Assembly (NCBI GenBank): GCA_038087875.1
Contig: CM075978.1
Span: 19,282,001 to 19,346,000, forward strand
Length of the DNA stretch: 64,000 bases
Source of the DNA: Malacoraja senta
Lineage: Eukaryota
Direction: 5' to 3'
Numbering within the stretch: position 1 is the first letter of the stretch; every line of letters begins with the position of its first letter. A program made the translations under genes and the position numbers. Below the pieces are notes generated by a model. It did no database searches and was not told the origin of the DNA. It saw only the letters and a list, made by a program, of their open reading frames with translations. Below are positions 1 to 64,000 of the stretch, in pieces.

Positions 1-11954: not shown

Positions 11955-14140
11955 TAGAAAATAGGTGCAGGAGTAGGCCATTCAGCCTTCCGAGCCAGCA
12001 CCACCATTCAATGTGATCATGGCTGATCACCCACAATCAGTACCCCCGTTCCTGCCTTCTCCCCATATCCCTTGACTCTGCTATCTTTAAGAGCTCTATC
12101 TAACTCTCTCTTGAATGCATCCAGAGAATTGGCCTCCACCGCCCTCTGAGGTAGAGAATTCCACAGACTCACAACTCTCTGTGTGAAAAACTATTTCCTC
12201 ATATCCATTCTAAATGGCTTTCCCCTTAATCGTAAACTGTGGCCCCTGGTTCTGGACTCCCTCGACATCAGGAACATATTTCCTGCCTCTAGCATGTCCA
12301 AACCTTTAATAATCTTATATGTTTCAATAAGATCCCCTCTCATCCTTCTAAATTCCAGACTATACAAGCCCAGCCGCTCCATTCTTTCAGCATATGACAA
12401 TCCTGCCATCCCGGGAATTAACCTGGTGAACCTACACTGCACTCCCTCAATAGCAAAAATGTCCTTCCTCAAATTTGGAGACCAAAACTGCACACAATAC
12501 TCCAGGTGTGGTCTCACTATGGACCTGTACAACTGCAGAAGGACCTCTTTGCTCCTATACTCAACCCCTCTTGTTATGAAGGCCAACATGCCATTCGTTT
12601 TCTTCAATGCCTGCTGTACCTGCATACTTACTTTCAATGACTGATGAACAAGGATCCCCCAGATCCAGTTGCACTCAAGCTTTTCCCAACTTGACACCAT
12701 TTAGATAATAATCTGCCTTCCTGTTTTTGCCACCAAAGTGGATAGCCTCACAATTATCCACATTAAACTGCACCTGCCATGCATCTGCCCACTCACCCAA
12801 CCTGTCCAAGTCACCCTGCATCCTCATAGCATCCTCCTCACATGTCACACTGCCACCCAGCTTTGAGTCATCTGCAAATTTGTTAGTGTTACTTTAAATC
12901 CCTTCATATAAATCATTAATATATATTGTAAATAGCTGCGGTCCCAGCACCGAGCCTTGCGGTACCCCACTAGTTACTGCCTGCCATTCTGAAAGGGACC
13001 CGTTAATTCCTACTCTTTGTTTCCTGTCTGCCAACCAATTTTCTATCCATGTCAGCACCCTGCCCCCAATACCAGGTGCTCTAATTTTGCCCACCAATCT
13101 CCTATGTGCGACCGCATCTTCCTGGCGAGGATGCGACTATTTTCCGAGTCGCGCCCTCGCCCCCCTACCAATTGGATTGGCGCGACATTTCCTACCGGGG
13201 ACCGGACCAAAGCTTCAGCAGCGGCGCAGCACTGGATACATCGCGGAGCGGGCGATGCCTCACCTGGGATCGCCTTTTGAAGCCTTTTGAGTGTTGGGCC
13301 TGCAGCATCAACATCGCGGAGCTGTGGTCTGCAGAGCTCCCAGAGCGGGCAGCGCTGACCAACATTGCGGAGTCCTGGGACCCTTTGCCGAGGGCCGCCA
13401 GCATTAAATCTCCGCCCAGCTCAGCCTGTGGACTTCAGGAGCCGCGGACTCCGGTAGGTAGTGGCCGATTCGGAGGTCCAAGCCGCTGAGGATGTTCTTC
13501 TGTTCCGACGTCGGAGTTCCATCGTCCCGGCGAGAGGGCCTGAACATCAGTCCACCCGTAGCGGCGACTGCGGGGGGCTAGGGAGGCCCCGACCACGGGT
13601 GAACATCGGGGAACGTGGAGGTTGACTGAACTTTGATGCCTTCCCTCACAGTGAGAAAGTTTGGTACCGCTGTGGGGATGTTTGTGTTATGGATTATTGT
13701 GTTCTGTGCTTTTATTTTTTTATTCGTATGGCTGTATGGGAAAAAGCATTTCGTTGTCTAAGTACTTGTACTATGGACAATGACAATAAAGTTGAATCAA
13801 ATCAAATCAAATCAAATGCTTTCTGAAAGTCCAGGTACACTACATCCACTCACTCTCCCTTGTCCATTTTCCCAGTTACATCCTCAAAAAATTCCAGAGG
13901 ATTAGTCAAGCATGATTACCCCTTCATAAATCCATACTCGGACTGATCCTACTATTGCTATCCAAAAGTGCTGTTATTTCATCTTTTATAATTGACTCCA
14001 GCATCTTCCCCACCATCGATGTCAGGCTAACTGGTCTATAATTCCGTTTTCTCTCTCCCGCCTTTCTTAAAAAGTGGGATAACATTAGCTACCCTCCAAT
14101 CCACAGGAATTGATCCTGAATCTATAGAACATTTGAAAAT
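11955..14140 (-). mobile_element. CR1 LINE (RT and 3' end), interrupted at 13108-13817
   Basis: [50 protein letters not shown]1 3' UTR. Confidence 0.92.
13108..13817 (+). mobile_element. Structured GC-rich retroposon, copy 3 (5'-truncated, inserted in CR1)
   Basis: Hairpins 13125-13160 and 13644-13677, AACATCGCGGAGC modules, tail ATTTCGTTGTC..ATGACAATAAA plus (AATCA)n; CR1 sequence resumes on both sides. Confidence 0.75.
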
Positions 14141-14451
14141 AAGATATCAAATAGCTGCGTGTACACAGTCTTGAAAGATTGAGGTGTTTGTAATGTAATC
14201 CTCCATTTGACAGGGAATATGAACCTTAAAAGTTCAGAGATTTATTTTGAAGCAATAAATTTGTTATTACAATTCACTTCGTTTACCGGAGCACAACTCC
14301 CAAGCCAGGTATATTTGAAACTGCTAATGTTAGTCGATCGCTTGTATTTGTTTACAACTTTCGAAATATCAATCGGAGAAACATATCCTTTTCTACAGAA
14401 CAGGAAGATGAACCGAATCGAAGCATCACAGCCACACGGACGTCTTCCTAC

Positions 14452-14565
14452 CTGGTCATACGCATTTTCGTCCAGCAGCTGCGTGCATATGTCAGCACAA
14501 AACTGGAACTTGCGTCTCCTGAAATAGCTCCAGGCCAAGAACATGGGGTCCATGTCCAACCCCAT
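14452..14565 (-). CDS. TTC8: TTC8/BBS8 (BBSome TPR protein) coding exon 1; exon 2 not found in the window
   Basis: Translates MGLDMDPMFLAWSYFRRRKFQFCADICTQLLDENAYDQ, matching the vertebrate TTC8 N-terminus (LAWSYFRRRKFQLCAD..TQ.L...YDQ). 114 nt followed by a GTAGGA donor; divergent from EML5 as in mammals. Confidence 0.95.
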
Positions 14566-16233
<1,668 letters not shown>

Positions 16234-18145
16234 TGAACTACCGTTAAGCACCGATCTCCGTCTTTTATTGGAGAATTGCAGTACTCGTTACTCCCGGTTC
16301 CCGTTATTTGTTTGTATGTGTTGGAAGGCTAAAAATGTACCCTCGAGTCCGTAAATCTGGCAAGTTTATTTCTGCTATCCATTATCTGCACGCTCAAAAT
16401 CCGAGTTTGCTGATTTTAAAATAATCAAAAATAGATTTGTAATACTCTACTCTCGCGCCCCTCCCAACCTTCATTCTTCACCTTATCGAGTCCACGAACG
16501 ATTGGAATCGTTCATCAAGGAGATAATTTTAAGTCGGCTAAAATATTTTTCTCATTTGGGTTTCCCATACTCTGTGTAAACGTAACTAATTTGAATTGTT
16601 CACATAAAAAGACCTTTATTGAAAGAATTATTCGATGCTGTCATTGGACTAAAATGAATAGTTTGGTCTGTTTTGCAGAGTGAAATTATCATAAGACCTA
16701 TAAAATATTAAAACGTGTTGATGTCCGATGTTTCAAGTAATTGGAAACTATATTTTGAACTCTGTGTGGGATGTGTATTTTATGTACACGAACAACTATA
16801 GACTGTAAACATCTAACTACTGACATCATGTACATGCTGACTTGAATTTGGAACCATTAACTTTTAAAAACCTTCACAGTATAGTAACCAATACGAAAGA
16901 AACCCCTTGTTTAACGCAAGCTTTAGTTGGCCGTCAGGTGATTGCTGTTTTATACATGCGGATGGTTTGTATTACGGGAACGTTTCAGAACCCGAACCGC
17001 GGAATCTAGTCCTTTGTTTAATAAATGAGTATACTGCGTTTGTCTTGAAGCTATAACACGGTTAGACAGAAAATTTGCGACATGTATAATTTATCCATTG
17101 CTTTTTAAATTCCTTGGTGGATTGAGATCCCAATTACAAAGGTTGAATCATATAAACGACAGATGGACTGTCATTTACTCTTCTCTGAGTCAGGATGTGA
17201 AGCGAAGGATTTATCCGTTCAAATCACCATTTCTATGTAGCATTTTGGATAGAATGCTGTGCTGATGTTTTGACGGGCTGATTTAAAAAAAATGTTGAAT
17301 GTCATGCAAAGACTAATGGTTTACAATAACGTATTGTACAGTCGTGAAATTTATGTTGTGCACAAGTATGAACTTCCAGGCAAAGTACTGTCTAAAAAAT
17401 ATTTATATTCTGTCTTTTAATTCATTAAATGATTTGTGGGGTTTAAGAAGCAGCTGGCGTGAATATGTACCAGCAGGTAAATTAGAATGGTGTTATTTTA
17501 TCTGAAGGATATAAATGTTATCCTACATTTATGTAATTGAAGCTTAGAGGTTGAAATCAACAAATGACCCCCTGATACTGGCCTATATTTCTGAACTTGC
17601 TCTGCTATTGATTTTGAAATAAATAATTATTTTTGTGTTGCACTTTTGACAACTATTATTTCTCCCCTACCCCACGATGGATGTAGTGAGAAGTTAAATG
17701 TGTGTCAAATCTTTTGTGACCTTAATGACACGAGTGAAGTAAAAGGAGGATTTTGTAAGGTAGACACATAGAAAATGTTTATTATGGCGAGTCCAAGGTT
17801 AGAGGACAAAATGTAAAAAAATCATGAATGATTCCATCCTATACTTGGAACAAAATTGTTTGCCCTGAGAGTAGTAAGTGGTATTTGAATGTTGCTGTCA
17901 GAAATAGTTGTAGCATTGAACAGTAGAAAGTACACAACTGTGCACAAAAGAATAGAAATAACTGCTAATGGTTTAAATAATTGAAGGGTAAGAGAAAAAT
18001 TGGCTTCAGCACACACGCTGGCATAGACCAACAGGGATGAATAGCTCTAGAAGGCAGACTTTGTATGTATCTAAATCTTGCGTTATATTTATAATATGCC
18101 TAATCAAGGAACTGCGCAGGTCATCTTCAGTGTCATGTTTTTTAG

Positions 18146-18770
18146 TCATAGAAACATAGAAAATAGGTGCAGGAGGAGGCCATTCGGCCCTTCGTCCCCA
18201 ATCAATAACCCGTGCCTGCCTTCTCCCCATATCCCTTGATTCCACTAGCCCCTAGAGCTCTATCTAACTCTCTCTTAAATCCATCCAGTGATTTGGCCTC
18301 CACTGCCCTCTGTGGCAGGGAATTCCACAAATTCACAACTCTCTGGGTGAAAAAGTTTCTTCTCACCTCAGTCTTAAATGGCCTCCCCTTTATTCTAAGA
18401 CTGTGGCCCCTGGTTATGAACTCGCCCAACATTGGGAACATTTTTCCTGCATCTAGCTTGTCCAGTCCTTTTATAATTGTATATGTTTCTATAAGATCCC
18501 CCTCATCCTTCTAAACTCCAGTGAATACAAGCCTAGTCTTTTCAATCTTTCCTCATATGACAGTCCCGCCATCCCGGGGATCAATCTTGTGAACCTACTG
18601 CCTCAATCACAAGGATGTCCTTCCTCAAATTAGGAGACCAAAACTGTACGCAATACTCCAGATGTGGTCTTACCAAAGCCCTATACAACTGCAGAAGAAC
18701 CTCTCTACTCCTATATTGAAATCCTCTTGTTATGAAAGCCAACATTCCATTAGCATTCTTCACTGCCCAC
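18146..18770 (-). mobile_element. CR1 LINE 3' fragment
   Basis: LVRPHLEYCVQFWSP, RNFFTQRVVNLWNSLP; (TTTCTATG)n tail. Confidence 0.9.
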
Positions 18771-18794
18771 TGCTTGTCAGTTCAACATCCTTAT

Positions 18795-19180
18795 TTAAGA
18801 TCTTAACCTACCTGATCTCCCGGTGGCTCAGCACTTCAACTCCTCCTCCCATTCCCAATCTGACCTTCCTGTCCTGGGCCTCTTCCATTGTCAGAGTGAG
18901 GCCCAGCACAAATTGGAGGAACAGCACCTCGTATTCCTCTTGGGTAGTTTACACCTCAGCGGATGAACATTGACTTCAGATAGCCCTTGTTTTCTCTCTT
19001 CATCCCCTCCTTCCCAGTTCCCCCACTAGTCTTACTGTCACCGACTACATTCTATCTTTGTTCCGCCCCCTCCCCTGACATCACTCTGAAGAAGGGTCTC
19101 GACCCGAAACGTCGCTCATTCCTTCTCTCCAGAGACGCTGCCTGACCCGCTGAGTTACTCCAGCATTTTGTGTCTACCAT
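18795..19180 (+). mobile_element. Penelope-like element 3' end (GIY-YIG C-terminus plus terminal repeat with hammerhead-like motif)
   Basis: Reads LPVAQHFNSSSHSQSDLPVLGLFHCQSEAQHKLEEQHLVFLLG..NIDF, then CTGAAGAAGGGTCTCGACCCGAAACGTC. Confidence 0.8.
19086..19113 (+). ncRNA. Minimal type I hammerhead-ribozyme-like motif (Penelope-associated)
   Basis: CUGAAGA-A-[GGGUC-UC-GACCC]-GAAAC-GUC; related copies at 38851-38878, 54551-54578, 63208-63235 (+) and 52754-52779 (-). Confidence 0.6.
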
Positions 19181-19364
19181 CCTGATTTAAAATTCTCTGT
19201 TTATATTGATTATTTTGGCCATCATAGGCATGGTCCAATGGCCACTAGCTGTGTTGTAGATTTCCATTATTCTATGACTTTAAACATAGTTGAATGAGAT
19301 CAATTTCCCGAATATACTATGTAAGTAAGACACTTGATGGTTTTGTAATCAATCTGCAGTACAA

Positions 19365-19826
19365 TAAAATTATTTTATTTGCTTTTAAATCTCTAAATGG
19401 GCTCGCCCCGCCTTACCTCTCTGAACTGCTCCACCCATACGCTCCTGCCCGGTGCCTCAGGTCAGCTGATCAGCTGCTCCTGGAGGTACCGAGGTCTAAG
19501 CGGAAGCTCAGAGGGGATAGAGCCTTCTCTGTTGCTGCTCCGGCACTCTGGAACACCCTGCCGTTGCACATCAGACAGCCCCCCTCACTGTCCATCTTCA
19601 AAACCAGTATTAAAACACATTTATATTCCTTGGCTTTTGACACTGCTTGAGACTTTGCTCCTGTTTTTAGTGCTTTTAATGTTTTTAATTTTATTGTTTT
19701 TACTCTTTCGTTTAATGTTTTTATTGTTATGTAATAATTTCTTGTCCATGATTAGTCATGTACAGCACTTTGTTGCAACTGTGGTTGTTTTTAAAGTGCT
19801 CTATAAATAAAGTTATTATTATTATT
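19365..19826 (+). mobile_element. L2 LINE 3' end
   Basis: AFKSLNGLAPPYLSELL..GDRAFSVAAPALWNTLP..FKTSIKTHLY; tail AGCACTTTG..AAAGTGCTCTATAAATAAA plus (ATT)n. Confidence 0.88.
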
Positions 19827-20919
19827 GGGCTGAAACTCACTAGCTCTTGCCAGCGCTTCTGAATGGAGCTGCTCATTTAAATGATGGCAAATCCAGCATG
19901 TGCTGGCAAACATAGAAGCCTATGATGTGCTGACAGATTAGGAGCATAAACCTGTTTGCTCCATTGTTAGACCCCATGTCATGTTCACTGATGGAATGTA
20001 TTACTGACAATTTATCCTGGGGCATTAGCTCTTGGATAAAAACAGAAAACTCAAAACAAGGAATAGTTAATGTTTTGGGTCTGGAAGTGGAAAGTGAGAA
20101 ATTAATAATTTAGGTAACAGAAAAGGTGGAAGAGGTGAATGGGTGGCTTAAGAGAAATGTCTCCAATAGGGTACAATAATGTGGCAGTTGAGATGAGAAC
20201 AAGCTTATTTGTCAATGTAATGTTTTGCTAATGTTTTATGGTTTGAGTTGTACAATCTGATCTACTGGGATAAACCCAAAAGTTTTGACACAAGCAAAAA
20301 AAGGAGTGACAAATGCTGGAAGAATTTGGCAGATCAATCGGCAACTGTGGGTGGAAAGAAATGATTAACGTTATTGGGTTAATAGCCTGCATCGGGACAG
20401 GATTAGCTGTGAACATGACGTGGAGGCTGCAATCTGGCTGGATGGAAGTTGAAGTATTGGTCCTCAAGCTTGCATGTAACAGTGTAGTAACAGTATCAAA
20501 GGCTATAGATAAGAAAGTGGGTTTGGGGTGATGAATTGAACTAGCAGGTAACCAGAACCTCAAGGTCACTCCTGTAGACTGAGTGCAAATACCCTGCAAA
20601 GTGATTTCCCCAATTTGTGTTTGATTTCTCCTTAGAGGAGGTCACATTATGAATACTGAGTGAAGGCAGTACACTAGATTGGACGAACTGCAAGTGAATC
20701 ACTGGGAAGACTATTTGGATTGGACCTTGCCTATATGTGATGCAATTGTTATTTACGATAAATTAGTCAATGCCTAAATGTTAGCTAAGCATTGCTTCAT
20801 TCAGGCATAGATTATTTAGTTTCTGAAGATTCACAAATGGGATTGACTATTTATACTATGATTATCAAATATCCTCACTTCTGAAAATATGATAAAAGAG
20901 CACAAAATAGTTAAATGTA

Positions 20920-21420
20920 GGCCTATACAGGCCTCTTGGCCCACCTTGTTAATGTGGATCATAATCCTCTAAGCCCTTCTTATTCATATATCTATTCAAA
21001 TGTCTTTTTAAATAGTCATGATTGTACTAATTTCCTATGATGGCTAATTCTAGAAACAGACCACCTGGGTAAAAATGTTGATTTGTAGTCCCTCTTAAAT
21101 CTCTCTCCTCTCATCTTAAGCATATGCCCACTAATTTTAGAATCTAATGTGGATAGAAAACTGAGGATTCACTTTATCCATGTGCCTCATGATCTTGTAC
21201 ACATCAATGTAATCCCACAGCTGTCTATGCTCCAAAGAACAAAGTTGCAGCTTCTCCAATCTCTCCTTATTACCTCAAGGCCAGGTAATTTTCTGGTGAA
21301 TCATTCTTGCACCCCTTCAAACTTAATGACATTCTTCCTATTGCTGGGCGACCAGAACTGCACACAAAACTCCAGAGTGTGGTCTCACCAATGACTTGTA
21401 CAACTGCATCATGATGTCCC
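20920..21420 (-). mobile_element. Old CR1 fragment (continues at ~23380-23580)
   Basis: GGCGACCAGAACTGCACACAA..TGTGGTCTCACCAA CR1 signature, diverged. Confidence 0.65.
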
Positions 21421-23345
21421 AACTTTTTTACTGCATACCCTTCCTAGCTGCCTTATTTTTGTACCGCCATAAGCTGTTAGGATTGTTTTGTTCTGCTGTA
21501 GAACTTCTGGTCTAGGCATCCCACGATTATCCACTTTGTCGGGCTCCATCTGTCTGAAGTTCGTGGAGAGGCAAGATGTTGCTTTGTACACCAGTTGTCA
21601 ATCTTGCATCACAAATTGATCTTAGTGTTGTTCCTCTGAGTGCAGACCTTTGTGAAGATCTCTTCACGATGATACTTATCGTCCAAGTTATGAATTTAAA
21701 TAACCCCAACACTGAGCTCAAGGAACTCTTCATTGTGCTGTGGCATGTGTCCAGCTCTGCAGACTGACTACCAGAGTTCTGATTTCTGCACTTCCTACAA
21801 GTAGTTCCATAGGCTGGGCATTTGGTTTTATCATTGAAACCATGTGGTCTGCCACAATTCCTGCATGTTTTATGTTTAGCTTTGGTTGGTGATTGAGATA
21901 TCTTCAATCTTGGATATTTGGATCTATATTGGGTATGGGCCACTGCATCCACTATCTTGCAGGAGACATAAGACATTTGCCTGTTTGTAGGAAACATGCT
22001 ATGCCAATTGCATCTCTTTAATAGAGATACTGCGTGGAAACAGGCCTTTCGGCCCAACGGGTCCGCACCGACTAGCGATCCCAGTACATTCACACGACCC
22101 TACACACACTAGGGACAATTTATGCTCAGTTGCAAGCCAATTTAGTTTAGTTTAGAGATACAGCGCGGAAACAGGCCTTTTGGCCCACCGGATCCGCGCC
22201 GACCTGCGATCCCTGCACATTAACACTATCCTACACCCACTAGGGACAATTTTTACATTTACCACACCAATTAACCTACAAACCTGTACGTCTTTGGAGT
22301 GGGAGGAAACTGAAGATCTTGGAGAAAACCCACACGGTCACGGGGAGAATGTACAAACTCCATACAGAGAGCAACCGTAGTCGGGATCGAACCGGGTCTC
22401 CGGTGCTGCAAGCGCTGTAACGCAGCAAGTCTACAGCTGCGCCACCATGTGTATCAATTTCCCATCCCTTCCAACGAGAGACTTCTGGACCCCACAAGAA
22501 TTGGTCAAGCACACTGTCATTCACTTCTTGCGTATCTCAAAACTTGCATTTCGATGCAACATTTTGCATCTTTGTAAGATTGTCATCCACACTTCTAATC
22601 ATTAACTTGTGTTAGCCCTTGAAAAATGTAGCAACGTATGCAATGGTAGGTCTTTGGTTCAAGGTGCTGTTCAAACTTATCTAAGAGTTTTTGCCTTCTC
22701 TCTATCCTCCTCTTGCTCAGAAGTCCAACTGTTGTATAACTCTAGTCCCTTCTCTCCTGTTCAGAGAAGCAGGTAGCCAGCTTTCTCACTCCCAATGGCA
22801 TCCTTTAACACGCTGTTGAACATCACGCCACTATTCTGTCTAAATCTGGTGAAGGCATTTGATATATTAGTGACTTCCCAGTCTATTAGTGGAGCTAGAA
22901 TTGGCGTATTCATCGCAGCTTCTGCGATGTGCATAGCATTGCCGTCCCAAATGTACGTGATCGGGGAAAAAAGCAGGCTCAATCAGTTACATACGTTTAA
23001 GTCTACAGTGTGGTTACTCGCGTGTTTTCACCGGCATATAATGACAAAACAAAGTCAGTCTTTTGTTGAACATTTGAATCCTTGGTAGCTGGTAATCCTT
23101 ATTACATGTTTAGCAATTGTGGGTCATCGTAAGAATAATTGCCTCTGCCACCATGTTATGTTTTGTAGTTGTGAAGTTCATGTAATAAGAATGAATGGAG
23201 ACAACACTTTGTGTCATGATTCAATTTAATAACTTCCAACACAATGGCTTCTGCTCTTAATGGCTTCTGCTCTTAATGGCTTCTGCAGACTGCTCCAGAT
23301 CACATGATGTCAGTACGTCCTTTTCTCAACTGGCATGTCACAACA
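21420..23345 (-). mobile_element. Gypsy (Mag-like) 5' half: LTR 23154-23345, PBS, decayed gag and protease
   Basis: LTR ends TGTTGTG..CATAACA followed by TGGTGGCAG PBS; gag CRNCGRPH..CPAYGTTCRKC; protease LTAYGGTKIRQLG. Confidence 0.8.
22017..22450 (-). mobile_element. HE1/V-SINE-type tRNA SINE (22141-22450) plus adjacent 3' fragment
   Basis: Minus strand A box GGTGGCGCAGC, B box GGTTCGATCCC, core TTCTCCCCGTGAC..GTTTCCTCCCAC, (CTAAA)n tail. Confidence 0.85.
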
Positions 23346-24973
23346 ACATATTTTCTAAAGATGACAATACAACAACTACCCTGTGACTCCGTCCTCCAAA
23401 CCAATTTTGAATCCAATTGTCAGTTCACCTTGGATTCCATGTGATCTAACCTTCCAGATTAGCCTAATATGCGAGACCTTATCAAACACTTTGCTAAAGT
23501 CCATGTAGACAATGTGTACTTCCCTCTCCATATCAATTCTCTAGGTGACTTCTTTAAAAAAATTTTTTTTAAAGTCAGTCCCTAAGGATTATCCACCTTA
23601 ACACGCTTTAAAGCCATAAATACCTCCCCTTTGGGTTTAAGACAACCCTGCAGAACTCGTACAGAGATGTTAATATGATGATATAATTAAGCTCCGCCCA
23701 TGGTGTATTTTCTGTGAAGTATAACGCCAGCTGGTGAATAATTTCTTGTGAATCCCCTTTTTGATTATACACTCAGCCAAATGCTGTCTTGATATCAAGA
23801 CGAGTCTGATCACCCAGCCTATGTAAATCGGCTTTTGTTTATCCTTATTTCAATCACGTGGTCTGGAACCGAGTCATTCAAGTGAAATCCAATCTGAGCA
23901 TCAGTGAGCAAATTTGGATGGAAGTTAGCCAGAAGGGTCTTTGGGGGACATTTTCAGCATTGTCTGATAATTGCCTCTGTTGTAACCAGAATGGAACAGC
24001 TTGGATTCAGACATGGTATTCTGGGGTGGAAGTCTTTATATCCCAGACGTCTGGTCCCTGTCGTTTCTTGATAACTCATGCAATTAAATAAAATTGGCTG
24101 AAGGCTGGAAGAAGTTAAAAATGCTCAAGTTATTTAACCTTGCCTTTGGCAGTCAAGAGCTGGCCTGTCTTTTTTTTGAAAGATGGGCATGTTCTTGGTC
24201 CAATTTCTCCCTATAGCTGTCTAATTTTCTGGGACTATTCATTGGGGCAAGATGGCTTTGATTTTGGGGTAACTTGGTTCTGTCTAGCAGAAGTTTTTTT
24301 TGCTGCGTAGTTCTTGTGTGTGCTGCAGCTTTCAAGTTAGCACTTCACTTGGGTAGACCTGGTGCGGCTGCTGGCTTTCTGAACCAGTGTTGAATGGTTA
24401 ACTCGGGCTAGATCATGCAATTACAACATATTGTAGTTGTACATTCATGAGTATTGGGACACCGGCTGCAAGGTTTGAATCAATGTATGACTATTGCAGG
24501 ATGTCTGAACTAGATGGGTAATTTTATGGTCACCATTTCTTGCATTTTTAGATTTGAGATTATTTAATAAACTTTATAGAAATTCCCCCAGCCTGTAGGG
24601 TTGGGTTTGAACCCTTGTTTTCATGGTAGTCCAGGCCTTGGTATGAGGAGACTGGCTGAATGTAAACTAGGGCTAGGGATTACCAAGGTATATGATAGAA
24701 ATAGTTTGTGCATTGCAATAAAATTGCAGAGGGAGAGAGGACTTGCAAAGACCCCAACGAATGCAAACAATAAGTGATAGGGAATAGTGATAATGGCTTT
24801 GTTTATCAATGCAAATTCAACCAGGACTTGATTTTTGGCATTTGTTTTGAGTATCTTCCTTTGGACAAAACACAACTCTATGCCCTCAAAGATGGAACTC
24901 AAACTGGTTGATTCCTCCTAACACGTAAACAGTTAAATCCAAAATATTATTTGCATATTTCTGTCATGCATTA

Positions 24974-25572
24974 TAACCATATAACCATATAACAATTACA
25001 GCATGGAAACAGGCCATCTCGGCCCTTCTAGTCCGTGCCGAACACTTATTCTCCCCTAGTCCCATCTACCTGCACTCAGACCATAACCCTCCATTCCTTT
25101 CCCGTCCATATACCTATCCAATTTATTTCTTAAATGATAAAAATCGAACCTGCCTCCACCACTTCCACTGGAAGCTCATTCCACACAACTACCACTATCT
25201 GAGTAAAGAAGTTCCCCCTCATGTTACCCCTAAACTTCTGTCCCTTAATTCTCGAATCATGTCCTCTTGTTTGAATCTTCCCTACTCTCAATGGAAAAAG
25301 CTTATCCACGTCAACTCTGTCTATCCCTCATCATTTTAAAGATCTCTATCAAGTCCCCCCTTAACCTTCTGCGCTCCAAAGAATAAAGACCTAACTTGTT
25401 CAACCTTTCTCTGTAACTTAGTTGCTGAAACCCAGGCAACATTCTAGTAAATCTCCTCTGTACTCTCTCTATTTTGTTGACATATTTCCTATAATTTGGC
25501 GACCAAAATTGTACACCATACTCCAGAATTGGCCTCACCAATACTTTGTACAATTTTAACATTACATCCCAA
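24974..25572 (-). mobile_element. CR1 LINE 3' fragment, second subfamily
   Basis: LVRPILEYGVQFWSPNYRK..ERRRLRGDLIEIFKMMR; (ATATGGTT)n tail. Confidence 0.9.
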
Positions 25573-25876
25573 CTTATTTCCAATAAATGAAAGCTGATCT
25601 CTGGGATGTAATTTTCATGATAGTCCAAGAGAAAGTGGCAATTTGGATCCAAAATGTCTAGCTACAGAAAACAAAGGATAATGTTAATGTGAGTTTTAGA
25701 AACTGGATTCAGTTGGTGAGATTTCCGCAAGGTTCAATGTTAAATCACTTGCTTTTCGTGGTGGTTTGCGGTCCAATGAATTGCATTTAAATGTTAGAGC
25801 TGCAATTAAGAATACAAATAATACCACAATTAGCACAGTGTTTGATAGTGAAGGAGAAAATTGAAGGTTTCAGAAG

Positions 25877-26693
25877 GTGGTGTGGCGGCGCCTAACAGCA
25901 GTGGCTCGACTGCAGTCCATCTTTTTTTTATTTTTGTCTTGTTAAATGTATGTTATGGTTCTAGTTTTATTTTATTTTGTTTAGCTGTGTATATGTGGTG
26001 GGGGGTGGGGGAAACCGTTTAATCTCTTCCCTGTTCGGAGACCCGACTTTTTCCCTGTCGGGTCTCCGATGTCGTTGGGCCTAACATCGTGGAGCCGGCG
26101 GCGGCCTCCGGCCGGAACCAACCTGAGGGCTCCAGTCGCGGAGCCTGCGGACCTGCCATCGCGGAGCTGGCTGACTTCGGAGCGGGAGGAGCTGTGGTGA
26201 TGCGCGGCTGCAACCTGGCTTGGGAGCTTCTGAGGCTCCGGCCGCCGGCCCTGTGGATGGTAACATCGGAAGCTTGCATGTCCCTGGTGGGAGACCGCTT
26301 TTCAGAGCTCCCGCAGCGGCAACTTCTCCCGCCGGAATCGCGGGGTGAAATGACTTGGAGGGGGCCTAACAGCGCCCGGAGCAGCTTAACGGCCGCGGGA
26401 CTTACCATCGCCCGCCAGGGGCTTTAACATCGGGAGCCCCAGTTTGCCTCGACGTTGCAGTTTGACTGCTGGACTGCGGGAGAAGAACAAGGGAAGAGAT
26501 AAGACTTTTGCCTTCCATCACAGTGGGGAGGTGTTGGAGATTCACTGTGATGGATGTTTGTGTAAAGTGTGTTAAGTGTGGGTCTATTTTGGTTGTAATT
26601 GTTAAGACTAGAAAATGCAATTTTGTTCAATCCAAGCTGTTTGAATGACAATAAAAGGCATTCTATTCTATTCTTTTCATTCTATTCTATTCT
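25877..26693 (+). mobile_element. Structured GC-rich retroposon, copy 4
   Basis: Perfect 13-bp stem 26035-26069, perfect 12-bp stem 26514-26554, tail GAATGACAATAAAAGGC plus (ATTCT)n. Confidence 0.75.
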
Positions 26694-26883
26694 AAGATAT
26701 TCATAGAATGGTCAAATGGGTAAAGAAGTTCCAAAAGGAGTTCCATATAAAGAAGTGTGAGGAAATTGGGAGTAGAAAGAATGCTGGAATATAAGTAAAG
26801 GTAGCAATATATTGCGATGCTTCCAAGAAGTAGAAAAACAGGTCAAGAAGGTACACTGGATGCTTGCCCTTATTGAAATAAGA

Positions 26884-27015
26884 GTTTAGTTTATTTTATT
26901 GTCGCGTGTACTGAGGCACGGTGAAAAGCTGTTTTGTTACGTACTATGCAGTCAGTGAAATGACTATACATAATTACAACTAAGCTAGCCCCAGTGTACA
27001 GATACAGGATAAAGG
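26884..27015 (-). mobile_element. Rex1-like LINE 3' tail
   Basis: Minus strand GCTTTTCACCGTGCCTCAGTACACGCGACAATAAA followed by short repeats. Confidence 0.55.
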
Positions 27016-28364
27016 GAATAAGTAAAGATTTAAAAGAATGGAGCGATTTTGAATTGAATGATTGCAGATCCACTTCTGGGACCAGCATGTAAAAAGTCGA
27101 CTGGCTTCAGTTCCATCTTGGAGAAGTGAAGTTATGCTGGAATTTTATTAAAATAGTTGGGCTGAGCTCTCCAATGGTTCGTGTAATTTGAATTATTGCA
27201 ATTTGTTTGCCATGTAAGGATGCACCTTTATTGACAAAACTGCAACAAGGCAAAGCATCTTTTGAAATGATTAATTGAAGTTCAAATACTTTTCTAAAGT
27301 AATATGTTAATGGAGGATGAATAATCTGAAAGCCACAAAGTGCATTGAAACTCTAATGGCCCATTTCTAAAGTCAATGGCTTAACTATACCACATTTTTC
27401 ATAAATATTCCGATGACCATTGTAAAGTTATCAATCACAAGGTCATTTAACATTTTCTTTGGTATACTTTCAATTTTTTTTAATTGAGTTTGCACGCAGA
27501 AATAAAGATGAGTATGGTTGAAAGCATGCTGATGGTAGAAAATATTGTAATGATGGATGTTTTTTACATTAGTTAATGATGAAGAATGATTATAGGCTGA
27601 ATCCATGGAGAATGAACATTTTGAAGATTGTACAGGCTGAAGATATTAAATCAGAAAACATCCATCATTTTCAAACAGTGCATTAGAAGCACTGTGTGAA
27701 TTTGCATACCTATTCGTGGATAGTTTAAACATGCTAACTGATTAAAAACATTTTACTTATAAGCTCAATAAATTTATAAATCTTTGAGGCATATTTTGTT
27801 TTACTTTCACAACTGAAAATACAGGTGCATTTCCTTCTGTTTATTAATCGTTAATATTTTCTGACTATTTTCAGTATTATTTATTCTCTATTATCTGTTA
27901 AATTAGTCACCTGGTGTGTAGTTCACTGCAATTTATCTCATGTTAATTAAAAAGCCTTCCTCCTTGTATTTGAATTGCATTGGTGTCTTTCTTTCTAATT
28001 AAGGGCTATAGATGAGCATGAGCTCCAACAATACTTTATTTATTGTACGGTAGCCTTCACAGGCACCACATCTATACATTTGTTAAAGGATGAACCATGC
28101 TGGGAACTAACATGATTCCCTAGGGAACAGGGTATGCAAAGCTTGAATAGTTCACATAATAAAACAAAGGATGATGACTTATTTGACCAGTATTGAATAT
28201 TAAATCTCCTGTTTCAAGAGGAACCTGATTACTCCTGGCCTGATGTTAACATCGTCTATACTTTACTTGACCTTTTCTATTTCTGTGATTATATACCCAC
28301 ACTGACCTTCCTATGCTGGGTTCCTCTATTGCTAGAATAATGCACATGCCATCTGGGGGAATAT

Positions 28365-30780
28365 GGAGCATAGAACAATACAGCACAAGAACAGGCCATT
28401 TGGCACAGAATGACTGTGCCAAACATGACATTAAAACCAACTCTTATCTGCCTGCACATAATCCATATCCTACCATTCCCTGCATGCACCGATCCAAAAG
28501 TTTCTTAATTGCCTCAACCACTATTCTCGGCAAAACTTTCCAGGCACTCGCCACATCTATCTTCTTCTATCTATCTATATCTATCTATATTATATTAAAA
28601 CTCTCTGGCTGCCATCCGCCTGACTTCTGGCTGCCATCCGCCTGACTTGTGTCACAAATCCCCTTTGATACCGCCCTAGGCCCACACAGCACGCGAAAAC
28701 GCCGATATTTTTTACCATTTCTAAAGAGATTACATTTATCTTTACGAATAGACACTCCTGATTAAATTTGGTCGTGTTTGTGTACACTTTCTAAAATTAA
28801 ATCCATCACACCCCCCTCCCCCACTCACTCATTTTGTCTCCTCCTGCTGGTCAGCCACCATAACGGCTGCTGTCGACCGCCTCTGCTCCGAAAACGACGC
28901 CATCTTTTTTTCGCTAGCGATTTTCACCCCCGTGTATGAATAACGTTCGGACTCTAAAACCTCGGGTTCTGAACCACGTTCAGTGTCCAGGGGTCTGAAG
29001 CACGTTCTGAATTTTCACCCCGGGGTCTGAAACATGTTCTGGGTTTTTTTTCGCTAATGATTTTCACCCCGGGGTCTGAAGCACGTTCGGGATCTCACAC
29101 CCCGGGGGTCTTAAGCACGTTCGGTGTCCAGACCCAACGGGTCTGCACTTGGTCTAGTATAATATTAAAACTCTGTGTGTGTGTGTCTGCTTGACTTGTG
29201 CCAGCCAGCACCTCCGCCAACACCGCATGCAGAAACGCCGAGATTTTTTCCATTTCGGTAGAGATTTCATTTTTCTTTACGATTAGGCACTCCTGATTAC
29301 ATTTCATCCTATTTATGTACACATTTTAAAATAAAATCCATCACCTCCCCCCCCCCCCCCCCCAATCACTCATTTTGTCTCCTCCTGCTGGTCAGCCACC
29401 ATAACGGCTGCTGTCGACTGCCTCTGCTCCGAAAACGACGCCATCTTTTTTTCGCTAGCGATTTTCACCCCGGTGTATCAATCACATTCGGACTCTAAAA
29501 CCCCGGGTTCTGAAGCACGTTCAGTGTCCAGGGGCCTGAAGCACGTTCTGAATTTTCACCCCGGTGTCTGAAGCACGTTCGGGATCTCACACCCCGGGGT
29601 CTTAAGCACGTTCGGTGTCCAGAACCAACGGGTCTGCTCTTGGTCTAGTCTCCTTTAAACTTTTCTCCTCACCTTGAAGCAATGCCCTCTAATATTTGAT
29701 TATTTTTTCATCCTGGGAAAATAGGTCTGACGGTCTCCCCTATCTATGCCTCTCATAATTTTATATACTTCTATCATGTCTCCCTGTAATGTCTGATTTT
29801 CTAGAGAACCAAACCCATGTCTGTCCAACCTCTGTAGCTAATACCCCCTCATACAAGCATTATTCCATCATTCCTGATACAGGTAAAACACCTCTGCACC
29901 CTTTCCAAAGCCTCCACATTCTTCCTGTAATGGATTGTTTTCAGATTGTGACCAGAACTGTATGCAATACTCCAAATGCGGTCTAGCCAAAGTCCTATAA
30001 AGCTGCATCGTGACTTCCTTATCAAATGCCTTACTAAAATCCACCAAGACAACTTCCACTGCCCTACCCTCATCAATAACCTTTGGCATCTTCTCAAAAA
30101 TCTCTATCATTTGTAAGACATAATCTGTCACGTACAAAGCCATGCTGACAGTCCCTAATAAACCAATTCTCTTCCAAATGGGAGTAGTTTAGAGATAATT
30201 TGAGATACAACGTGGAAACGGGACATTTGGCCCACCAAATCCACGCTGACCATAGATCACCCATACACTGGTTCTATGTAATCTCACTTTTGCATCCTAC
30301 ATACTAGGGGCAATTTACAGAAGCAAATTAATGGACAAACCTACACATTGGAATGTGGGAGGAAACCAGAGCACCTGGAGAAAACCCACACAGTTGGTCA
30401 CAGGGAGAACATACAAACTCTGTACAAACAGCATCTGTTGTCAGGATCAAACCTGGGTGTCTGGCACTGAGGCAGCATCTCTGCCATTTTGAATCCCACC
30501 CTGAAGAAATAACTTCCCTACCACTAATATGAGGCTCATCAGACTATAATTCCCTGGATTCTCTCTACTTCCCCTTCTTAAATAAAGGAACAACATAAGG
30601 CATGCTCCAGTCCTCTGGGATCTCAGCTGTGGCTCGAGAAGATGCAAAGATTTGCATGAAGACTCCTGCGATTTCCCATCCTGCCCAATAACCTGGGATA
30701 GATGCCATTAGGTCCTGGGGGTTTATCCACCTGAATGCTGTTTAAGAGCCCAGCACCTCCTCCATCTTAACCTCAAACTA
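28365..30780 (-). mobile_element. Decayed CR1 hosting a Helitron dimer and a SINE (30186-30490)
   Basis: LARPHLEYCIQFWS, DFSKAFDK, ENPGNYS..SL..VVGK fragments. Confidence 0.75.
28556..29648 (+). mobile_element. Non-autonomous Helitron head-to-tail dimer (28556-29157, 29158-29648)
   Basis: A|TC 5' end, CTAG|T 3' end, no TSD, 7-bp hairpin CAGACCC-AAC-GGGTCTG (29129-29145) just before CTAG; host reads ccacA/TCTCCTTTAAAC when the element is removed. Confidence 0.88.
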
Positions 30781-31566
30781 CCCTTGCATAATAGTATTTT
30801 TGAACAGCTTCGGAAGTTTACAACCCACCGGTATGAACATTGAATTCTCCAATTTGTGGTAATTAACCAACAACCCCATCTCCCTCTTCTCCCCTTGCTC
30901 CATCTGAATGATTGTCCATGTCTCTCACTATCCCACTTCCTTTTCTCATTTCCCCCCCTGTCTCTTGATTGTTTCCTTTCCAAATATTGCAGGAGAGGTG
31001 ATGGCGATTTGATATCCGAAGCACTTTTACAGATGAGTTTATGGTTTAGTTTATGGCATGCACTTGAGAGTGCCAGTAATGAAGAACTTGTTTGAGACTA
31101 GTCCAAAGACAAATCCTGACAGTTTTAGAATATTAAGAATAGGAATGGAGCACTGTTGGAACTGATGGAAGTGACATCAAGCAGAACAGAAATATTAAAT
31201 GAGCAGAATAATAGTTTACATAAAGTAATGAAGTGCTTTGCGATGACATAATAACCATCCAAGGATTAAGAGATTTGATTTCAGCTGATACTGTGGCAAG
31301 TTGAAGCATTGAAAGAATAGTACAAGATAAAGAGATAAACAAAATGATGAACAAAAAAAGTTTGTTCATCAATAGGGCAACAAAAAGATTGTTTAATTAA
31401 GCTGTTACTGCTTATTAAGCATTTTCAACAGCATAAGCCCATTGGTCAAGGACAACTACGTGTTCGTACTATTAAGCAGCAGAATTAGAAATTAATCAAC
31501 AGAACCTCAAAGGTCAACAAAGCCATGCAAATGTAGCACCTTTCACCACCACAGATTGCTATAAAG

Positions 31567-33554
31567 CAGTGATCCCCAAATCTTTATGCCAAAAGGTTGT
31601 AAATAAAAGAAAATAATTCTCTTGCTAGACTTGCTGAGGAATTGTTCTCTGAAACCCTTTGTTTGATTCATGTTTCCCACTGGCAAATGTGAAATATTTG
31701 CTCACAAATGTATGTGCTTCCAAGCATAATAAAGGAGCTCTACATTTTTTTTAAGACATGACAAATAACCACTGTGGAGGTGCTCATGGAGTGCAAGAAA
31801 ACAACCTTCACTGCTCTTGTCCTTCAAAGTATCATTTGTCTGCAAATCAATCAATTCACCTTGCGGAGATTCTGGTGCAGAACCAACACCAACTGCAAAA
31901 ACAGGGTTTCAAAAAGCTGTACATCAACTTCATGCTGGTGAAAATGTTGGGAACTGTTTTTATGGCAGGATAATCTTTTGCACTGTCACTTCCTCTTGGA
32001 AATTTATTTCCAGATTTTGGCCCTGACGTTAACAAGCCAGAAAATAATCAATTATTTTAGCCCATGGCTAACTGCTTACTAAACAGCTGCAGTTTTATCT
32101 TGAACTCTTATATAGAGCTATATAAATTACCAATTAGCTTTTTGCTGTGTGGTTTGTTGTTGAGGTTAATTATGCGCTGAGATTGGTTAGGAAAGTGAGC
32201 TCCCATAGCTACTGGCTATCAGCACGTTCTTTCACCAGCTTGCATTTTTCAATCAACTGTCGATTTTGGTGCTCGACTCCAAAAATCCATTTGATGCTTG
32301 CCATGACTGAGCTATTGCATGTCACCGCACATGTAGAGCCTATAGTTGTGCAGTGCATCAGATTGTTTTTAAACTTTGCAATCGTCTGACTGTGTGTGTG
32401 CGCATGGTAGTGGATGCAATTTATTATTCACACTATGGCTTTCATGGCCTCAGTAAATCTAGCATCTTTCCACAAAGCAACTGTTGATGGATAATCAAAA
32501 GTAATCGGGTTTTATTGTATCCATTTTACACATTAACATAAATATTTTTCTCTATCGTGTTGCTTGCTTCATCAGTGGTAACAGACTTCAATTTTTTCCA
32601 CTTCAAATCATGATGCTTGGGTGTTTTTTCAGATCCCTGGAATAAAAAACGATTTGCCCCACGGTAGTGTTTTTCATACTTTGAAGTGGTGCCAGTTTCT
32701 TGTTAAGGTGGAACAATTTGTTGATCCTGCAAATGAATTTGAGCAGCCAAACTGTATCAATAATAATAATATCATTACTCTGAACTAAAGCAACAGGAAA
32801 CACTTCAGAATTGTGGGCAAAACCTTGTAATTGTGTCAATTTGTAATCACCCATATCCTCTACTCTCTTCTGGGCATATATTTTCAATTACTTGTAGCAT
32901 ACACAGCTTAATAAATGCTCCCTTTGTAAATGGCTTGTTGCCTGAAGCTCTCAGCTGAGATACTCAGTAGCTGGCTTTAACAGAAGCAAAGTTTTCCTTA
33001 AATTTCCTCTTTGAAGAGTTTTTGCTGGCTGACAAGAATTTTTTTTCAACTGCACAAATCTTTCCTTCCTGAGTTCCATCCTATTCCTTCATATATTCAG
33101 AGAACCTGTCTTGTAATACCTTCTATTAATATATTCCTTGCAAACAACAATTTTTTAAAAATATCAAGCAAATTATTTTTTTGATGTGTGGGACCAAAAT
33201 AGCGCCTTTCATTAAATTTGCAACAATCTTCATCGATCATCCGTAACATTGTCACAAGACAATGCAGTACATAAAAAGGATAATAACTAAAGTATTGAAG
33301 TCTGATGTAAGCATTATGTTTGATAGACCTATTTGCCTTTACCTCAATTGTTGGCACTTTTGTGAGACATCATTGCATTATGGGCTTGTGTTTAGCTGCA
33401 ATGCATTTTCAAGTATGCACTCCTTTTCATGGGCTGTACCTTCATGATTATTAAATTGAACTATGCAATCTTTTTTTTTTAATAGTTGTCGGGGGCCAAT
33501 CAGAAAAATTAACTGAGCTGCCATCAGCAATGGGCCATACTTTGTGGACCTCTA
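31567..33554 (-). mobile_element. Decayed hAT (Charlie/GTF2IRD2-like) DNA transposon
   Basis: TIRs CAGTGATCCCCAAA / TTTGTGGACCTCTA; degenerate 8-bp TSD CTATAAAG vs TTCTACAG; minus-strand remnants KASY.VS..KPFTKGAFIKLCM..ICPE and GSTYICEQIF. Confidence 0.75.
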
Positions 33555-34753
33555 TTCTACAGTATTTCATTCCAAGGAATCACTTTGTGCCAACCAAAGT
33601 CAACTTTCGGAAGTCAGCTCAGAGATGTAACTGTGTAACATGCTTTAGAGAAATAAGTATTTTGATTGAAGTATGAGATGAGCTTGCCTTCTCTTAATTG
33701 GGAAGTGTGGTGGATTACTTGGCAAACAAAATATTTGTAGCCATTAGCAAAGCTATCAATATTGTACTGTGCTATAGATGGAATGAGGTTTGAGTTTGGT
33801 CTTGTCCAAGAATATAAACAGTCAAAACTGATTTACTGAAATTATATAGTTATTTTAAATTATTTAGATTTATAAACTAAATTCAACCTTATCACAGATT
33901 GTAAAGAGGCCGAGAAAATTTTTGAGATATCAAATTTTGAGATATCCAAATTGAGATAATAAATTTGTGGTGAATATTTAATTAGATACCATATTAAAAT
34001 TGTGTTTGCATATTGATTTTACAGTTGTGTACACGTCTGATCCTAAGGAAGTGAATATTGTTATAAACATAGGCGGGGAAAAGAAAAATGAGTAATGAAC
34101 AGAGTAATTTCTTTATGGGTAGGTAATGTGTCGTTGGCCATTTAATTGAATGGTTGTCATGAGTGCCCTGGCTGTGCAATTTTTGTTAGAACTTTCTATG
34201 AAGTAATGGACCTGTCAATAAGATGAATCTTGCTATTGTGCACTTTAAGTTCTTTTGGAATAAGCTTCGTCAATCTAAGCAATTCGCCTGTCAACTTGCA
34301 TTGCATTCTACATATCCACCTATCTCGAATGTTCCTATAACCGTTTCTCCATTTGGGGTTCGTGGACTAACAAGCCATGTTGAAATTTAACTATTGGCAA
34401 CTTTGCTTGAAATAGTATCCTGCAAGATAAAGAGAAAATAATGATTTCAGGAAAAAGATGCAATTAAGATTCAATGGAATATAAAATAGGTATTGTCATA
34501 AATATGCAGCTACTTTCTTCTTGGCATACTAGTTGAACAGACGTGGATCTGTATGCCACTATTTCTCTCGCACAATTGTGCCTGATTAATGTGGTATTGT
34601 ATTTGGTACTACCATAACTTGGAACATTTCTCAGACAGAAATAGTGCCCCGCAGTCAGTCATTATGCCTTTTGGGAGCCTAATTTGAATGAATGGTTCTA
34701 GAATGTTTCAGAAATTCGGATATGACTATTTGCTGCATGAATATTTTATTTAA

Positions 34754-34937
<184 letters not shown>

Positions 34938-35345
34938 GTGAGCAAATTAATTGCTTGTTCTGCTAGTACATTACAGGTGTGTTGGCATGATGATTAAAAT
35001 ATGTCCAACCCATGCATAGTCTTGGATTGATGGTCTGGCTACACAAGTACAAATCTCATCAAAGCAGCTGGAGAGGTTTATATTTGATTAATTATGTAAA
35101 TTTGGAATAGTACTGATGATCATGAAGTAATGAAATGTTTTGTTTAAATAACAACCCAATTCACCAATGGCCTTTTAGGAAGGACATCTTCCATTCCGAC
35201 CTAAATGTCCCTCCAGACCCATGGCTAGAAGGTTGATTTCTAACTGCCCTATGAGATGGTATTACAAGGTGCTCAGATCTGCAATTGGGACTGTTAGCCT
35301 GAAGAAAGATCCTGACTCAATGTTGTTTGCCCAATTCCCTCCACA

Positions 35346-35640
35346 CAAAGGTCACAGTTTAAGGATAAAGGGTGGGCTATTTGGGACTGAGATGACAAAA
35401 AACTTTTTCACCCCAGAGAGTTGTGAATCTGTGGAATTCACTGCCACAGAAGGCAGTGGAGGCCAATTCACTGGATATTTTCAAAAGAGTTGGATTTAGC
35501 TCTTGGGGCTAAATGAATCACGGGATAATGGGAAAAGGCAGGAACAGGGTACTGATTTTAGATCAGCCATGATCATATTGAATGGCGGTGCTGGCTCGAA
35601 GGGCTGAATGGCCTCCTGCACCTATTTTCTATGTTTCTAC
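35346..35640 (+). mobile_element. CR1 3' end inserted in a Penelope-derived repeat
   Basis: GHSLRIKGG.F.TEM.KNFFT plus CR1 3' UTR; Penelope motif at ~35298 resumes at ~35645. Confidence 0.75.
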
Positions 35641-35709
35641 ATAGAGCCTGACCTGCTGTTCTTTCAGCACTTTGTTTTTTTACTCAAGATTCCGCCATTT
35701 GCAGTTTTT

Positions 35710-36410
35710 GGTGGCGGGAAGCGCCACCAGCAGTGGCTGCCTCGCCAACTGTCTGTCTATCCATTCTTCCTTTTTGTTGTTTTTAGTATGTGTTAAAGTT
35801 TGCTTTAGTGTCCCTTGGTTTGTTTGATGTGGGGCGGGGGGGTTGGGGGGAACTTTTTTTCAATCTTATACCTCGACGGAGATGTGATATTTTCCGTATC
35901 GTATCTCTGTCCCCACTGTGGCCTAACATCGTGAAGTTGGCGGCCTTTCCTGGAGACCGGCAGGCACTCCAAGCCACGGGACTCTGCGGGACTTTAACAT
36001 CGCGGAGCTTGCAATCCGTTTGCCGGGGATCGAAGCTCCAACCGCGGGACCTGTGGAATTTAACATTGTGAAACCCGCGGTCTCTGGTAAGAAGAGGCCG
36101 ACTCGAGAGCTCCATGTCGCAGAGAGAGATTCATCCGCCCCGACACGTGAGTTTCGATCACCCCGACGGGGGCTTCGATTGTCGGCTGCGGCGGCTTTGA
36201 TCGCCCCGGCTGCGGATGGTTTGACTGCCCCGACCACGGGAGAACTAAGAGGAAGATTGAACTTTATTGCCTTCCATCACAGTGAGGAATATGGAATGTT
36301 TATGTTAACTCTTATGTGGTTGTGTGTCTTGTTGCTTTTCACTTAGTGTGGCTGTATGGTAACTCAAATTTCACTGTGCCTTAACTGTGACAATAAACTG
36401 ACCTTATCCT
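35710..36410 (+). mobile_element. Structured GC-rich retroposon, copy 5
   Basis: Head GCGCC..GGCTGCCTCGCC, stem 35876-35910, GGCCTAACATCG, TGCCTTCCATCACAGTG, tail ATTTCACTGTGCCT..GTGACAATAAA. Confidence 0.75.
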
Positions 36411-36452
36411 TTGTGTCTCAATGGACAATAGTTCCGTTTTAGTGTGGAGATA

Positions 36453-36835
36453 TTTTTTTAAATTTCAAAATAGACTTTATTCAAGTAATATATACAATGC
36501 AAGAACCGTGCAAAAAATTCATCCAACATTCTCAGAGGCTACACAAACATCGAATACTGTTTACACAAATTACACCAATTTTGTTTTCCCCCACCCTTGC
36601 CACTCATGTGGCCCACTGGCGTGGAATCCCTTCCCTTATTTTGAGGGGTGTCTCCACCACACCCTGCCCCCCATGTCCAGCAGCGGAAGAACCTTAGGCT
36701 GTGGTCCTCCCCCACCGAGCCTTGGCGTTGGTTGCACCAAGCTTCAGTGCGTCCCTCAGCACATACTCCTGCTGTCTGCAACGGGGCCAGTCGGCAACAT
36801 TCCCAGACGGACATCTCGCTCCATTGGTCCAAGAC
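36453..36835 (-). mobile_element. L1/Tx1-like LINE 3' end inserted in a SINE tail
   Basis: Minus strand EMSVWECCRLA..QEYVLRDALKLGATNAKARWGRTTA*, AATAAA and A-rich tail. Confidence 0.6.
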
Positions 36836-38576
36836 AGGGGAGAGAGGGCAACCCTGCATAGCTGGAATCGGGTCCTTCGGACCACCGAGTCCACGCTGAC
36901 CAACGATCAACCCGTACACTAACACTATCCCACACACACTAGGGACAATTTACAAAGCTCGCGAGAAAAGCAAATTATTTAATCTATAATTGATAAATAC
37001 TCAGTTTATCTGGTCTCATCTGACATACAACTAGTCATTTTTGAGAATTACTTGCTCTTAAAATGTTTAATACTTTTGTACCCTCAAAATGATAAATCAT
37101 ATGGGATTAATTAAACAACGAACCAAATAATTTATATTTTATTCCATGCGAGGATGGGCTCTTTGTATAATTAAATTCCTTGATTCTTCCCACTGTTTTA
37201 TTTCATTTTATTGTAAGACTGTAAGTTTTATGTCTTCCTCCACATTTTGATCAGCAAAGGACCTCTGTGTTTTTCCGAGAAAAGCCTACTTCCTGATTCT
37301 CATTGGAAACACCCTCTATTACAAAGAGTTATTTTCTAATTGGTGCATGATATCCTACGTCCCTTGCTGAGGCTTAGTAGATGTGTAATGATGTCAAAAC
37401 GGTTGTCATCTTGCATAATGTTTAAAATTCTACTGTACATACAAGTTTGGAAAAAGATTCAAACAAGTCTTAATTGAAAGCTAGAGGCATACTTTGGCAT
37501 CAGTTAAAGCCGTTAAGTGGAATGCTGCTCAAGTGTCCAAAAGATCTTACCTGTACTTCCTCCTGTTTCTCCCGTTCACTCATTTTTTTTATATCCTATA
37601 ACTGAGGGACCCATTTCACCGGCCACACAACATGAAAGATAGGGCCACCTCAGAGGCCCTTCATCAGGATATTCCAAGAGCAGCCATATGCCAAATTTGG
37701 CTCCTGGACATAGTTTGGGAAGTCCCATTTTGTTTCTTTGGTGAAAACTGGACATTTAGGCCTTCCATTTGTAATTAAGTTTTACAGATGACTTGTGACA
37801 CTGAACATGCTTTCATTTTGTTATACATAGTGGTGTTAATTTAATAGGGTAAACTTGCACCAGGAGTGGCCCAGTTTCATGATGAATAATAAATACACAT
37901 GCACACAAAGTAAACTCATTAATGAACTGAACATTAGATTGTTTGAACATGAATGATTTAAAATTATAGTTACTAATTCCCAGTTCATTAATTGTTCAAA
38001 AGGTTTGCTCTACACACATAATATGCCATTATGAAAGTGTGGAATTATGGAGCAATTGTATTTCCATGTCAAGAGTGTTTCATTTTTCAATGTACTGAAA
38101 CAGAATAATAAAATTCTTACGTAGCAACACAACAGGTTTGTAAACACAGTACTCAAAAGTTAACATAACAAAAAAAAATGAAAAAAGTTCAATAAATAAA
38201 AGAAAAATCCAACATAGTGCAAAACAAAACAAAGCTCAAAGTCCCAAGCACAACCAAGACAGCTCGTAGTTCAAAGTTTAGTTGGAATTTGTAGTGTTCA
38301 AAAGCCTGATGGCTGTTGGGAAGGGATTTGAATAGCCATTTTCTGTGGAGTATTGCAAAATGTAAATACAATACTAGAGTTTAAATAGTAAGATAAACGC
38401 TTTATGTTAATGTCTCACAGTTTTACGCAATTATTTTGAAGTACTTTTGAGTCTAAACTTAATTCTACATTTATGGAAAATGTTAGCCAGTGCTTTTTGA
38501 ACAGCAATGTGAGGTGGGGTTGGGGGGGGGGGGTGTTGAGTTGCTAAAGATCCTTTGTAAAAGATGTAAATATTAA

Positions 38577-38789
<213 letters not shown>

Positions 38790-40199
38790 TGACCTATAGA
38801 CATTTTTTTTTTTTTTAGGAATAATTTAGGAACAGGATGAAATTCTCAGTCTGAAGAAGGGTCTCAACCTGAAACGTCACCTATTGCTTTTCTCCAGAAA
38901 TGCTGTCTGACCTGCTGAGTTACTGCAGCTTTTTGTGTTTAACTTCGGTGTAAACCAACATCTCAGGAAAAAATTTAATGTGGTTCTGATCTACTTTTGT
39001 ACCTCTTTCAGCAGATTAAGGATAATTTAATACATTGTGGATTTCTGGAGGAAGAACCAAAAATAAGTTACTTTTTTTTATAGGGCAAATAAGTTTTAGC
39101 ATTCTGCTCTTAATAATTCAAAGGTTGGTGTTTCAAGATCTGAATTGCACTGCTATTTACATTAAGCAACGGGCCAGAGCTTGCTTGCAAACACCAGCAC
39201 TTCCCCAAACTGCTAGCATTTCTCAGCATCTATGCTATCAAATTTGTGGTATGTAACATGAGCACAAACGTGCTGCAGTTGAGAATCTGCCTACTGATAC
39301 CTCCAGCACCAAGTTACATCTGTTGCAGGAATGACAAGTCAATTTGTTTCAGAAGAATTAAACGGTTATGTGGGATAAGCAAGTGTTTGTTAATTTACAT
39401 TTTTTGAATTGTGGCGTTAAAAGAATATTTGTTTTCGTTTTAATATTAATACAATTTTATTGCCTTTGAATAGCTTATTTTTGAAGTGTTTAATATGTAG
39501 AAAGATTTCAACAATTTGGTGTAGAGGGCTGTCAAAGTTTTCTCAGGCAGTGCTCTTTTCTACTCCCATCATATTGTACTGCACTGGTCCAGCGGCCGAA
39601 AAACCTTACTATTTAGGGTCTGATCAGCAATTACCAGTTTGTCACACCAGTGAATGTGTAAAAAGTCAATACATGTGTGATCATGTGCTTCAGTGCTATT
39701 GACTCCAAGTTCTGGATGTTATAACTTGGTGTGATATGATACATTTTAGAAGGAAGAATGAAAAAGGACAGCGTGTGGTGCAGTTGTGAAAAAGTTTAGG
39801 AAGAAATTGAGGAAACAGTTGAAAGAGCACAAAGGATTCTTAGCTTGTTAAATCGAACCTAAATGATTTTAAAAAACAGAGATTTTTCTATGATACTGAT
39901 TAGGCCTCAACTGGGGCATTGTGGCTAATTCTGGATACCCTTTCTTAGGAAGGATGTAAAATCCTAACAGAGATCATAAAGTACATTTGAGAGGGAAATT
40001 GAGGGGAGCAGGAAAAAGCAGGGGAGGGAGGTCAAAACATTCAATAAAATGAGCTCTTGCCTTGCTATATTTTGTGACCTAAAATGGGAATTCGATTTAT
40101 ATACCCAAAAGGGTATATAATCGAAAAAGCACTGAAAAGTCGCCTAAGTGGGACAAGCCCATAACTTATTTATCACTGATGGTCTGCATTTACCTAGAC

Positions 40200-42680
40200 T
40201 GTCAATAGACAATAGACAATATACAATAGGGACATTCGGCCCTTCGAGCAAGCACCGCCATTCACTGTGATCATGGCTGATCATCCACCATCAGTGCCCT
40301 GTTCCTGCCTTCTCCCCATATCCCTTGACTCCGCTATCTTTAAGAGCTCTATCTAACTCTCTATTGAAAGCATCCAGAGAATTGGCCTCCACTGCCTTCT
40401 GAGGCAGAGAATTCCACAGATTCACAACTCTCTGGGTGAAAAGGTTTTTCCTGGATCTCCATTCTAAATGGCTTACCCCTTATTCTTAAACTGTGGCCCC
40501 TGGTTCTGGTCTCCCCCAACATTGGGAACATGTTTCATGCCTCTAGCGTGTCCAATCCCTTAATCTTATATGTTTCAATAATATCCCCTCTCATCCTTCG
40601 AAATTCCAGAGTATACAAGTCCAGTCGTTCCATTCTATCAACATATGACAGTCCCGCCATCCCGGGAATTAACCTCGTGAACCTAGGCTGAACTCCCTCA
40701 ATAGCAAGAATGTCCTTCCTCAAATTTGGAGACCAAAACTGCGCATAATACTCCAGGTGTTGTCTCACTAGGGCCCTGTACAACTGTAGAAGGACCTCTT
40801 TGCTCCTATACTTAACTCCTCTTGTTGTGAAGGCCAACATGCCATTAGCTTTCTTCACTGCCTGCTGTATCTGTACATGATGAATAAGGACTCCCAGATC
40901 TTGTTGTACTTCTCCTTTTCCCAACTTGACATCATTCAGATAATACTCTGCCCTCCTCTTTTTACCACCAAAGTGGATAACTTCACATTTATCCACATTA
41001 AACTGCACCTGTCATGCATCTGCCCACTCACCCAACCTGTCCAAGTCACCCTGCATCCTCATAGCATCCTCCTTACAGTTCACACTGCCACCCAGCTTTG
41101 TGTCATCTGCAAATTTGCTAATGTTACTTTTAATCCCTTAATCTAAATCATTAATATATATTGTAAATAGCTGCGGACCCAGCACCGAGCCTTGCAGTAC
41201 CCCACTAGTCACTGCCGGCCATTCTGAAAGGGACCCGTTAATCCCTACTCATTGTTTCCTGTCTGCCAACCAATTTTCTATCCATGTCAGTACCCTACCC
41301 CCAATACCATGTGCTCTAATTTTGCCCACAAATCAACTATGTGGGACCTTATCAAAGGCTTTCTGAAAGTCCATGTACTTTAATCCACTGGCTCTCCCTT
41401 ATCCATTTTCCTTGTTACATCCTCAAAAAATTCCAGAGGATTAGTCAAACATGATTTCCCCTTCGTAAATCCATGCTAACTCGGACTGATCCTGTTGCAG
41501 CTATCCAAATGTGCCGCTATTTCATCTTTTATAATTGACTCCAGCATCTTCTCCACTTCCGATTCAGGCTAACTGGTCTATAATTCCCTGTTTTCTCTCT
41601 CCCGCCTTAAAGTGGGATAACGTTATCTACCCTCCAATCCACAGGAACTGATCCTGAATCTATAAAACATTGGAAAATTATCACTAATGCATCCACGATT
41701 TCTAGAGCCACTTAAGTACCCTGGGATGCAGACCATCAGGCCCTGGGGATTTAGCAGCTTTCAGACCCATCAGTCTACCCAACACCATTTCCTGCCTAAT
41801 GTGAATTTCCTTCAGTTCCTGTGTCACCCTAGGTCCTCTGGCCACTAGTACATATGGGAGATTGTTTTTGTCTTCCCTAGTGAAGACAGATCCAAAGTAC
41901 CTGTTCATCTGCCATTTCCTTGTTCCCCATAATAAATTCACCTGTTTCTGTCTTCGAGGGTTCAACTTTGGTCTTAACTAATTCTTTCCTCTTCACATAC
42001 CTGAAGAAGCTATTACTATCCTTCTTTATATTCTTGACTAGCTTCCCTTCATACCTCACCTTTTCTCCCCGTATTGCCTTTTTAGTTATCTACTGTTGCT
42101 CTTTAAAAGTTTCCCAATTCCCTGGCTTCCCGCTCATCTTTGCTATGTTATAATTCTTCTCTTTTATTTTTATACTATCCTTGACTTCCCTTGTCAGCCA
42201 CGGTCGCCCCTTACTTCCCTTAGAATCTTTCTTCCTCTTTGGAATGAACTGATCCTGCACCTTCTGTATTATTCCCAGAAATACCTGCCATTGTTATTCC
42301 ACTGTCATCCCTGCTAGGGTATCTTTCCAGTCAACTTTGGCCAGCTTCTCCCTCATGGCTCCATAGTCCCCTTTGTTCAACTGTAATACTGACGCTTCTG
42401 ATTTTCCCTTCTAATGCTCCTTTACCTCGAGTTCCCTTATTAAATCTGGTTCCTTGCACAACACTAAATCCAGAATTGCCTTCTCTCTGGTAGGCTCCAG
42501 TACAAGCTGCTCTAAGAATCCATCTTGGAGGCACTCCAGAAACTCGCTTTCTTGGGGTCCAGTTAAAAACCTGATTTTCCAAGTCTACCTACATGTTGAA
42601 ATCTCCCATAACAACCATAACATTACCTTTGCGACATGCCAATTTTAACTCTTGATTCAACTTGCACGCTACATCCTTGC
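40200..42680 (-). mobile_element. Long CR1 LINE fragment (part of endonuclease, RT, 3' UTR)
   Basis: KSPGPDGLHPRVLK, MQFNVDKCEVIHFG, HLEYYAQFWSP; (CTATTGT)n tail. Confidence 0.92.
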
Positions 42681-42749
42681 TGCTTTTCTTAAATAAAGGC
42701 ACAATGTTAGCCATCCAGTCTTCTGGAACCACATCCGAAACTAAAGATG

Positions 42750-43045
42750 ATACAGTGGTGCATCTGGTTGAGCTGTTGCCTCACTGTACCAGAGACTCTG
42801 ATTTGATCCTGACCTCTAGTGCTGTCTGTGTGTAGTTTGCACATTCTCCAAGTGCTTCGGTTTCCTCCCACATTCCAAAGATGTGTAAGTTAATTGGCCT
42901 CTGTGGGAAAAAAAATTGTCCCAAGTATGTCAGGACTAGATGAGAAAGTGCTATAACATAGAAGTAATATGAACAGGGGGTGGTAGATGGTCAGCGTGGA
43001 ATCGGTGAGCTGAAGTGCCTATTTCCATGCAATATCTCCAAAACG
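42750..43045 (+). mobile_element. HE1/V-SINE-type SINE, diverged
   Basis: CAGTGGTGCATCTGG head, GGTTTCCTCCCACATTCCAAAGA core. Confidence 0.75.
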
Positions 43046-43484
43046 AAAAAAAAAACCTTCTTCTCCCTCAATTTCCAAGTTTCCATGATCTTCACAGTAA
43101 ATATGGTTGCAGCCCACGATCATTCTGTATTTACACCCAGAATACTGATCTGAGTAGCTCTTGGAACATTGCCATGAGTTATTAAGAGTCCTATTAATGT
43201 CTAACATATAGAAAATTGGAGCCACAGCAATCATTTTGTGGTCGTAGATGCTAGGTCACAAATCCATGCACCCTTTCTAAGAATGAGCATGGTTAATAAC
43301 TTAATTGTTGAGGAGCTGGGTTTCAAACTTAATGATTACAACATGGGCTAGTCAGTCGCACCCAAGAAAGTTTTAAGAATAATTTAATCAGTTATGATTC
43401 TTTCTCTTGATTAAAAGAAGATTGTATTTTGGCTACATGTGTTTTTACATAGTACTGAAGCACGATCTTAACCCATGTTTGCAG

Positions 43485-43952
43485 TTGCCAATTAATCTAC
43501 CAGTCTGTCTTCTGAGCTTTGGGGGGACACTTGCACTTGCATTTGTCATAGAATGTACAAACTCCAAAGGGAAAGCGTTCCAGATCGGGATCGATCCTGG
43601 GTCGCTGCAGTACTGAGGCAGCAGAAGGAGTTGTTGCACAGTGGCTCAGCATGTCGAGCTGTCTCGTATTGCCAGACACCTGATCGATCCTGATCTCTGG
43701 TGTTGTCTGTATAGAGTTTGCAAGTTCTTCCTGTGATCATATGTATTTCCTCCAGCTGTTTCCGTTTCCTTCCCCAACCTAAAGACATACGGATTTGTAG
43801 GTTAATTGGCCTCTGTAAATTGCCTCTAGTGTGTAGGGAATGAATGAGAAAGTGGGATTACAGATAACTAATGTGAACAGGTGATCGATGGTCAATGTAG
43901 ACTTGTTGGGCTGAATGGCCTGTTTCCGTGCTGTATCTTTCAATCAATCAAT
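43485..43952. mobile_element. Divergent pair of HE1/V-SINE-type SINEs (- 43485-43640; + 43637-43952)
   Basis: Both show B-box-like and V-core sequence; plus copy ends in (CAAT)n. Confidence 0.7.
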
Positions 43953-44614
43953 TTGTGTCTTCTAATTCTAGGGAGTATTCGGAAAAGAGTTTCCAAATGA
44001 CTAGAAGCAATTCAAAGTGGTGTCTAGATGAACAAAACATGAACAACAAATAAACGTAACCTCAGATGCTAAACATGATCAAATCTTAGAATGCATGTCC
44101 AGGTGTCCAGGCATTCTCCTGCACCTCGTGAGTGTAGCTATGAGGTGCCATGATTTGATTGCTGTTTCCCTACTGTGTGTGAATGGACTGGGTATTGCAG
44201 AGTTTTGGCATCAAAAACATTCCTCTCGCTGTGATCTAGTTCAAGAAGGCCAGCAGCCACAGATCCTCTTACACTTGTGTTATGGCCGAAGCTTGGAGAC
44301 AGGAGATCCTGAGACTTGCGAAGTTCGGGTGCTGGGGGGAGGCAATGTGCGTATTAGTATGGCTACGAGGATTAGAGGCAAAGCCTGGGTGGCACGGATG
44401 GTTGTTGTACTAGAGATCTTGCAATACTGCCTGCGATGGTGTAGTGTGTGGAGATAGGATTGACAAGTAAGGTATGTTATCTACTTACCTGGTGCATTTT
44501 GCAGTGTGTGCATTTCCTCATTGTAGGAATGCTTTCAATGTCTAATCTATGTTAACCTTTCAGGTGGAGAATCTAGAATTGTTCAGATATTGAAGGCAAG
44601 ATGGCATTTTTTAA

Positions 44615-44818
<204 letters not shown>

Positions 44819-45121
44819 TGATATGTATCTACTTACGATATAGATAAAACTAGCACATATTAGACAGAGAAAGATGGCTCCACACACACTCGTGTTGGGA
44901 TCAAAAGCAGGAATGATTTATTTCCAAGTCAAAGGTCTGACTTACATAATTATATGCACGAGTCTGAGCATGTGCGAGAATGAGTACAGCTCATATGCAT
45001 AAATTACATGGATATCGTCACATCCTTTCCTTTTTGACATTTTGGGATTACATTTCCAACGATCCAAAATAAAGCAAACCTGAACACTTTTCATAATATT
45101 ACACCGTAGTATTGAATAAAA

Positions 45122-47889
45122 CAAGTCAAGTCAAGTCAAGTGAGTTTATTGTCATGTGTCCCTGGTAGGACAATGAAATTCTTGCTTTGCTTGAGCACAA
45201 CAGAACATAGTAGGCATTTACTACAAGGCATTCTATAAATATATACACAATGGTCAATATACTGATAAAGTGCAAATAACAGTATTGGCTAGTAAAGTTC
45301 AGTGTTATGTCCGAGCCAGGTTTAATAGCCTGATGGCTGTGGGGAAGTAGCTGTTCCTGAACCTGGTCATTGCAGTCTTCAGGCTCCTGTACCTTCTACC
45401 TGAAGGTAGTAGGGAGATGAGTGTGTGGCCAGGATGGTGTGGGTCCTTGATGATGCTGCCAGCCTTTTTGAGGCAGAGACTGTGGTAGATCCCCTCGATG
45501 GAAGGGAGGTCAGAGCCGATGATGGACTGGGCAGTGTTTACTACTTTTTGTAGTCTTTTCCTCTCCAGGGCACTCGAGTTGCCGAACCAAGCCACGATGC
45601 AACCGGTCAGCATGCTCTCTACTGTGCACCTGTAGAAGTTAGAGAGAGTCCTCCTTGACAAACCGACTCTCCGTAATCTTCTCAGGAAGTAGAGGCGCTG
45701 ATGTGCTTTCTTAATAATGGCATCATTGTTCTCGGACCAGGAAAGATCTTCAGAGATGTGCACGCCCAGGAATTTGAAGCTCTTGACCCTTTCAACCATC
45801 GACCCGTTGATATAAACGGGACTGTGGGTCCCCATCCTACTCCTTCCAAAGTCCACAATCAGTTCCTTGGTTTTGCTGGTGTTGAGGGCCAGGTTGTTGT
45901 GCTGGCACCATATGGACAGTTGCTCGATCTCTCTTCTATACTCTGACTCATCCCCATCAGTGATACGTCCCACAACAGTGGTGTCATCAGCGAACTTGAT
46001 GATGGAGTTCGCACTATGTCCGGCTACGCAGTCATGAGTATAGAGTGAGTACAGCAGGGGACTGAGCACGCAGCCTTGAGGTGCTCCCGTGCTAATTGTT
46101 ATCGAGTCTGACACATTTCCACCAATACGAACAGACTGTGGTCTGAGAGTGAGGAAGTCGAGGATCCATTTGCAGAGGGATGCGCAGAGACCCAGTTCTG
46201 CGAGTTTGGTAACCAGCTTGGAGGGGATGATTGTGTTAAATGCCGAGCTGTAATCGATGAATAACAGCCTGACATATGAGTTTTTGTTGTCCAAGTGGTC
46301 CAGAGAGGGCCAGCGAGATCGCATCCACCATTGATCTGTTGTGGCGGTAAGCGAACTGCAGTGGGTCCAGGTTTTTGTCGAGGTAGGAGTTGATCTGCGT
46401 CATGATCAACCTCTCAAAGCACTTCATCACCACAGGCGTTAGTGCCACAGGTCGATAGTCATTGAGGCACGTTACCTTACTCTTCTTGGGCACTGGTATA
46501 ATTGATGCCCTTTTGAAGCAGGTGGGGACCTCAGACCTCAGAAGTGAGAGGTTGAAAATGTCTGTAAAAACTCCAGCCAGTTGGTCCGCACATGTTTTTA
46601 GAACGCGACCAGGTATACCATCAGGTCCAGGCGCTTTTCGAGGGTTCACCCCTATGAAGGATTTCCTGACGTCGGCCTCTGTGACTGAGACTGAAATACC
46701 ATCACAGCGAATGGGGGCTCGGCAAGGCACATCGGTGTTCTCCCTATCAAAGCGTGCGTAAAACGCATTGAGCTCATCAGGGAGTGATGTTTCGCCGACA
46801 TTCGAGCTGCCTCCTGATTTCGCCTTGTAAGAGGTAATTGCATTCAGGCCCTGCCACAGCCGCCGAACATCAGTCTCTTCCTCCAGCTTGGAGCAGGTCC
46901 CTTTTGGCCTTTTTGATGGCCTTACCAAGGTCGTATCTGGACTCCTTGCAGGCCACTGTATCATCAGACATGAATGCCCGGTGTCTGGACTTCAGAAGAG
47001 TGCGGATCTCAAAGTTCATCCAAGGTTTCTGATTGGGAAACGCTCGGGAGGTTTTGGTGGGGATGCAGTCCTCCACACACTTCTTAATGAAGTTTGTAAC
47101 GACTGTGGCGTATTCGTTCAGGTCCGTTGCCGAGTCCTTGAACATTGCCCAGTCTACAGACTCCAAAGAGTCCTGGAGTTGTTCCTCTGCCCCCCCTGAC
47201 CAGCTCTGTACTGTCCTCACCTCTGGGGGTGCGCTCTTTAATTGCTGCCTGTAGGCAGGAAGAAGCAGCACCGCGGTGTGGTCGGATTTACCGAAGTGAG
47301 GGTGAGGGATAGAGCGATAGGCATTCTTGATGGTGGTGTAGCAGTGGTCGAGGGTGTTTGATCCTCTGGTGCAGCAGGAGACATGTTGGTGGAAGTTAGG
47401 GAGTGATTTCTTTAGGTTTGCCTTATTGAAGTCCCCGGCTATGGTGGTAAACGCCTCGGGGTAAGACGTCTGGTGTTTGTTGACCACGGCGTGCAGCTCC
47501 CTCAGTGCCAGACGGACGTCTGCCTGGGGTGGGATGTAGACCGCGGTCAGGATGATGGAGGTGAATTCCCTCGGAAGGTAGAAGGGACGACACTTCACCG
47601 CCAGATGTTCGAGGTGTGGAGAGCAGGAGTTGGACAGGACTGCCACGTCTGAGCACCACGCAGAGTTGACCATGAGGCAGACGCCCCCTCCTCTCCCTTT
47701 CCCAGATGCCAGTGTACGGTCCATACGATGGATGGAGAACCCTTCAGGCTGGACCGCTGAATCTGGGGAGCTGGGGGTGAGCCATGTCTCTGTGAAACAG
47801 AACACAGAGCATTCCCTCAGCTCCCTTTGATAAAGCAGTCTTGCCCTTAAGTCCTCCACTTTATTTTCAAGGGACTGTACGTTGGCCAA
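45122..47889 (-). mobile_element. Rex1/Babar LINE, near-complete APE-RT ORF broken into three frames
   Basis: ANVQSLENK..CFTETWL, AGDFN, SDH (APE); [43 protein letters not shown] (RT); (CTTGA)n tail. Confidence 0.9.
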
Positions 47890-47964
47890 CTGTCATTTCA
47901 CAATTTCAACCATAGTCATACTTGTGACTTGTTTCATTAACACACAATAATGTTCACATGCTTT

Positions 47965-48341
47965 CTTCTCAGCATTTAGTTTTTATGCACCACATATCTG
48001 GAACAAACTCCCAGAAAACTGCAGGTCTGCTGCAACTCTCAGCTCTTTTAAATCTAGACTGAAGACTTTTCTGTTTGCCGCTGCCTTTCAGTAAAGAACA
48101 CAATTTATTAATTACCTATACTGCACTGTAACTTCTATTCCTGGTTTTATTCTATTTTAAATATTTTATTTGATTGCTTTTAATTTTGTAATTATTTTAT
48201 CTGAATAATCTAATAATCATTTTATATCTGAATGTCATTTTATATGTGTTTCTTTCAAATGCTTTAAATGTTTTATGTAAAGCACTTTGAATTACCTTGT
48301 GGTTGAAAGGTGCTATACAAATAAATGCCTTGCCTTGCCTA
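47965..48341 (+). mobile_element. L2 LINE 3' end nested in the Gypsy element
   Basis: AFSFYAPHIWNKLPENCRSAATLSSFKSRLKTFLF; GTAAAGCACTTTG..GTGCTATACAAATAAA plus (GCCTT)n. Confidence 0.85.
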
Positions 48342-51300
48342 AGGATGTATGTACATCACAATAAAACACCTTACTTCTTGACATACTCACCATATATTTC
48401 AGGCAGTCTGACAACTCCTCCTGCCCTAGTCTGTGTGATGGTGTTTCTTTCAGAAGTGTCTTTCTTTTCAGTGTGTACATTCTGGGCATCACTTCTAGTT
48501 TCTTCTCCTGTGTCACTTTGTTTTTGTCTAGTTTTCTCTGTGTTATGAGTTTCACGAGTTGCATATTTTTCTGGTGATGCATGTTTTTCCTGTGTCAGCT
48601 GAGGTTGCAAAGGTTTCTCGGACTTCTCCGCTTCTCGTGGTTTCTCTGGAGTTATGTGTGGGGATAGTTCTCCGGTCTTCTTCAGATCCACTCGATTATG
48701 TCGGATTAGAAGTCCTGACTTTGTATGATCTCTCATCCAGTCGTTTCTGAGATGTTGCTCTCTGCCATCTGTTATCTCCTATTTTATAGGGTTTGAGTGT
48801 TACGACATCACCTTCTTCCAGGATTGGTTGATCCTTGGCATGTTGGTTGTAGATCTTTGACTCTTTTCCTCGGAAATCCTTCATCTTTTCCCTCTCTTCT
48901 GTGAGTCTCAGCACCACGTGGTTTGAGGAGGTTTGATGTGCTTGGAAGTGACGTTCTTGTTCTCCTTCTATGTAGTCTTTGTGCAGGACTACTGTTCACT
49001 ACTTGCGCAGGGGTGTTGCACAATTCCAATATTGCCAAGTAGACATTTGTCTTGCAGTGAGTGGTTTTCTTCAGTACTCGCTTAGCTGCCTTGACTGCCG
49101 ATTCCACCTTTCCATTAGCTTGGCTATGTCTTGGAGAAATTGTGCAGTGGTCAAATTCCCATTTCCTGGCAAATTTGGCGAATTCCTCTGATGAGAACTG
49201 TGTCCAGTTGTCGCTTACCACAGTGCTGGGAATTCTATATCTTGCAAAGTGGTTCTTGAGTTTCACAATGACTGTCCTGCTGGTCAGGTCATACAGTCTG
49301 TCTATTTCCCAGAAATTAGATAGATAGTCAACTGTGATTAAATAATGCTTTCCCTCAAGTTCGAACAGATCGGTTCCCACTTTCTCCCATGGGCGATCTG
49401 GGAGGTCATGGGGTATCAGAGTTTCTTTCTGATTCTGTTGTTCGAACGTCCTGCAGGCTTCACTGTTTGAAATGAACTGCTTCACATCGGAGTTCATTCC
49501 AGGCCAGAAAATGCATTCTCTAGCACATCTGAGGGTTCCTTCTACTCCTCGGTGAGAGGTATGGAGTGTCTCCTTCATATCTTTGCATAGAGTAATAGGG
49601 ATCACAACTCTCTCTCCTCTGAATACTAGGCCGTCTTGCACACTCAACTCGCTTTTTGATGATGACTTCCAATGGCTTGTGGTCACTCTCAACGATCACT
49701 AGGTCACGTTCAACGATTCATAGGTGTACTGATGAAAGTGCTCGAGGCCAACACTATTGCTAGTGCCTCCTTCTCAATCTGAGCATATCTTTGCTCGGTT
49801 GGCGTCAATGCTCGACTCACATAGGACAGCGGTTGTCCTTTCTGCATAAGTGTTGCACCTAGACCTGCCTTGTTTGCATGACATTGTATGGTCAGCTGGT
49901 GTGTAGTACGCCAGGATAGGTGCCATTGTCAACAGCTCCTTGATCTTTGACATTGCCGTGTCATGTTCTGATGACCATTCCCACTCTGCATCCTTGTGGG
50001 TCAATCTCCTCAAAGGCTTGAATGTGTCCGACATCATTGGCAGGAATCTTGCCAAGTAGTTTACACTGCCTTGTAATCTTTGGATTTCTGTTGGATTGGT
50101 TGGGTTGGGCATCTCCAGGATAGCCTGGATCTTCTTCGGGTCTGGTTTCAGACCACAATCTGTAACTACATGTCCTAGAAATGTGATACAAGTAGTTTTC
50201 ACTACCGACTTCCTCCAGTTCAGCTTGATGCCTTTGTCTCTGCATCACTGAAGATGATCTTGCAGTCTTGCATCGTGATTCCTTTCTGCATCTTCTCTGG
50301 TGTCCCCAACTCCGAATAGGATGAGGTAATCTGCAACACATTCTACTCCCTCTAATCCTTCTAGGGCTTGTTGCAGATCTGGAAGATCTCTGCACTTACT
50401 TTCATTCCAAATGACAACCTCTTCCTGCGATATCTCCCAAAAGGGATGTTCATGGTTGTTAGGAAACTGCTCTCCTCAACTAGTTTGCAGTGGAGGTATC
50501 TTGACTTCATATCGAATTTGGTGAAAATCTTCGCATTAGACAGCTCAGGGAGTACATCCTCTATGGCTGGTAGTCTGTGGATCTCCCTTTTCAGGACTTT
50601 GTTGAGGGGTCTAGGATCTATGCAGAACCTCAACTTTGTGCTGCCCTTTTTCTCCGTAACGACCAGCCTGTTACACCACTCAGTTGGTTCTTCGACTTGA
50701 GTCAAGATGTCCTGCTCGACCACCTTCATGAGACCATTCTTGACCTTCCCTTACATGGTTACAGGAACCGGCTTTGCAGAACACTGTATTGGGGTCACAT
50801 CCTCTGTCCTAGTTACCAACTTGATCTTGCCTGGTAGTCTCCCCGGTCTTTTGTCGTCAAAGACATCTTTGTAGCTCTTGAGTAATGAGCCAGTCACGCT
50901 AACAGTATTCAGGCTCTTGAAATTCTCGTAGTGAACCGTGATGAGTTTCATCTGTTGCGCAGCTTTGCCGCTCAGGAACGGTGTGAGCCAGCCTTCCTCT
51001 ACCACTATGAAGTGAACACGGTACTTCTTGTTGTTCATCTTGTTCCAGAGTATGACTTTCGTCCTACCTTCTGCCAGCAGGTTGGATCCATTGTACATCT
51101 TTAAGACTATTTTCTCTTGTCTAATGTCCTCTTTGTTAGGTACACGATCCTTGGAAATCACATTAACACTGGCACCAGTCAATCTGAAACTTGATGGCTT
51201 CTGTGCCGACCTGCATCTCAACGAATAGGCCTGAAGATGAATTGTTTCCGGCTGCATTGATCCCAATGCAACTCACAGACCCTGTGTTGGAAATGGACAT

Positions 51301-52839
51301 TGTGTCAGATATCTCTACGACCTTGTGCAGACCCCGTATCTGCTTGCTCTCCTTCCTCTGCTTGCAGCAGCAGCCGAAGTGGTTTTGTCGTCCGCATCTG
51401 TTGCAGTCCTTCCCACACGCTGGGCATTCCTCCTTTCTACGCTAGTGCGTCCTTACACAGAACTTGCGCTTGACTCTTCAGTCAGAGGAAGATCAGTCCC
51501 TGATTCTTCCTCTGCGAAGAAAAATCAACCATCTTTTCCCTCTGTTAGAATCGTTCCACCTTGTGCATTGTCGGCTCTTTGTCGATGACCTGCATTCTTG
51601 TTGCTGTTACCTCCAAGGATCTGCATATATTCACAGTATCCTGCAATGTCAGATTCCTCCTCTGAAGGAGTGTCTTCCTAGTTGACAGGTCTGCAATACC
51701 AAGGACGATGCGATCTCGAATGAGGCTTTCTCTCAGGCAATCGCAGAAGTTGCATGTTTTAGCAAGCTCCTTCATCTCTGCAACATACGATTCAATGCTT
51801 TCCGCTGGTTTCTGGTCTCGTTTATAGAAAATGAATCTTTCATATGTTTCATTCGTCTCTCCATGACGATGGAAGACATCTTGTCGATGATGACTTTCAC
51901 ATCCGTCTCATCTGCTACCGTTTCGAACGTCAGTGTATTGAAGATTCACAGTCCTTCTGGTCCAACAGTGTGCAGGTATACTGCTTTTTGATACTGTTTC
52001 TCCTTCTTATCCAGGTCTGTTATCACTGCATAATTTTTGTACATTTGTTTAAACATTTTCCACTCTTCCACACGGTTCTCTTTGAACTTTGGATTGGGTG
52101 GTGGAGTGATCTTTAAGCAGTCTCCCACATCAACCCTCGACCCCCACAGCACTGATTTACACACCGCGTCTTAGCCTTGTGTGCGCACTGACCTGCATAC
52201 CGTTCCTCTCATGCATGCAGCTAGTCCGGTCGCTGAGCGTTGAAACACTAATTCCTGAAATCTTTTCAAAGCATTTTTGCTAATCATCATAGCATCCATT
52301 TGATCCACAAATTTTCACTTTCACTGCTGCCACCATGTTTTGATATGTGTCTACTTACGATATAGGTAAAACTAGCACATATTGGACGGAGAAAGATGGC
52401 TCCACGCACACTCGTGTTGGGATCAAAAGCAGGAATGATTTATTTCCGTGAAATGTCACTGACTGATTCATATAATTATATGCGCGAGTCTGAGCATGTG
52501 CGAGAATGAGTACAGCTCAGATGCATAAATTACATGGATATTGTCACATTAATTCAATGTCCAAATACTATTTGCTTAAAGATTTATCAAGCAGATGCAT
52601 TGCCCGAGCATTGTTTTATTTTATAAAGTGATGGTGACAGAAATTAGGCCATTGCAGACCAGTTTCTTTAACATCTGTCAGAGGATAAAATAGACACAAA
52701 ATGCTAGAGTAACTCAGCGGGACAGGCAGCATCTCTGGAGAACAGGAATGGGCGACATTTCAGGTCGAGGCTCCTTCAGACCCTCCTTGTCAAAGTACAA
52801 AAGTTAGAAGCTAATATTCAGTTCAGTAAAATGGAGCAC

Positions 52840-53880
52840 TTGAGGAAAATTGAATGTAATCAGGAAAAGCCAATAAGATTTTGTAAAGGAAAGTCTTGTT
52901 TGACCATTTTATTGGACATCTTTGGACATGCTGTGGGTAAATTACATTTCCAGAAGGCATGTGACACAGTACCTCATAAAAGCTTATTGGGGAAATCTCA
53001 TGGCTTAGGAGGTAAGATTATCATGGACTGAAGTCACGGACTGGATGTCAAAACAGAAACCAGTACAGGCATATACATGTCTTTTACTAGTTAGCAAGAT
53101 TGAGTAAATTAGTGGCCACAAGGATCATTGATGGAGTCTCGGCTTTTTATAATGTAGGTAAGTTACAAAATTTGATTATGATGCAAAGGTAGCTTGGAAG
53201 CATGTTGTAAGGAGATCATAAGGAAATTACAAAGGGGTATGGATAGGAAGAAGAAAGGAATAACAGGAAGAATAAAAGCAAGCATATAATCTAAATGCTG
53301 AAAGCGCTCACATGCAGTAGGATCTGAGTGCCCTTGGCATGGTATACAGGTACAGCGGTAATTAGGAATGCGTACAATGTTCTGATTGAATGAAAAAATA
53401 TGCAAGTTATGCTTTGTTTTTGGAACCATTGTGCCAAGTGTACTATGATTGGTATTGGTCTCATTATTTCAGGAAGGATGTTAATGCCAAGGAAGTAATG
53501 CTGGGAAATTTTACTTGGCTGCTACCCAGATGGTAGGGGTTGGAATGGGAAGTGGTCAGGAGGTGACTGTTGAGAGAGTAAATGTGAATCTGATAATTTC
53601 CCATGAGGCCTTGAGAGGACGGATGTGGATGGATTATTGTGGGAGAATTTGGAATTTAGGGTCACTTTTAAAATAACATGCTGCTTATTTAACAGGGGAA
53701 ATTGAAACCATTTTTGCTTTTTGCTTTTGGGGTCATGTGCTCTTCCTCAAGGGGCATGTTCAGAATTGTTCAGATATTTGATAAACAAAGGATGAAAATG
53801 CCCTTAAGTAAATGGGAATATAAAATTGAAGTTACAGATTAGTTCAACCTTGATCTTATTAAATGGCCAAATTGCCAAAT
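52840..53880 (+). mobile_element. Highly decayed CR1
   Basis: FCKGKSCLT.LL..F, FQKACDTVPH, GxPQGS remnants. Confidence 0.6.
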
Positions 53881-54934
53881 CATGCCTCTAATTTATAAAT
53901 GTTGAAATCTCGGAGCAGCCCCTTATATTCCTAATACTGATTTATTGTATTTAAATAATGCACAAAATTATTTTAAAATAAATTTAATGAGCTCCGAGGT
54001 TCTTTTTAACAAGAATTTAAACTGAATTATGATCAAATTGATATATGAATTAAAACTGCACTTCCATGCTTTCAATATTTTATAAACCTAGGTACATATT
54101 GAATAAAAAATTAATGGATAAAAGGATTTAACACTCTTTTGTCTTCCTTTCCTGGATAAAGTAAGCAGTGATAGATTATCTTTCATTATAGGAAACTTGC
54201 TTTAAAGACGCAAAAGACACTGGTTATTCTGGAATCTCAAGTTAAAAACATACTGCTAGAGGAAATCAGCAGAATAGGGAGTATCTCTGCAGATAGATCC
54301 AAAACACCTATGTCCTACTGCCTGCATAAAGGATCCTAACCTGCTGAGTTCATCCAGTGGTTTTTATTTTTTAATTTTAATTATGCCAGAATACATGAAA
54401 AATTCCATTTACTTCAAAATGACTGGTGAGTCTGGCTCCATTGAAATCGTTAATTTCAAACCGTAAAGCTTCTGTCATTTGTTATTCTGTAGAATCTTTT
54501 GTCAAAAGAAACTTCCTCCCCAGAATTGAGTCTTTTTGAAGATTTTGCATCTGAAGAAAGATCCCGACTTGAAATGTTACCTGTCCATATTCTCCAGAGA
54601 AGCTGCCTGATCCATTGAGTTACTACAGCACTGTGTCTTTTTTAGAATTGAATATCATGGACTAAAAAATATATATTTCTCATAGAAATATATTGAATTG
54701 CAATTTCTAAGCCAGCTAGATTACATTAGACGCTGCACCTTAATACTTTTCTCTTTATCCAAAAATGTGAAATATCCTTTGAGAGGTGAAAGTACAAATT
54801 AAATACATGCCCATAAATCTAAAAAATTCTGCTGCTTTTCTGAATCTAGTCCAAGAGACCACTCACATTAATTTTCAGATATTTAAAATCAAAGATGAGA
54901 TAAGACAAAGCAATGCATTAAAAAGTCATTTAGT

Positions 54935-55443
54935 TGTAACCAACTTTAACAATAATTGCCAAGACTTGTAGTCAGTGGTGAACATAAGGAGCTTTGTGGG
55001 CATTGTTCGATTGATCTGTATGGTGTGGATGTAGTGACAGATTGTTATATCGTTCAAGGAATCTTTCCTCTAGCCACTATGATTGAAGACAGGGGTTTTG
55101 GAGATTATCGAAACGCATTCACAAGCTCTCCACGAGACATTCAATTCCTTCGAAAGACAAATCTTCAAAACACAGTCTCTTAATTAATAGTTTCTTTATT
55201 GCAGTAGTAAAAACAGTAAGATATTCATCCAAACTTCTTCTTGTTTAAGTACATTTTGATCTTACTCGTAGTCAAACTCGTGCATGGTGGAAAGCTGTGA
55301 TCTCTCCCCCATGCTTCTTCAAACTAAACCAAAAACTACGAGGGCATCTGCGCGAGAATCCCAGCCGCAAACACCCCTCCAACTACGTATAAATCCCACC
55401 CACATAATTACAGGCAGATAAAATTTAAAGGTAACTGGTTACA
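54935..55443. mobile_element. Possible solo LTR
   Basis: Bounded by TGTAACCA..TGGTTACA with a minus-strand AATAAA near 55195; no convincing TSD. Confidence 0.35.
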
Positions 55444-55621
55444 GTTATAACATACTGAGTTATGCTAAATGGCTACTACAGTGGGTATCCATATCCCTGT
55501 CTCACAACCTTGTCGTGGAGTGATGCAAACGGAATTCTCATTTCCATGTTGCTTTCAAGTTGGCTGTAAATAACAATTTCTGTAAATAACAATTGCTGGA
55601 GTTGCTTTTCTCCTTTTCTAG

Positions 55622-55918
<297 letters not shown>

Positions 55919-56224
55919 TAAAAGTGACTGATATTTTATATGAATAATTTGAACAACATTATTCCACTGTACACGCAGTGTTCACGTACAAGACTTTAGT
56001 AATCAAAGCAGAGTATGCTGAAAATACACAAAGGGTCCAAAAATGTCCAAAAAGATTTGCCTGTGTGATGATAATCTGATGTAGGTTCAAACAATTAATT
56101 TTTTTCTCTCTCGGTAACCGAGGCCAATGGATTTTCTATGTATCTATAGTATTTTTTATCTAATAGCATTTATAACCCTACCTTTCTTTTGTAATTCAGT
56201 GGATAAAATGGAATTTGTATCTGG

Positions 56225-56537
56225 GGGAGTCAAGAACCAGGGGCCACAGTTTAAGAATAAGGAGTAAGCCATTTAGAACGTAGACGAGGAAACTTTTTCT
56301 CACAGAGAGTGGTGAGTCTGTGGAATTCTCTGCCTCAGAGGGCGGTTGAGGCAGGTTCTCTGGATGCATTCAAGAGAGCTAGATAGGGCTCTTAAAAAAA
56401 AAAATAGCAGGGGATATGGGGAGAAGGCAGGAACGGGGTACTGATTGGGGATGATCAGCCATGATCACATTGAATGGCAGTGTTGGCTCGAAGGGCCGAA
56501 TGGCCTACTCCTGCACCTATTGTCTATTGTCTATTGA
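56225..56537 (+). mobile_element. CR1 3' end
   Basis: AGAACCAGGGGCCACAG..GAATGGCCTACTCCTGCACC plus (CTATTGT)n. Confidence 0.85.
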
Positions 56538-56725
56538 TTATGAACTTGCATTATTTATCAGCATGAAAAAGCAGCAGTCCCAATCAAGCTGGGTGAGAGG
56601 GGAATTCAAACCCCGTAGTGTTTTAAATCAGCTGGCTCACCTTCTAGGTAAAAACCTTTTTCAAGTAAGTTCCTACCTAGAAGATCAGCTCTCTATAGAA
56701 CAGGAAATGCTCCTGAGAGATCGAT

Positions 56726-56756
<31 letters not shown>

Positions 56757-56817
56757 ATCGATCTCTCAGGAGCTCATCTAAACTCGCAGATTAGGTCGCC
56801 GTAGTGGGACAGCCCCT

Positions 56818-57108
56818 ATACTGTGCCGAAATAGGCCCTTTGGCCCACCAAGTCCATACCAACCAGTGATCCCTGCTCATTACCACTGCCCTACACACAC
56901 TAGGGACAATTTTACAGTTATACCAATCCACTTTACCTACAAACCTGTAGATCTTTGGAGTGTGGGAGGAAACCAAAGATCACGGAGAAAACCCATGCGG
57001 TCACGGGGAGAAAGTGCAAACTCCGTACAGAAAGCACCCGTAGCCAGGGTCGAACCCGGGTCTCTGGCGCTGTAAGGCAGCAGCTCTACCACAATGCCAC
57101 CATGCCAC
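56818..57108 (-). mobile_element. HE1/V-SINE-type SINE
   Basis: GGGTTCGACCC B box and V-core on the minus strand. Confidence 0.8.
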
Positions 57109-57698
57109 CCTGCAGGTATGCAGAGGAAGTAAGGGGGAAATGTTGCCTGCAGCCCAAAGAGAAAGTACTTCTCCTGTAGCTGTGTCGATTACTACCAAAA
57201 CCTTTTGGCCAAAGTTAAACCTGGTAAACTGATACAATTTGACGCATTCGGCATTACAATATTTAAATCAATCTGTTGGTTGTAAGTAGAAGATTAGTTT
57301 GTGAGTTTGAGAGAGATTGTTGCTAAAACTTGTCTGTAATGCTTCAGTGATTGCATTCAAAAATATTTTAATTTTACCACTTTTCTATCTCCTCAGTCTC
57401 TGCATTCTCTCCCCAGCCTCCTGTAAAAAGAGGGAAAATATTAGATAGATATTTTGCATAGTTCTAGTCTGGTTAAATAATAAGGCTTGCCATTATTGAA
57501 GTAGCTGTTCTTTGTATTGTTGGTTTCCACCGCTAAGTTTTAACATCCTACCAATAGTAATAGTTGAATGTTGCTGTTCACTGTATCTGCAAATGAACAT
57601 TAATAAAAGATAGCGGCATTTATATTTCATAGTGCTATCTTTGAAATTCTGCAAATAAAGACAGTGGTGCTTATGTTTATCTTTATGGATATAAATAA

Positions 57699-57908
<210 letters not shown>

Positions 57909-58349
57909 TGAGATTGACCTTGGATTATGTGAATGCATGCCTTAAGGTATCAGGGAATAAGTGATCTTTGAAAAGTATTTGTTATTGACACACTTAAAAT
58001 GGATGTATTAATACATGTTTTCAAAAGATCTTAACATGATTTTGGTGGGCTTTGTTATTAAGTAACTCTTCTCTTTAAAATATTGTTTGACTTGGAAGAA
58101 AGGGGTGAGATAAAATAAATCATGAACCTGTCTTTCATCACCCTTATAATCTTTCAATTGCAGTTGAAATGATTTGCCCCGATATGTAGTTTTGGGAAAT
58201 ATTAGTCATTCGAGTTTGTCTGCAGAATTGTTTCTTTACACCTAAATTACTTTTTTGCAAATACTTGAGGAAGCACTTGAGATGATTATTCTTCCCCATA
58301 TGTTTTATTCAGGAGAGTGAAATAACAAAAGTCTGCAACAAAAGTATGT

Positions 58350-58878
58350 GTTCAAGAGTGTTTTATTGTCATATGTCCCAGATAGGACAATGAAATTCTT
58401 GCTTGCTGCAGCTCAACAGAATATGTAAACATAGTGTATAATGGGAGAAAAAAAGTTCAGTGTGTATATATACACATGCACACATACTCAATAAATAGAT
58501 GAATATAGTGCAATAATAATAATAGTCTGTTGTAGTTCAGAGCTTATTTGTTGTCGTGTTTAATAGCCTAATGGCTGTAGGGAAGAAGCTGTTCCTGAAC
58601 CTGGATGTTACAGTTTTCGGGTTCCTGTACCCTCTTCCCGATGGAAATGGTGAATTGAGTGTGTGGCCAGGATGGTGTGGGTCTCTGATGATGTTGGCTG
58701 CCTTTTTGAGGCATTGACTCCGATAGATCCCTTCAATGTTGGAGAGGTTAGAGCCGGTGATGGACTGGGCAGTGTTCTCAACGCTTTGCAGTCTTTTCCG
58801 CTCCTGGACATTCAAGTTGCCAAACCAGGCCAGTATACTCTCTACTGTGCAACCAGTCAGTATGCTCTCTACTGTGCA
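58350..58878 (-). mobile_element. Rex1/Babar LINE 3' fragment
   Basis: [36 protein letters not shown]. Confidence 0.85.
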
Positions 58879-59743
58879 CATACCCATCCAAGTAAATTTC
58901 AGATTATGTATTATTAATTATTTTCAATGATAAAATGTTATATAACTAAATACTCCATAAAGGTGGGACGTAACTTGTTACCAACGGAGTTAATTTCAAT
59001 TTTGAAGACCACCGTAATTAGTACTTGTAAAGAGGCTCTTGGCTTCTCTGCAGAGAGAATGAAGGCATTAGAACAACAAAATGGTCCAGGAACTGGTTGG
59101 GCATGGCATTTTTTTCTCCAAGTGTATGGGTAAGATGTGGTTATAACGAAGTATAACTTACAAAGGCAAAGACATGATATCAGAAATTCGTAAGTCATTA
59201 GTTAGGTCTCAACTGTAATATTGTGGAGAATTCAACTACTGCTGCCTTTTACACTTTCACAAAATAATACAGTGTCAGTTATAAGGAATGTTAAATGAGT
59301 GCTTCTCAAAGTTTGTTCATCCGCTATATCTTAGCCAGGGCAACTGCAATTTCTTCTCTAGCTTCCTGCTTCATCGGATAATCTGTTGAGGCCTGTGAGA
59401 TTTATCTACCTTTAAATGCCTTCAAATGTCCAGCATCTCCTTGACCATAATACAGACTGTCCTCAGGACATCTTCATTAATTGTCCAAAGTTTCTCAGTC
59501 GTCATGTCTTCCTCCATTGTAAAAACAGAGGAGAAATGCTCATTGAAGACCTTGCGGCTCCACACAGATATGACCACTTTGATTTCTACCAGAGCTGCCC
59601 CTGTTTTGCCCTCCTCATGTTCCTCAGTTTCTGAAACTCCTCCAGGATACACTTGATTCCAGCTGCCTATAGCTGTCCCATGCCTCCTTTTTCCTAATCA
59701 CTGCCTGAATGTCTCTCATCATCCTAGCTTCCTTTCACTCTAA

Positions 59744-60432
59744 AGGCCCTGTCCCACTAACGGGACTTTTCAGTGACTGTCTTCGACCTTCAAGCTTGAG
59801 GGCACTCGCCTGAAAAACCTCGAGCTGGATCGACCATCAGCGATGAAACCCGCGAGCTGGATCGAACACACGAACACACGAACACACGCACACACGCACA
59901 CACACACACACACAAGCGGGGGAGCGCTGTCTGAAATTCACACCCGCGATGAAGAGGAAGGTAAAAGACGGCTGGCACGGTAAGTCCTTTAGAGAGCACG
60001 GAGGAGGGGGGGAGAAGGAGTGAAGACACTTTTAAGAAGCCAGACAACTTTTAATAAAGTTTACCAGGCATTTAACATTACCGGTTGGTTTTCCTTGGTT
60101 CTGAAAACTCCAATGAGCCAATTAAAATGCCCGGTCAGCAAAGGAGGTTGCCTACGGCTATCTTGACTGCCTAGCGACCCCACTCCACTGCACTACGAGT
60201 TCAAAAGAACCATGCCGACCAATTTTTACTTGCGGAAAAATTGTCAACATGCTGAAAAATTTTCCTTCACCAAACTGAGGCCGCGAGTATGCGGGAACTT
60301 CCCTCGAGCATGAAGGAGAGTTCCAGTGACCTCCTAGGACCTCCTAGGACCGCGTGTCGACCATGCTGCGAGTTTGAGTCGAGCTCAAACTCTTCTACTC
60401 GCAAATTAGGTCGCCGCAGGGGGACAGGCCCT
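59744..60432 (+). mobile_element. Complete PIF/Harbinger-type MITE
   Basis: TIRs AGGCCCTGTCCC / GGGACAGGCCCT, 3-bp TAA TSD on both sides, internal (CACACGAA)/(CA)n tract. Isolated ends of the family at ~40125-40161 and ~56771-56817. Confidence 0.88.
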
Positions 60433-61474
60433 TAACAGAAACATGCATGCCCTGAACTCTTGTCATCACACTTTTAAAAGCATTCCACTTTCCGCAAAAC
60501 CTACTTCAATCATATTAAGCCAGTTATTGTCTAATACCATCAAATTTGGCCATGCTCCAATTCAGAATATTAAATTGGGGTTCCAACCTGTCTTTGTCCA
60601 TAACTATTTTAAAGTTAATAGAACAGTAGTCGCTTGTCCCAAAAGGCTCACCCACAAACACTTCAATCACTTGTCCTTCCCAATGATGTGCAGGTTTGAA
60701 TGTTAATTGTCCTCAGTGAAATTATCACCGATTTGCGGGAAGTGGATGAGAAAATTGGATAACATAGAACTGGCATTAAGGGGTGATCAAAAGTCTGTGT
60801 TCTCGGTGGGCCGAGAGACGATTTCTATGCTGTATCTCAATTATTCAATCAATTCAGTTTGTATTATCGCAGTTCACTAGCTGTTATTTTTTCTGGGCCT
60901 TCTGCAAGTGGCATTCATTTGTATAGATCCTAATTCATGGCAGTTTAATGATTTCAGCCTCACCATGCGAAACCAATCGCTGCAACTTCAACATTTATAA
61001 ATTAAAAGCATACATGAGAATCCTATAAATTGCATTAATTATTGACTGCAAACACCGATGGTTTTGCTGCCAACACCACAAAATTTTCACCAATGAGTCT
61101 TATTAAGTTTCAAATGACATTTGGTCATTTTGGGAGAACTGGGAGCTGACTAAGGACCATTCATGTATATAACAGACCAGGTTGTGTGGAGGGGCAAGAG
61201 GGTTTTTTTTTGCATGCATCTCCCAGATAGTGTGTTAATTCACCAAACATAAATAGAATTATCAATCAATTTGTTACCTTGCGCAGTTTAAATTCTAGAA
61301 AATGTTGCCTCCATTTACATGTTCCTAGTTACAGATGGGCATTAACAGAAGTCATTGGACTATATTGCAAATGCTAATCAATTTGTTGTGTTTTGACCAC
61401 CTGTACTTCCTCGATTTTTTTTTGTTGTATGTTTTGATATTTTATTTTAAGGCCAGAGATTTTTGATGGTTTAA

Positions 61475-61825
<351 letters not shown>

Positions 61826-62693
61826 TAACTCATTTTAACTTGTTTCAAACATGCTTCTTTTTCTTATCACAGACTGCAAAAATGAACAAAAAACAGGCAC
61901 ATTCTACAGAGGTTCTGTGTAGTAATGCTCTGGGGAATTTTTTATATTTTTTGTGAATTTGGAATGTGTTCTGAGCTTTTCACTTTCAGATACACATAAT
62001 CTTAAACTTGGACCTCAATATGTCTGAACAATGCTAACGAACAAAGCCATAGAATATTTAGCTATATAAATGTAATCAAGTGAGTGAAATTATTGTGATC
62101 AATCCGTTCAGTGCATTCTGCAGGATGTGTCTTAAGTATTGTGTATACTTGGGTTCACTAACCTGCAAAGGTGGCAGAATAAATTTTGAGAAAACCTTAT
62201 ATTTTAAAAGAAGGCATTTGAGAGACACTCGTAGAAATATAACGATAATTCAGGGAATAAATTTGGTTATCCAAAAGTTTACTACTTGTATCCCATGCTG
62301 GAATGTGTTCTGCTCCCCCAGGAGTTCCTCGGCTCCTGGTTTCCAATGCCACCAATTTAATATTCTCATCCTTTTATTCTTATCATAATCACTCTCATCT
62401 CTCATCTTCTCAACCCTCTAAGAATCGTGCATTCCTGCATATTTGGCCTCATGCATTTCTCCTACTCTAGGCTGTATTGTGGCTGCAGAGTTTTCAGCTG
62501 TTCCCTAAATTTCCACATCTCCACTTTCCATTATTTTGTTAACATTATTGCGACGTCATTACATTTAATAGAAAGTGATTTCCATCCACATTCAAAAATA
62601 TTTAAATCTATAGTCCACTTTCCTAGAATTTACACTTTTGTGAAGAGCTTAGAACATTTACTCTTCATTGAATACACTAAATAGATGTTAGTT

Positions 62694-62970
62694 GAATGAA
62701 TGAATAAATTTATTGGCCAAGTATGTACACAGACAAGGAATTTGCCTTAGTGCTCCGCTCGCAAGTAACAACACGCCACACAGTAAACAATTAAGAATAA
62801 AACATAAAACTTTAAAACATTAAGAATAAAACATCATAGTTTAAACATGTGAATGAAATAAAATACCAGAGCAAAAGGAGGCTACAGACTTTTGGTTATT
62901 GAGTAGAGCTACTGCTCGTGGAATAAAGCTGTTTTTATGTCTGGCTGTGGCGGCTTTGACAGTCTGGAGT
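62694..62970 (-). mobile_element. Rex1-like LINE 3' end
   Basis: Minus strand RHKNSFIPRAVALLN, tail AAATTCCTTGT..ACATACTTGGCCAATAAA plus (TTCA)n. Confidence 0.7.
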
Positions 62971-63538
62971 CAAGGAAATTACTTTAGAGAGCAGGACAAT
63001 GGGCTATGGCTTCAAACGAGTATTCGTGAATATTGGAGCTGATGTTCACTAGTTCTATACGAAATTGTGATCAGACTTTTAGACATCCAGAAAAAATAGT
63101 AGAGGTGAAAATCCGAGTTGAAGAAACGCATAAAACTTTCAGATCTTTCTGGCTGGATGCATTGACATGCTAAGCAGTACTTCTCCTGTAAATCTTTTGC
63201 CTTTCCACTGAAGAAGGGTCTCGACCCAAAACGCCACCCATTCCTTCTATCCAGAGATGCTGCCTGTCCTGCTGAATTACTCCAGTATTTTGTGTCTATC
63301 TGCCCTTTTATGAAAGTATCTTTAGCACGTAGGTTGTGGCATTTTAAATCGACTGAAAAGTTCTTTAAGATTGCCAGTGATAACTAATAAATGCTGTCTC
63401 TTCATACAATGGCTATATTCTGTAAATGGATGAATAAAATCCAGAAGACTTTACATGAATCTGGCGTCTGAAAGTTCAGGCAGTCATTTAGAAATGTGTT
63501 ATCTAGAAGTAATTTTCAAAGCCACAGTACATTTAAAA

Positions 63539-64000
63539 GGTACCCGGACGTGGCGCCGACGGACGAGAAGCCGATGCAAAGAAGTCGAAGCAAAGAACCG
63601 AATGGAAACGAGGCCGAAATGCCAAAAAAACGAAAGAGTACGAAGACGAAACGCCAACTAACCGAAAGGATGGGACGCCTAAATGCAAACTAACCGAAAG
63701 GGCGGGACGCCTAAAAGCCAACTAACCGAAAAGCTGCGTCGCCTAAATGCAAACTCACCGAATGGTCACTCTGTCGAAACACCACCTACCCAAAAGGCGG
63801 CGTCACATACAAGCCAACGGACCGACTGCCGCTCAACAGAAAAGTCCAATAACGGACATGACGTTGCCGGGGGGGGGGGGGGGGGGGGCTTGTCAGCGAT
63901 TGGTCCAGACCCCGCCGCCATCACATCACTGTGGAGGGATGAACATTGTCCCACACCCCCTCTCCACCCGACCCACAGCCGGGCTGTCCCGAGGGATGCG
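63539..64000. mobile_element. Probable DNA transposon end (MULE/foldback-like) with periodic subterminal repeats
   Basis: Abrupt GG start after TTTAAAA, CpG-rich, ~16-nt spaced CCGAA motifs and 32-bp units at 63653-63762; other end outside the window. Confidence 0.45.

Follow-up and report, generated by a model that had tools for sequence, protein, structure and literature searches.

SINEs of the CORE, V and Deu groups, whose heads derive from tRNA, 5S or 7SL RNA, join a conserved core to swappable LINE tails and reach very high copy numbers. Bipartite non-autonomous LINEs (RIME, NARTc, Bov-A, RTESINE and R2 SIDE) are attributed only to RTE, Ingi, Vingi and R2 in the available text of Kojima 2018 (PMC5786205, PMC7245038). 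The same paper, in the portions at hand, has two-ended derivatives arising in a few LINE clades only, "for unknown reasons", and treats recognition of the tail by the LINE protein as established for stringent LINE tails (Kojima 2018, PMC5786205). The accessible sections of a 2026 survey describe Rex1 as lacking ORF1 and leave the cause of its high mobility unexplained (PMC13343379). In the LTR retrotransposon Ty1, CYC5 and CYC3 form a long-range 5'-3' helix that is critical for reverse transcription, according to the available part of PMC3681743.

The window, by which we mean the whole 64,000-nucleotide stretch of Malacoraja senta DNA analysed here, contains six related repeats with a hairpin module, hairpin A, at the same position. 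Hairpin A is one arm of a high-copy, non-coding jumping RNA with Rex1-type LINE ends. The copies, and a LINE in the same window, are as follows.

768..1495, forward strand: copy 1, subfamily S1, full length, with a tail 82% like a Rex1-type tail
1750..2625, forward strand: copy 2, with an L2-type tail; its subfamily has neither the P1 5' strand nor the basal half of hairpin A
6992..7214, reverse strand: copy 6, subfamily S6, only the 5' part
13114..13817, forward strand: copy 3, subfamily S3, 5'-truncated, sitting within a CR1-like repeat
25876..26694, forward strand: copy 4, subfamily S4, full length, with the defined 5' end and a Rex1-type tail
35710..36410, forward strand: copy 5, subfamily S5, full length
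45165..47892, reverse strand: Rex1-type LINE, 5'-truncated, with an endonuclease-like N-terminus, RVT_1, PF09004 and the same terminal motif in its tail

Within copy 4, the parts are these.

25880..25908, forward strand: 5' head hairpin, like the 5' ends of Rex1-type LINEs in the same genome
25910..25917, forward strand: P0 5' strand; its predicted partner is the segment preceding the tail stem-loop
25920..25990, forward strand: U-rich linker with T runs
26007..26015, forward strand: GGGGGAAAC, nearly invariant, after a G tract (exact in 34 of 50 rows), a possible partner of loop A
26022..26032, forward strand: P1 5' strand, a pyrimidine-rich linker
26035..26069, forward strand: hairpin A, a 13-bp stem with a 9-nt pyrimidine loop at 26048-26056
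26090..26485, forward strand: variable body, GC-rich, with internal duplications and no conserved ORF
26490..26500, forward strand: P1 3' strand, purine-rich, the 11-bp complement of 26022-26032
26514..26554, forward strand: hairpin B, covarying, stem of 12-14 bp
26604..26617, forward strand: P0 3' strand, damaged in copy 4 by a small deletion and intact in the subfamily majority
26617..26694, forward strand: Rex1-type tail stem-loop, AATAAA and an (ATTCT)n microsatellite

The window also carries broken fragments resembling LTR-retrotransposon pol, CR1 and L2, together with a duplicated 480-nt repeat of 33-nt units (3581-4734, 48808-51907 minus, 11976-14140, 19294-19810 and 28680-29649). Two short frames on the minus strand resemble host-gene exons, at 14242-14679 and 61475-61828; we take them to be TTC8/BBS8-like and an EML-like WD repeat.

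Copies of the family are 700-900 nt long, with hairpin A about 150 nt from the 5' end. From the defined 5' end, the order is head hairpin, U-rich linker, G tract leading into GGGGGAAAC, pyrimidine linker and hairpin A, followed by a GC-rich variable body, purine segment, hairpin B, LINE-type tail, AATAAA and microsatellite. Exact matches to a 17-nt hairpin-B motif put the copy number at 26,416 at least in a genome of 1.94 Gb (the reversed control gave 0), and 60 evenly spaced 10-kb stretches yielded 8 hairpin-A and 10 hairpin-B modules. Among 91 copies anchored on the 3' motif, which are drawn from the matches listed first on contig 1 and include one duplicate, hairpin A is kept in 61 and the 5' end in 52. 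In eight sampled subfamilies, majority sequence and members agree at 92-97% identity. The 47 natural copies and 9 majority rows collapse to 15-27 lineages, one row being excluded for its short body. One internally deleted copy has its 5' head fused almost directly to the hairpin-B module.

The defined 5' end, the microsatellite tails, the 5'-truncated copies and the lack of a long target duplication identify the family as a retroposon; no target-site duplication longer than 7 nt was found in the 25 copies that could be scored. The eight majority sequences share no conserved ORF, the longest ATG-initiated frame ranging from 39 to 180 codons, and each contains 6-11 runs of four or more T. A head derived from tRNA, 5S or 7SL RNA was considered and rejected, since ARAGORN found 0 genes and Rfam gave no match. 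A Pol III SINE was likewise rejected on the lack of a tRNA head, the lack of a shared ORF and the many T runs; those in the U-rich linker argue against Pol III transcription. Over the window and eight subfamily loci, Rfam returned only chance-level matches, all outside the motif. A metagenome scan with the hairpin-B motif gave two matches, both to unrelated sequence. A search of sequencing runs for the family returned DNA or unlabelled runs from several organisms, at shares of 0.04-0.39, with no RNA run among the matches listed; the three runs inspected carry the family.

The original prediction was of a stem that changes in sequence while keeping its pairing. The stems it described in copies 1, 3, 4, 5 and 6 (the last on the minus strand) lie where it placed them and fold as it described. 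Across 39 copies (4 from the window and 35 of the 47 natural rows, module deletions and near duplicates excluded), the stem covaries, with changes on both sides in 9 of 12 pairs, and 88-90% of hairpin A cells are paired as against 37-61% with slid partners. Its use of the G-U pairs needs dividing: when copies 5 and 6 are set against their subfamily majorities, several of theirs prove to be CpG decay that followed insertion, while the changes between subfamilies are informative. The eight majority stems comprise 94 Watson-Crick pairs, 14 G-U pairs, not all of them independent, and 0 interior A-C pairs, whereas stem changes in 179 copies of the same eight subfamilies run to 62 G-U and 59 A-C. 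This contrast argues that selection acted on the sense RNA of the source copies; it points to neutral decay of the inserted copies and to selection limited to a few source copies. The claim that the sense-strand RNA has a selected fold is supported by the stem covariation, by the partner-swap test and polyA reads described below, and by the G-U to A-C contrast.

The subfamily of copy 2 (module at 1880-1945) retains the apical 6 bp of hairpin A only. This L2-tailed subfamily, which also lacks the P1 5' strand, turned up at 11 loci, with 10 different flanking sequences among them, and its spread argues that P1 and the basal part of hairpin A are not strictly required. The apical stem-loop is the kept unit, the basal half and P1 being dispensable in at least one L2-tailed lineage. 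Removed from its context, the hairpin is an ordinary retroposon stem-loop.

Folding of the majority sequences with RNAfold brought out two long-range helices. In P1, the linker before hairpin A pairs with the purine segment before hairpin B, some 460 nt away. In P0, the predicted partners are the stretches immediately following the head hairpin and immediately preceding the tail stem-loop. RNAfold recovers P1 in some subfamilies only; in a newly found subfamily, the P1 partner was predicted first and then read, and it matched. In one clade, a one-base deletion on the 5' strand of P0 is mirrored by one on the 3' strand. Hairpin A, hairpin B, P0 and P1 all covary between subfamilies. When partners were swapped among 12-27 lineages at two clustering levels, cognate strands paired better than non-cognate ones in hairpin A (z -8.1/-6.4), hairpin B (z -4.8/-3.9), P0 (z -5.5/-4.8) and P1 (z -6.0/-5.3), the penalty for a swap being 2.6-4.4 kcal/mol. 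Since one of the four control pairings reached z -3.7 (antisense strand, fine threshold), the p-values of this test are overstated and not phylogeny-safe. The swap signals are present on the antisense strand too, because most of the pairs are Watson-Crick. Independent tip pairs, taken from a tree that rests mostly on columns other than those tested, numbered 1-5 per column, so that the test was underpowered; directions were mostly concordant, no column was significant, and the best, in P0, had 3.2 of 4 going the same way and 0 opposite. The case for phylogenetic independence comes from the lineage swap test and this underpowered tip-pair test. Copy 4 as a whole folds no better than its shuffles on the sense strand (z -1.45), and the antisense strand gives z -4.77. 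A further helix, P3, is weak overall in both folding and the swap test and strong only in subfamily S227. Three other contacts were tried and discarded: kissing between loop A and loop B, in which cognate pairs did worse than swapped ones (z +3.1/+2.5), and two pairings without a swap signal, one between GGGGGAAAC and the segment before hairpin B, the other between the G tract and a downstream C run. The P0 3' strand was not found in the L2-tailed rows. In one L2-tailed lineage, the P0 5' strand, left without its partner, pairs with a 5' extension instead.

We take the LINE at 45165..47892 of the window to be Rex1-type, and the tails of some retroposon lineages to be L2-type. The LINE has RVT_1 and PF09004 domains, and the Rex1-type ORF is single and runs from nt +5; the single ORF and the lack of an ORF1 fit the Rex1 clade, and this LINE is a candidate for the type of autonomous partner. 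The S1 tail matches a Rex1-type tail at 82% over 45 nt, and other tails match other families by eye. One subfamily has at its start an 11-nt motif and hairpin shared with full-length Rex1-type LINE copies; the other heads, too short for blastn, resemble Rex1-type families C and D by eye. Against five LINE copies, blastn aligned the element at the tail and found no counterpart of the body. By these comparisons, the retroposon combines LINE ends with a foreign body and is not an internal deletion of a LINE alone.

The Rex1-type LINEs themselves show end-pairing at the P0 position, a 5'/3' duplex being present in three of the four families for which both ends were at hand. Of 500 shuffles, 1, 0 and 2, respectively, gave duplexes as strong as those of families A, B and C (-28.7, -30.4 and -32.1 kcal/mol), as did 1-2 of about 200 internal windows. 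That of family D, represented by an old copy, was reached by 57 of 500 and is not significant. The families share 32-53% protein identity in the N-terminal region. The end-pairing sequences of A, B and C are mutually unrelated, and the 5' end of A pairs equally well with the 3' end of C. In family A, the pairing is found in four copies. A 255-nt two-ended Rex1-type derivative has a duplex of its own (-28.1 kcal/mol, 0 of 500 shuffles); an element similar to it lies at 26890-27150 on the minus strand of the window. The 5'-terminal motif of Rex1-type LINEs contains the ATG that opens the ORF, so that the end-pairing involves a coding 5' strand, which in families A and B lies inside the ORF. A hydrophobic stretch opens the ORFs of B and C; in B it is followed by Y-x4-L-L, which we take to fit the eIF4E-binding consensus, and a comparable motif with Y occurs in A.

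Assuming a stranded library of the usual kind, polyA reads from a related organism run about 10:1 in the sense direction; 11,544 reads were placed, 10,439 of them only partly. These reads show neither sharp ends nor a 5' end pile-up at the motif. Many extend into the flanks upstream of the element, so read-through transcripts contribute. Read depth over positions 25864-26724 of the window is at its maximum at hairpin A and drops toward the tail, the reverse of the usual 3' bias. The head motifs vary by subfamily and include CCGGAAGT; we presume them to be YY1-like (sense or antisense) or, in the case of CCGGAAGT, ETS-like.

On balance, we lean toward a model in which the Rex1-type ends and the predicted end-paired form of the sense RNA help the retroposon to borrow the LINE reverse transcriptase and to be copied at full length. 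Pol II would transcribe a source copy from an internal promoter in the head. P0 would then close the RNA, bringing the 5' end beside the tail stem-loop, which the LINE protein is expected to recognise. P1 would close the variable body, with hairpin A at the junction as a structural or protein-binding arm and not a catalyst, and P1 and the two hairpins would pack the body. An RNA that encodes no protein may in this way mimic the end-paired template of the LINE, favouring full-length copying. Mobilisation in trans by LINE proteins is suggested by the shared tails, the 5'-truncated copies and the lack of long target duplications. A larger version of this model, to which we give slightly less than an even chance, is that the RNA of Rex1-type LINEs is circularised through pairing between the opening codons of the ORF and the 3' UTR beside the tail stem-loop, that the reverse transcriptase needs both ends, and that parasites lacking an ORF have kept the helix, together with a multi-helix core and possibly the loop-A pseudoknot, through dozens of subfamilies. 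If true, this would amount to a Ty1-like cyclization element in non-LTR retrotransposons.

Other roles for the fold have to be weighed against this model. That it is a self-cleaving ribozyme trimming the transcript seems very improbable. Some subfamilies do have a three-way junction of P1, hairpin A and P3 with conserved GAAAC and AACAA linkers, and 5' ribozymes are reported, in the available text of PMC5786205, for clades that form bipartite elements. However, inserted copies begin some 130 nt 5' of the motif, and cleavage at the motif would destroy the template. A search by eye, against the consensus sequences, found no hammerhead, HDV-like or twister core. With no match to an Rfam covariance model, no conserved catalytic core seen and no sharp read ends (weak evidence in the case of the reads), neither the ribozyme nor the Xrn1 block that had been suggested for hairpin A has support. 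A wider form of the latter, in which the fold acts chiefly as a nuclease block or export element for an intronless non-coding Pol II RNA and has no part in reverse transcription, is unlikely but deserves more weight. Sense polyA transcripts are abundant in the related organism, and the inner core was retained after the swap to an L2-type tail, while P0 was lost; P0 is, on the other side, tied to the Rex1-type tail, and the reads have no 5' end pile-up at the motif. The topology also differs from that of known xrRNAs, which have the pseudoknot partner downstream, the partner proposed for hairpin A being upstream. We consider it improbable that the pattern arose at the level of DNA, with GGGGGAAAC and the loop as sites for promoter proteins and the stems produced by template-switch repair of imperfect palindromes, in the absence of selection on RNA. 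The presumed YY1-like and ETS-like motifs of the head, the strong antisense folding z and the swap signals on both strands would accord with such an origin. It is hard to reconcile with the 14:0 ratio of G-U to A-C in majority stems against 62:59 in decaying copies, with P0 and P1 partners 460-700 nt apart, and with divergent autonomous families that are complementary at the same P0 position.

The original prediction also had the UUUUCC loop of hairpin A pair with an upstream GGAAA. This holds in part as a description of the copies: the loop of copy 1 lacks UUUUCC, and copy 3 is 5'-truncated with no upstream GGGGGAAAC. As a fixed helix, it is not supported by covariation. In the 39 copies, none of the 5 pairs of the GGAAA/UUUCC register has double changes, and 16 of 41 copies have an A-C mismatch at one and the same position. 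Loop A differs by subfamily (UUCUCC, CCCUCC, UUUCUU), and this variation breaks the register. A looser contact, in which loop A makes a tertiary interaction with the upstream G-run/GAAA and hairpin A lies back along P1, is doubtful, if less so than the readings above, and could be added to the end-pairing model. Both the loop and the G-run/GAAA are conserved, and the stem of 12-14 bp may be about as long as P1 plus spacer. When the CC of the loop is set against the leading two G of GGGGG, a G-U-rich helix of 5-6 bp can form in most rows, positions 1-6 being paired in 45, 48, 49, 48, 47 and 41 of 50; the longest loop/GAAAC helix is at least 7 bp in 36 of 50 rows and exceeds four control pairings. 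However, positions 3-5 of this shifted register are mostly G-U (43, 29 and 37 of 50), and a G run can pair with any purine-free loop. In S227, the youngest subfamily (97% identity), the G run is altered and the pairing falls to about 4 bp. A register-free swap test gave no cognate advantage (z -0.6/+0.4), at low power since the G run barely varies.

The retroposon resembles the bipartite non-autonomous LINEs in having no ORF, a LINE-derived 5' end and 3' tail, probable Pol II transcription and exchange of tails between families. It differs from them, as far as the available text on those elements goes, in its Rex1-type ends and in the 550-700 nt of structured body between the ends. The available portions of PMC5786205 make no mention of covarying end-to-end helices in such elements. 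The conserved core, swappable LINE tails and very high copy number are shared with the CORE, V and Deu SINEs, from which the retroposon is set apart by the lack of a tRNA-like head, the lack of an Rfam match and its 6-11 T runs. With the Rex1/Babar LINEs, as described in the accessible sections of PMC13343379 and PMC6274825, it shares the 5' motif, the U-rich stretch, the tail stem-loop, AATAAA, the microsatellite and the position of the end helix; unlike them, it has no protein-coding capacity, and blastn matched it to the five LINE copies nowhere but at the tail. The term "stem-loop" has no match in the available text of the Rex review (PMC6274825) or of the 2026 CR1-group survey (PMC13343379). 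We found no description of the retroposon family or of Rex1 end-pairing in the literature searched, whose scope lay outside Repbase, Dfam, supplements and subscription journals, where the family may be deposited.

For P0, whose function here is a prediction, the closest functional precedent is CYC5/CYC3 of Ty1, going by the available part of that report; Ty1 is an LTR element that needs strand transfer, whereas the retroposon and the Rex1-type LINEs are non-LTR. The many subfamilies provide a natural covariation set for a structured non-coding RNA of 750 nt, and the end-pairing is its interesting and testable part. A 5'-3' helix may explain the high share of full-length copies. What is new relative to the described systems is a Rex1-type-ended bipartite non-autonomous LINE with a foreign body; the covariation of hairpin B, P0 and P1 goes beyond the original prediction, as does the place of hairpin A within a larger RNA with predicted end-pairing. 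A covarying 5'-3' helix common to divergent Rex1-type LINEs and their parasites offers a concrete element that can be mutated to address both why few LINE clades have two-ended derivatives and why Rex1 is so mobile.
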